DNA from: Candidatus Poribacteria bacterium
GTDB taxonomy: Bacteria > Poribacteria > WGA-4E > WGA-3G
Length of the DNA: 64,000 bases
NCBI GenBank assembly: GCA_963663765.2
Contig: CAXXUA010000004.1
Coordinates: 1,088,001 to 1,152,000 of the forward strand
Direction of reading: 5' to 3'
Shown: positions 1 to 64,000 of the stretch, piece by piece
Layout of the letters: the number at the start of each line of letters is the position of its first letter
Position numbering within the stretch: position 1 is the stretch's first letter
Made by a program: the position numbers and the translations under genes
The notes under the pieces: model-generated
The model's database searches: none
Told to the model about the DNA's origin: nothing
What the model saw: the letters and a program-made list of their open reading frames with translations, nothing else

Positions 1-15
1 CCAACCTCTGTTCAG

Positions 16-360
16 GCGGGGAGACCCCCGCCCCATAAGCGTCAATTTAAGGATTTTGACCTCTTGTGGGAGGGGTTTTCAACCCCGATTTTACGCGCTT
101 TTCCTCTCAAATCGGGGTTGAAAACCCCTCCCACAAGAGAAACACCAACACTTTTTTCTTAAATTGACGCCTATGGGACGGGGAGACCCCCGCCCCATAA
201 GCGTCAATTTAAGGATTTTGACCTCTTGTGGGAGGGGTTTTCAACCCCGATTCTACGCGCTTTTCCTCTCAAATCGGGGTTGAAAACCCCTCCCACAAGA
301 GAAACACCAACACTTTTTTCTTAAATTGACGCCTATGGGGCGGGGAGACCCCGCCCCTAC
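16..360. repeat. Two tandem copies (period 162 bp) of MITE family H (TIR CCCATAGGYGTCAAYTTAAG), each carrying an inverted REP doublet GTGGGAGGGGTTTTCAACCCCGA, inserted in a GTAGGGGCGGGGTCTCCCCGC REP
   Basis: Copies at 32-177 and 194-339 with terminal inverted repeats; a ~16-bp REP hairpin segment recurs at 16-31, 178-193 and 340-354. Confidence 0.85.
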
Positions 361-536
361 GCACAGTAACCAAAACTTTACACACCCGGGAATTCGGGGT
401 ATGAACTTCTCCACCATAACACCCCAAATCTGAAAAACCCATATCATCGTATAGGATAAGACGATATTTGGTTTTTTGTTCTCAAGCATATTGTAGATAC
501 CTGCTTAAAATGTTTTGGTCACTAAAATTCAGCTTT

Positions 537-3266
537 TCAATGAACCTTAATAGGTGAATCGTTATCGTTTACAGTGTTTAGTAGTAAGTGACTACTGTCT
601 TCAGTAGCAAGCATATTGAAAAATGTCTTCGCTTCTGCATAAGCTGCTACAGGAATTGTACGTTGTTTTAGGATAAATATTAGACGATAAGTAACCAAGT
701 TATCATGTTGGCGATACTCTCTCTGCATTGCAGCAAAACCTATATCGGACTGAACGTCTTTGGGCAACACAGCACGCAAACCATCAGGTAGGTGTATCTG
801 GATACTTTTCTCAAGTTTCATAGGATAACTGAGATCAAGCGGATAGATCCGTTCCACTGAGGCAACAATTTCAGCATAACCACTGAATTCATCAATCGGC
901 AATGGAAGAAGTAACTTATTTTCTAAGTGCTTCATATAATCATCTACTTCAAAATCAATTTCAATCTCCAAGGGTATATCAAGATTTCCTACATCAGAAA
1001 GGTATGAGGAAGCAATACGGATATTTGGGAATTGACCACTTAACTCAGTTGCAAAAGTCTTCTTCCATTCAGTTCTATGAACCTGTTGATATTTCCAGCG
1101 CGCATCCAAACTATATTGTCCCGTCATGCGAAGACGAATCTTGCCAGTTGCACTACCGTTACGACTAACCCATAATTCTGTTTCTGACACAAGGTGATTG
1201 GATTCTGGGGGAAAAATAGGTATGTCAACAAATGTACCGTGTGTATCCCCAATCAGTAATCCTGTTCGACCTTGGTTTGTGTAAGGTAAATCCCCATAAC
1301 TACAAGTTGTTGATGTCGGATCCAACCATATATAGTTATTAGCGTCAGTCGGAATTGCTGCAATCATATGGTTAAACTGACTTAGGGTAGGTAAAGATGT
1401 GTCAACTCTCTGATATGGTGATACGCTCAACATAACAGGATACGCCTTTATACCAAACAGGTCCAGCATAGAAATCAGCAAAGTGGTTTTGTCCTTGCAA
1501 TCACCATACTGTTTCTGGAGCACTTCGGCTGCAGGTGAGGGTTGGTATGCACCTTCTCCAAGTTCAATCCCAACATAACGAATCTGCTTGGATACAAAGT
1601 AGTATAAAGTCCGTATTATATCCTCCTCTGTTGTGAGCCTTTCTGTCAGTTCTTCCACAGTTTTCTGTAGATGCACATCAGGTGCATAACGTCCTTTTGC
1701 AAGGCTTTTATACCAAGTATACACATCGTTCCATGTTCCAATAGATGAAAAACTCAAACGTGGTACGATGTCGTTTATATGCGGCATACCCTCTTCTAAC
1801 TTCAGTGCTGATGTCTCTCCATTCCGCCATATATACAAAACAATTCCGTCTTCATTGTAAGATATTTCCGGTTCAATTTCAAAGTTGTCAGTTTTCCATT
1901 GAAAATGATAGTCTTGTGGTAACCTGAGTGCAAAAGCAGTCTCAAGCGTTATTTCTGTTGACTGAAAGTTGTAACCACCTGTAACCCATGTTTTTTGTCC
2001 AGTAACACGTTCTATTTTATCCTCAAGTGTAACCTTATATTCAATACAGACCCCTGGTGCAAGTCCTACCATTGAGATGACACGCCACATCGTATCTGAA
2101 TAGAGATTTCGGGATAGTAAACCTGGTGGTGTAACATCGTTGAACGCTTCATCGGGAGGGAGACGCACCGTACCATCAAGTGCAATTGTCCGTGCAATGT
2201 TAACACCAATATTTTGCGAATTCGGTTGATATGGGATGGCAATATCACCATATTTTTGTATACCCCGTTCATTCAAAATCTTTACAACTTGATGTGTTGT
2301 ATAACGGGACTGCCCTGTCGGTAGTACATCATGGCTAAAATGATTAAAGAGTATAACAACATCCGCGTCTGGATATTCTTTCAAGGTAGGCGCATTGGCA
2401 ATTATATGGGATACATCCGTCTCAAATATTGCAACAGGAGGGACAGATAGAACCTGGACTGACGTAGTTTGCAAACTTGCAAGTGCTTGCAACCGAGAAA
2501 CTGCCAATAGATTGTCTGGGTCAACCTCCAAAAGTTGCTGGTATTGCAGTTGTGCTTCAAAGTAACGTTGATTATCTTCATAGAGTGATGCAAGCTGCTG
2601 TCGCACCCACACATCATTCGGAAACAACCGTATTGATTCCCGATATTCTGCAATCGCTTCACCGACTTCCCCTCGCTGTAGAAAAATCAATCCTAAGTAA
2701 TTATGTAAATTTACAGAATCAGGATGTTCACAGGCAGGATCAAGTTTCAAGACTTTACGAAGTTGTGCTTCTGCCTCATCAAGTCTGTTCAACTGTTTAT
2801 AGACTAAACCGAGATGATTCAACGCATAGAGATTATCTTTAGAAATGCTAAGTACGCGTTCATAATACTGCGCTGATTTTTCATAATGTCTTAATTTCTC
2901 ATTGATATAACCAACATAGTTGAGTGCAGTAATGTTACTTGGTTCAAGGTTCAAAAATGCTAAAAAAGCAGCCTCTGCTTCTTCATATTCCTCAAGATGA
3001 AAGTAAATTTCCGCAATCTTATATTGGGGTTCACTGGATTTCGGACGAATCTTTACTGCTGCTTGGAAAGCCTCAAGCGCGTCTGAAAACAGCCCCTGTT
3101 TTAGTGCTTCATTACCGACTCTAATTTGTTCGCGCCACTGCTTATTGCGTTCAATCAACGGATCAACAATCACCGGAGAAACAGGTTGTGACTTTTCAAA
3201 TAAAGCACATCCGAAAACTGCCACAAGCAGGATTAACACCATACATTGAAAACATCGACGTAACAT
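537..3266 (-). CDS. TPR-repeat + DUF3857 + transglutaminase-like domain lipoprotein
   Basis: 909 aa; lipobox-like LVAVFGC, multiple TPRs, RYVGIELG..GDCKDK..FNHMI..WLDPT transglutaminase-like core. Confidence 0.85.
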   Translation of the reverse strand: MLRRCFQCMVLILLVAVFGCALFEKSQPVSPVIVDPLIERNKQWREQIRVGNEALKQGLFSDALEAFQAAVKIRPKSSEPQYKIAEIYFHLEEYEEAEAAFLAFLNLEPSNITALNYVGYINEKLRHYEKSAQYYERVLSISKDNLYALNHLGLVYKQLNRLDEAEAQLRKVLKLDPACEHPDSVNLHNYLGLIFLQRGEVGEAIAEYRESIRLFPNDVWVRQQLASLYEDNQRYFEAQLQYQQLLEVDPDNLLAVSRLQALASLQTTSVQVLSVPPVAIFETDVSHIIANAPTLKEYPDADVVILFNHFSHDVLPTGQSRYTTHQVVKILNERGIQKYGDIAIPYQPNSQNIGVNIARTIALDGTVRLPPDEAFNDVTPPGLLSRNLYSDTMWRVISMVGLAPGVCIEYKVTLEDKIERVTGQKTWVTGGYNFQSTEITLETAFALRLPQDYHFQWKTDNFEIEPEISYNEDGIVLYIWRNGETSALKLEEGMPHINDIVPRLSFSSIGTWNDVYTWYKSLAKGRYAPDVHLQKTVEELTERLTTEEDIIRTLYYFVSKQIRYVGIELGEGAYQPSPAAEVLQKQYGDCKDKTTLLISMLDLFGIKAYPVMLSVSPYQRVDTSLPTLSQFNHMIAAIPTDANNYIWLDPTSTTCSYGDLPYTNQGRTGLLIGDTHGTFVDIPIFPPESNHLVSETELWVSRNGSATGKIRLRMTGQYSLDARWKYQQVHRTEWKKTFATELSGQFPNIRIASSYLSDVGNLDIPLEIEIDFEVDDYMKHLENKLLLPLPIDEFSGYAEIVASVERIYPLDLSYPMKLEKSIQIHLPDGLRAVLPKDVQSDIGFAAMQREYRQHDNLVTYRLIFILKQRTIPVAAYAEAKTFFNMLATEDSSHLLLNTVNDNDSPIKVH

Positions 3267-3634
3267 TATTCCTTGTCTCCACTATCAACAATAAGTTTCG
3301 TGTTTTTTGCATGCCTCTCTTTATCACGATCTGTTCTCTTTAACATAGATTTTTTAAACGCATCTTCAAGTTGAACACCGGTCTGATTTGCCAAACATAG
3401 CAAGACGAACAGAATATCTGCCATTTCATCTGCAAGATTACTATCTTTTTCATTTTCCTTGTAACTTTGTTCCCCATATTCGCGTGCCATTATCCGTGCC
3501 AACTCACCAACCTCCTCCATGAGGATAGTAGTATTGGTCAATTCCGAAAAATAACGCACTCCTACGGAGTTAATCCAGTCATCAACTATTTTTTGGCAGT
3601 TTTCAAGCGTATAATCCATCAGTCGCAATTCCAT
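3266..3634 (-). CDS. MazG-like nucleotide pyrophosphohydrolase (YpjD family)
   Basis: LMEEVGELAR...LADEMADILFVL motif; stop overlaps the start of the downstream gene. Confidence 0.9.
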   Translation of the reverse strand: MELRLMDYTLENCQKIVDDWINSVGVRYFSELTNTTILMEEVGELARIMAREYGEQSYKENEKDSNLADEMADILFVLLCLANQTGVQLEDAFKKSMLKRTDRDKERHAKNTKLIVDSGDKE

Positions 3635-3654
3635 TTAATTTAGCGTATATAAAG

Positions 3655-3854
3655 CAGGACATACGCACCTAACGGTAGACGTGCTTTGTAAGCGGGGAAT
3701 GCCAAAAGGCATTCATACCGTTGATTTGGGGGAATACCATAAGGTATTCATACCGTTGATTTCTTGATTTGGCGCTGGAAACACAAATAATGTTGAAAAT
3801 TACATCTTTTTCATCACAATTCTTGATTAAATCATGAAAACTGCGTAAGTCCTG
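3655..3854. mobile_element. MITE family C (TIR CAGGACTTACGCA) containing a REP and two tandem hairpin micro-elements
   Basis: caggacatacgca...tgcgtaagtcctg; simple ~122-bp form seen at 9108-9229. Confidence 0.8.
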
Positions 3855-4104
3855 CAAAGATTGTAGCAGCAATCATTGCAGAAGTAAACCTAATTTCACA
3901 GTGTGGGTGTGTAAAGTTTTTGCACAAAGGTACAAACTTTTGTTCTCTTTAGTCCCGTAGGGACGCAATGTTTATAGAAAGACGTTATCACCCCTCTCTT
4001 TAGTTCCGTAGGAACGACATAAAAGGTTAAACATATCGTCCCTACGGGACTGTATATAAGACAATCCCAATAACATTAGGTATTGACACAGGGAGTCATA
4101 GTAA

Positions 4105-4833
4105 CAGGACTTACGCACCTAACGGTAGGCGCGCTTTGTAGACGGGGAATGCTAAAAGGCATTCATACCCGGGGAATGCCTAATGGAGATTAATAAATAA
4201 ATTAGGTGATTCTATCTAACCCACCCTGGTAGGCGTGTTGGCACATCAAGTCCCAATAGCGCGCTTACAAAGCACCAAATCAACGGTATGGGTGTGTAAA
4301 GTTTTTGCACAGAGGTACAAACTTTTGTTCTCTTTAGTCCCGTAGGGACGCAATGTTTATAGATAGGTGTAATCACCCTCTCTTGAGTTCCGTAGGAACG
4401 ACATAGAAGAATAAACATATCGTCCCTACGGGACTAAAGAACTGGGAAGGGTACTTGTTTTCTATAAACATATCGTCCCTACGGGACTGAAGAGTATAGT
4501 TGATATTAACAATATTTCCTTATATTGACACCTATGGGTCTCTGTGCCCGCAATCTCTCATTTAATCAGTTGCGGCGGTGCACAGAGACCCCGCTCTACA
4601 ATGGAGAATGTGCAGTTTGTGCAAAAACTTTACACACCCCAACGGTATGAATGCCAAAAGGCATTCCCCGCCTACCGTGAGAGAAATATTTATTACCGAA
4701 TTAATAAATTAATCTTCATATGGCATTCATACCGTTGATTTCTTGATTTGGCGCTGGAAACCGAAAAAATGCTGAAAATTACACCATTTTCGTCATAATT
4801 CTTCATCAAATCATGAAAACTGCATAAGTCCTG
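4105..4833. mobile_element. Multi-level nested MITE/REP cluster inside a family C MITE
   Basis: C TIRs at both ends; internal family G MITE at 4290-4639 (TIR GGGTGTGTAAAGTT) with perfect 9-bp TSD caacggtat. Confidence 0.8.
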
Positions 4834-5587
4834 TTAAGAAAAAAGTGTTAGCATTTCTCTTGTGGGAGGGGTTTTCAACCCCGATTTGAGTGGAAATGAA
4901 CATAAAATCGGGGTTGAAAACCCCTCCCACAAGAGGTCAAATTCCTTAAATTGACGCTTATGGGTGCTTTGTAAGCACACCCCATAGGTGTCAACTTAAG
5001 AAAAAAGTGTTGGCATATTCTCTTGTGGGAGGGGTTTTTAACCCCGATTTGAGTAGAAATGAACATAAAATCGGGGTTGAAAACCCCTCCCACAAGAGGT
5101 CAAATTCCTTAAATTGACGCTTATGGGTGCTTTGTAAGCACACCCCATAGGTGTCAACTTAAGAAAAAAGTGTTGGCATATTCTCTTGTGGGAGGGGTTT
5201 TCAACCCCGATTTGAGTGGAAATGAACATAAAATCGGGGTTGAAAACCCCTCCCACAAGAGGTCAAATTCCTTAAATTGACGCTTATGGGTGCTTTGTAA
5301 GCGCACCCCCGATGGTAGGCGGGGAATGCCTAAATGGCATTCATACCGTTGATTTCTTGATTTGGTGCTTTGTAAGCGCACCCCGATGGTAGGCGGGGAA
5401 TGCCTAAATGGCATTCATACCCGGGGAATGCCAAAAGGCATTCATACCCGGGGAATGCCAAAAGGCATTCATACCGTTGATTTCTTGATTTGGTGCTTTG
5501 TAAGCGCGCTGGAAACCGAACAAATGCTGAAAATTACACCATTTTCGTCATAATTCTTCATCAAACATGAAAACTGATTAAGTCCTG
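4834..5587. repeat. Tandem family H MITEs (period ~163 bp) followed by REP/micro-element repeats and a family C right end
   Basis: H copies at 4981-5127 and 5144-5290 plus a partial copy at 4834-4964, separated by tgctttgtaagcacac. Confidence 0.8.
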
Positions 5588-5694
5588 AATATATTATAAT
5601 CAGTTGAATCTTGTTTAGATTGCAAATTAGGTTTGATTTCAAAAAGTCTTCAAATGTACAATATCAATCAGAAGAGGGGATTTACGATTAACTT

Positions 5695-5887
5695 CAGGGT
5701 TATTCATTTTTAAGAACCTATCGTTATGCCAGTTAACTTTGGGTTAAGATTAGTAATTATAGAGGATTTTTATGGTATTCTTGATTTTGGTCTGAAAAAG
5801 AATGGGGTAACTCCCAAGAATAAGCTAACTCAAGGATTAACAACTCTGATAGAATTTACTCAATAAATTGAAAACTAAATAACCCTG
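5695..5887. mobile_element. MITE family B (TIR CAGGGTTATTYAG...AAATAACCCTG)
   Basis: TIRs plus 10-bp near-perfect TSD cgattaactt/cgattcactt. Confidence 0.75.
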
Positions 5888-5972
5888 CGATTCACTTACA
5901 CACCTCTTGATATTATTAGGAATAAATTGTATACTTAACAGCATATTTTTACATTATCAAAAGGAACTATAC

Positions 5973-6716
5973 ATGGGAATTACAGATAAAGAATTACAAT
6001 CTTATGAAGCGAATGGGTTTCTACTTAAAAAAGGTATCGTTTCATCAGAAGACATTGAAAACATTATGACGGAAATTGATGATATTCATAACCGTATGGC
6101 AGAAAATCCCACCCCAGGTATTGGTATCTCATGGGAGGTCTACGAAGACGACCCAGACCACCCACCTCTTATAAAGCAGCTCATGCATAGTGAGTTAGTC
6201 AGTCCGACCCTTAACCGCCTTCTTCGCTCAGATGCTGTGCTTGATGTCCTTGAAGCTATGATGGGACCTGACATCTCTTTATTCCATAGCAAACTGCTCC
6301 CCAAAGCAGGTGGTGACGGTACTGCTATCCCTTGGCACCAAGATTATGCTTACTGGAAAAACGATAGCAACAAACCTGTAATGATAAACTGCCAACTCGC
6401 AATTAATGAAGCAACACTTGAGAAAGGATGTATCCAATTTATACCAGGAAGCCATAACTGGGGTTTGCAAGAGCATGAACGAAAACATCAGACCTTTGGA
6501 GTTTTTCTACCCGGTCACTATCAGGAACGTGAGGACGCAGTCGCTGTAGAAATGGAGGCAGGAGACGCAGTCTTTTTTAATGCTCTCGTAATACACGGTT
6601 CTGCCCCTAATGTATCTAAAAAGGATAGATTGATGAATACCTTCGCCTATAATGTTACAGGTAACGGCACATCTCGGTCACGTGAAATATTACGCGGTAA
6701 GGAGATTGTTTCTTGA
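5973..6716 (+). CDS. Phytanoyl-CoA dioxygenase (PhyH) family Fe(II)/2-OG dioxygenase
   Basis: WHQD and HGS..N motifs; start taken at ATG 5973 after AAGGA. Confidence 0.9.
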   Translation: MGITDKELQSYEANGFLLKKGIVSSEDIENIMTEIDDIHNRMAENPTPGIGISWEVYEDDPDHPPLIKQLMHSELVSPTLNRLLRSDAVLDVLEAMMGPDISLFHSKLLPKAGGDGTAIPWHQDYAYWKNDSNKPVMINCQLAINEATLEKGCIQFIPGSHNWGLQEHERKHQTFGVFLPGHYQEREDAVAVEMEAGDAVFFNALVIHGSAPNVSKKDRLMNTFAYNVTGNGTSRSREILRGKEIVS

Positions 6717-7723
6717 AAACGCCAAAACCCTTTTGGATATTCTTTAGTATCTTACTTTTTGCCACTGTGTTAGGTTGTGGAAACGACGAAACAACAAGGG
6801 GCAACGATGCACCAATCATCGCTGTGTTTGAAGCAGAATCGGAAGTCGTTCTTCCAGGCACACAGGTACCTATTCAACTAAAAGCCATAGATTACAATAA
6901 CGATGTGTTGACATATTCATGGTCTGCAAACTATGGTGATATTGAAGGAGACGCAAACGGTGCTTTATGGACTGCACCTGAAACCGAACAGAAATATCAT
7001 ATACAGGTCACTGTAAACGACGGTGATAAATCGACCACAAGCACTTTGGATATCGTCGTTTGGCTCGGAAGAGAAGGCAACTATTACCCCTTAGCAGAAG
7101 GTAACATCTGGAGATACCAAAATACTAAAGGGACAATTATTACGTTTGAAGTCATAGATACTATACAGATACATCTTGAAAATGGTGAGACTTTAGACAG
7201 TTTTGTACTGCAGAAATCAAGTAATGAACAGGGAACAGAAAACATTGTAAACTATTCATATCTCGGACACAGCTATGATGAAAACGGTGAAGTGTCAGGC
7301 ATTATTCAGCATGCGCAGAACATCACTTCTGGTACTGAGGATACAATGACATTCACCCCATATTTGCCGCTGTATCAGTTTCCACTCTACCCATGTAAAA
7401 AATGGGAAGTCAGATTTCAAGCAGAATTAGTGCCAGAACTTTTTCCATTGGGAAGAGGTACAGACAAATTTGAAGTACTGTCCATTGAAACGGTTACTGT
7501 TCCAGCGGGAACCTATGAGGATGTGTTTCAGGTTCAAGAGTCGTTTACATGGGGAATGGACTTTGATACTGCTAAATTCACTCTTGACACTACCGTAACA
7601 AAAAAGTGGCTTGCACCTAATATCGGCCTGATAAAATTTACGCAAACGCAAATCAGGAACGATGTTCCAGTTGAATCAGAATTTGAACTTGAATCTTACG
7701 AACTTGTAAGCGATTCAAAGTAA
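6713..7723 (+). CDS. Lipoprotein with Ig/PKD-like domain and beta-rich C-terminal domain
   Basis: Lipobox VLGC; DYNNDVLTYSW..WTAP Ig motif; YYPLAEGNIWRY and VTVPAGTY..WLAPNIGLIK motifs. Confidence 0.75.
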   Translation: MKTPKPFWIFFSILLFATVLGCGNDETTRGNDAPIIAVFEAESEVVLPGTQVPIQLKAIDYNNDVLTYSWSANYGDIEGDANGALWTAPETEQKYHIQVTVNDGDKSTTSTLDIVVWLGREGNYYPLAEGNIWRYQNTKGTIITFEVIDTIQIHLENGETLDSFVLQKSSNEQGTENIVNYSYLGHSYDENGEVSGIIQHAQNITSGTEDTMTFTPYLPLYQFPLYPCKKWEVRFQAELVPELFPLGRGTDKFEVLSIETVTVPAGTYEDVFQVQESFTWGMDFDTAKFTLDTTVTKKWLAPNIGLIKFTQTQIRNDVPVESEFELESYELVSDSK

Positions 7724-7741
7724 CACATAAGGATTTATGCA

Positions 7742-8761
7742 TTGAAAGATACGACAAATAATTTGGATATACTCACCACTACAGTCGGTTCGTATCCAGT
7801 CCCGATGTGGCTACACTCTATGCCTACAGAACAAGCATTAATTGATGCAACACGAGTTGTTGTTGATATACAAAAACAACTCGGAATTGACCTACCTACA
7901 GACGGCGAACTTTATCGTTTTGACGTCAACCACCCCGAAACAAATGGAATGATTGACTATTTTATACGTCCTTTATCAGGTGTCAGAGCTGAAATTGGAC
8001 GGAGGGAATGGTATGAATTTCGACAGAAACAGACAATGTCATTCCGAGCAAAACCCGCTGGTGTTGTTGAGAACGACATAGGTGAAGGCACATTAAATCT
8101 TGTTTCAGATTGCTCACGTGCTGTGGAAGTAGCAGGTAAACATATCAAATTTACTGTGACAAGTCCATATATGCTTGCACGTACCCTGTTAGACAAACAC
8201 TATGATGACTTTGACACGTTACTCGCTGACTTGGCTAAAGTGTTAGCTGCACAAGTGAAGGATTTAGATTGTGCTTGTCTGCAAATAGATGAAGCGAATA
8301 TACCCGGTAATCCTGATGATGGACCGCGTGCAGCAGCTGCAATTAATGTCGTGCTTGATGCATTTGATGGTGAGAAAGCAGTTCATTTTTGCTTCGGTAA
8401 TTATGGAGGTCAGGTCATCCAAAGAGGTAGTTGGAAAGCGTTAATCGATTTTCTAAATATGCTCAGATGTGACCATCTCGTGTTAGAGTTGAAACACCGT
8501 CCGGATGCGGATCTACAAGCTTTGAAGGATGTATCTTCAAACATTCGTCTCGGAATCGGTGTGATTGATGTGAAGCTCAACCCCATTGAAACCCCTGATG
8601 ATGTTGCAGCAAGTATTGAAAGAGCAGAGCATGAATTGGGACCAGGTCGAGTGGGATGGGTACATCCCGATTGCGGTTTTTGGATGTTACAACGGTCTGT
8701 TGTTGATCGTAAGATAGAATCTCTTGTAAAAGGTAGAAATAAGTATCTGGGTATTACTTAA
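7742..8761 (+). CDS. Cobalamin-independent methionine synthase II family protein (MetE C-terminal catalytic domain only)
   Basis: TTTVGSYP, TDGE, QIDE, HFCFGN, PDCG zinc-site motifs. Confidence 0.85.
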   Translation: MKDTTNNLDILTTTVGSYPVPMWLHSMPTEQALIDATRVVVDIQKQLGIDLPTDGELYRFDVNHPETNGMIDYFIRPLSGVRAEIGRREWYEFRQKQTMSFRAKPAGVVENDIGEGTLNLVSDCSRAVEVAGKHIKFTVTSPYMLARTLLDKHYDDFDTLLADLAKVLAAQVKDLDCACLQIDEANIPGNPDDGPRAAAAINVVLDAFDGEKAVHFCFGNYGGQVIQRGSWKALIDFLNMLRCDHLVLELKHRPDADLQALKDVSSNIRLGIGVIDVKLNPIETPDDVAASIERAEHELGPGRVGWVHPDCGFWMLQRSVVDRKIESLVKGRNKYLGIT

Positions 8762-8840
8762 AAAAATATATAATTACGAGAACAAGCAATCAAGAAGCCA
8801 ACAATTGCATTATCTTCATAATAGGTGTGCATATCTTCAA

Positions 8841-8875
8841 TGGTGGTGTGTGCTTTAGACATACACCACCTTTTT
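8841..8875 (+). terminator. Probable intrinsic terminator
   Basis: ggtggtgtgtg-ctttaga-catacaccacc followed by a T-tract. Confidence 0.6.
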
Positions 8876-8885
8876 CATTATAGTA

Positions 8886-9100
8886 ACTCAAGTTGCTACC
8901 TATAAAGTTTAGACGAATCAACACCGTTTTTTATAGAGTATAAAACACTTTTCGGCAGTATTTGTAGCACAAACTTTTAGTTTGTGCATCTTTATGACGC
9001 AAACTAAAAGTTTGCGCTACAAAATATAGGCTATTTATCAACACTTTTTTGATAATAGATGATGTTTCTAGGTCTAATTATTCTAGGTAGCAACTTGGGT
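8886..9100. mobile_element. IS982-type MITE (family J) carrying a GTAGCACAAACTTTTAGTTTGTGC REP doublet
   Basis: AC...GT ends (ACTCAAGTTGCTACCTA / TAGGTAGCAACTTGGGT); perfect 7-bp TSD tatagta. Confidence 0.8.
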
Positions 9101-9107
9101 TATAGTA

Positions 9108-9229
9108 CAGGACTTACGCACCCGACGGTAGGCGCGCTTTGTAAGCGCGCTGGAAACACAAAAAATGTTGAAAATTACATCATTTTCAACACAATTCTTG
9201 ATTAAATCAAGAAAACTACGTAAGTCCTG
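9108..9229. mobile_element. Family C MITE, uninterrupted form
   Basis: caggacttacgca...cgtaagtcctg with an intact GGTAGGCGCGCTTTGTAAGCGCGC REP. Confidence 0.8.
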
Positions 9230-9262
9230 TAATAAAAGAAGACATTTCTTTCAAGGAGAATA

Positions 9263-9556
9263 ATGTTTCAAATTCACCTACCACTACTGAAAAAGTACCA
9301 GACCATTGCTGGTGTTGCTGGGGGGATAGGATTCTGTCTTGGAATAGTTATTCCGATAATCGGCATGTTAATGTGGAATTGGCAATGTCCATTTGGAATT
9401 GGCAACTTACAAACTGTAGCTTTCTTAGTACTCACAGGATTGATCAGCGCAATGGTCTTAGGCAATCTCGTTGCTTTTATATTAGTCCGAATAGCAAAAT
9501 TCCAGCAGGCTTCACAAAATAATTCAAAGAAAACAGGAGACTTAGATGGGAATTGA
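9263..9556 (+). CDS. Small two-TM hypothetical membrane protein
   Basis: AGGAGA RBS, two hydrophobic segments, overlaps the next gene. Confidence 0.7.
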   Translation: MFQIHLPLLKKYQTIAGVAGGIGFCLGIVIPIIGMLMWNWQCPFGIGNLQTVAFLVLTGLISAMVLGNLVAFILVRIAKFQQASQNNSKKTGDLDGN

Positions 9557-10367
9557 AATATTTGATCTTGATGTGTTATATCTCTTAATGCTTATGGGGG
9601 TAGGGTTGTGTGCGGGTTTTATAAACGCAATGGCATTTGGAGGATCAATGTTAACTGTTCCTACTCTAATTTTCCTAATACCTTATGCCATTAATATCTC
9701 AACTCTACGCCCTGGAATAGACCCATCAAATATTGCAAATGGTACCAATAGAGTGGCAATTTTATTTCAAAATTTGAGTGCAATTCTTGGATTCCGACGC
9801 AAAGGTGTTTCAAATTTTCGACACGCTATTGTACTTACAATCCCAGCATTTTTAGGCGCAGGTATTGGAGCACTCATTGGAACTGAAACTCCTGACGAGG
9901 CGTTCAAGCCTATTCTTGCAATTGTTATGTTGACTATGCTACTTTTAACATTTTTTAATCCAACTGAGTGGTTACACAAAAAAATTAATCCAAGTAGGAC
10001 AGAATATAGAATCATCACTACCGCCGCACTTTTCCTTGTTGGAATCTATGGTGGATTTATCCAGATAGGAACTGGATTGCTAATTATAGCAACTTTACAG
10101 ATACTTGATGGAGAAGACTTGGTCATTACCAACGCGCACAAGGTATTTATAATTTTCTTCTACACATTTATTGCTTTAGTTATTTTTGTTAGCAAAGGGC
10201 AGGTCAATTGGGTATTGGGTTTAACCCTTGCAATAGGAAACTCTACAGGTGCATGGGTAGGTAGCCATTTTGCTGTGAAGATGGGTGATAAGTGGATTAA
10301 GGTGGTATTAGTAATTGCAGTAATCGCTTCTGTAACAAAACTCATTTGGGACACATTTAATGCCTGA
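9546..10367 (+). CDS. TauE/SafE (TSUP) family sulfite exporter-like permease
   Basis: AGFINAMAFGGS..ANGTNR..GIYGGFIQIGTG motifs, multiple TMs. Confidence 0.85.
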   Translation: MGIEIFDLDVLYLLMLMGVGLCAGFINAMAFGGSMLTVPTLIFLIPYAINISTLRPGIDPSNIANGTNRVAILFQNLSAILGFRRKGVSNFRHAIVLTIPAFLGAGIGALIGTETPDEAFKPILAIVMLTMLLLTFFNPTEWLHKKINPSRTEYRIITTAALFLVGIYGGFIQIGTGLLIIATLQILDGEDLVITNAHKVFIIFFYTFIALVIFVSKGQVNWVLGLTLAIGNSTGAWVGSHFAVKMGDKWIKVVLVIAVIASVTKLIWDTFNA

Positions 10368-10410
10368 AATCTCAAATTAGAACAGGTTGCCAACATGAGC
10401 AACTTATTCA

Positions 10411-10980
10411 CTAATTAGTTAGACTAAAAGATTGTATACGATTTGAAACTAATTCTGTTCCAGAAGTTTTGGTTAATGCATGTAATAGGTTCAATATTTG
10501 TTCAGTAATGTCTGCTTGTTTTCTAACAGTTTTTAGATTAACTTGTTTTAGTTTCTTCAAGGGTTTTTCGTCTTCTTCAGATATCACTACAACCATACCA
10601 TCCCCCCATCCTAATTCTAAAAAGGCATCGTTGCAATTATACTTTTCATCAAAAACTTTGATTATTGGTTGTTGTAACTTTAATAACTGCATTTTAGCAT
10701 TCTGTATTGCTGTTCCCAGTGGCAACAATGTAGGATTTTCGTTGTTTGCCTTTTTGTATAGAGGAAGGTTCCATAATAGAACAGGTTTTTCAATGCGCTG
10801 AGCAAGTAGGATTAACCTAACAAGCCGTCTCCAATCTGAAGGTTGTTCAAGACTCTCGTCATTTCCTTTCAATACTACAAGCTTTACATCTTGAAGTTCA
10901 GCGAAACCAGCGAATTCAAAATTGCCTTGTCCACCTGACCTGTCACCGTAGAGTTGAATAGTTTTGCTAAATGGATGCAT
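10411..10980 (-). CDS. Divergent AccA-like (carboxyltransferase alpha-fold) protein
   Basis: LYGDR, PSDWRRLVRLILLAQRIEKPVL, LKLQQPII, ELVSNRIQSF parallel AccA segments; GGSGGA-type motif missing. Confidence 0.5.
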   Translation of the reverse strand: MHPFSKTIQLYGDRSGGQGNFEFAGFAELQDVKLVVLKGNDESLEQPSDWRRLVRLILLAQRIEKPVLLWNLPLYKKANNENPTLLPLGTAIQNAKMQLLKLQQPIIKVFDEKYNCNDAFLELGWGDGMVVVISEEDEKPLKKLKQVNLKTVRKQADITEQILNLLHALTKTSGTELVSNRIQSFSLTN

Positions 10981-10984
10981 TTTA

Positions 10985-11982
10985 CAATACCTTCGCCATT
11001 TTTGAGTGCTTCAGTTGAATGAGTATATAGTGTTGATCTACCATTGCTCTGTGATATTGTTAGGATTATATAAATAAAAATAACTTCAGGTTTTCGTTGA
11101 AGTTTTTTTATCATTGTAGGGTTATTTAGTTTTAAGAGTTTTCTGTTATTGAGATTTACTGAAAGTTAATACCCAGGTTTGGTTTCCTAACCGAACTTTC
11201 TGCATCAGTTTTAGATTATTGAAAAATGAATATCGCTCTTTAGTCCCGACAAATGCCATACGCGCATTTGGCGTTGATTTGGTAGGGTTGATATGTTTAT
11301 TTTTCTATGTCGTTCCTACGGAACTCAAGAGGGTTAGATAACATGTTTCTATAAACATATCGTCCCTACGGGACTAAAGACATGGACAAGATGGCAACAC
11401 ATAAAATTAACGACATAGCAAAATATTATCAAAAATATTGAAAACTGAATAACCCTGTTATCATAGCCTCTAATTTGACAGAATAATTTATATGCACAAT
11501 CTGGAAGAATGTGCTACAACTGCCCGCACAATCTGGCAAAATGTGCTACAACTGCCCGCACAATCTGGAAGAATGTGCTACAACTGCCCGCACAATCTGG
11601 AAGAATGTGCTACAACTGCCCGCACAATCTGGAAGAATGTGCTACAACTGTCCGCACAATCTGGCAAAATGTGCTACAACTGCCCGCACAATCTGGAAGA
11701 ATGTGCTACAACTGCCCGCACAATCTGGCAAAATGTGCTACAACTGTCCGCACAATCTGGCAAAATGTGCTACAACTGCCCGCACAATCTGGAAGAATGT
11801 GCTACAACTGTCCGCACAATCTGGCAAAATGTGCTACAACTGCCCGCACAATCTGGAAGAATGTGCTACAACTTGCCCGCACAATCTGGCAAAATGTGCT
11901 ACAATTGCCCGCACAATCTGGAAGAATGTGCTACAACTGCCCGCACAATCTGGAAGAATGTCTATTATTGGCGAAGGTATTG
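10985..11982 (+). mobile_element. MITE family A (TIR CAATACCTTCGC) containing a family B MITE and a 32-bp tandem array
   Basis: caataccttcgcca...tggcgaaggtattg; B element at ~11118-11457. Confidence 0.8.
11494..11961. repeat. Tandem array, 15 x 32 bp (GCACAATCTGG(A/C)A(G/A)AATGTGCTACAACTG(C/T)CC); the reverse strand is a GTAG-REP
   Basis: Direct reading; no spacers; last unit partial. Confidence 0.95.
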
Positions 11983-12026
11983 ATTTTATATATAGAATTT
12001 ATACTTGGCATTTGCCATGTTGTTAT

Positions 12027-12064
12027 AAAAAAAGCAGGGAGGTGATGTTTCACACCTTCCCTGC
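12027..12064 (-). terminator. Intrinsic terminator of the giant protein-PorV-LysM operon
   Basis: gcagggaaggtgtgaaacatcacctccctgc + T-tract on the minus strand. Confidence 0.7.
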
Positions 12065-12086
12065 CTGAATGAATGTGTGTAAGAGA

Positions 12087-12959
12087 TTACTCTCCGCTAC
12101 GACCACCGATTGCGTTTAAAACAAACCATCCAATACCTGCAGCGACTGTAGTGATAACAACGAGTGAACGCTTAACTGTGGAAACCTCTTCATGCACACC
12201 TTGAGCGTCCTTTATCATCATCTTAATTTCACTGATAGCATTTTGATTCGTCTCAATATTCGCCAATGCAGTTTTCACGTCTCCTTGAAGAGCATTAATA
12301 CTATTTTGGGCAGCTTTCAAATCCTTTTGTAGAGTACCAAGCATCTCATTTGACTTGTCAAGTTGCCCCTTAACTCCTTCTATATTTTTCTGGAGTGTGT
12401 TTCTGGTATTTCTAATAACTTTTGTGACGTCTGTAGTTGATTTGCTATTTGCTTCCTTGATTGCTTCAAGAGTCTCATCTTGGGATTTCAAACTTTTTTC
12501 AAGTTCTTTAATTTGATCTTGAAGTTTCTTTGCACTCCCTTTCAGTTCCTCAATTTGAGTCATCAACTTTTTCTGTGCACCTTTAGACTCCTCAAGTTCA
12601 GTCTGCAATTTCTCCAATTCTTCCTGATCAATCTTGACTTTGTCTTCCATTTCATCCTTTATTTCTTTCATCATATGTATTGGAATACGCAGCTTTTCGC
12701 CAGGATAGATTAGGTGAGGATTTGTGAAGTCATTATACTTGCTCAACTCACGCCAACGTAGCGGATCTTTCAAATGTTCTTGGCAAAGATCCCAAAGCGT
12801 ATCACCTTTATTAATGGTGATCAACGAGGTCTCGGTATCATCATCTGCTGTGTCCTTTGGTGTAATTCTTGCTGAAGCAGTAAGGACATAAACACCACTT
12901 AGGGCGACACAGAGATAAAGAATGAATGTTAATTTTAGTGTGGCTTTTATCATATTCAT
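12087..12959 (-). CDS. LysM domain + long coiled coil + C-terminal TM protein
   Basis: INKGDTLWDL..NPHLIYPGEKLRIP LysM; heptad region; signal peptide and C-terminal hydrophobic helix. Confidence 0.85.
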   Translation of the reverse strand: MNMIKATLKLTFILYLCVALSGVYVLTASARITPKDTADDDTETSLITINKGDTLWDLCQEHLKDPLRWRELSKYNDFTNPHLIYPGEKLRIPIHMMKEIKDEMEDKVKIDQEELEKLQTELEESKGAQKKLMTQIEELKGSAKKLQDQIKELEKSLKSQDETLEAIKEANSKSTTDVTKVIRNTRNTLQKNIEGVKGQLDKSNEMLGTLQKDLKAAQNSINALQGDVKTALANIETNQNAISEIKMMIKDAQGVHEEVSTVKRSLVVITTVAAGIGWFVLNAIGGRSGE

Positions 12960-12980
12960 CAGTATTCTCCTTATTAAATG

Positions 12981-14018
12981 CTAAAATTCATAAGACACGG
13001 AAACAAATTGCGTTGTTCCTGTGTCATTAATTTCATTTGTCAAGTCGTCCTGTATGGCGTAGTCAACTTGTAAACCGGCAATGTTAACACCAAATCCCCC
13101 GAAAAGGCTCTGAACATCGCGTGATGCTTTGCTCCCTGCACGAAGTGAAAATTCGGTAGATCTGTTTGTCATTATTGTGTATTCAACACCACCACGTATG
13201 CTAAATGCACTTCTGTCAAGGTTGACGAATTCATGTTCTATATCAGCAGCAAACGTAACAACGTTCCCCATGTATAGATCATAAGCAACGCCGGCGTTTA
13301 TTACCATTGGGATGGTGGCTCCATCTTCACCAAATGAAGAACCGAGGTATTTTGCGACGATACCGTAGTGAAATGTTGGTACTTCAATATTACCATCATT
13401 CATTTCATTTGAATGCGCATGGAGTACTTGTCCTTTCATTCTTTCTGCAACATCAATGTGAAGTGCGTGACCCATCAGACCGATATCAACGCCACCGAAA
13501 CCACTCTGGTTGTCAACGTCATCAACACCGAAACTATCCATTAACATACGTCCAGTTAGACCGACATTAAAGTTGCCGAAGGCAATACCATAAGAAAGTG
13601 AATATGCATTTGTACTATAATCTGCTGTACCGCCAAGAACACCGTCTACATCACGTATATCGTAATCAGAAACGCCAAAATTAGTGGCAGCTAATCCGAT
13701 AGAACCGTAATCTCCAAGCCTTTTTGTTATTGCGACAAAATTATGGCTTCTATCAAGTGATAATTTTTGTGTAGAAAAGTTTAGACTGAGGTCTGCCGAA
13801 GAACCGAGTCCTGCGGGGTTCCAGACTGTGGCTGTGGCATCTTCTGCTATTGCTGTGAATGCACCCCCTAAACCAATAGAACGTGCCCCTGCGCCGAGAC
13901 GTAAATGAGGCATAACGTTCACCTGATGCTCATCGGCGAAACAGACAGGTGACACAGCAAGGATAAGAAATAGAGCGGCGATTGAACCGCATAGCAATTT
14001 TTGCTTTGTGAGAGACAT
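12981..14018 (-). CDS. PorV/PorQ-family outer-membrane beta-barrel
   Basis: LGAGARSIGLGGAFTAIAEDATATVWNPAGL signature; terminal SVSYEF beta-signal. Confidence 0.8.
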   Translation of the reverse strand: MSLTKQKLLCGSIAALFLILAVSPVCFADEHQVNVMPHLRLGAGARSIGLGGAFTAIAEDATATVWNPAGLGSSADLSLNFSTQKLSLDRSHNFVAITKRLGDYGSIGLAATNFGVSDYDIRDVDGVLGGTADYSTNAYSLSYGIAFGNFNVGLTGRMLMDSFGVDDVDNQSGFGGVDIGLMGHALHIDVAERMKGQVLHAHSNEMNDGNIEVPTFHYGIVAKYLGSSFGEDGATIPMVINAGVAYDLYMGNVVTFAADIEHEFVNLDRSAFSIRGGVEYTIMTNRSTEFSLRAGSKASRDVQSLFGGFGVNIAGLQVDYAIQDDLTNEINDTGTTQFVSVSYEF

Positions 14019-14043
14019 TTATCTCCTCCTTCGTAGTCGCGTC

Positions 14044-14073
14044 ATCGGAAATTGGGATATCCCAATTTCCGAT
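14044..14073. other. Perfect 30-bp intergenic palindrome between the giant gene and the PorV-like gene
   Basis: atcggaaattgggatatcccaatttccgat. Confidence 0.7.
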
Positions 14074-14091
14074 TCGCGAACGACTGATTAC

Positions 14092-17000
14092 TTAGCGCGT
14101 CAGAGCGAGCTTTAGTATGGCGTATTCGGGCTCGATACCATCTGTCACTACAATTTCGCAGAAATAGATGCCGCGAGCTAAGTTTTCGCCACTGCTGGTT
14201 TTTCCGTCCCATTGAGTTCCGTGTCTACCGATGTAATTACCAGCAGACATAACTTCATTGTCCTTTAGGACTCGAACTGGGCGGAGAGTCACGTCATAGA
14301 TGACAATACTGACAGTGGATGTCCGGTTTAGAGTGAAGGAAATCCGCGTACTATCCTTAAACGGATTAGGATGATTATACGGCTTCACTGCTAATATTGG
14401 AGCGTCCGAATACTCAACAAAGAAACTGAACTGATAAACAGCGGTGTTTGCTTTGCGAGCACCATCGTTATCTTCAGGGACGTTACCCTGTTGATGCGCA
14501 TTGTCAGAAACTTCTAACTTGACCACATATTCTCCTGGTTCAAGATATTCATCAGGGAATACAGGTGAAGAAAGTGTATATAGAACTTGCGTTGCTGATT
14601 TTTGATCATCAGTAAGATCAATTGGAGCAACCAACGTTCCCCCACCTTTCTTCGGTGCTTCTATAACAAGTTTGATGGAACCGACATTCACGCCAGTTTC
14701 TGCATCGCCATAAGTTAGCGATATAGTGGGTCTGGCATTTTCTTTATCGTCGTTCCCAGTTTGCTTATTGAACGTTTGCTTATAGGTCAAACGTGCACCG
14801 TCTTGAGGTGCTGACGATGTGATGATGGGTGCAGCGGTATCAAAGTCAACCGTAAATACACCTTTCGCTGATGAAGAGTTACCATTTGTATCAGTTGCAC
14901 GAACTTCAATTGTATAAGAGCCTTCATCAAGAGGGTTCTCTGGCATGAAATCTGCGCGAGTGATACCTGTAACATCTGCTTCAGCATCGTCCATTGTACC
15001 ACCTGTAACTTCTTCGCCATTATCATCCATCACGGTGATAATGATTTCAGCTACTCCGGATTCATCATTGGCACTTGCCGAAACAGTCGGAAGTCCTCTG
15101 TGAATAGTTCCCGAAGGAGTGATAGAAGAGATAATAGGTGCGGTGGTGTCAATAACTACAGTAAATGACCAAGTGTGAACCGTTGTGCCACCCAAACTCT
15201 CTGCAATAACTTGCATAGTATGTGTGCCTGGTTCAAAACTATCTGAAATCTCAATTTGTCCATTCTTAATCTTGTCAGCTGTAATCCTATGATTTGCTGG
15301 TCCAGGATCAACACTGCTAACAAACGGAACAAACCCTTTATTCACGTCATTTTCATCGCGAATATAGAATTCAACACTCAAGATATCAGATTGTTCGTCG
15401 GTAATTACAGCAGAAATGTTTACCCAACTATCTTTGACGATACCAGATGGTCCTACTTCTGAAATGACAGGTGGTGTTGTGTCTAACATCACATTGAAAA
15501 CAACAGTTGCTTGCGCAGTCTTTTCGTTTTCATCGGTGACTTCAACCATTACAATATACTCACCAGTAGCCAAATCATCTGAAGGTGTATAAGTGAATTG
15601 ATTTTCTTCAACTTCTACAGGTGCATCTTCGCCGTTGATGGTAAATGTTGTCAACTCTACCTCTGTCATACCAGTGAAATGACCTCTGAAAATCGGTTTA
15701 CCTTGATAGTAGGTCTGACCTGCAGCAGGTGAAAGAATCGCAACACTTGGTCCTGGTATATCTACAATGAAATCAACAGAAGTCGTTGCAGACTCACCGT
15801 TTGAATCTGTCACTTTTGCAGTTGCTCTATATTGCCCATGTAATAATTCAATCTCACCTGTGAATTGATTACCGTCATGTTTAGACACATCAACATTTTC
15901 GCCACCAACTGTAAGAACTACTGCGACATCACCAACTCCTGTATACTCGCCATTGACAATTATTGAACCATTGTCATAAGAGGTGCCAGCTACAGGTGAT
16001 TGAATTGTTACTGTCGCTTCAGGATATACAATTGAGAACGTCGTTGACGCATCAGCTGTTTCGCCATTGGCATCCATCACTGAAACGGATACTGTATGAC
16101 TACCTTCACCCAACTTGTCAGATAAGTTATAAGTAAACTCATTACCATCTGGTTCAAGTACTATCACATCACCACTATCAACCGTTAGCATAACGGATAC
16201 AGGTGCGACACCAATAAACGAACCTGAAATATGACGATAGGTGTGATCATAAGTGTCGCCTGCTTCAGGAGAGGATATAGAAACTGAAGCATCAGGATAG
16301 ACAACTGAGAATGTCGTTGTCGCATCAGCTGTTTCGCCATTGGCATCCATCACTGAAACGGATACGGTATGGCTACCTTCATCCAACTTATCAGATAAGT
16401 TATGAGTAAACTCATTACCATCTGGTTCAAGTGCTATCGCATCACCACCATCAACCGTTAGCATAACGGATACGGGTGCGACACCATTGAACGAACCTGA
16501 AATATGACGGAACGTGTGATCATTAGTTCCACCCTCTGTCGGTGAAGATATGGATACTGACGCATCAGGATACATAACTGTGAAAGTTGTTGATGCTTCC
16601 GCTGTTTCGCCATTGGCATCCATCACTGAAACGGATACTTTATGACTACCTTCACCCAACTTATCAGCAAGGTCATGGGAGAATTCGTTACCTTCGGTTT
16701 TCACATCATCGGGATCTACAGCTTCACCATCTACCATCAAAGTCACAGAGACTTCACCGACACCGGTAAACTCACCTGAAATATGACGATACATGTGATC
16801 ATAAGTGTCACCTGCTACTGGTGAAGATATAGAAACTGATGCTTCAGGATAAACAACTGAGAACGTTGTTGATGCCTGAGCAGTTTCACCATTGGCATCC
16901 ATCACTGAAACGGATACTGTGTGGTTACCTTCATCCAACTTGTCAGATAATGTATGAGTAAACTCATTACCATCTGGTTCAAGTGCTATCGCATCACCAT

Positions 17001-20000
17001 CATCAACCGTTAGCATAACGGATACGGGTGCGACACCAATAAACGAACCTGAAATATGACGGAACGTGTGATCATTAGTTCCACCCTCTACAGGTGATGA
17101 TATGGATACTGACGCATCAGGATACATAACTGAGAAAGTTGTTGACGCATCAGCTGTTTCGCCATTCTCATCCATCACTGAAACGGATACTGTATGGCTA
17201 CCTTCATCCAACTTATCAGCAAGGTTATGCGAGAATTCGTTACCTTCGGTTTTCACATCATCGGGATCTACGGCTTCACCATCTACCATCAATGTCACAG
17301 AGACTTCACCGACACCGGTAAACTCACCTGAAATATGACGGAACGTGTGATCATAAGTGTCACCTGCTACTGGAGAAGATATAGAAACTGATGCTTCAGG
17401 ATAAACAACTGAGAAAGTTGTTGATGCCTGGGCAGTTTCACCATTGACATCCATCACTGAAACGGATACTGTATGACTACCTTCACCCAACTTGTCAGAT
17501 AATGTATGAGTAAACTCATTACCATCTGGTTCAAGTGCTATCGCATCACCATCATCAACCGTTAGCATAACGGATACGGGTGCGACACCAATAAACGAAC
17601 CTGAAATATGACGATAGGTGTGATCATAAGTGTCGCCCGCTTCAGGAGAGGATATAGAAACTGATGCTTCAGGATAAACAACTGAGAAAGTTGTTGATGC
17701 CTGAGCAGTTTCACCATTCGCATCCATCACTGAAACGGATACTTTATGACTACCTTCACCCAACTTGTCAGATAATGTATGAGTAAACTCATTACCATCT
17801 GGTTCAAGTGCTATCGCATCACCACTATCAACCGTTAACATAACGGATACAGGTGCGACACCAATAAATGAACCTGAAATATGACGGAATGTGTGATCAT
17901 TAGTTCCACCCTCTGTAGGTGATGATATGGATACTGACGCATCAGGATACATAACTGAGAAAGTTGTTGATGCTTCCGCTGTTTCGCCATTCTCATCCAT
18001 CACTGAAACGGATACTGTATGGCTACCTTCATCCAACTTATCAGCAAGGTCATGAGAGAATTCGTTACCTTCGGGTTTCACATCTACGGCTTCACCATCT
18101 ACCATCAAAGTCACAGAGACTTCACCGACACCGGTAAACTCACCTGAAATATGACGATAGGTGTGATCATAAGTGTCGCCTGCTTCAGGAGAAGATATAG
18201 AAACTGATGCTTCAGGATAAACAACTGAGAAAGTTGTTGACGCATCAGCTGTTTCACCATTGGCATCCATCACTGTAACGGATACTGTATGACTACCTTC
18301 ACCCAACTTATCAGATAATGTATGAGTAAACTCATTACCATCTGGTTCAAGTGCTATCGCATCACCATCATCAACCGTTAGCATAACGGATACGGGTGCG
18401 ACACCATTGAACGAACCTGAAATATGACGGAATGTGTGATCATTAGTTCCACCCTCTGTAGGTGATGATATGGATACTGAAGCATCAGGATAAACAACTG
18501 AGAAAGTTGTTGACGCATCAGCTGTTTCACCATTGGCATCCATCACTGTAACGGATACTGTATGACTACCTTCACCCAACTTATCAGATAATGTATGAGT
18601 AAACTCATTACCATCTGGTTCAAGTGCTATCGCATCACCATCATCAACCGTTAGCATAACGGATACGGGTGCGACACCATTGAACGAACCTGAAATATGA
18701 CGGAACGTGTGATCATAAGTGTCACCTGCTACTGGAGAAGATATAGAAACTGATGCTTCAGGATAGGTTACTGAGAAGGATGCTGATGCTTGTGCGGTCT
18801 TACCATTTTCAGAAGTGACCATTACAGTTACCATGTGTTCACCTTCTGACAACTTATCTGAAAGTTCAGCAGTGAACTGGTTACCATCTTTCGTCTCTTC
18901 AACGGCTTCACCATCTAACATCAAATCAATAGTAACTTCACCAACACCAGAGAACTCACCTGCGATATGACTGAATTCATGATCATAGGATCCACCAGCT
19001 GTGGGTGATTGAATAGATACTGTCGGTTCGGGATGGAAGACTGAGAAGACCACCGTTGCTTCGGCTTTCTTTTCGTTTGCATCAGTTGCTGTGACAACTG
19101 CTGTATAATCACCATCAGCTAACACAGAATCTGGAGTATAACTATCAGCATCGTCTACCAATTCAACCGCATCACCATTAATAGTAAGGGTTACAGAGAC
19201 GGGTTCAGCAACGCCAGTTGCTTTCCAAGCTATCTCAGGTGTGCCATGATCATACAATTGACCTCCAGCAGGAGAATGAATCGCTACGGATGGTCCAGGT
19301 ATGTTTACTGTGAATTCAGTAGTTGCTTCAGCAGTATTACCATTCACATCAATAACCATTAGCATGACTGTGTGGTCGCCATCACTCAACGGTTCGGTTG
19401 GTTTATAGGTAAATTCGTTACCACTGACATCCATTACGGCTTCACCATCTATAGAAAGTGTTCCACTAACAGGGTCAGCACCCGAGAACGTACCTGTAAT
19501 AATAGGTACTCCATGGTTATATTCCTGACCTGCAGTCGGTGTTGCAATGGTTGCTGTCGGTACTGGATGTTCAACTATAAATGTCAATGATGTTTGTGCG
19601 GTTAATCCGCTACCATCTGTTACCTCTACAGCGACTGTATGTGTATCTTCACCGAAACCTTCCTCAGGTGTATAAGTGAAGTTACTTCCGTCAACTGAAA
19701 TAGATTCAGAAACATCTACATCATTTACGGTAAACTTGGTTATACCTACATCACCGCCACCAGCAAAGAACCCAGTAACACTACCAGGATTTGCATCAAA
19801 TTCTTGTCCTGAAGCAGGTGCAGTAACGACAACTGTTGGGTCTATACCTTCAACAGCAAAGTTCACTGATGCTTCACCAACATTACCAAGGCTATCTGTA
19901 ACCATGACTGTGAATTGGTATGCACCACCAGCGAGTTTGTCTATGCGGGTATAAACTACAGAGTCTATATCCTGTTCAACCATTTCCGGATCAACAGCGA

Positions 20001-23000
20001 TTGGCACTGCGTCCTGTACGACCTCTTCTGGACGGAGCCGATCTAACGACACAACTGCTGTATTGTCAGCACTGATGCCAACACCTAAATCTCCATCGTT
20101 GTATTCTGCGTGGAGCGTTGGTAGGTCATTGATTGTAACCCCTTCAGTAGGCGTTACAAAAGTGATAACCGGTGCAGTATTATCCAAGTTGATATTCGCC
20201 AAGGCGAAGTCCACAAAACGTTCACGTATTTCTACGCGTCCATGTGGCGTGGTATGTTGACTTGGCAATTCCATCAGATTATTTGCAGACAGCATGAACG
20301 CATACTCGCCATCGCTTCCTGCAGTATAATCATCACCATCCCTGAACTGTCCACCAACGACAACACCGATAAGATCATCTTCAAACAAAGTACCGTTATT
20401 GACGTTGAAACTTACAGCGATTGAATCGCGAAGTGGAATTGGATCAGGAAGTTCGCCTTCAACTAGCACATCATCAACTTCAGTGACCATCAATTCCATA
20501 ATATCACTAACTCGGAAGTTTAGGACATGAACTGTGATAATAGGTGAAGCAACTTCATTTTCATGATCTTGCCAGTTTATGTGATTACCTTCATCATCAA
20601 CTTCACGATCTGCAACAAGGGCATAATAAGTGTAAGCACCGTTTTCCAGCAACCCTATATCAACAGTAATCTGTCCATCATCAAGGCTACCTTCAACATG
20701 TGATACAGAACCATCAGGTGCAGTTTGAACTAAACCGATCTTACCACCTTCATAAGTGATAGGTTCAGCAGTTGGTTCAATGGTAAATGTAAGTTCTGTT
20801 GACTCAACAGCATCATCTACAATACCACGAGCAGTGAAGCTGCCATCTTCGTTTGCTGCCAGCGAACCAACATGATCAGCAACATCCGTGATATTTGTCG
20901 GACCGAGTGGAGGCACATCATCAACATTGTCTAATGAGAATGACGCTTCTACACCATCACGTTGCATGTATTCGGTGTGTGCCTTATTCTGGGGTGTGAG
21001 AGAAATTGCTCGCACCACATACTTGTTTGTATCTAATGAGACATCACGTTGAGAATCATCACCGCGAGAGATCGTATCTTCAAGTCTGTTGATAGGTTCA
21101 TCATCTGCAGTGAATGTATCTTCCAATGCTAACTCGCGTGTATCAACAATAAACTGCCATTTCATGTAGCGTCCGGGAATTGCAACTACAGATTCGCCAT
21201 CAGCTTCGGTTCCCGCTTGGGTAATTCCGATAAGACCACCAGTTATATCGTCTAAATCATCAATACCTGGTAATTCGGATACATCCACTTCAACAGGATC
21301 AACGGCTGTACCTGTGATACGTTCCCATGTGTCATCAACGGGACGTGCTACCTCAACACGGATACCATCGGTAGGTGCTGAAGTTATATAATACGTATAC
21401 ACATTGAAAGTGAGTTCACCTTGTGGAGCACCACTATCAGGATTCACTGCACCATCTGAATTGTCAACAGTGACTGCGATCACACCTGGATCAGGTCGGT
21501 AGGTGTTCTCAACATTTATTGTGATTTCGTCACCTTCATAATCATCTGCTTGAATGTTTCCGTATTCAAGGAATACTTCATCTGAAGCAGTGTCATCATC
21601 ATAAGGTTCCGCATTGTCATACGCTAACGCATGAACTGTGAACGAATAAACGTCGTCTTCTGTCGGATTATACATCAAGTCGTACGGATCTTTGGAATGA
21701 TTTTGGAGATACTTGTCATTGTAGACCTCCTCGTCATCATCCGCCAGAGTGCCGACATCAATCGTTACAGTAAATACACCACTACCTTCAGCTGTTTCGG
21801 TAACTTCACCGATAATAGCACCTTCAGGTAACGTTGTTAGCAACTTCACGCCGCCATCTTTGTAAGTATGACGGTCTGCGGTTGGTGTAAGTGTTAATGT
21901 AACTACCGGAGATTTGACGGTGGGATCGTATTTGTCAACGAGTGCACTTACTGTGTAAGTTCCGTCACCGTTGTCAATTAACATTGCATCAGCAGGTTCA
22001 ATGCTTGTTACAACGACACCTATTGGTCCGAGTGGTGCAACATCATCATCGTTATCTACTGAGAACTGTTCTGTATAATCTTCACCCATTAGGATCGGTG
22101 AGATGTCAGTACCATCTGCACCAACAGCATAGGCACGCACCATATAACGATTCTCATCAAGTGAGGCGTCACGGGCAGCAGGACTATCCACAGTTATGGT
22201 ATCATCCAGTAGCGTTGTATCCACAGTAATTATCCATTTGAGGTAACTACTGGTAGAATCTATATGGAGAGTATCGTCTACATAGACTTCTGCTAATGTT
22301 TTACCTTTAAACATAATCGCTTCTGTCACGCCACCGTCCATACCAGCAGAATCGTCAACAGCAACTTCACCAATCTTAATTGGCGTATCATCACCTGGAC
22401 GCATAACTTCAATGCGGATAGATTCTGTTGCTGGAACAGTACGTCGTGGTGTATATCCCTCAAGCATTATTGTGCCTTGCGGTGCACCACTATCCTGGTT
22501 TTTCATAACAACGGAATCTGTATCAACGTCTACGACTAATACTACAGGATCAACAGGATGTACATCAGCATCAAGATTTATAGTGAATGCATCTGAAATC
22601 CTTAAGTCTTGATCCTCTGTTAACGCATCAAAATCCACACCATTTATGTCTATTGGATGTTGGAGTGCGTTGGTAGTAACCGTGCGAACAAATACCGTAT
22701 CTCCTGCTTGCAACAAATCTTCCAAGGCATTGCCAACTTCCCAAAGGATTGTCCGAGTGTCACCAGCAGCACCTTCGCCTTCAACTAATTCTACTTCATC
22801 AATTGACTGCCAAACACCGTCAGCCTCTAAATCAGAATAATATACTGTAATTGACGCATTAGGATGTTGTGGATCGCGATTGAGTGGATGAACAGTACGT
22901 TCATCAATCGTAACCGTCAATGTTACATCTCTGGCATTGTCATAGATTACACCAAATTCATAGGCATCGTCTTTGCCATTATGGTTAATGTCACCAAGAG

Positions 23001-25884
23001 CTGCCATTGTAACGCTTGAACGATCATATTGATATGGTACAATTCTTATATGTTGCGGTTTAACATGAGAACCGATATTGAGGAGTGGATCAATACCCAT
23101 GGCACGAACACCATAGTCACCGATCAATAGCGGTAATTGATCACCTTGAATGGGGAACTTATAGATACGTTCAGGTTCAAAGGTAAATGGAATCAGGTCA
23201 ATGTCATCTACGACAGCACCTAATAGATCCGTCAACAATGTGTATTGGTTATTAGTGAGCTCAATACCTAAGAATCCTCTAAGTTGATCTACAACCAATG
23301 CTTGTAAATCCTGTGCTTCTATTACCCCTGGAACTCCAGTCTCTAAGAGCCCTAAGAGTGATCTTAGTGCAAAATCGCGAATATCAATTTCTATGTCGGA
23401 TCCAGGCACACTCACTTTGAAACTATCATCTAATGAAGATGGAAATCTTTCGTTGATGAGATCCCAGATATCAGATGATAGAATAGATGCTTCAATCGTT
23501 AAAGGCAACCAAGTGCCTACTGGCTCTCCATTTTCATTCAGATCAATTATTTGATAAAGAAGAAAACCTTCATCAACTCCGATCTCACCAGGATCTGTTG
23601 TGCCTTTAATAGTCAACAAAGACGAAGTGCCTTCAACAGGAGCAGTAGCAACATACGCACCATTATTGTTCAAGTAACCTGTGGTGTCTGCGTTTGCTGT
23701 ACCGATAGTAAGTTCTGCTTCTGGCGCTGAAGTGTCAGTTTCAAACCCTACAGCAATGTGGTCAACCGCTTCTTCATCAGCATTGTAAACGACCGCTTCT
23801 AAAGTATATGCACCGTCATCCATTGAATCAATATTTGCATACCAGAGCGATTCTATTTCATAATCAATCAAGGGTACGGTGAAAACAGACGCTAACATAG
23901 GATCGTAATTTGATTCAAAATTATTTGTTAACTCATTAGCATTTCGCAACAATAAGTTTTGCAGTTTACGAAGTTCCTGTCCTGGAATGGTTAGATCTGT
24001 GTTTCCAGCAGAAAGAAGCGGAAGAGCTATTCTGACAATTTCCGCTACGACATCATCAGTAAACATCGCATCAAGGATACCTCGATCTGCAATTTGAAGG
24101 TTGCGCGGATCAGGCATCGACCAACTATTGATAGTATACTCCCTATTCGCATCAGCGACTGTCGTGGCATCTCCACTTGGTGAAAGCAAAGCTTCTGCAA
24201 GTGCCTCACGATTAACAATAACTAACTTCACAGGTTCAACCAGAGTGACTTCAAAGTAGTAATTCACATTTCGTCCAGGAATAATACCTACATCACCTTC
24301 CCAAACGACACCTTTATCAGTCGTTACTGGATTCATTTGAAGTGCGATATATTGTTCTTCCAATCCTTCTTGTGAATACCGAAGTACAACCTCAGAAAAA
24401 AGCTGATTCCCTAATGCTGGCCAAGCAGGTAAATTCGCGGCAGCAAGTGTCTCTTCCAATCGGAAGGTATAAGGGATTGTATCTGATTGGAATAAATCTG
24501 GGGCGATCCGCTGACCTTGTTCCGCCTCAACGCCATTGAGCCTAATCTGAACGCTACCACCTTCAAGTGTTGATGGTACGCGCACGTACAAGTTCAAATT
24601 ATCTCTTGTTGAGAATTTTGACGTGTTAGGTGTATCATCGTAAAGAGCTTCAGACAATGTCGGTGTAATTCCGTTACCAAAGTTCTCAAAATCTAACCCC
24701 GGTGGTTCATCAGCGAAAATAGAGAACGCTTGACGCGAAGTTAAATTTTGTCGAATCGTTTCTTCAGGAATAATTCCAGCTGGGATTTGTGCTATAAGAA
24801 ACTCAACCGCAGGTTCAACTAAAGCGTCGGCCGCGGCAGAATCAAGTCCGGCAGCTGCAATAAGATCACGAATAAACGCTCTACCATGAATCCTATTCAA
24901 TGAAAGCCCACCAAGTCTTGACTCACCATTTAGGTTTGAAGTAACAAGATCAACTGAGGGCAATTCTCCATCTGTCGGAGGTTCCGGCTTATCTGGAGGA
25001 TCTGGGGGTTCTGTTGGAAACTCCGCAGTTGCAAATCTAATCACAACGGTTGCAGGGGTTGAATCCGCAGTTCCATCATTGGCTATTAGCGTTAATGTTA
25101 CAGTGGCACCAGCGATGGTAGGCATCGCTGCCGTGGGAGCAGTCTGCGTAATCGTCACACTGCCACCGGTAAGCGTCCCACTCGGAATACTATAGTATCC
25201 CGCTGCGCTTGCTGGGTCCACCGAAATAGAACCTGTTACAGTAACAGCATCTCCGTTAACATCCGCAGTAGCAAAAGCAACATCAAACGAACCGCTTTGA
25301 GCGGCTGTCGGACTTGAGGTTCTAATAGATACTGTCGGAGGTTCCGGATCTGGGTCCGGACCTGGATCTACACCAAGCACAGTCTGAATTGTTTCTGAAT
25401 TAGTTGGTGTCAGGGATGACTTCCAAGTCTCATCTGCAAAAAGCAAACGTAGAAGTTCTAAAACTGCTACTGTATCCTGCATCAAAGTCCGAACATTTGA
25501 ATCCATTAAAACTGTTCGGATACCTTCGTCATCTGTAAGTAGCCCTATGACCTCGGGAGTTGCGCCTGGTACAACGGCAGTTATTAAGGCTGGATTACTA
25601 AGTATCGCATCAAGTGCCTTTCCAAAATCACCTTCATATAACAAATCAATGAGTGGTTTAGCATCAATTAAAGTTTCAGGATCGCTTAGTTTTGCGAGAA
25701 CTTGAACAGTCAAATCCTGGAGATCAGCGCGCAAAAGCGTTTCATTAAAATCATCATACACCATTTGGGCGAGTTCTTCAGAAGTTGGATCCGCATCTTG
25801 CCCAAACACAGTGTCTGAAATAATTGTACTGTGAAAAACACACAATATAAAAATCAAAAAACAAACGAGTGTTCGTTTTTTCAT
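14092..25884 (-). CDS. Giant (~3930 aa) acidic Ig-like-repeat surface protein with FlgD-Ig/T9SS-type C-terminal domain
   Basis: Start MKKRTLV after GAGGAGG; signal peptide; Big-like repeats; C-terminal YNHPNPF..IYDVTLRPVRVL..WDGKTSSGENLARGIYF. Confidence 0.85.
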   Translation of the reverse strand: MKKRTLVCFLIFILCVFHSTIISDTVFGQDADPTSEELAQMVYDDFNETLLRADLQDLTVQVLAKLSDPETLIDAKPLIDLLYEGDFGKALDAILSNPALITAVVPGATPEVIGLLTDDEGIRTVLMDSNVRTLMQDTVAVLELLRLLFADETWKSSLTPTNSETIQTVLGVDPGPDPDPEPPTVSIRTSSPTAAQSGSFDVAFATADVNGDAVTVTGSISVDPASAAGYYSIPSGTLTGGSVTITQTAPTAAMPTIAGATVTLTLIANDGTADSTPATVVIRFATAEFPTEPPDPPDKPEPPTDGELPSVDLVTSNLNGESRLGGLSLNRIHGRAFIRDLIAAAGLDSAAADALVEPAVEFLIAQIPAGIIPEETIRQNLTSRQAFSIFADEPPGLDFENFGNGITPTLSEALYDDTPNTSKFSTRDNLNLYVRVPSTLEGGSVQIRLNGVEAEQGQRIAPDLFQSDTIPYTFRLEETLAAANLPAWPALGNQLFSEVVLRYSQEGLEEQYIALQMNPVTTDKGVVWEGDVGIIPGRNVNYYFEVTLVEPVKLVIVNREALAEALLSPSGDATTVADANREYTINSWSMPDPRNLQIADRGILDAMFTDDVVAEIVRIALPLLSAGNTDLTIPGQELRKLQNLLLRNANELTNNFESNYDPMLASVFTVPLIDYEIESLWYANIDSMDDGAYTLEAVVYNADEEAVDHIAVGFETDTSAPEAELTIGTANADTTGYLNNNGAYVATAPVEGTSSLLTIKGTTDPGEIGVDEGFLLYQIIDLNENGEPVGTWLPLTIEASILSSDIWDLINERFPSSLDDSFKVSVPGSDIEIDIRDFALRSLLGLLETGVPGVIEAQDLQALVVDQLRGFLGIELTNNQYTLLTDLLGAVVDDIDLIPFTFEPERIYKFPIQGDQLPLLIGDYGVRAMGIDPLLNIGSHVKPQHIRIVPYQYDRSSVTMAALGDINHNGKDDAYEFGVIYDNARDVTLTVTIDERTVHPLNRDPQHPNASITVYYSDLEADGVWQSIDEVELVEGEGAAGDTRTILWEVGNALEDLLQAGDTVFVRTVTTNALQHPIDINGVDFDALTEDQDLRISDAFTINLDADVHPVDPVVLVVDVDTDSVVMKNQDSGAPQGTIMLEGYTPRRTVPATESIRIEVMRPGDDTPIKIGEVAVDDSAGMDGGVTEAIMFKGKTLAEVYVDDTLHIDSTSSYLKWIITVDTTLLDDTITVDSPAARDASLDENRYMVRAYAVGADGTDISPILMGEDYTEQFSVDNDDDVAPLGPIGVVVTSIEPADAMLIDNGDGTYTVSALVDKYDPTVKSPVVTLTLTPTADRHTYKDGGVKLLTTLPEGAIIGEVTETAEGSGVFTVTIDVGTLADDDEEVYNDKYLQNHSKDPYDLMYNPTEDDVYSFTVHALAYDNAEPYDDDTASDEVFLEYGNIQADDYEGDEITINVENTYRPDPGVIAVTVDNSDGAVNPDSGAPQGELTFNVYTYYITSAPTDGIRVEVARPVDDTWERITGTAVDPVEVDVSELPGIDDLDDITGGLIGITQAGTEADGESVVAIPGRYMKWQFIVDTRELALEDTFTADDEPINRLEDTISRGDDSQRDVSLDTNKYVVRAISLTPQNKAHTEYMQRDGVEASFSLDNVDDVPPLGPTNITDVADHVGSLAANEDGSFTARGIVDDAVESTELTFTIEPTAEPITYEGGKIGLVQTAPDGSVSHVEGSLDDGQITVDIGLLENGAYTYYALVADREVDDEGNHINWQDHENEVASPIITVHVLNFRVSDIMELMVTEVDDVLVEGELPDPIPLRDSIAVSFNVNNGTLFEDDLIGVVVGGQFRDGDDYTAGSDGEYAFMLSANNLMELPSQHTTPHGRVEIRERFVDFALANINLDNTAPVITFVTPTEGVTINDLPTLHAEYNDGDLGVGISADNTAVVSLDRLRPEEVVQDAVPIAVDPEMVEQDIDSVVYTRIDKLAGGAYQFTVMVTDSLGNVGEASVNFAVEGIDPTVVVTAPASGQEFDANPGSVTGFFAGGGDVGITKFTVNDVDVSESISVDGSNFTYTPEEGFGEDTHTVAVEVTDGSGLTAQTSLTFIVEHPVPTATIATPTAGQEYNHGVPIITGTFSGADPVSGTLSIDGEAVMDVSGNEFTYKPTEPLSDGDHTVMLMVIDVNGNTAEATTEFTVNIPGPSVAIHSPAGGQLYDHGTPEIAWKATGVAEPVSVTLTINGDAVELVDDADSYTPDSVLADGDYTAVVTATDANEKKAEATVVFSVFHPEPTVSIQSPTAGGSYDHEFSHIAGEFSGVGEVTIDLMLDGEAVEETKDGNQFTAELSDKLSEGEHMVTVMVTSENGKTAQASASFSVTYPEASVSISSPVAGDTYDHTFRHISGSFNGVAPVSVMLTVDDGDAIALEPDGNEFTHTLSDKLGEGSHTVSVTVMDANGETADASTTFSVVYPDASVSISSPTEGGTNDHTFRHISGSFNGVAPVSVMLTVDDGDAIALEPDGNEFTHTLSDKLGEGSHTVSVTVMDANGETADASTTFSVVYPEASVSISSPEAGDTYDHTYRHISGEFTGVGEVSVTLMVDGEAVDVKPEGNEFSHDLADKLDEGSHTVSVSVMDENGETAEASTTFSVMYPDASVSISSPTEGGTNDHTFRHISGSFIGVAPVSVMLTVDSGDAIALEPDGNEFTHTLSDKLGEGSHKVSVSVMDANGETAQASTTFSVVYPEASVSISSPEAGDTYDHTYRHISGSFIGVAPVSVMLTVDDGDAIALEPDGNEFTHTLSDKLGEGSHTVSVSVMDVNGETAQASTTFSVVYPEASVSISSPVAGDTYDHTFRHISGEFTGVGEVSVTLMVDGEAVDPDDVKTEGNEFSHNLADKLDEGSHTVSVSVMDENGETADASTTFSVMYPDASVSISSPVEGGTNDHTFRHISGSFIGVAPVSVMLTVDDGDAIALEPDGNEFTHTLSDKLDEGNHTVSVSVMDANGETAQASTTFSVVYPEASVSISSPVAGDTYDHMYRHISGEFTGVGEVSVTLMVDGEAVDPDDVKTEGNEFSHDLADKLGEGSHKVSVSVMDANGETAEASTTFTVMYPDASVSISSPTEGGTNDHTFRHISGSFNGVAPVSVMLTVDGGDAIALEPDGNEFTHNLSDKLDEGSHTVSVSVMDANGETADATTTFSVVYPDASVSISSPEAGDTYDHTYRHISGSFIGVAPVSVMLTVDSGDVIVLEPDGNEFTYNLSDKLGEGSHTVSVSVMDANGETADASTTFSIVYPEATVTIQSPVAGTSYDNGSIIVNGEYTGVGDVAVVLTVGGENVDVSKHDGNQFTGEIELLHGQYRATAKVTDSNGESATTSVDFIVDIPGPSVAILSPAAGQTYYQGKPIFRGHFTGMTEVELTTFTINGEDAPVEVEENQFTYTPSDDLATGEYIVMVEVTDENEKTAQATVVFNVMLDTTPPVISEVGPSGIVKDSWVNISAVITDEQSDILSVEFYIRDENDVNKGFVPFVSSVDPGPANHRITADKIKNGQIEISDSFEPGTHTMQVIAESLGGTTVHTWSFTVVIDTTAPIISSITPSGTIHRGLPTVSASANDESGVAEIIITVMDDNGEEVTGGTMDDAEADVTGITRADFMPENPLDEGSYTIEVRATDTNGNSSSAKGVFTVDFDTAAPIITSSAPQDGARLTYKQTFNKQTGNDDKENARPTISLTYGDAETGVNVGSIKLVIEAPKKGGGTLVAPIDLTDDQKSATQVLYTLSSPVFPDEYLEPGEYVVKLEVSDNAHQQGNVPEDNDGARKANTAVYQFSFFVEYSDAPILAVKPYNHPNPFKDSTRISFTLNRTSTVSIVIYDVTLRPVRVLKDNEVMSAGNYIGRHGTQWDGKTSSGENLARGIYFCEIVVTDGIEPEYAILKLALTR
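16020..18767 (-). repeat. 10 near-identical intragenic repeats of ~270-279 bp (Ig-like domains)
   Basis: YP(E/D)ASVSISSP units, spacing measured at 270-273 bp for several. Confidence 0.9.
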
Positions 25885-26598
25885 TAACTCTTCCTCCTCG
25901 TTAAGTCTAAACGAAATATAGACTAAATACTGAAGTTTTAGATGGGCAACCGAGAAACACAACAAAAACGACCGGAGGTAGGTGTTTGCCCATCCAATTC
26001 TAACATCCTACTACCAAGAAGTTAATATTTTCTTCAATGTACGCAAATATACCCCGGCAAAACCTTAATCAAGGCCAAAAGCAAGCAAAATCGGACACCA
26101 TAATTTTGTTCTTGACCCACAAACTTCTATTTCAGTGGTTAACATAACAGGTTCCAGGGTATTTTGCAAATAATATTTATTTAACTAAAAGCAGACTATA
26201 ATATAAGGACATCTGACATTTTAACAATAGTGACTTAATTAAGCAAGCATTTTAATCAGGCGTTTTCTTTTAGAAATTCTGTAAAATCCGCAGCCTATTT
26301 GATTTTAACGATTAAATTGCAATCAATATCTAATATAATACCATAATTAAGAAAACATGTCAAATCAAAATATCATAATTCTGTTTAATTATTACACGTT
26401 TTTTGACACTACATAATTAATTCTAATTGCTATCTTACAATTATACATTATTATTGTCAACTAATAAATGTATGAGCAATTTTAGTAACATTTTCTATCA
26501 CTCACACTCGCTCAATTTTGAAGGTTTGTTAATATTGAAACGTCAATAACACTTTAGACGTTACGCAATTTTTACAATTAACAAATACTTATCATTAA

Positions 26599-27154
26599 CA
26601 ATACCTTCGCGAATAATACAGGGTTATTTAGTTTTAAGAGTTTTCTGTTATTGAGATTTACTGAAAGTTAATACCCATGTTCGATTTCCTAACCGAACTT
26701 TCTGCATCAGTTTTAGATTATTGAAACATGAACATCGCTCTTTAGTCTCGCCAAATGCCATACGGGGAATGCCTTAATGGCATTCATACCGTTGATTTGG
26801 CGCATTTGGCGTTGATTTGGTAGGGACTAAAGAACTGGACAAGATGGCACCCTATAAAATTAACGACATAGCAAAATAATATCAAAAATATTGAAAATTA
26901 AATAACCCTGGCCAATAATAGACATTCTGTCAGATTGTGCGGGCAGTTGTAGCACATTCTGCCAGATTGTGCGGGCAGTTGTAGCACATTCTGTCAGATT
27001 CTATCGTCAAATTAGACGCTATGATAAATAAAAATACTTCAACGAAAACCTGAAGTTATTTTTATTTATGCAATCCTAACAATATCACAGAGCAATGGTA
27101 GATCAACACTATATACTCATTCAATTGAAACACTCAAAAATCGCGAAGGTATTG
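26599..27154 (-). mobile_element. Second family A MITE, inverted relative to 10985-11982, with its own family B insertion (26619-26910)
   Basis: caataccttcgc...gcgaaggtattg; B flanked by gcgaataata/gccaataata; only ~2.5 units of the 32-bp repeat. Confidence 0.8.
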
Positions 27155-27180
27155 AGTTAATATACATTGTTGTTTTTTAG

Positions 27181-27370
27181 CAGGATTTACGCAAAAACGG
27201 TAGGCGGGGAATGCCTAAAGAAGCATGCGCGTGTGGCATGCTCCATGATTCATACCGTTGATTTCTTGATTTGGTGCTTTGTAAGCGCGCTGGAAACCCA
27301 TAAAAAAGCTGATAATTGCATCATTTTCATAATAATATTTGATAAAATCAAGAAAACTGCGTAAGTCCTG
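27181..27370. mobile_element. Family C MITE
   Basis: TIRs with perfect 5-bp TSD tttag. Confidence 0.8.
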
Positions 27371-27402
27371 TTTAGATGAAAGTTTCATCTCTTCATTCTG
27401 TT

Positions 27403-28824
27403 TTAGGCATCAAGCAATTTCAATGCTGCCCGATCTCCACTATGTATGCAATCAGGTATTCCAATGCCATGATAAGCATTACCAGCAATTGTTAGGTTGG
27501 TTGACACTTTTGCAGCTTCTTCAATCTCACTGACGAGAGCTTGGTGTCCAACTTCATATTGTGCCATCGCTTGAGTATGTTGACTAAGAATTGACATAGT
27601 TGGTTTCGCAGTAATTCCAAGTAACTTCGTTACCTCTTTAAGTACAGTAGTAATGATACTTTTTTCTTCAACTTGTTTCTTAATTTCATTTGCTGTTCTA
27701 CTCACAAAGGCTCGCAATAGCACATATTCTTCTGGTGCGCGGTTTTCAAACTTTATGCTGCTAAACGAACAGCCTATCAGGTTAAGATGTTCCGTAATAG
27801 GTACTACAAAACCCATTCCGTTGAGTGGATGTGCAATATCTTTACGCCGAAACGCAAAATTCACTGTTGCAGAAGAAGTATAGGGTACTGCAGCGAGTTT
27901 CTTTGCCAAAGTAGGTGAAACTACCTGCAAGATTTTACTTGTTTGTGGTGCGGGGAGAGCAATACAGAGCAGATCGGCATCCAAGACTTCATCATTCTGC
28001 AAGCTAACATGCCAACCTTCTCCATGTTCTTTTTGTTGAATAGATGTAACACAGGAATGAAGACGAATACATCGAACGAGTTTTTCTGCAAGTGCATCTA
28101 CTAACGTCTGCATACCTGCTGCAAAAGACAGAAACAGGCTATAACGAGGCCCACTCGTGTCACGACTTGTCTGTTTAGCATTCCGTTTTTGTGCTAAGAG
28201 TGCCTTGATGATGCTGCCGTGTTCACGTTCCATCTCTAAGAACCTTGGAAAAGTTGCTTTCAAGCTCAAGTTTTCTGCATCTGAAGTGTAGATGCCACCA
28301 ATCATCGGTTGTGCCATCCGTTCAAACGCTTCGTTTCCGAGTCTCCGTCTGACAAAATCTGCAACAGATTCATCATCAATATCAGTATTTCTTGAAATAA
28401 ATATATCGCAAGTAATTCGAAGTTTACCCATCAGACTAAAGATAGGACTTTTCAAAAAAGGCATAAACGAACCCGGTGCCATCATGTAAAAGCCTTCTGG
28501 TACAGGCAGCAATTTGCCTTTGCGAACAACAAAACTACGTCTCACCTTTCGGTTGGTGCCTATCAATTTATCGGTGATACTGAGTTCTTCGCAAAGTGCT
28601 TTCCCCCAAGGTTTTGTTGAAATAAACGCATCAGGACCGTGTTCTATAATAAATCCGTCTCTATGTTCAGTCCGAATTACACCTCCAACTCTGTCACTCG
28701 CTTCAAGAAGAATTACTTCAAGCGGAATACCCCGTATTTCCGATTCGCGTTTTAAGCGATAGGCAGCCGATAAACCGGTGATACCGCCGCCGATAACAAT
28801 GGCGCGTTTCTGGGCATGAGTCAT
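27403..28824 (-). CDS. hemY: Coproporphyrinogen/protoporphyrinogen oxidase (HemY/CgoX)
   Basis: IGGGITGLSAAY FAD motif, EHGPDAF, GIGIPDCI. Confidence 0.92.
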   Translation of the reverse strand: MTHAQKRAIVIGGGITGLSAAYRLKRESEIRGIPLEVILLEASDRVGGVIRTEHRDGFIIEHGPDAFISTKPWGKALCEELSITDKLIGTNRKVRRSFVVRKGKLLPVPEGFYMMAPGSFMPFLKSPIFSLMGKLRITCDIFISRNTDIDDESVADFVRRRLGNEAFERMAQPMIGGIYTSDAENLSLKATFPRFLEMEREHGSIIKALLAQKRNAKQTSRDTSGPRYSLFLSFAAGMQTLVDALAEKLVRCIRLHSCVTSIQQKEHGEGWHVSLQNDEVLDADLLCIALPAPQTSKILQVVSPTLAKKLAAVPYTSSATVNFAFRRKDIAHPLNGMGFVVPITEHLNLIGCSFSSIKFENRAPEEYVLLRAFVSRTANEIKKQVEEKSIITTVLKEVTKLLGITAKPTMSILSQHTQAMAQYEVGHQALVSEIEEAAKVSTNLTIAGNAYHGIGIPDCIHSGDRAALKLLDA

Positions 28825-28857
28825 GATTATTTCCTAAAACCATGTAGAAAAATTCTG

Positions 28858-29802
28858 CTATTGCTCAAACTTCTCACACACAGAATCTGCCAACATACCG
28901 ATAAATCTTGGGTGGTCGCCAACTGTCCCTGCACGAATAAAATCAATCCCGAGGTTCTCCGCTGTTTCCTTTGCCTCAATGTCAAGGTCGTATAATACCT
29001 CAACGTGATCACAAAGGAAACCGATGGGTGACACAACAACGGTGTCAATACCCTCCTCTTTTTTCGCTTTAAGCCAATCGTTGATATCCGGTTGCGTCCA
29101 GGGGATTGGACTATTCTCTACTTCACTTTGATATGCAAAACTGTACTGTCTTTTTCGCAGCACTCGAGCAACTGCTTCACCCGTTGCCTCAAACTGTTGT
29201 GAATAAGGCGAAGTATCTGCTGCTACTTGTGGAATTGCATGTGCACTGAAAACAATTTCAGCATGTTCTAATTTATTCCCACAAGCGATTTTGATATTCT
29301 CCGCAATAGCACCCACATATCCTTCATGTGTGTACCAAGGGTCAAGATAGTCTATTGTCGGTTGTTCACCTTTGACTGCTTCAATTCCTTTCTTTACAGT
29401 GTTTAGATACCATTCATAACTGACTTTTGCTCTGTGAGGTGCCATGATAATACCAAGAATTCTTCGATGTCCTTTACCTGCCATTTCCGCAATGATGTCT
29501 TTTAAGTAAGGTGTCCAATGCCGAAATCCCACAAAGACTGGTAGCGCCAAATCTCGTAGTTGCAATGCGTTTTGTAATGCTGTACCTTGTTTTAATGTCA
29601 AGTCATTGAACGGTGAAAATCCGCCTAATTTAATGTAATGTGTAGAAATGTCTTGCACGCGTTCTTTTTGAGACTCTGATTCGCCAGCAATTCCTTCTAC
29701 AAAACAATATGCTTCACCAGGACACTTGTTAGCATCGTACTTTTTACAACATCCAGGCGTAGGTCCTCCAAACGCTACGAGCAAAACGCTATCATATTTC
29801 AT
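28858..29802 (-). CDS. hemH: Ferrochelatase (HemH/CpfC)
   Basis: FGGP, GGFSP, FSAH, PWTQPDI, PIGFLCDHVEVLYDLD motifs; start MKYD after AGGAGAG. Confidence 0.92.
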   Translation of the reverse strand: MKYDSVLLVAFGGPTPGCCKKYDANKCPGEAYCFVEGIAGESESQKERVQDISTHYIKLGGFSPFNDLTLKQGTALQNALQLRDLALPVFVGFRHWTPYLKDIIAEMAGKGHRRILGIIMAPHRAKVSYEWYLNTVKKGIEAVKGEQPTIDYLDPWYTHEGYVGAIAENIKIACGNKLEHAEIVFSAHAIPQVAADTSPYSQQFEATGEAVARVLRKRQYSFAYQSEVENSPIPWTQPDINDWLKAKKEEGIDTVVVSPIGFLCDHVEVLYDLDIEAKETAENLGIDFIRAGTVGDHPRFIGMLADSVCEKFEQ

Positions 29803-29812
29803 AATTCTCTCC

Positions 29813-31273
29813 TTATGCCATATTCGCAAATTGGGCAGGCATGAAACCAGGATCAACTTCTATCGCTTGTGCAAATGCTTCCTTTGCGTTCTTTTCATCA
29901 CCATTCGTGCGATGTGCAAGTCCGATAGAGAAGTACGCTTGTGCAAGTTGTGTTCCTTCAAGTCCACTCACTAATCCCTTATAGATTGATTCCAAACCGA
30001 GCGCAGGGTCATCGCCATTTCGGAATGCAGATAGAATGTGATTGTACCCGCGCAACAAATGTGCTGGCGCATAATCAGGATCTATTTCAAGCGCCGAATT
30101 CAATGCAATTGTTGCTTCATAGAAATAATCCCCTTTCTCAAGCACACTCGACACGGATCGGGATGCCGTTGTCAATAGATTCGCGTATTCTATCCATGCA
30201 TTTGGAAGGTTACAGAATTTTTCGGTTGCAGTTTTCAAAATAGCAATTGCCAATCCGATATCGTTCCCCTCCGCAACCTCTTCAGCCGTTTCGCGATATG
30301 CTTCAAAGTCTTTCAGTTCCTGTGTCTGTTGGCTAAGAGCATTTACATCTGCCATTGGAATAGAAGATGGTTTGAAGTGCTGCCAACCCGGTTCGGGGTC
30401 GTCAATCAACCCCCGATAAACACGCAGAATAGCATAGCGGGGAGTTCCCCAAACTTCTGCAATATCGCGAATCCAAATCGGATAGTTCGACTCCAAGTCA
30501 GACAGTAATTCCATGAGCGACATACCTTCTTCAACACGTTTTCGAACTTCCGTTAAGAAGTAATCCTCAATTTTGAGTAAAAGATCAATTTCGGGATCGT
30601 GTGCCAAAGGTCCGTGACCGGGAAGCACATGCTCTGGGTTGTATGTGCGCAGCTCCTGGATCGTGTTAATCCAATCATGGTTCGCCATAAGACCTTCATT
30701 CATAACGGGTTGTCCAAAGATTGGAAAACTACCGGTCATCACTGTATCACCAGATACGATGCAGCCTTCTCCAGGAATCCGTATGGCAGTTGCATCGTCT
30801 GTTTCCGCTTTTCCTAAGTGGACAAGGTGTAAAGGTTGGTTTCCTAAATTAAGTTCAGTCTCATGTGTAAACGTCCGCTGTGGTAAAAATGGCGGATCAC
30901 CAAGTGAGAACCCGCGAGAACGTAGGAAATCCTCTTGCCGCGGCGCTCTGTTCACCATAAAATCCTTTGTCATCTCGCGAGCGACAACTGTCGCGCCTTC
31001 TTGACGAAATATTATGTTCCCATTCGTATGATCCCAGTGATAGTGCGTGTTAATTGCATATAATATCGGTTTATCCGTAATAGAACGAATAGCTTTCAGT
31101 AACCGTTTACCCATCATTTGATTGACCTGTGTATCAATTACTGCAACACCATTATCACCGATTATGATAGAAGAGTTGACGATATTGCGGAACAGATACA
31201 CACGGTCTGTTACCTGAACGAGTTGCCCATATTGTCGTGGAGCGAATGGATTTTCTGGTATGTTTTGCATCAA
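29813..31273 (-). CDS. MBL-fold metallo-hydrolase with C-terminal TPRs
   Basis: NTHYHWDH, SGD, PGHG motifs; TPR-like C-terminus. Confidence 0.85.
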   Translation of the reverse strand: MMQNIPENPFAPRQYGQLVQVTDRVYLFRNIVNSSIIIGDNGVAVIDTQVNQMMGKRLLKAIRSITDKPILYAINTHYHWDHTNGNIIFRQEGATVVAREMTKDFMVNRAPRQEDFLRSRGFSLGDPPFLPQRTFTHETELNLGNQPLHLVHLGKAETDDATAIRIPGEGCIVSGDTVMTGSFPIFGQPVMNEGLMANHDWINTIQELRTYNPEHVLPGHGPLAHDPEIDLLLKIEDYFLTEVRKRVEEGMSLMELLSDLESNYPIWIRDIAEVWGTPRYAILRVYRGLIDDPEPGWQHFKPSSIPMADVNALSQQTQELKDFEAYRETAEEVAEGNDIGLAIAILKTATEKFCNLPNAWIEYANLLTTASRSVSSVLEKGDYFYEATIALNSALEIDPDYAPAHLLRGYNHILSAFRNGDDPALGLESIYKGLVSGLEGTQLAQAYFSIGLAHRTNGDEKNAKEAFAQAIEVDPGFMPAQFANMA

Positions 31274-32358
31274 TTTTCCTGAAGTTTTTTTGAGATATTT
31301 ACAAAGTGTTTAACGTTTTCAAAGGGTGTGTCTCTATGAAGTCCATGACTGAGATTTAGGATGTGACCTGTTTGTTGTCCCTGTTTCAGACACGTGTGAA
31401 CGGCTTCAGTAATGTCAGAGAATGCACCGTCGCGTAGAATATCGTTATCAACGTTCCCCTGAAATGCAACTGATTCCCCTAAATCCGTTTTGGTTTCCCT
31501 TATATCTACGCATTTTCCAACACTCAGTACATCTGCGCCACTTTGGTGCATTAAATTAACGTAAGGACACTCCTTTGCAAAAATGATACTTGGTACTTCT
31601 GAATTGAGTTCAGCAAAAATCCGTTGATGATATGGAAGCGCGAATTCTTCATACTTATGTTGAGACAACACATCGGCTACTGACTCGAATAGTTGGACTA
31701 TCTGAACACCTTGACTGATTTGGTAATTCAAATATTGTATTGTCATGTCAGTCAATTTATCTAACAGATGGTGCATAAGTTGCGGTGCTTCATTCATAAT
31801 TTCAAAAACAGGTGTTGCTTTATCTGAAATACCAGCACCCCTTTTCATCGGACTTTCTCCTGCTATCATAAAAAAAGCAAGCGTTAAGGGTGCACCAGCA
31901 AAACCGATCAACGGTAGTTCCGAATTCAATGTTTCGCGTAATGTACGTATCACGCAACCCGTGAACTCTAATTGCACATGCGGTTTGTCCAACGGGCAAA
32001 GTGAATCTACATGTGATTGTGAACGTATCGGTTGGTCTAAAACGGGACCGGGTAAGAATCGAAACTGAGCACCCATCGGGGCAAGCGGTGTCAAAATATC
32101 TTTATATACAATAATAGCGTCTACACCAATACGTTTGGGTAGAAGCGAGACTTTCACTACCAACTCTATATCAGAATCCGACATCGGGGCAGGACAGGTT
32201 CGGAACAAACGTTCTAATGGAAGGTTACACTTTGCTCTAATCTCGCGGTACTGTGGGTCTGATCTGCCAGCTTGCCGCATCATCCATACAGGTACACGCT
32301 CTACTGGTAGACATCTCGCCGCACGAAGAAGTAAATCATTTTTCAATTGTTGTGCCAC
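31270..32358 (-). CDS. hemE: Uroporphyrinogen decarboxylase
   Basis: PVWMMRQAGR, LIGFAGAP, HILNLSHG motifs. Confidence 0.95.
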   Translation of the reverse strand: MAQQLKNDLLLRAARCLPVERVPVWMMRQAGRSDPQYREIRAKCNLPLERLFRTCPAPMSDSDIELVVKVSLLPKRIGVDAIIVYKDILTPLAPMGAQFRFLPGPVLDQPIRSQSHVDSLCPLDKPHVQLEFTGCVIRTLRETLNSELPLIGFAGAPLTLAFFMIAGESPMKRGAGISDKATPVFEIMNEAPQLMHHLLDKLTDMTIQYLNYQISQGVQIVQLFESVADVLSQHKYEEFALPYHQRIFAELNSEVPSIIFAKECPYVNLMHQSGADVLSVGKCVDIRETKTDLGESVAFQGNVDNDILRDGAFSDITEAVHTCLKQGQQTGHILNLSHGLHRDTPFENVKHFVNISKKLQEN

Positions 32359-32403
32359 TTTAATTAAGAAATTTACGGGATAAAACTACTACACACCCTT
32401 GCA

Positions 32404-33324
32404 TTAACGCTGACGATTCACAAAATATATACCCAATGCTACTAATCCTGTACCTGTTAGAGAACCAAATGAAAGTGTTTCATCTGGGTACAAGTTGCTA
32501 AACAATACACCCGATAATTGACTAAATAAAACGCCTGAAACCGGCATTAGGAAAGAAAAAACAACTAATTTACTCGCCTTGTATTTTCTAAGTACCGATG
32601 TCAATATCAAAAAACAGAAACCAGTAACTATCCAACCTTGATATAACAGACCCACACTACTCAACAGTGTCCATTCGATCCTTTGTCCACGCTCAAAGAG
32701 GAAACTTATGAACAAAAGACATGGAATGCTTATACCTAACAACCAAACAAGCAAGCGATACGGGTAAATATCCTGAACAAATACCTTTGTCAATGTAATA
32801 CGGAGACCTAATGAACACGATGAAAGCACGACAATTAGGTCACCCATGAGTGTCATACTACCACCCCGAAGAGTCGGAACAAGGATAACCAAAACGCCTG
32901 CAAATGCCGTCAGCATGCCCGTTGTCTTTCCCAGAGTGAGTCGATCCCCCGGTAGCAAGAAATGTCCAAATAGAACAGTAAACAACGGATAAAGTGATAA
33001 TAATATCGTTGAACGAGTAGCACTTGTCAGATTCGTGCCAACGTTCAATGTAATGTAATGTAAGATGTAAAGTACAGCAATTATCAGCAAACGAGGGAAT
33101 TCTTTAACACGCAACCGCATTGAAATCCCATAATAAAATCCAATACCACCCACAACTACTATACCTAATATACAACGTAAAAGCGCCATCCTTATCGGTG
33201 GAAAACCTTGCAAGCCAGTTTTAACCGCAAGCGACCCTCCACCGATAAGGGAAACAACAAAAAGAACGAGGACTATCGTCTTACCAGAAGGATCTTCGTT
33301 CCTGATTTCTTTTTCTATCTTCAT
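32404..33324 (-). CDS. EamA/DMT family transporter
   Basis: ~10 TM helices in two EamA repeats; start set at MKIEK because the upstream extension lies in a MITE. Confidence 0.85.
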   Translation of the reverse strand: MKIEKEIRNEDPSGKTIVLVLFVVSLIGGGSLAVKTGLQGFPPIRMALLRCILGIVVVGGIGFYYGISMRLRVKEFPRLLIIAVLYILHYITLNVGTNLTSATRSTILLSLYPLFTVLFGHFLLPGDRLTLGKTTGMLTAFAGVLVILVPTLRGGSMTLMGDLIVVLSSCSLGLRITLTKVFVQDIYPYRLLVWLLGISIPCLLFISFLFERGQRIEWTLLSSVGLLYQGWIVTGFCFLILTSVLRKYKASKLVVFSFLMPVSGVLFSQLSGVLFSNLYPDETLSFGSLTGTGLVALGIYFVNRQR

Positions 33325-33341
33325 TGTCTGTGTCTTATTAA

Positions 33342-33503
33342 CAGGACTTACGCACACAACGGTAGGCGGTGAATGCCTAAAGAAGGATGCGCGTATGGCA
33401 TGCTCCATGATTCATACCGTTGATTTGGTGCTTTGTAGGCGGGGAATGCCAAAATGCATTCCCCGCCTACAAAGCACGCCTACCGTTGGGTGCGTAAGTC
33501 CTG
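33342..33503. mobile_element. Fold-back (palindromic) family C derivative
   Basis: The same C left arm at both ends, symmetric about the hairpin at 33441-33464. Confidence 0.75.
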
Positions 33504-33511
33504 ATAATATA

Positions 33512-33856
33512 TTATTGTGATAAACCCCTCTTTTTTCGACGTTCAATAAAATGTCTTAACTTCACAAAACTTTTTACGTTTTTCATAATTCTGCCGCTTT
33601 CCCGCTCCTCAAGATAGAGCAAAAAACCCATAACATATAGACTCACCAGAAACAGCAGAAATCCAATTACACACTGTGCCATTGCCCGATAGTTTAGTAT
33701 CAAACCAAGGTAAGGGGTGACAGTTACATCCTCAATCGTCACAGCATCTGGATTCTGCTCTGGCCAATCTATTGAAACAAATTCACCCCAACCTGTTATG
33801 CCAAGCGACAAAAATACTATTGATAACGCAAATACTAAAAAAAACGGGATACCCAT
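33512..33856 (-). CDS. Hypothetical two-TM membrane protein
   Basis: 114-aa ORF in line with flanking minus-strand genes. Confidence 0.65.
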   Translation of the reverse strand: MGIPFFLVFALSIVFLSLGITGWGEFVSIDWPEQNPDAVTIEDVTVTPYLGLILNYRAMAQCVIGFLLFLVSLYVMGFLLYLEERESGRIMKNVKSFVKLRHFIERRKKRGLSQ

Positions 33857-33869
33857 GATAGAATCTGAC

Positions 33870-34940
33870 TTATGAAGAGACCTTTATCAAACCTTTAGTG
33901 CAGCTATCTTCACGATTTCGCACCTTTGTAATGCCATCAACAAGCGATTCAAGTGGAAATTCGTGACTGATAATTTTGTCCATGTTTACATCACCACTGG
34001 AAATGAGGTCAACCGCCTCTTCCCATGTATTCGGTGCTAACCATGAGAACCTGATAGTCTTGTCCATAAGAATAGTATCAAGGATGGGAACTTGCATCAC
34101 ATCTTTGTCACCAGGAAGTCCAAAGATAACAACAGTAGCATGCCGACCCGTAACTTCCAATGCAGTGTGAATCGCTTCAAGCGAACTTGTAGCAGTAATG
34201 GCACGGTCAGCTAATTCTCCATCGTTCAACTCCTGAATAGTCGCACCAAGGTCTTCAACGTAGTGTGGTGAATCTGTATCACTGACGTTGACAACCACAT
34301 CAGCACCAAGTTCTTTCCCACAATCCAAACGATAATCACGCGTGCCAACTAACAGTACGTTCTTCAAACCGCGACTTTTCAAAACCTGTACCATCATCAA
34401 ACCGATTGGTCCAGGTCCGAAGACAACAGCTGTTTGTCCCTCTTCCGCGTTGAGATTGTTAACAGCATACAATCCACATGCAAGCGGTTCCGTAAGCGCG
34501 CCTTGGTCATACGTAACATTTTCGGGTAATTTGACTGCCCAACGGTAATCAGAGACAGCGTATTCCGCGAATCCACCATCTACACTAACACCTAAAATAC
34601 GTTTTTCTGGACAAAGGTTGGACAACCCTTTTTGACTCCAGAAAGAATTCGGATTGGATTGAACAGGATTGACGACAACTCTATCGCCAACCTTAAACCC
34701 ACCTGATTTTCTGGCTTCTCCTCCAACCTCAACGACCTCACCAGTAAATTCGTGCCCGAGGACAAGTGGTCCCTTCCCATCATCCGTTTCCAGTGAACTA
34801 TTGCCGTAATAGTATGCAACATCCGAACCACAGATACCCACTGACCGCACCTGAACTAACAGATCATTGTCACCAGCCGAAGGCACGGGTCGATCTTCAA
34901 GAGTCATTGATTCCGGTTCATAGAAAATTTGAGATTTCAT
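33870..34940 (-). CDS. Zinc-dependent medium-chain alcohol/polyol dehydrogenase (sorbitol/threonine DH-like)
   Basis: GICGSD, GHEFTG, GPGPIG motifs; start MKSQ after AGGAGG. Confidence 0.9.
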   Translation of the reverse strand: MKSQIFYEPESMTLEDRPVPSAGDNDLLVQVRSVGICGSDVAYYYGNSSLETDDGKGPLVLGHEFTGEVVEVGGEARKSGGFKVGDRVVVNPVQSNPNSFWSQKGLSNLCPEKRILGVSVDGGFAEYAVSDYRWAVKLPENVTYDQGALTEPLACGLYAVNNLNAEEGQTAVVFGPGPIGLMMVQVLKSRGLKNVLLVGTRDYRLDCGKELGADVVVNVSDTDSPHYVEDLGATIQELNDGELADRAITATSSLEAIHTALEVTGRHATVVIFGLPGDKDVMQVPILDTILMDKTIRFSWLAPNTWEEAVDLISSGDVNMDKIISHEFPLESLVDGITKVRNREDSCTKGLIKVSS

Positions 34941-35394
34941 TATATACCTCCTTAACAAAATGAATACTGGTTAGTTTATCATACCAACGTTTAATTTACA
35001 ATGGAATTTGTGTTCTGGAAAGGATATTCAGTTTCCTAATTTTTGGATTATTCAAAAAAGAAACCCCCGGTAGGAGCGACCCGGGGAATGCTATTTAGCA
35101 TTCATACCGTTGATTTGCCGGTCGCGATTTTCACAGAAAACGACTAAAATGCCAAAAACTAAATAACCCTGGTGTTCTGGGGTGTGTAAAGTTATTTGCA
35201 CGGTGTTGCCAGAAACTTTGCACACTCAATATGGTTGAGAACTGCTATCGACTTTGCTAAACTTTAGACACGTTTATCGCTAACAGCATCATTTCTCAAA
35301 GAGAATGGTAGCGATTCCAACTCAACCCACTCATCAACGATGGTTGCGAAGCTAATAAACATCAGCATTCCAGCTATCCTATGGTCATTTGATA

Positions 35395-38300
35395 CTATTT
35401 TAGAATCAACATCTTCCGCGTTGCAGTAAAGTTCCCAGTGTCTAATGTATAGAAATAGATACCGCTTGCAACCGACTCACCTACAGTGTTTTTACCATCC
35501 CAATGCGCTGCACGGCTACGACTCTGATAGATACCTGCAGCTTGATGTCCTAATGTCAATGTCCGAACAACTGTACCATTCGCAGCATAGATCGTCAAAG
35601 TGACCTTTGCAGGTTTCGCAAGGTGATACGGTATCCACGTCTCTGGGTTGAACGGATTCGGATAGTTCGCAAGGAGTGCTGTCTTTGCAGGAAGCAATGA
35701 TGCTAATAGTTTTTGAAGATTAGCAATACCATGTTGGAATGCTAAGGATCCGTCATTTTCAAGTTGTGCTTGGTCTATCCATGCTTGTATCAATTCAGGT
35801 GTTAATTCACTAATACTTACTACTAATATATTAGGTGCGGCAGCATCAGTATTTGCCGATGGGTCTGTTGTCTCCCCAAAGTGGCTTGCTACAATAATCA
35901 GGTCTTGAATATTGATCTCACCATCACGGTTTACATCTGTTCTTAGGTTTGCTGACTCACCTGAACCAAAATCTCTTGCTACGAGAACCAGATCCGCGAT
36001 ACTTATACGTCCATCTTGATTCACATCCCACGCGGGATATTCTCCTACAGTGATTGTAATATTTGGAGGAACAGTTGGGATGATTTCGCCACTAATAGAA
36101 CTAAACTCAGAATTTTCCAGTGTCACTTGTGTTTCACCACCTGCTTTTGCCTTGAATGTCACCGAAAGCAGTGTACCTGTGCCACTAACACCACTTTCAG
36201 CAATCCGCGCCGAATACAGATTTGTGATTAAACCCTCTGTGTTATCTATCGTGCCAGGTTGGAAGAAGGTTTCTCTACCTTCTGATTTCAAGAAATCCCC
36301 TTCGGTCACTTCAACTGCTTCAAGGATATTCGGATCAAACGATATGCCCCCTTGCCATCCTGCTAAGTCTGTAACCATTTCTGCGTTAAGGTTTAACGTG
36401 AAAGTATCACCAACGAGAAGGTTATCTGTCTCGGTTGCAGAAAATGTGAACCCGACACCTGGGGGTATCACTGTATACTCTGTCCCTTCTTCAAATCCAA
36501 AATAACCTTCAAATCGGTCTGGATATATGTAATTGTCAATTGCCACTAATAAAATATTAGATCCTTGCTGCAAGGTGACAGGTAAATAATATTCATAATC
36601 ATGTATATCACTTCCATTGTAACTTAGATCTTCTCGGATCAACCTCCCATTTAACCATATTTTGTAATTCCCCTCAGCCCCTACAAACATATTTGTGTTT
36701 TGTTCCTGTGGTGAATATATTACTATAGAACCGTAGACAACAGTATAGCGAACTGCGGGTTTGTCAATAGCATTTAGCATTTCTGTAATATTACCTCTAT
36801 TCGTGGTAGAGATACTATGAGTTATCCATTGGTTAGTCCCGACTGCTTCACCTTCCGTTGCACCATTGGTAGCGATCTCAGTTTCCGTTACGGAACCGCC
36901 AGTCATTTCTGCCAACAAATCTACATTGCTGTCAAGCCGTTTTCTTTGGATTGACAGCCATAACCAGGGACCTTCAATTTTCGGTCCTCCTACCGAAGCA
37001 CCAGGATTATTTAACCAATCTATATGTGTATGCTCACGTAACCCGTTTAAAGGAGATATGTCAGAAATAAGATTATCGCGTAGGATTAATATTTCCAAGT
37101 TGATTAGTCCAACAAGGTGTGATACGTCTAAGATCGTATTTCGGTGAAGTCTAAGTTGAGTCAAACTTGTTAATCCTGCTAACGGCGATACATCGGATAT
37201 CAACCTATTGTCGTATAGATTTAGATACTTTAACTTGGTTAATCCAGCGAGTGGTTTTAGATCAGATATTGAATCGTGGTGGAAGTCCAGACGTTCCAAG
37301 TTGATTAGTCCTGAAACAGGGGAGGCATCAGATATTTCTCTATTGCCACCGACTTCCAAATGTGTCAATCCTGTTAACCCTGCCAGCGGTGAAATGTCTT
37401 GTATGCCGCAGGCGTAAAACGTCAGTTTGTTTAAACTAGTTATCCCTGCCAGGGGTGTCAAATCCAAACTCCCAATTAACTTTCTGTTTGCATCTGTTGG
37501 GGTGTGTCCAAAGTCTAACCATCTCAGTTTTGTCAATCCTGCAAGTGGAGATAAATTGGATATAGGCGTTTCCCAAACACCTAAACCTACAAGATTTGTC
37601 AATTCTGAAAGTGGCGAAATGTCAGAAACAGGATTTTTTGAAATCCACAGCTCTTCCAAATTTATTGCGTACTCAATTCCTGTTAAATCTTTAATGTCCC
37701 TGTTACTTGCCCTTAGGATTGTTAATGTTTCTATTTCTTGCTTTGTAATTGGTACAAGGACATCCGTAGCAACCTTGCCAAGAGTCTCTGCAATTACCGC
37801 GCGAAGGTTCGGGTCGGGTATACCTACTTCTCCAAAAATTATATTTGTACTTTTGGATAGTTCCGCTAAAGGTGAAAAATCAGTTATAGGATTGTTAGTG
37901 AGTTTTAACCATTTAAGATTGGTTAAGTCTGCTAATAGTGATACATCTGAAATGTTATTTCGTTCAAGATTTAACCGTTCCAAACCTATTAGATTCTTTA
38001 AAAATGAGATATCTGAAATCTCACTATTGATAATATACATTTCTTTCAAACTTGTTAATTTTTCCAAAGGTGTTAGATCCGATTTCCCACCTCCCAAAAT
38101 TTCTAATTTTGTTAATTTTGGTAAGTTTGTTAGAGGGGATAAATCAGGAACTGGAGCACCGGAACTCCAGTAGTTAAAACTTTCTAAGTTACTCAATTCT
38201 GATATAGGAGACAAGTCGCCAGACTCCTCATAACTCATCCTTAGCCAGTTAAGATTCTTCATACCGATAAGGGGTTGGATGCTTGAAATCGGATTATCAT

Positions 38301-40353
38301 AAACAGACAGTCCACGTAAGTTCGTTAATCCACCAAGTGGTGAGAGGTCCGTTATCTCATTCCCATATATACCAAGCACCCCTAAATTTGTTAATCCCGC
38401 AAGTGCTGATATATCTGTTATCTCATTATCTGCCAACCATAACCCATCCATCTGTGTTAATCCCGCAACTGGAGAAATATCGGTAATCATATTTTTTCGA
38501 ATGTGCAAACTTCGCAAATTAATTGCATATTCAAGTCCTATAATATCGCTAATACCCATTTCTTCTGCATTAAGGTCAATAAGCGTAGCCATATCCTCCA
38601 CAGTAATCACATCATCCACTGCTTTGCCAAGTGCTTCCTCAATTGCTGCACGAAGGTTCGGATCGGGAATATTAACGGGAGCACCGGGTATAGGTTCTGG
38701 TATCGGTTCAATACTCTCAATCATATTCAACTCAGCAAGCACTGTGTCAAAGTTAGAAGTCCATGCATCACGTTTCACAGTTCCACCATCTACGACCAGC
38801 ACACCTAATAAATTCTGTAAGGTCGTATTCTTACTAATTATTTCAAGGAACGCGTCCGTTTCTAACCCAACCGTAGCAGCGGCTTGTGATGCACTGAGCG
38901 GACCCTGAAACACTTCATGGAATCGCTGGACTGGCTCAATACCACCGAACACACCACCTGCTGCTTCAAGTGCTGTCCTGTAACGTTGCGTATCTTCGTC
39001 AAGGAGGTTATCCATCACCGTTTTTTCCACATAGAGGTTTAATACACGTTCTTTGTTAAATGGCGGGTTCTCAACTTGTTCAACAACAGCCCGCACTTCG
39101 TCCTCGAATGTCTTCATGCCTTCCGTGTGGCACCCGATGCACGAAAGACCGTTCCGCACTGCGGGATCATTTGCAGCAGGATCTGAAACAATCTCTGTCG
39201 GTGCAACATCAAGCCGGGTACCGACACCATCTATAAGAAAATATGCCTGCAACCCATTTGGTAGGTTAAAGATAATTTCACCACCATCATGTGTGAAATC
39301 AAGCGGATGTGTAAAGATATTCTGTGAATCCGCACTTCCAGCAAAGTCGTAACTTTTCCAGTATGCACCATGCTGAGAGATGTGACGTTCAACGATGCGG
39401 TTATGTCTTGAAACACCTGAATCGTTGAAACCTGCGCGCCAAACGCGTTTTCCTGGGGCATTCTGCAGGTTTTCAATAACTGAGACGTTAAGAGCTGTCT
39501 CTAATTCACGGTCTGTTCCGGGAAGATCGAGAATATCGTTGTAGAGAGGTGGCAATGAAGCTGTCGCCAGAAACCAATCCACCTGCACAAACGGTACTTC
39601 ACAGTTCATATTTTGCTGTAACGTTGTAAGTTTCTCTTGTAGGTGTGTCTGTGTTGGCACGTCGAATGTCATTTGATAAGGATATGCTTGCTCAATCCGA
39701 GTCCATGCTTCGTTTCTGATATCCCATTCATAATCGCGTAGATCAATGTAGTAAACGGTTTCTGTTGCGTCAATAGGTTGCGGTTTAACAACATTGCGTC
39801 CCCAAGAGAGGCTGTTTATCAGCTTTGAGAGTGCGCGCCGATATGCGTTGAGTGCTTCAGTCGTTTCACCAGCATTATAGAGATGCGTCAACATAAAATA
39901 GCGTGCAAACGATCTGTCATGTTGGGAAAGAGAATTAACGTGGTTTTCAATCGTCTCAAGTATTGTATCCGTGGTAATGAAATAGGGTTTAGGTCTTGGT
40001 GCAGCGTTCCAATCGGGTGCACCTGCGGCAATCCATTGACGTATCGTCTCAATCGCTTCGGGGGCAAGCGGCGGTTGACTGAGTGGCATCCGTTTGGCAA
40101 TGTTCGTTTCGATGAGCCGTTGATAGAACACGGAATCACTTGGGTTTCCAGGGATGACTGTGCCACCTTCAATAAGTTCTTTGTATTCAATGATGAGTGA
40201 TTCCCGGTAGGATCCGTTTTCACCGTGGCATATTAGGCATGACTGCTCAAAAATTGCATAAGCCTCCTGAGCTAAATTCTGCTGTGCATTGACGTTTGCT
40301 ATAACAATGAAAAACAATAGAATACTGAGTATTTTAATCCTTTGAATATGCAT
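35395..40353 (-). CDS. Secreted multidomain protein: c-type cytochrome domains + internalin-like LRRs + cohesin + dockerin + FlgD-Ig/T9SS-like CTD
   Basis: CLICH and CIGCH heme motifs; IPDPNLRA caps and LRRs; AGWQ..FDP cohesin; DVNQDG/DVNRDG dockerin; LANYPNPFNPETWIPY..WDGKN..SGIYFY. Confidence 0.88.
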   Translation of the reverse strand: MHIQRIKILSILLFFIVIANVNAQQNLAQEAYAIFEQSCLICHGENGSYRESLIIEYKELIEGGTVIPGNPSDSVFYQRLIETNIAKRMPLSQPPLAPEAIETIRQWIAAGAPDWNAAPRPKPYFITTDTILETIENHVNSLSQHDRSFARYFMLTHLYNAGETTEALNAYRRALSKLINSLSWGRNVVKPQPIDATETVYYIDLRDYEWDIRNEAWTRIEQAYPYQMTFDVPTQTHLQEKLTTLQQNMNCEVPFVQVDWFLATASLPPLYNDILDLPGTDRELETALNVSVIENLQNAPGKRVWRAGFNDSGVSRHNRIVERHISQHGAYWKSYDFAGSADSQNIFTHPLDFTHDGGEIIFNLPNGLQAYFLIDGVGTRLDVAPTEIVSDPAANDPAVRNGLSCIGCHTEGMKTFEDEVRAVVEQVENPPFNKERVLNLYVEKTVMDNLLDEDTQRYRTALEAAGGVFGGIEPVQRFHEVFQGPLSASQAAATVGLETDAFLEIISKNTTLQNLLGVLVVDGGTVKRDAWTSNFDTVLAELNMIESIEPIPEPIPGAPVNIPDPNLRAAIEEALGKAVDDVITVEDMATLIDLNAEEMGISDIIGLEYAINLRSLHIRKNMITDISPVAGLTQMDGLWLADNEITDISALAGLTNLGVLGIYGNEITDLSPLGGLTNLRGLSVYDNPISSIQPLIGMKNLNWLRMSYEESGDLSPISELSNLESFNYWSSGAPVPDLSPLTNLPKLTKLEILGGGKSDLTPLEKLTSLKEMYIINSEISDISFLKNLIGLERLNLERNNISDVSLLADLTNLKWLKLTNNPITDFSPLAELSKSTNIIFGEVGIPDPNLRAVIAETLGKVATDVLVPITKQEIETLTILRASNRDIKDLTGIEYAINLEELWISKNPVSDISPLSELTNLVGLGVWETPISNLSPLAGLTKLRWLDFGHTPTDANRKLIGSLDLTPLAGITSLNKLTFYACGIQDISPLAGLTGLTHLEVGGNREISDASPVSGLINLERLDFHHDSISDLKPLAGLTKLKYLNLYDNRLISDVSPLAGLTSLTQLRLHRNTILDVSHLVGLINLEILILRDNLISDISPLNGLREHTHIDWLNNPGASVGGPKIEGPWLWLSIQRKRLDSNVDLLAEMTGGSVTETEIATNGATEGEAVGTNQWITHSISTTNRGNITEMLNAIDKPAVRYTVVYGSIVIYSPQEQNTNMFVGAEGNYKIWLNGRLIREDLSYNGSDIHDYEYYLPVTLQQGSNILLVAIDNYIYPDRFEGYFGFEEGTEYTVIPPGVGFTFSATETDNLLVGDTFTLNLNAEMVTDLAGWQGGISFDPNILEAVEVTEGDFLKSEGRETFFQPGTIDNTEGLITNLYSARIAESGVSGTGTLLSVTFKAKAGGETQVTLENSEFSSISGEIIPTVPPNITITVGEYPAWDVNQDGRISIADLVLVARDFGSGESANLRTDVNRDGEINIQDLIIVASHFGETTDPSANTDAAAPNILVVSISELTPELIQAWIDQAQLENDGSLAFQHGIANLQKLLASLLPAKTALLANYPNPFNPETWIPYHLAKPAKVTLTIYAANGTVVRTLTLGHQAAGIYQSRSRAAHWDGKNTVGESVASGIYFYTLDTGNFTATRKMLILK

Positions 40354-40461
40354 CACTATATTTCGCCTTCCCACTGAAAATTATAGATTTTATTCTGTCT
40401 TTTTTTAATACCTATAGAATATCTCATTGATATGTACTTGTCAAGTAACCAATCAACAAGG

Positions 40462-41076
40462 CAGGGTTATTTAGTTTTAGGTTTTTTTGATGAGTATTTG
40501 CTATAACGTTAATTTTATGTGTTGCCATCTTGTCCATGTCTTTAGTCCCGTAGGGACGATATGTTTATAGAAAAATGTTATCTACTTCTCTTGAGTTCCG
40601 TAGGAACGGCATATAAGAATAAACATATCGTCCCTACGGGACTAAAGAACTGGGAAGGTCACTCGTTTTCTATAAACATATCGTCCCTATGGGACTAAAT
40701 GGTTCTTTCGGCAATTAATTTTAGCATAAAATAAAAGTCTATTGCTGAAGAATCCAGTAGTCATCCGTTTAAGTAGGAGATCATCAATGGAAACATATTA
40801 TAAATACATAGCAAGAAAACCACTAAAGACCGATGTTCAGGTTTCAATAATCTAAAATTGATGTATAAGGTGCAGTTAGGAAACTGCATTTGGGTATTAA
40901 CTTTCAGTAAATCTCAATAACAGAAAACTTTTAAAACTGACAGGACTTACGCAGTTTTCATGATCCAATTAAGAATTAAGACGAAAACGATGTAATTTTC
41001 AGCATTTTTTAGGTTTCCGGCGCGCTTACAAAGCACGCCTACCGTTGGGTGCGTAAGTCCTGACTGAATAACCCTG
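40462..41076. mobile_element. Family B MITE with CGTCCCTACGGGACT REP doublets and a nested family C MITE (40941-41062)
   Basis: B TSD tcaacaagg (9 bp, perfect); C TSD actga (5 bp, perfect). Confidence 0.85.
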
Positions 41077-41295
41077 TCAACAAGGGGGTATGTAATTATC
41101 CTTACATTTGTCTGAACTAGGATTTTCAGGATTAGTAGATTTCCAGGATTACCCCATCAATGTTTATTGCTGAAGATTGGCTCAATGCACATCAGAAATC
41201 CTTGAAAAGAAAAATCCTGAAAATCTACTAATCTTGAATATCTTGGTTCTGACACATACTGAAACTTTACACACCTTTTATTTGACCAATCCGAT

Positions 41296-42147
41296 TCAAA
41301 AAATAGATTGTAGAGACAAAAACAGATACCGACTACAAAATTCACCCAGAAAAACCGTTATGATCGCAATGAATAGAAAACCTGTTGCCGCACGCGTAGC
41401 ACCGACTTCATCCTTCGCAACTGATTTTGGACGCAAACAGTCCCATGATATAAAATACACAAGCAGTGTAGCCGCAAACCCAATTCCTATTCGCATCCAA
41501 ATTAAGAGTTCAGAATGAAAGCTAAACGGTTCAGTATATTGGGTTTGCATCCTGAATATCATACCCATACAAAAAAGTATGATCATTCCGACCAGCGAAC
41601 ATAGTAGTAATGTGTTATACCTTCTCAGATAATGCACAGGTAATTCAGGCGTAACAAGGTACCAGTGACCAAACCACATGCCTGATTGAACTGCTCCCAA
41701 TAAGATCGCAGACATAAGAAACTGTAAAGGTAATAGGTATTGTGCGCCCGGGAATTGGACATCTGGTAAATAAGACAAAGCACTGAAAACGACCCCAACA
41801 ACCCCACTCACGACTGCAAAATAGAAAAATATCTGTGTAAATACCGGGGTTTTAAACCACAAACTTAGTGTATAAGCGATGACAGCATTTACAAAACTCA
41901 AAACGAAAACAGATTCATAGTTCGGTGCGGATCCAAAAAAATTCAAGAATGTAATAGGTTGTTCATGCAGGTACAGATTAGCACAACGGGCTAAGCTACC
42001 CACAAGCAGATAGATACCTCCCATCAACCGATAAAAGTTCGCACCAACCAAACCTTTCGGAATGAGGACCAAAACCGCTAACCCACCTACAGCAAGTTGA
42101 CTGAAAACAAGGTAAAAAATTTCTACGAGAATGAAATCTTCAAACAT
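41296..42147 (-). CDS. Polytopic membrane protein with GHWYL motif (DmsC/NrfD-like anchor, tentative)
   Basis: ~8 TM segments; FSQLAVG and MWFGHWYLV..AATGFLF. Confidence 0.55.
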   Translation of the reverse strand: MFEDFILVEIFYLVFSQLAVGGLAVLVLIPKGLVGANFYRLMGGIYLLVGSLARCANLYLHEQPITFLNFFGSAPNYESVFVLSFVNAVIAYTLSLWFKTPVFTQIFFYFAVVSGVVGVVFSALSYLPDVQFPGAQYLLPLQFLMSAILLGAVQSGMWFGHWYLVTPELPVHYLRRYNTLLLCSLVGMIILFCMGMIFRMQTQYTEPFSFHSELLIWMRIGIGFAATLLVYFISWDCLRPKSVAKDEVGATRAATGFLFIAIITVFLGEFCSRYLFLSLQSIF

Positions 42148-42216
42148 ATTTTACGTCATTTATACAAGACAACCCCATTACAGTTCAAGACCATAACGGG
42201 GTTGTGTATTTGTGTG

Positions 42217-42381
42217 CAGGACTTACGCACCCAACGGTAGGCGTGCTTTGTAGGCGGGGAATGCCAAAAGGCATTCATACCGTTGATTTCTTGATTTGGC
42301 GCTGGAAGCATAAATAATGTTGAAAATTACATCATTTTCATCACAATTCTTGATTAAATCATGAAAACTGCGTAAGTCCTG
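42217..42381. mobile_element. Family C MITE with one micro-element insertion (42256-42298)
   Basis: TIRs; compare with the empty form at 9108-9229. Confidence 0.8.
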
Positions 42382-42429
42382 TGTACGTTTTAAAATATCT
42401 TCCTTCATTGTATGAAGGTGATAGTTACG

Positions 42430-42828
42430 CTATAGAATTTCGACGACGGCACCGATGGCTTCAAGCTGCTCTTTGGTTTTCTCAGCATCTTCTTTGCTGA
42501 CACCCTCTTGGATGACAACAGGCGCAGATTCTACCTTCTCTTTTGCTTCCTTCAAACCGAGACCTGTTATGGAACGTACCTCTTTAATAACAGGAATTTT
42601 CTGTCCGCCGATCTCTTTGAGTTGGACATCAAATTCGGTTTTCTCTGCAGCTTCCTCTGCTTCCCCTTCTGGTGCTGCACCTACTGCTGGTACTGCCCCC
42701 GCCACTGCCATCGCAGGCATTGCAGAAGCACTCACACCGAATTTATCTTCCAGTGCTTTTACCAAATCAGAAAGTTCCAGAACCGTCATGCCACCTATTT
42801 CTTCTATCATTTTTTCTATATCTGCCAT
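42430..42828 (-). CDS. rplL: 50S ribosomal protein L7/L12
   Basis: [35 protein letters not shown]. Confidence 0.98.
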
Positions 42829-42861
42829 TGTTACTTCCTTTCTTATATAAAATAGTTTTGC

Positions 42862-43422
42862 CTATTCGGCTGTTTTTTTCTGTTCAGCGATCTGTGTCAA
42901 CACAGATGACACCTGACCAATTGTATTACTAAGTACATTCACAAAACTTGTCATTGGAGAACCATTCTTCAAGACGCCAACCAGACCATACAACGGCGCA
43001 CTGATTCCCCCAACAACCTGTCCAATCAATACCTCTTGCGAAGGCATATCCTTCAGGGCTTTCACACCGTTCGCGTCAACAACTTGCGAACCGAGAATCC
43101 CAGCTTTGATCTGTAAACTCTCATGGTCTTCAATAAAATCAAACAGTATTTTGGTGATAGTCGCAGGATCATCACTCGCTGCAAGTGCGGTGTTACCTAT
43201 TAAATAGGGCGCAAGTCCATCAATTTCTTTTTCTTGTGCAACAACATTAATTAACGTATTTTTGAAGACTTTATATTGGATATTCGCGGCACGCAATTGC
43301 TGACGTAATTCATTCACTTCAGTCACGTTCAATCCTTTAAAATCAGCTAAAAGAATAACATCTGAGTTTTCAAAAATCTCGCGAATCTGTCCTACCTGCT
43401 GAACATTCGCTTCATTCGGCAT
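42862..43422 (-). CDS. rplJ: 50S ribosomal protein L10
   Basis: DFKGLNV..LRQQLR..VFKNTL; gene order. Confidence 0.95.
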   Translation of the reverse strand: MPNEANVQQVGQIREIFENSDVILLADFKGLNVTEVNELRQQLRAANIQYKVFKNTLINVVAQEKEIDGLAPYLIGNTALAASDDPATITKILFDFIEDHESLQIKAGILGSQVVDANGVKALKDMPSQEVLIGQVVGGISAPLYGLVGVLKNGSPMTSFVNVLSNTIGQVSSVLTQIAEQKKTAE

Positions 43423-43459
43423 AAGTTAACTCCTTTCACATCTTGACAACTCCATTCAG

Positions 43460-43605
43460 AAATAGAAAAACCCCCAGAAAACTGGAGGTCTGACCAAACT
43501 ACGGTAGTCAAAAATCAAACTTCTTGCAATTGCAGGAAGTAACTTTTAACTATACCCGAGTCTCGGTAGGCAATTAAGCCAAAGCTCCTACTTTCTTCAA
43601 CTCTA
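43460..43605 (-). promoter_or_regulatory. Ribosomal protein L10 leader (autoregulatory RNA)
   Basis: TTGAAGAAAGTAGG...TTAA..CCTACCGAG motif upstream of rplJ plus a downstream hairpin/T-tract. Confidence 0.7.
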
Positions 43606-43691
43606 TTCTGTTGGATGGAATTTGTCGTTTAGTTCCTTTATTTATTATTCACTACGAATAGTGAAATGTCATACATGTTAAAATCCATGAC

Positions 43692-44390
43692 TTACAAAAA
43701 TTGCTGCGGATCAATTCGGATACCTGCACCCATCGTAGCGGATATTGAAACACTCCGAAGATAACGACCTTTTGTAGAAGCGGGTCGGGCATTTACCAGC
43801 ACATCCATAACAGTGGTAAGGTTATCCTTAATTTGCCCCTCTTCAAATGAGGTCTTGCCAATCGGCACATGAACGATGCCTGAAGTCCGTTCCACACGAT
43901 ACTCAATCTGTCCAGCTTTGATGCTCTGTAACGTGTCAGAAATATCCATTGTGACGGTGCCAGCCTTGGGATTAGGCATTAACCCACGCGGTCCCAAGAT
44001 TCTTCCCAACTTCGGCATGATACTCCGCATCAAGTCAGGTGTTGCAATTGTCGCATCAAAGTCAAGCCAACCATCAACAATTTTATCTACCAAGTCATCC
44101 GTTCCAACGAAGTCCGCTCCTGCTTCCTCCGCTTCACGTGCTTTGTCTCCTTCTGCAAACACCGCAACACGAACTGATTTACCAGTGCCGTGCGGAAGCG
44201 ATACTGTGCCTCGGATATTCTCCTCCGCTTTACGCGGATCCACACCCAGACGAGAGGCTAAATCAACTGTTTCATCAAACTTCGCAGTACTTGTCTTTTT
44301 CAATAGTGAAACAGCTTCATCAACAGAGTATAAACTGAGTCCGTCAACCTGCTCTTGAAATTCACTATATCGTTTACCTTTTTTCGCCAT
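43692..44390 (-). CDS. rplA: 50S ribosomal protein L1
   Basis: KFDETVD..LGVDPRK..LPHGTGK..GRILGPRGLMPNPKAGT. Confidence 0.98.
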   Translation of the reverse strand: MAKKGKRYSEFQEQVDGLSLYSVDEAVSLLKKTSTAKFDETVDLASRLGVDPRKAEENIRGTVSLPHGTGKSVRVAVFAEGDKAREAEEAGADFVGTDDLVDKIVDGWLDFDATIATPDLMRSIMPKLGRILGPRGLMPNPKAGTVTMDISDTLQSIKAGQIEYRVERTSGIVHVPIGKTSFEEGQIKDNLTTVMDVLVNARPASTKGRYLRSVSISATMGAGIRIDPQQFL

Positions 44391-44432
44391 ATTCCTCTCC
44401 AACTAATATCATTTATACAACTCAAAATTGTA

Positions 44433-44855
44433 TCATTGAATTGTTAAGCCCATACTCTTTGCTGTTCCCTCAACCATACGCATCGCTGCTTCTAAATCTG
44501 TCGTATTGAGATCAGGCAATTTCGTTTCGGCGATCTCTCGTATCTGATCTCTATTTATTGTTGCTACCTTGTTCCGATTTGGTTCGCCTGAACCTTTTGC
44601 TATTTTCGCTGCTGTTTTGAGTAACACCGCCGCCGGCGGAGATTTGACTACAAATGTAAAGGAACGATCACTATAGCATGTAATGATTGTCGTTACAATC
44701 ATACCGCTCTGTTGTTGTGTCTGGGCATTGAAGGATTTGATAAATTCCTGCAGGTTAATCATATAAGGCGCAAGACTCGGTCCAACCGGTGGTTGCGGCG
44801 TCGCCTGTCCAGATACCAATTGAAGTTTGACTTCACCTGCTACTTTTTTTGCCAT
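44433..44855 (-). CDS. rplK: 50S ribosomal protein L11
   Basis: [27 protein letters not shown]. Confidence 0.98.
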
Positions 44856-44884
44856 GTGTTAATTACTCCATATCTTCCAAAATA

Positions 44885-45457
44885 TTATAACCTTTCAACT
44901 CCCATGAAACCTAATTCAAGTGGCGTTGAACGTCCAAAAATTGTTATTGATAAATTCAATCGTTGACGTTGTGTATCAATCGCAAGTATCTCCGCTGTGA
45001 AAGAACTGAAAGGTCCTTCAATCACGCGAACTTTATCACCAACAGAATAAGTTATCTCAGGAATCGGTACATCTTCCTCAACCGTTGAACTTTCTAACAT
45101 ACGTTCTACATCTTCTGCACTGAGTGGACTCGGATTTGCGTTTCCCAGAAAATTCATGACACCCGGTGTCTCTTGAACAAATGCCCAACTCCTCTGACCA
45201 ATGTAATTTTCTACATGCGGTCCAATCTGATGCAAAGAGTTGATGAGCACATATCCCGGATACGTCGGTCCACTTCTCACTTTACGCTTACCATCTTCAT
45301 TCTTTACGGTCGTTGAAATAGGAACAGACACCTGCAAAATCTCCTCCTGCAGTTCCTTATCGGTATCAGAATCTGATGAAAGCCGCCTCTCAAGTGCAGT
45401 CTGTATTTTCTTTTCATGTCCAGTGTAGACCTGAACAATGTACCAATAACCAGTCAT
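44885..45457 (-). CDS. nusG: Transcription termination/antitermination factor NusG
   Basis: WYIVQVYTGHE, YPGYVL, KOW GDKVRVIEGPF, IFGRSTP. Confidence 0.95.
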   Translation of the reverse strand: MTGYWYIVQVYTGHEKKIQTALERRLSSDSDTDKELQEEILQVSVPISTTVKNEDGKRKVRSGPTYPGYVLINSLHQIGPHVENYIGQRSWAFVQETPGVMNFLGNANPSPLSAEDVERMLESSTVEEDVPIPEITYSVGDKVRVIEGPFSSFTAEILAIDTQRQRLNLSITIFGRSTPLELGFMGVERL

Positions 45458-45495
45458 GGATGATTCCCAAAATATAAAACAAATCGTTATTTAAT

Positions 45496-45870
45496 TTAGC
45501 GAAGAAAAAGCTCTCTTAAAAAGGACATACCAAAACCACTAAGTGTATCCGCGGGCTTAATAACGTAGTTACTCACAAGAACAACTAATAAAGGTATGCA
45601 GGCGATCAATGTATAATGTACTCTTCGGTTTTCAAAATCTTTACCAAGAAAGAATACTGCTAAAGGAATCACAATCAAAATCAAGTTGGCAGGCCAATCC
45701 CAAACCGGACTGACTGAACTACCATCTACTAACCACAGGAACACGCCTAACATCGCACTTGCAATTAACACTACAATCGTGCTACCGCGAACCTGTTCCA
45801 TGTCAGGTTTAGATACCTTTTGCCATTCTAAATGAATATTCTGAATATAGTTTCTTATACGTGCTATCAT
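45496..45870 (-). CDS. secE: Preprotein translocase subunit SecE (C-terminally extended)
   Basis: EWQKVSKP...STIVVL motif; position between tRNA-Trp and nusG. Confidence 0.8.
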   Translation of the reverse strand: MIARIRNYIQNIHLEWQKVSKPDMEQVRGSTIVVLIASAMLGVFLWLVDGSSVSPVWDWPANLILIVIPLAVFFLGKDFENRRVHYTLIACIPLLVVLVSNYVIKPADTLSGFGMSFLRELFLR

Positions 45871-45881
45871 ATTTACTAAGG

Positions 45882-45955
45882 CAGGCCAGGAGGGATTCGA
45901 ACCCCCAACATCCGGTTTTGGAGACCGGCGCTCTACCAGTTGGAGCTACTGGCCT
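45882..45955 (-). tRNA. tRNA-Trp(CCA)
   Basis: Cloverleaf; anticodon arm ccggt-ctCCAaa-accgg. Confidence 0.97.
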
Positions 45956-45966
45956 GTGGTATAAAA

Positions 45967-46119
45967 TTACCTTGTCTCCTTATGGAGTGTATGTTTCCGA
46001 CAGAAACGACAATACTTCTTGCGTTCATATCGATCCTGCTGTGTCCGACGATTACGCGTCGTAATATAATTGCGCCGCTTGCAATCATCACATGCTAAAG
46101 TTACAATGTCTCTGGGCAT
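45967..46119 (-). CDS. rpmG: 50S ribosomal protein L33 (Zn-ribbon type)
   Basis: Manual translation [50 protein letters not shown] (below the ORF-track cutoff). Confidence 0.95.
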
Positions 46120-46150
46120 CGTTTTTTACCCCCCTTCTTAATATCAGTGA

Positions 46151-46223
<73 letters not shown>

Positions 46224-46240
46224 AAACGTCCTAAGGTACA

Positions 46241-46313
46241 AGCGGGAGACGGGATTCGAACCCGCGACGCATGGCTTGGAAGGCCAATGCTCTACCAGCT
46301 GAGCTACTCCCGC
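46241..46313 (-). tRNA. tRNA-Gly(TCC)
   Basis: Cloverleaf; anticodon TCC. Confidence 0.97.
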
Positions 46314-46325
46314 AGAAAAAACCAA

Positions 46326-46407
46326 TGGGGGCGGACGGATTCGAACCGCCGTAGGCATAGCCAACAGATTTACAGTCTGCCCTTTTTGACCGCTCAAGCA
46401 CACCCCC
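46326..46407 (-). tRNA. tRNA-Tyr(GTA)
   Basis: Cloverleaf with long variable arm; anticodon GTA. Confidence 0.97.
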
Positions 46408-46415
46408 AAAATAGA

Positions 46416-46487
46416 AGCTGACGAGAGGAATCGAACCTCCAACCTAGTGATTACAAATCACTCGCTCTACCGTTGAGCCACGTCAGC
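46416..46487 (-). tRNA. tRNA-Thr(TGT)
   Basis: Cloverleaf; anticodon TGT. Confidence 0.97.
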
Positions 46488-46512
46488 ATTCAACCTTGTC
46501 TCTCTTCTATTA

Positions 46513-46958
46513 GTGATACTCACGACGAATAAAGTCGTGTGCTTCTTTGAAACACATAACTCTCCTCTGTGTGATTCCTGCTTCCGTCTCTCGTGCCTCT
46601 ATACTGAACTGCGCGAGGTCTTACTCGGACTCCAAAAGCGTTTATGCTCTCGGTATATCCTACCGCGAGGTAAAAGATTGATACGCACTCTGTATCTTAA
46701 TTTCCTTGATAATATAGCGTCTTGGGCGATGATGTCTACCGCAACTTGTCCCTCTGGGGATCCGCCAAGTTTTACTATAGGCACACTTCCCATAACTACG
46801 GTGCCAGTGGACTGCCTACTTGTTCGCAGTGTGGACTTCGGTTCGACATACGTTATTTCGCATTACGTTACAGAGCCTTGCTTGTCTCAAATAATTAAAA
46901 TACTCCCGCACGAGTTTACATTATTAGACCCAAGCCTAAAGACTTGGGATTGTCAGAT
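46513..46958 (-). mobile_element. Non-autonomous IS200/IS605 (TnpB-type) derivative with omega/reRNA-like right end
   Basis: Left-end hairpin CCCAAGTC-TTTA-GGCTTGGG; TnpB-tail-like AVGYTESINAFGVRVRP; GAAGCAGGAATC; right-end hairpin CACGAC-TTTATTC-GTCGTG ending TCAC. Left boundary approximate. Confidence 0.65.
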
Positions 46959-47001
46959 AATTCCCTTCATAAAACGGGTAACACCTCAAACTCTATTGAG
47001 G

Positions 47002-47066
47002 TAAGACCTACGCACAAAACGGTAAGCACACTTTGTGTAAGCACACTGAAAACTGCGTAAATCCTA
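47002..47066. mobile_element. Short degenerate family C MITE
   Basis: taagacctacgca...tgcgtaaatccta with 5-bp TSD tgagg. Confidence 0.65.
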
Positions 47067-47093
47067 TGAGGTAATTCAATATTCACCCCTTTA

Positions 47094-47122
47094 AGTATAC
47101 AAACTAAATTCACTATTGTCAA
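47094..47122 (-). promoter_or_regulatory. Sigma70-type promoter for the tRNA/r-protein operon
   Basis: TTGACA-17 bp-TATACT on the minus strand. Confidence 0.7.
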
Positions 47123-47182
47123 AAAAATATCTGATATGGATTGTCTATCGCAGCTGCGTAACAATTATCCCGTTCTTCAAAA

Positions 47183-47638
47183 TTATCCTGATTCTGTTGG
47201 TTCGGACTCAGAATCACCGTCATTGTTTTCCGATTCAGCAGTTTCAGACTCATCAGCAGTTTCAGACTCATCATCAGTTTCAGACTCATCAGCAGTTTCA
47301 GACTCATCAGCAGTTTCAGCCGCACTGTCACCAGAATCATCTCCACTATCTTCTACAGATTGTTCACCGTAAAGTTCAACTAAGTGATCCTCGCTATCAG
47401 ATTCAGAGGTAAAGAGTGCTGGTACTTCTTCCTGCGAAACTTTCGGATCAACCACATTATACGACAATTCTCCTGAAGACAACTCTTCTGTTGCTACAGT
47501 AATAGGTTTCTGATTCTGAGCGAAACCTGCTCCTAAAAGTTGGTCATTTAATGAACGCGCACGTTTTGCAATAACGTTTACTGCCAAATATTTATTCGGC
47601 ACATGCTTTATCAAATCTTCAAGGTAGACAATTGCCAT
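47183..47638 (-). CDS. rpoZ: RNA polymerase omega subunit with long acidic C-terminal tail
   Basis: NKYLAVNVIAKRARSL..KPITVATEEL; start MAIV after GGAG; 18-bp (ETADES)n repeat. Confidence 0.8.
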   Translation of the reverse strand: MAIVYLEDLIKHVPNKYLAVNVIAKRARSLNDQLLGAGFAQNQKPITVATEELSSGELSYNVVDPKVSQEEVPALFTSESDSEDHLVELYGEQSVEDSGDDSGDSAAETADESETADESETDDESETADESETAESENNDGDSESEPTESG

Positions 47639-47681
47639 TTGTATACTCCAATATGATTTTTTATGCATTACTCGTTGTATA

Positions 47682-47747
47682 ATTATACCAAAATTCTTGC
47701 TTGAAGTCAAATTAAATTTTGACATCTTCTCGGTTAAATGGTAGAAT
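47682..47747. promoter_or_regulatory. Back-to-back sigma70 promoters for rpoZ (minus) and mqnC (plus)
   Basis: Minus: TTGACT-17-TATAAT (47682-47710); plus: TTGACA-17-TAGAAT (47719-47747). Confidence 0.7.
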
Positions 47748-47784
47748 TGTAAAGACTAAAACTTCACAATTACAAGGAAATTAA

Positions 47785-48858
47785 ATGGGAATGCACAATA
47801 ACGTTAAATATATCTTGGAAAAAGCACTTGATGGGAAACGTTTAGACTTTGATGACGCACTAACCCTCTTTAAAAGTCATGATCTCCTTCCTTTAGGTCA
47901 TGCCGCTGATACTATCCGACAAAGAAAACACCCAGAAGGATACATTACTTATATTATAGATAGAAACATAAACTATACAAATTGGTGTTATGTTGATTGC
48001 GATTTCTGTGCATTTTATCGCCACCGAAAAGACCCCGATGCCTATGTAATGGAACGCGATCAACTCGGACAAAAAATACAAGAAACACTGGAGTTAGGCG
48101 GTGAACTCATTCTTATGCAAGGTGGACTCCACCCAAAACTCAAATTGGAGTGGTATGAAGATCTACTCCGATGGATAAAAGCGAACTACAAAATTCATAT
48201 ACACGGATTTTCTCCGCCAGAATTAGATTGGTTCGCCAAAATCAACAAAATGCCTTTACGTGAGATGCTCACACGACTACGTGATGCTGGTCTGGATTCT
48301 ATACCCGGAGGTGGAGCGGAAATCTTAACGGATCGCTCGCGGAACATCATCAGTCCTAAGAAATGCACCGCAGAGGAATGGCTTGAAGTGATGCGGCAAG
48401 GACACTACGTCAACCTCAAATCCAGTGCTACCATGATGTATGGACACGTAGAAAGTTACACAGAACGTGTTGAACATCTAATGAAATTGCGCGACCTGCA
48501 AGATGAAACAGGCGGATTCACAGCGTTTATCTGTTGGTCATTTCAACCCAGCAACACCGAACTTGCACACATCCCACCCGCAGGAAGTTACGAATACCTC
48601 AAAACATTAGCAATCTCACGCTTATTCTTAGATAACATTGATAACTTCCAATCATCGTGGGTTACACAAGGTCCCAAAATCGGACAACTCTCATTAAAGT
48701 TCGGAGCAAATGACATGGGAGGAACGATGATTGAAGAAAACGTCGTCAGCAAAGCAGGCACAGTTTATTGCATGCCAATTGAAGAAATAGAACGAACTAT
48801 CGCAGAATTGGGATATGTTCCAAAACGAAGAAACTTTTTCTATGACATTCTCAATTAA
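47785..48858 (+). CDS. mqnC: Cyclic dehypoxanthine futalosine synthase (radical SAM, futalosine menaquinone pathway)
   Basis: RNINYTNWCYVDCDFCAFYR, SIPGGGAEIL, QSSWVTQG, EENVV. Confidence 0.88.
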   Translation: MGMHNNVKYILEKALDGKRLDFDDALTLFKSHDLLPLGHAADTIRQRKHPEGYITYIIDRNINYTNWCYVDCDFCAFYRHRKDPDAYVMERDQLGQKIQETLELGGELILMQGGLHPKLKLEWYEDLLRWIKANYKIHIHGFSPPELDWFAKINKMPLREMLTRLRDAGLDSIPGGGAEILTDRSRNIISPKKCTAEEWLEVMRQGHYVNLKSSATMMYGHVESYTERVEHLMKLRDLQDETGGFTAFICWSFQPSNTELAHIPPAGSYEYLKTLAISRLFLDNIDNFQSSWVTQGPKIGQLSLKFGANDMGGTMIEENVVSKAGTVYCMPIEEIERTIAELGYVPKRRNFFYDILN

Positions 48859-50933
48859 CGATAGTCCTCATGAATCCAAACATTCGCTGCTAACGCCTTT
48901 TTCCTTGCACCAAGCCAATTAACATACGCATCACTTTTCTTACTATCAAGAAGTGTCTTATAACGTTTAACCTTCTGCGTAGGATCCATTTGGTACTCTT
49001 CAAAATCCGGTTCTACACGTTCAACTAATTCTATAATATAAGTTGAAGAATCCTCAGCAAATGGTCCCCTCACATCCCCAACAGACATTGTAAACGCAGC
49101 TAACATCACACCTCTCGCGTACCCCATACCAGAAATATAAGTACTTCCTGCCACAAGACCAAAAAGGTTGCTCTCTTGAACAGTCTTTTCAGCAATTGAT
49201 GTGCCTTCAGGTGCTATATACTTTTTGATTAACGCCTCCAATGACACACCTTCTGTCCGTTGATCTATCAACTTCTGAGCATCTGCGAAAGCACGCTCTT
49301 TTGACTTCTCTCGTTCAACATCGTCTATCACTTGTCGCTTAACATCTTCAAACTCAGGAATGCCTGGTGCTTTCTTACCAAGAAGCGTCACAACAAAAAT
49401 GGCAGAAACTTCATTTGTGTATCTTGCTTTCGTCTCAATAGTGTTTGTAACGCCTACCTCCATGTCAAAAACTTCCTCTAACAATCCTCTGTAAAGTGTA
49501 CTTGATATTACTGGCGGAATATCTACGCCATCTTTACTGAAAAAACCCGTTTCACCAGATTCAAGCGATAGATCCTTATATTTATCAAGTCCAATAGCAG
49601 TCTCATAATCCGCAACCTCAATCTCAAAAATCAAATCTTTCGCTACGGCTTCTGCTCCATCCACACCATCTATCTGGACCAGTTTATCCTTAATATCGCT
49701 TTCTACTACTGGGAAAGGTGTCACTAAGGCTGGTTGCTTTTCTTCCAATTGGATAATGTGATACCCGAATTTGCTTTCAACAAGATCACTTACTTCACCC
49801 GGTTGTAATACATCAAAACACGCTTCTGCAAAAGGCTTTACCGCATATCCGCGATCAAAATATTTACCCTCTGGCAAATGATCATAACTTCTACCCAACG
49901 CACCACCATCAACCGCACTACTATCCTCTGAATGCTTCTCAGCAAGGTCAGCAAATGTTGTACCTGCAGCCATTTCTTCTTTTACAGTTTTGAGTAGTTC
50001 TTCCGCAGCCGCTTTTGTTTCCGTTTTTTGTTCATCGGTGGCATCGTCTGGGAACTTTTTCAAAATATGTCGTGCTTTGACTAATTCAGGGTTCATGAAG
50101 ATGTTCTGATTATTTGTGTAATACTGTTCAATAGTTGCCTGTGTAACAAAATGCTCAGGATTAACATTGATATAACGGATATTTACCTGCTCTTCGGTTG
50201 CATAGTCTTCCTTGTTTTCTTGGAAGTACTTATCAATCTCTGCTTTGTTTTCTTGGAAGTACTTATCAATATCTACATCCTCTACATCCTCTACATCCTC
50301 TACATCCTCTACATCCTCTACATCCTCTACATCCTCTACATCCTCTACATCCTCTACATCCTCTACATCCTCTGCATCAAAGGTTTTTTCGTAATCGCTG
50401 TGTCGAAATTCAATGAATTTCACCTTTGCTTTGTTCGCCTCAAGTTGATAATCCTGTTCCGCTTCAGTGTCAGTAACTAATTCAAGGCTTTGGATACCAT
50501 CTCGTAGTGAAGACGTACTGAGTTGATATCTATAGAAATCCAGCACATCAGGTCCGAATTGATTATATGTTAATACCCGGTTTTCATCACTTCGGATATA
50601 ATGCATTACCTCAGAATCGGTGATATTCGCACTACCTTCAATGATCCTTGTTATATAACTATTAATTAATTGCTTTTGTATCGCTTTCCGATCTGGTTCC
50701 GCACCAAACCTTGGGTTCTGTTGCTGTTGGCGTACTACTTGTGAAATACGATCTTCAAAAACCCTTCTTGTAACTTCCAATGTGTCAAGCTTGAGTACAA
50801 CTTCGTCTTCAGTTCCCGTATTCTGTTGACCACCAGAACCACCATACAACATTATGGTACCAATAATGAAGACAACAGCAATTATCCACATAAATATCTG
50901 TGCTATGAATTTTTCACGTAGAAAAATAATCAT
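48855..50933 (-). CDS. PpiD/SurA-like parvulin peptidyl-prolyl isomerase
   Basis: N-terminal TM, ARHIL..FADLAEKHSED..GGALG..ESKFGYHIIQ rotamase. Confidence 0.85.
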   Translation of the reverse strand: MIIFLREKFIAQIFMWIIAVVFIIGTIMLYGGSGGQQNTGTEDEVVLKLDTLEVTRRVFEDRISQVVRQQQQNPRFGAEPDRKAIQKQLINSYITRIIEGSANITDSEVMHYIRSDENRVLTYNQFGPDVLDFYRYQLSTSSLRDGIQSLELVTDTEAEQDYQLEANKAKVKFIEFRHSDYEKTFDAEDVEDVEDVEDVEDVEDVEDVEDVEDVEDVEDVDIDKYFQENKAEIDKYFQENKEDYATEEQVNIRYINVNPEHFVTQATIEQYYTNNQNIFMNPELVKARHILKKFPDDATDEQKTETKAAAEELLKTVKEEMAAGTTFADLAEKHSEDSSAVDGGALGRSYDHLPEGKYFDRGYAVKPFAEACFDVLQPGEVSDLVESKFGYHIIQLEEKQPALVTPFPVVESDIKDKLVQIDGVDGAEAVAKDLIFEIEVADYETAIGLDKYKDLSLESGETGFFSKDGVDIPPVISSTLYRGLLEEVFDMEVGVTNTIETKARYTNEVSAIFVVTLLGKKAPGIPEFEDVKRQVIDDVEREKSKERAFADAQKLIDQRTEGVSLEALIKKYIAPEGTSIAEKTVQESNLFGLVAGSTYISGMGYARGVMLAAFTMSVGDVRGPFAEDSSTYIIELVERVEPDFEEYQMDPTQKVKRYKTLLDSKKSDAYVNWLGARKKALAANVWIHEDYR
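50272..50370. repeat. In-frame 9-bp VNTR (tctacatcc x11) encoding (EDV)n
   Basis: Direct reading. Confidence 0.95.
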
Positions 50934-51143
50934 TCGTAACGTTTTCTCCTCAATTTGTTTTATCCTGCGTTAAATGATACCCTATTACAACGCATTTTTC
51001 AATATTTTTTTGTTACAATGTTGAATTTTGAGAATAAATCCACTTTTTCTAAAAAGGAGAGCAAGTGAGGGTTATCTTCATTCCCCTCACTTGCGGGGTT
51101 GTTCGGGGGTATAAAAAGGCAAGCACCCAATACAGATGCTTGA

Positions 51144-51922
51144 CCTATTGGTAGGAGCGACCTCCCGGTCGCGACAGTAAGGATACAATAAACAGAAAAC
51201 GCGGAATGTGTTTATTATACATCATTACCCTATTGGTAGGAGCGACCTCCCGGTCGCGACAGTAAGGATACAATGAATCAAAACGGACGCGACAAGCAGG
51301 TCGATCCTACCAACGCAGGACACGGTCGCGACCGGGAGGTCGCTCCTACCAGTGCAAGTGTGTAATTAATTCCATAATTTACCATAAATAACCCTGGGAT
51401 TGATGGACGTGTAACGACTTGGCAGATGTGTTGACAAAATCGCAGCTTACGCGGATAAAACAGGAACCTTACGCATTATGTCTGAATCACACAGGAAACA
51501 GAAAACGCGGAATGTGTTGATTATACATCATTACCCTATTGGTAGGAGCGACCTCCCGGTCGCGACAGTAAGGATACAATAAACAGAAAACGCGGAATGT
51601 GTTTATTATACATCATTACCCTATTGGTAGGAGCGACCTCCCGGTCGCGACAGTAAGGATACAATGAATCAAAACGGACGCGACAAGCAGGTCGATCCTA
51701 CCAACGCAGGACACGGTCGCGACCGGGAGGTCGCTCCTACCAACGCAGGACACGGTCGCGACCGGGAGGTCGCTCCTACCAACGTAGGACACGGTCGCGA
51801 CCGGGAGGTCGCTCCTACCAACGTAGGACACGGTCGCGACCGGGAGGTCGCTCCTACCAACGCAGGGCACGGTCGCGATTTTCTCAGGAAACAGCTAAAA
51901 TGCCTAAAACTAAATAACCCTG
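51144..51922. repeat. GTAGGAGCGACCTCCCGGTCGCGA REP cluster with direct duplications and a 39-bp tandem array
   Basis: Duplicated ~87-bp units; 39-bp units at ~51700-51878; family B right end at 51906-51922. Confidence 0.85.
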
Positions 51923-51929
51923 GATAAAC

Positions 51930-52141
51930 CTAGGAGACCTTGGCGTGGTAATAGAGAAGTGTTAGATGAGTTACTGTGGGTGTTGCGAACAGGAGATCCC
52001 TGGCGGGATTTACCAGAAAAGAATCCACCCTATCAAACCTATCATCGTCGTTTTCAGCAATGGTCAGCTGAAAATTATTTAGGTTTTGTACTTCTTGCTT
52101 GCATACGTTATGTCACTAAAATATTTATGAGATACGCTGTA
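51930..52141 (+). pseudogene. Internally deleted IS5-family transposase remnant
   Basis: LWVLRTGDPWRDLPE..YQTYHRRFQQW (N-terminal part) joined directly to AENYLGFVLLACI (C-terminal part), then TIR-like ttatgagatacgctgta. Confidence 0.75.
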
Positions 52142-52281
52142 GATGTTTCTGAGTTTCATCGTTAGAACTTCCTCGAATGCTGTAGGACACGCACTTTTCC
52201 TTGACGTAGACGTTTACTTTCTTGAATCAAGACTGTCCAAAAACTACGGAGCTCCTCCTGTTGCTTCCATAACACCTCTAA

Positions 52282-52656
52282 CTATGCCCAACCCGTTTTC
52301 CGGTCTATATTACCAGTCCTCAGATCAGTAAGAACTGTCTTTTGTGCTTCTCCTAATGCTTCACTCTGCTTCCCATATTTCGTTGTTAATGCATGTAATT
52401 TTAGATCCGCTTTATGAAATTGAGCAATCAGTTGAAATGTGTCATCTGAAGAGTAATTTGCAAGTGCAGCATCAGTCGGAATTGTAATGGTATCCAAAAT
52501 GTCAATTTTACCCAACCCCTCTAAATAATTCTCAACAGTGAGAGTTTCAACATTCCCATTCTGCTGTTCGTTTTCATCTACTATCCAATAAACGCAAATG
52601 CCGATAAACACAATAACAAGGACGCCCAGTGCTCCGTAAAATGTTTTATTAGTCAT
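52282..52656 (-). CDS. Hypothetical protein with N-terminal TM, possibly truncated
   Basis: AAGGAG RBS; the frame stays open 39 codons past the TAG. Confidence 0.6.
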   Translation of the reverse strand: MTNKTFYGALGVLVIVFIGICVYWIVDENEQQNGNVETLTVENYLEGLGKIDILDTITIPTDAALANYSSDDTFQLIAQFHKADLKLHALTTKYGKQSEALGEAQKTVLTDLRTGNIDRKTGWA

Positions 52657-52827
52657 TGTGTTTCTCCTTTATATTAAAGTGTTAACTTTCCGCCTATATT
52701 TAACAAAAACTTTGTAATGACAAAGTTAGAGACCGTCGGTGCGCCTAATCTAATTAGGAAACTACCCCGATGTAATCCGTCAATAGGATTATTCAGATTT
52801 CCTAATGATCAAATTTTCCAAAATGAA

Positions 52828-53222
52828 ACCCCGCTGGTAGGAGCGACCTCCCGGTCGCGACCGTACACCCCGCTGGTAGGAGCAACCTCCCGGTCACGAC
52901 CGTACACCCCGCTGGTAGGAGCAACCTCCCGGTCGCGACCGTACACCCCGCTGGTAGGAGCAACCTACCAGTCGCGACCGTACACCCCGCTGGTAGGAGC
53001 AACCTCCCGGTCGCGACCGTTTTGATTCATTGTATCCTTACGGTCGCGACCAGGAGGTCGCTCCTACCAAGAGGATAATGATGCAAAAAGAGGATAATGA
53101 TGCAAAAAAACACATTCCGCGTTTTCTGTGTCCTCTGTGATTCAGACATAATACGTAAGGTTCCTGTTTTATTCGAGTAATCCGTGATTCTGACAACACA
53201 TCTGCCAAAAACTTTACACACA
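52828..53222. repeat. 39-bp x5 REP tandem array and inverted copy of the ~51410-51690 element
   Basis: accccgctggtaggagcaacctcccggtcgcgaccgtac units; reverse-complement similarity to 51410-51690. Confidence 0.85.
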
Positions 53223-53312
53223 TGTAATCACCTCGGCTTGTAAATTTCTTACTTCTCTTGTAATTATAGCAAATTGTGTAAAAAAAGCCAATAAAAAAAG
53301 TTTGTAAAACAC

Positions 53313-53341
53313 TTGCATTTCATTCTGTTTTAACATATAAT
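53313..53341 (+). promoter_or_regulatory. Sigma70-type promoter for the glycosylase gene
   Basis: TTGCAT-17-TATAAT. Confidence 0.6.
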
Positions 53342-53351
53342 TTGTGAAAGC

Positions 53352-54275
53352 ATGCCGATGAAAACAACGGAATTCATTGATATAAGTCTATTACGCATAC
53401 AGAATGTGCCGGATTTTAGCCTGAAATACACTTTAGAATCTGGACAGTCATTTCGATGGAATTTGGTGAAGGACGCATATTACGGTGTCGTTGAAGAACA
53501 GATACTCAAAATACACCAACGTCATGATACCTTAATCATAGGAAGTTCTAAGCAACAAGATGAAACATCTTTCACATCACACCTGAGACATTATCTTGAT
53601 TTAGAACGCGAATTGGCAAATATCTTATCTGCAGTAAAAGTTGATGATTATATTGAACGTGCAATCAATAAATTCTGGGGGATGCGTATACTAAACCAAG
53701 AACTATGGGAAACTATAGCATCATTTATCCTATCACAAAACAACAATATAGCACGTATCCGAGGTATTATCCGGAGACTTGCCGAACGTTTCGGTGAAAG
53801 ATTAGAATTAGATGGTTATGTAGACTACACTTTTCCAACACCGCACATACTTGCTGATGCTGGAATTGATGAGATCTTTTCATGCGGAACAGGATATCGT
53901 GCAAAGTATCTCTGGAATTCTGCGAACAACATAGTCAATGGAAAATTAGTTCTTGATAATCTTAAACAAATGCAATACAATGATGCAAAACAGGAATTGA
54001 TGAAACTTGAAGGAGTTGGTGAAAAAGTTGCTGATTGTATCTGCCTCTTTTCACTTGGACACCTAACAGCATTACCTGTTGATGTGTGGATAAAACGTAT
54101 TTTTGAAAGCATTTATCTACGCAAACGCGCAACGTATCGCGAAATTCAAGAATTTGCAAGAAACTATTTCGGACAATATGTCGGGTATGCTCAACAATAT
54201 CTATTTCACTACGCTCAAAACCAACAAAACTGGGCAGATGATGAACATCTTGCATTAATCAAAAAGATAAAATAA
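53352..54275 (+). CDS. 8-oxoguanine DNA glycosylase (Ogg1-type, HhH-GPD)
   Basis: TLESGQSFRW, SFILSQNNNI, GYRAKY, LEGVGEKVADC, PVDVW, GYAQQYLF. Confidence 0.92.
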   Translation: MPMKTTEFIDISLLRIQNVPDFSLKYTLESGQSFRWNLVKDAYYGVVEEQILKIHQRHDTLIIGSSKQQDETSFTSHLRHYLDLERELANILSAVKVDDYIERAINKFWGMRILNQELWETIASFILSQNNNIARIRGIIRRLAERFGERLELDGYVDYTFPTPHILADAGIDEIFSCGTGYRAKYLWNSANNIVNGKLVLDNLKQMQYNDAKQELMKLEGVGEKVADCICLFSLGHLTALPVDVWIKRIFESIYLRKRATYREIQEFARNYFGQYVGYAQQYLFHYAQNQQNWADDEHLALIKKIK

Positions 54276-54328
54276 TCATAAAATAGTAATATCAATAAAA
54301 CGTTACGATGGGAATAGATTCAACTAAA

Positions 54329-54630
54329 CCTATTGGCGTAGACTTAAGAGAAAAATGTTGTCTTTCTCTTGTGGAAGGGTTTTGTAACCCCCAATGATAC
54401 AATGATACAGGATTAAAATTGCTAATTCGGGGTTGAAAAACCCTCCCAAAAGAAAGTTACTCCTTAAGTTTACACCAAGTTTACACCTAATGAAGTTTGA
54501 CAATCAAAATCGGTAGTTGAATTCGTAGGGGTTGGGTTCCCCAACCCGTTTGGTTTTTGAGTTTGCGTAGATCTTGTGTGGAAACCACGCACCTACGAAT
54601 ACACAACTTGAACGTCAAAACTCATTAGGG
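54329..54630. mobile_element. Degenerate H-like composite MITE with REP doublets
   Basis: CC...GGG ends flanked by the 15-bp direct repeat atagattcaactaaa. Confidence 0.65.
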
Positions 54631-54764
54631 ATAGATTCAACTAAACACATCATTATTATTCAAAAACATCATCTATAGAATACACAACATTACAAGAAAA
54701 TACTGTGTATTTGAAAAGTGAATTATATTAGATGAATTATGTTAAATGTTTATAGGAGGATTCA

Positions 54765-55121
54765 ATGTCTGAAAATACCGGAAAAAATGTAGTATCTCTT
54801 TTAGAAGAACATGTTGACCTTGCTATCTCTACCGTCAATAAACTGAGAGATGAAATAGTACAACATGAGACCGAAATTGCACGTCTCAACAGTGAAGTTG
54901 TACAACGTGATGCAAAAATTCAAGAACTTGAAAATGACCTAAGCGAGTTGAAGGATTCATCCGAATTTGCAAGGTTAGCAACAGAAGAGGAACGTGAAGG
55001 CATCCGTAAACAACTCGAAGGCTTAATGGCAGGTCTCACAGAACCTGGTGCAACATCAGAAAGCACTGATGATGCAAATGAAAAATCCGAGGCTGAGGTA
55101 ATGTTTAAGGCTACAAACTAA
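54765..55121 (+). CDS. Coiled-coil protein (ZapB-like, tentative)
   Basis: LEEHVDLAISTVNKLRDE heptads; AGGAGG RBS. Confidence 0.6.
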   Translation: MSENTGKNVVSLLEEHVDLAISTVNKLRDEIVQHETEIARLNSEVVQRDAKIQELENDLSELKDSSEFARLATEEEREGIRKQLEGLMAGLTEPGATSESTDDANEKSEAEVMFKATN

Positions 55122-55146
55122 CCATAACATACCAAAGTAAATACTT

Positions 55147-56277
55147 GTGCGAGTTTTAGTCATTTCTCATTCATATATAATGAAACCATATCGGAGGAAG
55201 TTTAATCTCATCGCATCAAATACAGATGTAAGAATGTCCGTAATTACACCTGACCGTTGGTTTGAAAGTATTCAAGAAATCAAATTCGAACCCGAGAATG
55301 ATACACACTGTGAAGAGTTAGCTTGTCCAATAAGGTTTTCTGGATATGGCAGTCGGTTTTATTATCGCAATGGAATAGCACAACACTTCAAGAATTTTCA
55401 ACCTGACATTATCCATCTTGAAGAGGAACCTTGGAGCCTCAATGCATTCCAGATTGTCCGACTGAAACGAAAATACTGTCCAAACAGCAAGTTCATCTTT
55501 CGCACATCTCTTAGCATCCCATCTAAGCAACGATTCGGACCTTTACCCGTTTGGATCGAAAAGCAAGTTTTTAGCGAAACCGATGTCGCTTTTCCTCTCA
55601 GTGAAAATGCTGGTAAAATCCTAAAACAGAAAGGTTATCTCGGAACACAGATTCCCTTTCCAAACGGTGTTGACATATCGTTGTTTCAGAAACGGGATAT
55701 GAACCAACTCAAAACTTCTCTCGGACTTGCTGATAGTTTTGTCATCGGTTATATCGGTAGACTAATTCAGATGAAAGGTGTTGATACGCTTATTGAAGCA
55801 GCTGCATCCCTAAACTTCCCCTATAAAATATTGATCGTTGGTCAGGGTGAAGACAAACCAAAATTTCTTGAGATTGCAGAAACACATCAAATCGCGGATC
55901 ATATCGTATGGATAGATGTCGTCCCTCCCGAAGAAGTTCCCGATTATCTCAACTGCATGGATACCCTTGTTTTGCCCTCCCGCACAACACCAGAATGGGT
56001 TGAGTTTTTCGGCAGAGTTCTAATTGAGGGTATGGCGTGTGAAGTACCCGTCATCGGGTCAGATTCAGGGGAAATCCCACAAGTCATTGGTGATGCAGGT
56101 TTAGTCTTTCCAGAAGATGATGCGACATCTTTAGCAGAAAAGATAAACCAGATAGCAACAAATCACACACTACGCGAAGCACTTACACAGCGCGGGCTAA
56201 AAAGAGTTCAACTTTTTACATGGGAAACAATAGCACAAAACACCTATGAAGTTTATCAAGATCTATTAGCAGAATAA
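55147..56277 (+). CDS. Glycosyltransferase family 4
   Basis: PNGVD, YIGRL..KGVD, EFFGRVLIEGMAC. Confidence 0.92.
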   Translation: MRVLVISHSYIMKPYRRKFNLIASNTDVRMSVITPDRWFESIQEIKFEPENDTHCEELACPIRFSGYGSRFYYRNGIAQHFKNFQPDIIHLEEEPWSLNAFQIVRLKRKYCPNSKFIFRTSLSIPSKQRFGPLPVWIEKQVFSETDVAFPLSENAGKILKQKGYLGTQIPFPNGVDISLFQKRDMNQLKTSLGLADSFVIGYIGRLIQMKGVDTLIEAAASLNFPYKILIVGQGEDKPKFLEIAETHQIADHIVWIDVVPPEEVPDYLNCMDTLVLPSRTTPEWVEFFGRVLIEGMACEVPVIGSDSGEIPQVIGDAGLVFPEDDATSLAEKINQIATNHTLREALTQRGLKRVQLFTWETIAQNTYEVYQDLLAE

Positions 56278-56342
56278 CTACTGACTATGTATGTTGAATC
56301 GCATGTGAAATAAAATGGGTTAATAGAAGAGATTGGAAGGAA

Positions 56343-56425
56343 TGCCCCCGACTGGACTCGAACCAGCATGCCAACTAAGGCACAGGTCCTTAACCTGCTG
56401 TGTATACCAATTCCACCACAGGGGC
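56343..56425 (-). tRNA. tRNA-Leu with anticodon AAG
   Basis: Class II cloverleaf; anticodon arm GCAGG-TTAAGGA-CCTGT; A73 discriminator. Confidence 0.92.
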
Positions 56426-56434
56426 ATTTAAACT

Positions 56435-56463
56435 ATTATACTTCTGAACAAGCAGAAAGTCAA
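56435..56463 (-). promoter_or_regulatory. Sigma70-type promoter of tRNA-Leu(AAG)
   Basis: TTGACT-17-TATAAT. Confidence 0.7.
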
Positions 56464-56509
56464 ATATTTTGCAGAAATTGGCAAAGGAATCCAATTGTTG
56501 AAATGTACT

Positions 56510-57199
56510 CTTGTAGGAGAGGTTTTCAACCCTGATTTCCACCTCTTCTGTAGGTGGGGTAGGGATTTTAACATCTTGTGGGAGGGGTTTTCAACCCCGA
56601 CAGAAGCCAAACGCGCTTCTGACGTTGATTTGGATTTTATGTGCATTTCCACTCAAATCGGGGTTGAAAACCACTCTCACAAAAGAAAATGCAAACAATA
56701 TTTTCTTAAGTTGACACCTATGGGTACTTTGTAAGCGCACCCCGACGGTAAGCGGGGAATGCCTAAATGGCATTCATACCGCTGATCTGGTGCTTTGTAA
56801 GCGCACCCCCGATGGTAGACGTGCTTTGTAAGCGCGCACCCGATGGTAGACGTGCTTTGTAAGCGCACCCCCGATGGTAGGCGTGCTTTGTAAGCGCGCA
56901 CCGATGGTAGACGTGCTTTGTAAGCGCGCACCGATGGTACGCGTGCTTTGTAAGCGCGCACCGATGGTAGGCGTGCTTTGTAAGCGCGCTCTTGGGACTT
57001 GATGTACCAGCGCGCTTACAAAGCACGCCTACCAGGGTAGGTTAGATAAAATTACCTAATTTATTTTTTAATCTTCATATAAGGGGGTTAGGGGGGTTAA
57101 AAAGTCGCTATTTCAGTTATTTAACCCCCTAAATCCACCTTATCAGTGGGACTTTAAGAGGCAATGTGGAAGTCATAACTATTTATCAAACTCACGTTA
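56510..57199. repeat. REP/MITE cluster including a ~29-31 bp tandem GGTAGGCGTGCTTTGTAAGCGCGC array and an IS982-type right end
   Basis: About 7 units at 56790-56990; ttatcaaactcacgt at ~57183-57197. Confidence 0.8.
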
Positions 57200-57769
57200 C
57201 GTTTAGTTGTCATCGGTTTGATTTCCATTAGTTTGATAGCTGCTATAGGTTTCTATACGACCGATAGATTTCACAGAGTTGTTCGTATTAGTGCATCAAA
57301 ACTGATGCAGCATAATTGATCGGATGCTTACTGTGCTAACAATACCTATGGAAACAAATCCATCCGTGTCACAGGTCAAATCAAGCGTATTGAGAAGGAA
57401 GAATTGGTCTATTTAGGATTAACTAATCAATTCAAAACAACCGTCGTGCTTCGGGGAATTGACGGGGACCTGATGGTGTCTAGTGAAGATCTTATTGAGC
57501 TATATACAAGGAGAAATAATCCTTCCAGTGTTCCAAGACGCAAAAAACGAAATACTTATGAAGTGCTTTGTTTATTTGATCGAGATCAAACATATTCACT
57601 ACGCTATCTTAATACGGGTGATTTTGTGGAAATACGCGGGAACGTTGTATCTAATAGTTTAGGCAAGTATAACAATATATTATACGGTTTAGATATTGCG
57701 AAGTGTGTTTTGAAAAACCACCGTCCCAACAGCGAGGACATAGACGATGCAAGCATTAGTACCGATTGA
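57200..57769 (+). pseudogene. OB-fold (tRNA_anti-like) lipoprotein pseudogene
   Basis: VRISASKLMQHN*SDAYCANNTYGNKSIRVTG in frame with ORF 57404; TGA at 57317; 5' end abuts an IS982-type end. Confidence 0.5.
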
Positions 57770-58068
57770 TACAGGAACAGCATTACAACACACCATTGAC
57801 AATAAACTGTGAATTAGCATCGCGTGTGACACGCTATTGCTAAAATCCAGACTCGCATATCAGCAGGTGTGGAGACAACTTGATGAAGTCATATCCGAAT
57901 TTCAGTTATGGCTTCAATTCAAGAAAACTCTTGTCTATTTTTGCACATAAGCCACTTAAGAAATATCAGTTTTAAACTTTTTTGGAATATAATCGTCTAA
58001 CGTAACATAAATCCTTTTAGGATCATACCATAAACCTTGAGGATCATACACATTGAGACAGGATACAG

Positions 58069-58323
58069 ATGCAAAACCCTAACCCAGCATTTGAACAACT
58101 TCTCTCCAGTACACTTGACAGAGAAGTCCGTTTTGACGCATATTCAAAAGCACTATACAGCACAGATGCAAGTCTATACAAAATAGAACACATCGGTGTC
58201 GTAATTCACAAGCACAAACAAGATGTCATAAACACAATCCAGATCGATGCTGAACACAAAATCTCTATACTTCCCCGCGGTGGAGGAACGAGTCTCGCCG
58301 AACAGTGTGAATGTAGATACTGA
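58069..58323 (+). pseudogene. N-terminal fragment of an FAD-binding oxidoreductase (YdiJ/GlcD-like)
   Basis: VRFDAYSKALYSTDASLY..PRGGGTSL, then truncated. Confidence 0.75.
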
Positions 58324-58351
58324 GTGGACTGACCTTCGTTTATACAAAGCA

Positions 58352-58610
58352 ATGATAAACCAAGACCCCAACATTCACCACGGAGCAACAGTGTTTACCG
58401 GCACCCGTGTTCCTATATAGTCACTGATTGATCATAAAAAAGCAGGAGACAGCCTTTATGACTTTCTTGAGGGCTTCCCTTCTGTTTCACGAGAACATGC
58501 AATCGCATTCTTAGAATTCGCATTGACAACAGCAATTGAGACATACGCACAACAAGATAGGAAAACAAAGTGACATGCACGTTCTATTTGACGAAAACAT
58601 AAACTGCTGA
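58352..58610 (+). pseudogene. Decayed DUF433 antitoxin plus the start of a PIN-like (DUF5615) toxin
   Basis: DPNIHHGATVFTGTRVPI*..GDSLYDFLEGFPSVSREHAIAFLE, followed by MHVLFDEN. Confidence 0.7.
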
Positions 58611-58701
58611 TTAGTCCGATATAATAAAATGCGACCAAATTAAAAAATGAAATAAAATTCAAATCATACAAAAACATACACATAATACAAAGAGGTTTAC
58701 C

Positions 58702-61700
58702 ATGATATTCAAAAGTTTTTCTCTGACAATAATTACAATTTTAACTTTCTTACTCCCGGGTTTCGCGCAGGAACCGGAATTTCAAGATTATACTGTGAAA
58801 CTCATCTACTTTCTTCCAAAAGACCGTGAACCTCAGAAAGATATAGATGCTAAAATTGATAAGTTAATTAAAAACGTTCAGAAATTTTATGCAGACGAAA
58901 TGGAACGGCACGGATTCGGTAGAAAAACGTTTCAGTTTGAGACAGATGAAGCTGGCAATGCTGTAGTACATCATTTGATAGGTGAACACAATGACGAGCG
59001 TTACCTGAATGCTTCATGGATGACGTGGAGACCAATTTATAAAAAGTTTAAACGATCAAATACTGTCTTTTTCAATGTTATTGATTTCAGTAGTCAACGA
59101 ACCCGCCCAGGGAGTTGTGGAGAGGGACAAGGTGGATTAGACGGTGGACAAGTGCTAATTCCTGCTTCAGGCATCTGTTTTACTCTTGACGTTGCTGCGC
59201 ATGAACTTGGACACGCTTTCGGGTTACCGCACGACTGGCGCAGCGGTTCGCATATTATGTCTTATGGTCCAAGACGAAACAGAATCTCTTTCTGTGCAGC
59301 GCAATGGTTAGATGTTCACCCGTTCTTCAACACCGACCAAATCGACACATTGAAGACAACTTCTAAAACACCGCCAGAGATTAAGATTCTGAAAGTTATA
59401 GAGTACCCATCAAATCTCTTTCACACATATTTTAGGCTGACTGATGCTGATGGACTCCATCACGCACAGATGCAAACCCGATCAACACAACGCTCAGGTT
59501 TGTCAATGCACGGATGTCTAAACCTAAACGGCGAAAGTCATTTAATTCGCTTCACAACTTCCGGGACAGAAATTCTGCTTACCGCTCTTGATGTCCATGG
59601 GAATGTTTCACCGAAGTGGATCACGTTTAAAGATACGAAACCAAACATCAAATTAAATATTTATTCTGGGAATGATAGTGGGAAAGATGGTTTAATCGGG
59701 CATTGGACTTTTGATGAAGTTCAAGATACATTTGCATTTAATTCAAGTGGAAATGGCAACAACGCAATACTTAGCGACGGAGCTGTGTTACAACTTAATA
59801 GCGGAAAAATTGGAGGTGCATTGAGACTTAATGGTAGACATAGTGCCTTTATACCTAATGGAAAGAATCTCATCAATGGCCTTAAAACCTTTACAATAGT
59901 CTTTTGGGTAAAATCAGATACAGTTGACACCGACAAAGGCTTTATTTTCCCCAAAAACCCTAACGACAAAGATGAAATATTTTCCATACGTTACGATGCT
60001 AAGGGAAATGAAGGTGGCGGTACTAATGTTGTCAAAGCAGGCATAACAACAACAGGTGGAGTTCAAACTTATGAGAGTGCAAGCGATGTGCAAACTACCG
60101 AGTGGCAACACATCGCACTAACTTGGCAAAGCGGTCAGGAATTAACTCTCTACATTAACGGGGTGCTTGATAATCCTACATTTAATTCTCCAGCAACTGA
60201 AGGTGAAATAATAGGTGCCGAAACGTTGATTATCGGTAGGGGTTGTAAAGACAAAAGTGGATCCTTCAATGGCTTGATTGATGATGTCCATCTCTATAAT
60301 AGGGTTTTGAGCAAGAAGGAAATTGCTGAGTTATCTCAAATCAACGTAAACGCTGATCCTGTTTATGACGTTGCTTTAGCAGGAGTAGCAGATATAAGCC
60401 CAGAGCATATAGATGAAAGCAAAGATGTAAAGTTTCTTTTTACAGTTACGAATACTGGTAATACAGAAGATACGGTAAAATTAAAAATGTTTGGCAATGC
60501 AGGCGGAACACTGAGTCAACTTTCGGAATCACTTGCTCCTCACACTTCTTCATTAGTGACATTAACAATTGATGGTGCATCGCTTACCACTGCAGGAGAA
60601 CGTGTGGCAATAGTCACAGCTATTTCGGAAGGTGACAACACAAAGACCGCTCAAATCAATGCAAGAGTCTCGATACCACCTGTTTATGGTTTCACTTTAA
60701 CGGGTGTTGGAAAAATGACAAATGAGGTAGTAAACACAAGCCAAGATGTAGAGTATACCTTGAAAGTTACAAACACCGGTAATACTGAGGATACAATAAA
60801 ATTAACAACATCTGGTATAGATAACGCTACATTGAGTGAAACATCCCTTCTGCTTGACACAAAGGCTTCAACTACAGTGAAGTTGACTTTGCCCAAGGCT
60901 TCACTTGATACTGATACAGATTATATTGTCAAAGTTACGGCTACTTCAACAGGTGATAACACAATAACCTCACGTTTGACCACTATTACAACAGTTCATG
61001 CCAATTCTGATCCTATTATTGATCTAAAAGATGGGTTAGTAGGACATTGGACGTTTGATGAGGAAGCCGGAAACACTGCATCTGATATGAGCGGAAACCA
61101 AAACAACGCAACGATCCACTCAATAGGTAACATTTGGAAACCAAACAGCGGGAAAATTAATGGAGCATTACAACTTGATGGTAGAAGTGATGGTGCTTCT
61201 GTCCCAAACGGAGGTAATCTCATCAACTCACTTGAAGCTTTTACCATAGCCTTTTGGGTAAAATTAGATGAAATTGGCACGCCGCAGCCTCATCTTCCAG
61301 AGAATTTAACGATCCCCTTTTGGAAAAAATTTGCGAAAGTTGACACTGACAACGGTTGCATTTTTTCGCCTAAAAACACCTATGATAAAGATGGCGTATT
61401 CACAATACGTTACGATACTAACGGAAATAAAGGTGGCGGCAGCAATGTTATCACAGCTTCTATTACAACAATAGGAGGTGTCCAAAAATATGAGAGTACA
61501 AGCAACATACAAACCACAGAATGGCAACATATCGCTTTAGTAAGGCATAGTGGACGAGAACTCGCACTATACATCAACGGTGTGCTTGATCAACCTACGT
61601 TCAATAGTCCCTCAACACAAGGTGAAGTTATAGGAGCAGAACAACTAATAATCGGTAGAGGTGGTAAGGACACGATTAGTGCTCTTAAAGGACTTATTGA

Positions 61701-61761
61701 TGATGTTCGACTCTATGACAGAGCATTGAGTAGTAGTGAAATTACCAACTTGATGAAATAA
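58702..61761 (+). CDS. Secreted metzincin-type zinc peptidase with two LamG domains and Ig-like linkers
   Basis: Signal peptide; HELGHAFGLPH + IMSY Met-turn; two GHWTFDE...WQHIA..LYING..GLIDDV LamG domains. Confidence 0.85.
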   Translation: MIFKSFSLTIITILTFLLPGFAQEPEFQDYTVKLIYFLPKDREPQKDIDAKIDKLIKNVQKFYADEMERHGFGRKTFQFETDEAGNAVVHHLIGEHNDERYLNASWMTWRPIYKKFKRSNTVFFNVIDFSSQRTRPGSCGEGQGGLDGGQVLIPASGICFTLDVAAHELGHAFGLPHDWRSGSHIMSYGPRRNRISFCAAQWLDVHPFFNTDQIDTLKTTSKTPPEIKILKVIEYPSNLFHTYFRLTDADGLHHAQMQTRSTQRSGLSMHGCLNLNGESHLIRFTTSGTEILLTALDVHGNVSPKWITFKDTKPNIKLNIYSGNDSGKDGLIGHWTFDEVQDTFAFNSSGNGNNAILSDGAVLQLNSGKIGGALRLNGRHSAFIPNGKNLINGLKTFTIVFWVKSDTVDTDKGFIFPKNPNDKDEIFSIRYDAKGNEGGGTNVVKAGITTTGGVQTYESASDVQTTEWQHIALTWQSGQELTLYINGVLDNPTFNSPATEGEIIGAETLIIGRGCKDKSGSFNGLIDDVHLYNRVLSKKEIAELSQINVNADPVYDVALAGVADISPEHIDESKDVKFLFTVTNTGNTEDTVKLKMFGNAGGTLSQLSESLAPHTSSLVTLTIDGASLTTAGERVAIVTAISEGDNTKTAQINARVSIPPVYGFTLTGVGKMTNEVVNTSQDVEYTLKVTNTGNTEDTIKLTTSGIDNATLSETSLLLDTKASTTVKLTLPKASLDTDTDYIVKVTATSTGDNTITSRLTTITTVHANSDPIIDLKDGLVGHWTFDEEAGNTASDMSGNQNNATIHSIGNIWKPNSGKINGALQLDGRSDGASVPNGGNLINSLEAFTIAFWVKLDEIGTPQPHLPENLTIPFWKKFAKVDTDNGCIFSPKNTYDKDGVFTIRYDTNGNKGGGSNVITASITTIGGVQKYESTSNIQTTEWQHIALVRHSGRELALYINGVLDQPTFNSPSTQGEVIGAEQLIIGRGGKDTISALKGLIDDVRLYDRALSSSEITNLMK

Positions 61762-62190
61762 TTATGTATAGTAACGTAAGTTGCTACCTATAAGGTTTAG
61801 ACGAATAAACACCGTTTATTATAGAGTATAATACACTTTTCGGTAGTATTTGTAGCACAAACTTTTAGTTTGTGCATCCTTAGAACGCAAACTGAAAGTT
61901 CACGCTACAAATGCGTACTGGCTCAATGCCAAAACCACCTTCTTGGTGAAATAATTATGTATAGTAACGCAAGTTGCTACCTATAAGGTTTAGACGAATA
62001 AACACCGTTTATTATAGAGTATAATACACTTTTCGGTAGTATTTGTAGCACAAACTTTTAGTTTGTGCATCCTTAGAACGCAAACTGAAAGTTCACGCTA
62101 CAAATGCGTACTGGCTCAATGCCAAAACCACCTTTGGGATTTAGTATGAAACCACATCAGATTCCAAAATTGCTTATACCGAGTTCACGT
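61749..62190. repeat. 193-bp tandem duplication of a family J (IS982-type) MITE left part with REP doublet
   Basis: 61749-61941 repeated at 61942-62133. Confidence 0.85.
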
Positions 62191-62817
62191 TAATTTTAAT
62201 GCATTTTAAATGGAGAATAAACTGATGATAAATCCCAAAGAACTCGCGAAAACAGGCTTAATTCTGCTTGAAGAACCTGTCCTCGCCATTTTATTTATTG
62301 CAATAAGTAGTTTTGGACTTGCAAAAATCCCTTAAGACTCATCAGGCACACTGGATGTCTCCAAACCCTCTGCATCATGATTCAGTTCGTTCTTAGCAAT
62401 ATGGTGTGACAATGTTTCTGACAAATAATGGCTTACAAGACTCAGTTCTTCTAAATGCTCACTTTCAGATAAAGCAGGTTTCAAAAGAGCATTACTGTCT
62501 TTGTCAAATCCATTATCTTCAATACTTTTGCCATAGATTTTCTACTATCCATCATCGCATACTTTCATTGACAAACTTATCAAAAATGCTGTTATTGCTC
62601 CTATAGTTATACTTATAGCACGCCTCTGCCACATACAAGGGAGTGTATTCTGTTTGGTAATGGTGGTGACTACCATACCACGCCCGTTTTAGTAGACCCC
62701 AAAACCCCTCAATCGTGTTTGTATGGACATCTCCATCAACAAATTGCTCCTCGTGATTGATGATGTGATGTTGTAACTCTTTTCCAAGCGTCAGATACGC
62801 TTTATATTCTTATGTTA

Positions 62818-63831
62818 ACGTGAGTTTGATAATTAAAAACTGGTAAATAGAGAACCCCTTTGTTATTATGAAGTATACCAAATACTTACATAAGGAGTTC
62901 TCTGATGGATATCATAACACTTTTCTGTATAATTGACGATTTTTTTCTTGCGTATCTACAATATCAAGCAAAACACCAGTTGCCAGAAATACCCGGGACA
63001 AGCAATACCCGTGGCAGACCCAGGTGTCTTCATCCTAGCGAAGTTATGACGATACTTATTTATTTTCATCAACATAAGTGTAAAAACTTCAAAACCTATT
63101 ATCAAGAGCATGTCTGTAGCAACCTCCGTTGGGCGTTTCCAAACCTTGTCAGCTATAGTCGGTTTGTGCAGCTTGCACAAGAGGTTTTGATGCCGTTGTC
63201 TATTCTTCTAAACACCCGTTTCGGTGAATGTAATGGGACTTCCTTCATTGACTCAACGCCACTTCCAGTTTGCCATAATCGTCGGATTTCAGCGCATCGT
63301 GTCTTCGCTGATGGGGCAGAACGATCCAAAACCTCTATGGGATGGTTCTACGGGTTCAAACTGCATCTCGTCATCAATGATCAAGGTGAGCTGCTGTCTG
63401 TTATGGTGACACCCGGAAATACGGATGACCGGAAACCTGTGCCACAGTTGACCAAAGGCCTATTTGGCAAACTTTATGCCGATAAAGGATATATCGACAA
63501 AAAGTTGCGGGATAAACTGCGGGAAGAGGGTGTGTCACTCGTTTACAAAGTGCGCAAGAACATGAAACCCGAACCCTTGTCTGATGCTGACGCAGAACTC
63601 CTGAAAAAACGGATGCTCATTGAGTCGGTGAATAAAGAACTCAAAACTCAGACAGAGATCCAACATACACGGCATAGAAGTTATGCTAACTTCCAAGTCA
63701 ATACAGTTGCTGCCTTGATCGCTTATACCTATTTGAAGAAAAAACCCTCACTCAAACACAAAGAACTCAAGGAAATTAATTATCCATACCCAATGATATG
63801 TAACAACTAAAACTATTTATCAAACTCACGT
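62818..63831 (+). mobile_element. IS982-family insertion sequence (1014 bp)
   Basis: TIR ACGTGAGTTTGATAA / TTATCAAACTCACGT; 7-bp TSD tatgtta. Confidence 0.93.
62905..63810 (+). CDS. IS982-family DDE transposase
   Basis: FIDSTPLPVC, GWFYGFKLHL, ADKGY, RMLIESV, HTRHRS. Confidence 0.95.
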   Translation: MDIITLFCIIDDFFLAYLQYQAKHQLPEIPGTSNTRGRPRCLHPSEVMTILIYFHQHKCKNFKTYYQEHVCSNLRWAFPNLVSYSRFVQLAQEVLMPLSILLNTRFGECNGTSFIDSTPLPVCHNRRISAHRVFADGAERSKTSMGWFYGFKLHLVINDQGELLSVMVTPGNTDDRKPVPQLTKGLFGKLYADKGYIDKKLRDKLREEGVSLVYKVRKNMKPEPLSDADAELLKKRMLIESVNKELKTQTEIQHTRHRSYANFQVNTVAALIAYTYLKKKPSLKHKELKEINYPYPMICNN

Positions 63832-64000
63832 TATGTTATCAACGCGGAGTCTTTCATATCCACAACACTCCGAATAAATTCCAGGATAGCACGTCCAGTC
63901 AGTTCTTTCGCCATCCTTGCTACATACTACCTTGCCACCGCGTTCAACTGCTCCCAGAATGGCAGTTTTTTCCGTGCCACGACCGCGTTTCGCAGGTTCT

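Follow-up and report, generated by a model that had tools for sequence, protein, structure and literature searches.

Two short hairpin units, each followed by a conserved word, form a head-to-tail pair at 3694-3728 and 3729-3771 of a 64,000-nt stretch of DNA (hereafter the window; G000:C4:1088001-1152000, where G000 is a metagenome-assembled genome (MAG) of Candidatus Poribacteria), and similar units recur in other repeats of the same stretch. Candidatus Poribacteria are sponge symbionts. The question raised by this locus is whether such a unit is a mobile module in its own right and, if it is, by what means it moves. An initial annotation had listed copies of the unit at a series of places in the window, and a sister unit at 11248 and 26750. 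Every listed copy was present, a head-loop-arm pattern gave nine matches in the window against none in each of 100 shuffles, and the sister was found at 11248-11281 and 26750-26819. The copies and the features associated with them are given here by position in the window.

3694-3728, forward strand: 35-nt short form of unit A, occupying site 2 of the host MITE (G plus 2 nt, 3694-3696; 5' arm, 3697-3703; loop, 3704-3707; 3' arm, 3708-3714; linker, 3715-3718; invariant tail, 3719-3728)
3729-3771, forward strand: 43-nt long form of unit A whose stem is a compensated variant, extended by an extra tail octamer at 3764-3771
4144-4170, forward strand: head-only 27-mer without a tail, the next head lying directly behind it
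4171-4186, forward strand: 5' half of a unit A split in its loop, separated from 4722-4750 by about 535 nt of other nested repeats
4276-4289, reverse strand: tail-and-linker portion of a unit A interrupted by a 351-nt MITE (4290-4640)
4649-4669, reverse strand: head (stem-loop) of the same reverse-strand unit A as 4276-4289
4722-4750, forward strand: 3' half of the unit A begun at 4171, with 3' arm, linker and two tail octamers
5321-5364, forward strand: long form of unit A in a GTAG-tagged REP, at its site 1
5395-5492, forward strand: three-head array, the heads joined via one extra C each, then two tail octamers
9108-9229, forward strand: empty host MITE, 122 nt, with vacant sites between 9133 and 9134 and between 9146 and 9147
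11248-11281, forward strand: sister B, 34 nt, placed in the loop of a further palindromic repeat; its stem is different and compensated, its loop 7 nt long and its 10-nt tail that of unit A
26750-26819, forward strand: sister B with a unit A (26764-26799) nested at C^G in the B loop
27206-27273, forward strand: unit A variant with a loop enlarged by a second small hairpin and with a long tail, at site 1 of the host MITE
33368-33427, forward strand: unit A, again with the enlarged loop, here short-tailed and occupying site 1 of a host MITE
33441-33464, no strand assigned: perfect palindrome combining the unit's 5' arm with the reverse complement of that arm, centred in a longer palindrome derived from a host REP half
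35083-35117, forward strand: unit A, stem variant with compensated pairing, occupying the loop (one base short) of a GTAG-tagged REP from another family
42256-42298, forward strand: long form of unit A, occupying site 2 of the host MITE 42217-42381
56599-56632, forward strand: sister C, 34 nt, with a third compensated stem and the same tail, inside a long palindromic repeat
56754-56789, forward strand: unit A, degenerate, hairpin intact and tail mutated

The MITE that interrupts the reverse-strand unit is bordered by an 8-bp target duplication (4282-4289 and 4641-4648). The split copy (4171-4186 plus 4722-4750), sister C and the palindrome at 33441-33464 are additions to the places listed initially.

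Unit A, for which 3694-3728 serves as the type copy, consists of a G and two further nucleotides, a 7-bp stem closed by a loop of 4-5 nt, a 4-nt linker and an invariant 10-nt tail, the final base of which is a G. Whole units measure 34-36 nt and head-only pieces 27 nt, and the long form carries one or more additional copies of the 8-nt tail core (tail octamers). The sisters B, C and D possess other, compensated stems and a 7-nt loop, and share with unit A an identical 10-nt tail. Folding of the units as single-stranded DNA reproduced the expected hairpin, with energies of -5.9 to -7.2 kcal/mol and z values of -1.9 to -2.9 (-7.2 kcal/mol and z -2.68 for the type copy). As the initial annotation had stated, the two ends of unit A are not inverted repeats of each other, and a target duplication is also absent, features which set the unit apart from a MITE. 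Copies are single or in direct arrays, with one palindromic derivative (33441-33464), rather than in the inverted doublets of REPINs, and neither a GTAG nor a CGTC tag is present in the unit's own 35 nt. A search of the 64,000-nt window against Rfam 15 at the gathering score matched six tRNAs and gave no match for the unit. Judged from the sequence, a CRISPR repeat (no spacers), an integron attC site (no R-box fit) and a CGTC-tagged REP (no tag) were rejected as identities for the unit. Between species the loops vary freely, and stem, linker and tail are constant, in a comparison for which the search word itself spanned the 3' half of the unit.

The genome (6.35 Mb in 15 contigs, ~41% G+C, 97.8% complete) was searched throughout for the unit, as had been proposed in the initial annotation, and yielded 742 heads (up to 2+1 mismatches allowed) and 478 whole units; the unit 20-mer occurred 338 times exactly and 517 times at two mismatches or fewer. 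The 8-nt tail core was found 1279 times, against ~352 occurrences expected from base composition, and was preceded by the unit A linker 483 times and by the hairpins of sisters B, C and D 131, 16 and 12 times, respectively. A cyanobacterial origin, suggested at first by the appearance of the repeats, was rejected, since the same 6.35-Mb genome holds 29 HIP1 sites and the record matches given below point to Poribacteria. Among other genomes of the genus the exact 20-mer was present in 23 of 24 (0-164 copies each), and it was absent from all 16 genomes of other genera in the order. A looser tail pattern was present in all 19 genomes of the genus that were searched, among them G000, with 1-424 occurrences each, and was found 0-6 times per genome elsewhere in the order, where a reversed control gave 0-3. 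A search of genome records with the 20-mer gave matches of which, among the 80 listed, all but one were named Candidatus Poribacteria, and viral contigs gave none. The unit family is thus confined to one Poribacteria genus.

Precise movement should leave precise empty sites, and the initial annotation had claimed insertion directly after a C without duplication. When the ten bases on each side of a whole unit were joined and the resulting 20-mer was searched in the genome, at least one exact empty copy was found for 32 of the 60 commonest contexts (e.g. 37 filled and 108 empty copies; 39 and 54 for the context of 26750-26819; 3 and 18), and a junction shifted by one base either way fitted none of the 60. 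Many of the contexts for which no empty copy was found belong to arrays, in which the unit has a further head on its left. Base preferences were read from 461 units of G000 and of loci from other species; after 116 units that follow another unit had been dropped, the remaining 345 made up 60 clusters by context. In 57 of these the unit is preceded by C; one position further upstream C occurs in 34 and G in 17, and the tail core is followed by G in 37. The target word is therefore one to two bases long, with insertion fixed 3' of it and no target duplication, and unit junctions share 0-1 nt, all of which bears out the claim. A further proposal, that insertion regenerates C^G, stands for the left junction but not for the right, which reads G^G, and whole-unit insertion leaves the three-head array unexplained.

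The places in which the unit has landed number dozens, are unrelated to one another and are mostly the loops or feet of other hairpin repeats. They include GTAG-type REPs, a MITE, the unit's own sisters and short tandem repeats, and the same site has been reached by different variants. In detail, units lie 2 nt behind the GTAG tag of REPs, in the loops of three other GTAG-type hairpins, in the sister B loop, at the centre of other palindromic repeats, in one unique hairpin and, in other species, in short tandem repeats. At least 178 of the 742 heads have a GTAG tag 2 nt upstream; this tag belongs to the host REP, which also occurs empty. On GTAG hosts the unit is invariably on the tag-bearing strand, and its relation to the direction of flanking genes is weak at best. 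Insertion at two positions of one REP (9133/9134 and 9146/9147) and into other REP families, always in the same orientation relative to the host, had been noted in the initial annotation and was seen here as well. The junction at 35083 had been described as off by one, rightly, because the loop of the host hairpin there lacks one base in comparison with its empty copies. Two relatives extend the host range: a 19-mer of REP1, a host of the unit in G000, is missing from G001 and G024, which nevertheless carry 81 and 89 exact unit copies, seated in other and quite different repeats. The unit is a real, discrete, insertable module.

Covariation of the stem arms, with variable loops, had also been reported. 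Of the 742 heads, 382 have the consensus stem, and two fully compensated double variants are represented by 26 and 22 heads, compared with four to nine for each one-sided variant. At least ten further compensated stems precede the same tail in G000 and other species. In an alignment of 18 stem rows all 126 cells pair, with changes on both sides in four of the seven pairs, a result reached by 0 of 500 shuffles; this count leans towards structure, since the rows had been chosen for intact stems and the loci had been found via the 3' arm. The hairpin is under selection, its stem being retained by compensatory change, and the combination of a compensated stem with an invariant tail argues for recognition of the unit itself.

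The reading we favour, to which we assign a probability of roughly 40%, is that the unit is a discrete single-hairpin module, constructed in the manner of one end of a single-stranded DNA element that is recognised by its hairpin, and moved by a hairpin-binding nuclease that nicks and rejoins single-stranded DNA in an HUH-like manner. A trans-acting nuclease would bind the hairpin of the unit in single-stranded DNA and nick twice, 3 nt ahead of the hairpin and, where the tail ends, 11-14 nt beyond it; the excised piece would then be rejoined 3' of an exposed C in another extruded hairpin. Such nicking and rejoining best suits the exact edges, the lack of duplication, the strict C before the insert and the hairpin-loop targets, and further the compensated hairpin, the invariant word at a fixed 3' distance and a size too small for double-strand synapsis. 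Against it count the failure of Y1 transposases to co-occur with the unit (see below), the single hairpin, the lack of a replication bias, the head-only arrays and the lack of an allele pair that differs by the unit alone.

A somewhat unlikely alternative dispenses with dedicated mobility: the unit would be a passenger of mosaic repeats, spread between copies of its hosts by gene conversion or template switching at hairpins, removed by precise deletion and otherwise borne along through MITE transposition and tandem expansion, and its new contexts would be rare illegitimate joins. Much of the distribution of the copies speaks for it. Each context has a dominant loop variant (87 of 132 at REP1 site 1, 40 of 47 at site 2, 30 of 43 in REP2, 44 of 67 in the B loop and 14 of 23 in another context), and sisters B and C are each known from one host context. 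A filled site 2 is accompanied by a changed base in the host 3 nt upstream, the outcome expected of co-conversion, and where an empty REP differs behind its GTAG tag, the filled form shows the dinucleotide found directly before the unit in REP1. The host MITE moves as well. It measures 122 nt when empty and has ~306 copies; of the 274 for which the left end was found, 140 have neither site occupied, 69 carry a unit at site 1 alone, 29 at site 2 alone and 36 at each of the two, with 10 unparsed copies counted among the filled ones. The whole MITE at 42217-42381 is absent from the orthologous place in the two closest genomes, G016 and G045, and a 783-nt repeat nest (26595-27378) is represented there by 31-63 nt. 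None of the enzyme families examined below tracks the unit, which likewise suits a passive account. Given the context-linked loop variants, the mobile MITE and the single contexts of B and C, a small number of founder events and later spread together with the host explain the majority of copies. On the favoured reading, too, most copies are passengers, multiplied passively by their carrier repeats and by local tandem expansion, and the tight link between variant and context implies that true insertions are rare.

Passive spread from one or two ancestral insertions was one outcome that the initial annotation had named as its own refutation. It describes the majority of copies but fails for the remainder, on account of minor variants, of species in which the unit is independent of the hosts seen here, and of unrelated contexts. 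Sites dominated by one variant also hold others (10 of 43 at REP2; 13 and 5 of 67 in the B loop), which differ from the dominant one by several letters, so that a single site has received more than one variant. An account without dedicated mobility also has to accommodate the same exact edges, the preceding C and the near-absence of shared junction bases across the 60 context clusters, a letter-for-letter identical unit in species whose hosts differ, and a compensated stem and unvarying tail that point to recognition of the unit.

The fill states of the MITE divide in the same way. On a tree of 252 MITE backbones, which is weak because the backbones are only ~122 nt long, the fill state of site 2 required 24 changes against 40.9 +/- 1.6 after shuffling and is clustered, as passive spread would have it, whereas that of site 1 required 69 against 70.9 +/- 3.4 and is not. 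In six of 17 multi-copy sets whose backbones are identical, site 1 is occupied in some members and vacant in others. Such differences between otherwise identical MITEs show that the unit has recently been gained or lost with precision, and mixed sets of this kind would result from insertion, from precise excision or from conversion between host copies. Comparison of filled and empty alleles in related MAGs, another check put forward in the initial annotation, succeeded for the whole-MITE difference at 42217-42381 in G016 and G045 but gave no filled/empty pair differing by the unit alone at orthologous places, either in these two genomes or in metagenome loci. G016 and G045 are 83-92% identical to G000 over aligned stretches, and their intergenic DNA is not alignable, which makes presence or absence of a whole MITE the only readable difference. 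The seven closest metagenome loci around a neighbouring gene have 77-82% DNA identity and no unit nearby, and no same-species strain was among them; Logan contigs from four runs, one of them RNA, stop at every repeat nest, and none bridges a unit. One feature fits neither the nick-and-rejoin reading nor passive spread as stated: head-only 27-mers are joined via an extra C, and heads and tails obey a two-heads-two-tails rule (two heads with two tails 63 times, two heads with one tail 5 times).

For the enzyme, the resident Y1 (HUH) transposases are the obvious candidates, and a Y1/RAYT-like single-stranded DNA mover had been suggested in the initial annotation. A profile search of G000 for Y1_Tnp returned four IS200/IS605 tnpA genes, one RAYT and one fragment, and a search for the TnpB domain gave 43 hits. 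Either the RAYT (G000:C4:621598-622074), which is framed by arrays of a different GTAG REP, or the TnpA of the four IS200/IS605 copies would then move the unit as single-stranded DNA, in agreement with its usual position just behind the GTAG tag or in REP loops, always on the tag-bearing strand, and with the exact edges, the lack of duplication and a hairpin with a 3' tail. This is quite unlikely, since the candidates fail the tests of co-occurrence. No unit lies within 900 nt of the RAYT, and none was found at the ends of the four tnpA-tnpB copies or in the flanks of 38 TnpB regions of G000. A survey of 40 genomes from the genus did not find Y1_Tnp in G001, G010 and G024, which hold 81-94 exact unit copies, or in G042, but detected it in G003, with no unit copy, and in G009, with 21 hits and three copies. 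Likewise, a RAYT homologue was not found in G001, G010, G014 and G024 (81-106 exact copies), and homologues 88-91% identical occur in G020 and G007, with 2 and 8 unit copies. The copies in genomes without Y1 are not visibly older, as the share of exact copies among those with two mismatches or fewer is similar in Y1-less genomes (89/201, 81/144 and 94/145; 0.44-0.65) and Y1-bearing ones (72/210, 164/364 and 338/517; 0.34-0.65).

The replication-linked strand bias that could be looked for with a Y1 mover was not seen either. In the closed, one-contig genome G022 (dnaA at 1.96 Mb) 34 copies are on the plus and 39 on the minus strand, mixed all along the chromosome. In G000, host REP2 loci agree with the local GC skew in 37 of 68 cases, and the regional bias does not follow the skew, a test with little power because GC skew is weak in this genome.

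Other candidate movers gave no better match. The DEDD domain of IS110, one of the families that the initial annotation had thought might be enclosed by longer copies, had no match in G000 (97.8% complete), and the Y2_Tnp domain of IS91 had none, although its control was also silent, rendering that search uninformative. Rpn-like nucleases (TIGR01784) bore no relation to unit copy number. Longer copies enclosing a gene, which had been anticipated as well, were sought among 195 orphan heads, of which 25 are accompanied by a free 3' arm at a distance of up to 6 kb; none of those inspected looked autonomous, the intervals consisting of nested MITEs or unrelated DNA. An RNA intermediate, in which the unit would be transcribed and written back into DNA by a reverse transcriptase, is highly improbable: a compensated hairpin would suit RNA too, and 24 of the one-sided variants permit G-T/G-U pairing on the written strand, compared with 14 that do not (not significant, the copies not being independent), but a Pfam profile search did not find RVT_1 in G000, the genome of highest copy number and 97.8% complete, which leaves this branch of the initial annotation without an enzyme, and the Rfam matches in the window are tRNAs only.

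With nicking and rejoining of single-stranded DNA as the preferred reading, failure of the Y1 transposases to co-occur with the unit suggests that the actor may be another protein conserved in the genus. Carried one step further, and as a conjecture that we ourselves consider doubtful, the unit may be the minimal substrate of an unrecognised kind of DNA movement, in which a single hairpin and a 10-nt word would be excised and pasted into other hairpins, 3' of an exposed C, by a genus-conserved enzyme that is neither a Y1 transposase nor a reverse transcriptase; the same mechanism might perhaps lie behind the small dispersed repeats of cyanobacteria.

Several known systems share parts of this description. 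The ends of IS200/IS605 elements carry two hairpins, with a cleavage site ~10 nt 3' of a hairpin, insertion takes place 3' of a short word without duplication, and PATEs are gene-less derivatives of such elements. The unit resembles these ends and PATEs in the lack of target duplication, in insertion 3' of a short word, in a hairpin with a conserved word ~10 nt 3' of it and in being too small for double-strand synapsis. It differs in its single hairpin, its one-base target word and the lack of a replication-linked orientation bias, and its ends do not match those of the resident IS200/IS605 or TnpB elements. Mosaic clusters of REPs in enterobacteria, known as BIMEs, likewise consist of modular hairpin units in variable number; there the modules alternate in orientation with fixed linkers, whereas here they are direct, nested and also found singly in many unrelated hosts. 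PMC3733652 and PMC2884548 both mention BIMEs.

The likeness to GTAG REPs and REPINs, as far as the descriptions in Di Nocera et al. 2013 (PMC3733652) and in Bertels & Rainey 2011 (PMC3116915) go, extends to a small hairpin with short unpaired ends, hundreds of intergenic copies and covarying stems. The GTAG and CGTC REP families, as delimited by Di Nocera et al., do not include the unit. It lives among GTAG REPs, often directly behind the tag, in a genome that has a RAYT, but unlike REPs and REPINs it has no GTAG or CGTC tag of its own, forms no inverted doublets, does not flank the RAYT, shows no co-occurrence with RAYT or Y1 in the genus and is inserted into REPs rather than beside them. The features tested likewise separate the unit from REPINs, MITEs and derivatives of IS200/IS605. 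Full-text literature searches returned, among the papers listed, no description of such repeats in the phylum Poribacteria.

The closest precedent, by analogy, appears to be the small dispersed repeats (SDRs) of Nostoc, together with REPs. SDR1-8 of Nostoc punctiforme and relatives, reported by Elhai and co-workers in 2008, are said to be 21-27 nt long, to lack coding capacity, to be nested in each other, in MITEs and in short tandem repeats, to form compensated hairpins and to be held by one coherent group of genomes; an RNA intermediate and reverse transcription were reportedly proposed for them. According to papers that cite Elhai et al. (2008, Genome Res 18:1484), SDRs are ~20 bp and possibly mobile, and SDR5 inserts precisely inside the HIP1 octamer. 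To call the unit a candidate new mobile system, as the initial annotation did, was therefore an overstatement, small, nested and precisely inserting repeats having already been described in cyanobacteria. Like SDRs, the unit is tens of nucleotides long and non-coding, inserts precisely at a fixed point of a short host word without duplication, is nested in its own kind, in MITEs and in short tandem repeats, forms compensated hairpins and is limited to one genome group. Unlike them, it belongs to another phylum and measures 34-36 nt (27 nt for head-only pieces) against the 21-27 nt mentioned above, the likeness drawn here being one of description; it has an invariant 10-nt 3' tail common to sub-families with different stems, and its target is a single C, usually followed by G, mostly in hairpin loops. 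We know of no identified mover for tiny, precisely inserting, nested repeats, which have been on record since 2008. The unit family offers a handle on this problem, with hundreds of copies that have exact empty sites, sub-families with compensated stems and one invariant tail, and ~40 genomes of one genus in which copy number ranges from 0 to more than 400 as a basis for tracing the mover. It also bears on the assembly of sponge-symbiont MAGs, as the repeat nests break short-read assemblies, Logan contigs stopping at each one.

Numbers of heads (stem-loops) and of 8-nt tail cores were correlated within the arrays formed by the 35-nt hairpin unit across the Poribacteria genome under study, where a genome-wide count gave 252 arrays with one head and one tail core, 80 with one head and two tail cores, 63 with two of each, and five with two heads and a single tail core. 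Longer runs and local clustering were observed in G024, another genome of the same genus, in which about 35 of the 89 exact unit copies fall within a 114-kb stretch (G024:C1:4351201-4465104) and whole units also occur in tandem:
G024:C1:1044373-1044602, seven whole units in tandem with a 35-nt period

A GTAG-tagged REP is contained in a MITE family of approximately 306 copies genome-wide with inverted ends of 13 bp, exemplified in the window by 42217-42381 and by 9108-9229, a copy empty of the unit. Comparison with the two closest genomes, G016 and G045, showed that the orthologous place in both is without the 42217-42381 copy, the junction of which carries a repeat of 2-3 bp. Two further structures of the window involve the unit directly, and are listed here with its other features.

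Features of the window
4290-4640, second MITE of 351 nt with long inverted ends, within a reverse-strand unit
14092-25965, open frame of 3957 aa on the reverse strand
33428-33480, long perfect palindrome
45882-46487, tRNA cluster of five genes on the reverse strand
56343-56425, sixth tRNA gene

On either side of the second MITE, which splits the unit, stands one copy of a duplicated 8-bp target (4282-4289 on the left, 4641-4648 on the right), and the ends of this MITE are seen again at about 3900 and 35180. The palindrome joins the host REP's right half and the 5' arm of a unit to the reverse complement of both; it looks as if synthesis had turned back at the loop of the unit.

REP2, one of the REP families hosting the unit, showed a nearly absolute strand bias across stretches of 0.2-1.8 Mb (contigs C3, C4, C5, C6 and C15), which changes over inside four contigs. 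Within this genome the bias corresponded neither to the position of dnaA nor to the local GC skew, with which 37 of the 68 loci agree.

The same genome contains 43 matches to the TnpB domain but only four IS200/IS605 tnpA genes, and most TnpB elements are therefore solitary. It also encodes a RAYT:
G000:C4:620161-623487, RAYT gene locus, product of about 159 aa from the likely start
Arrays of a single GTAG REP lie on either side of this gene, a layout resembling that of a REPtron.
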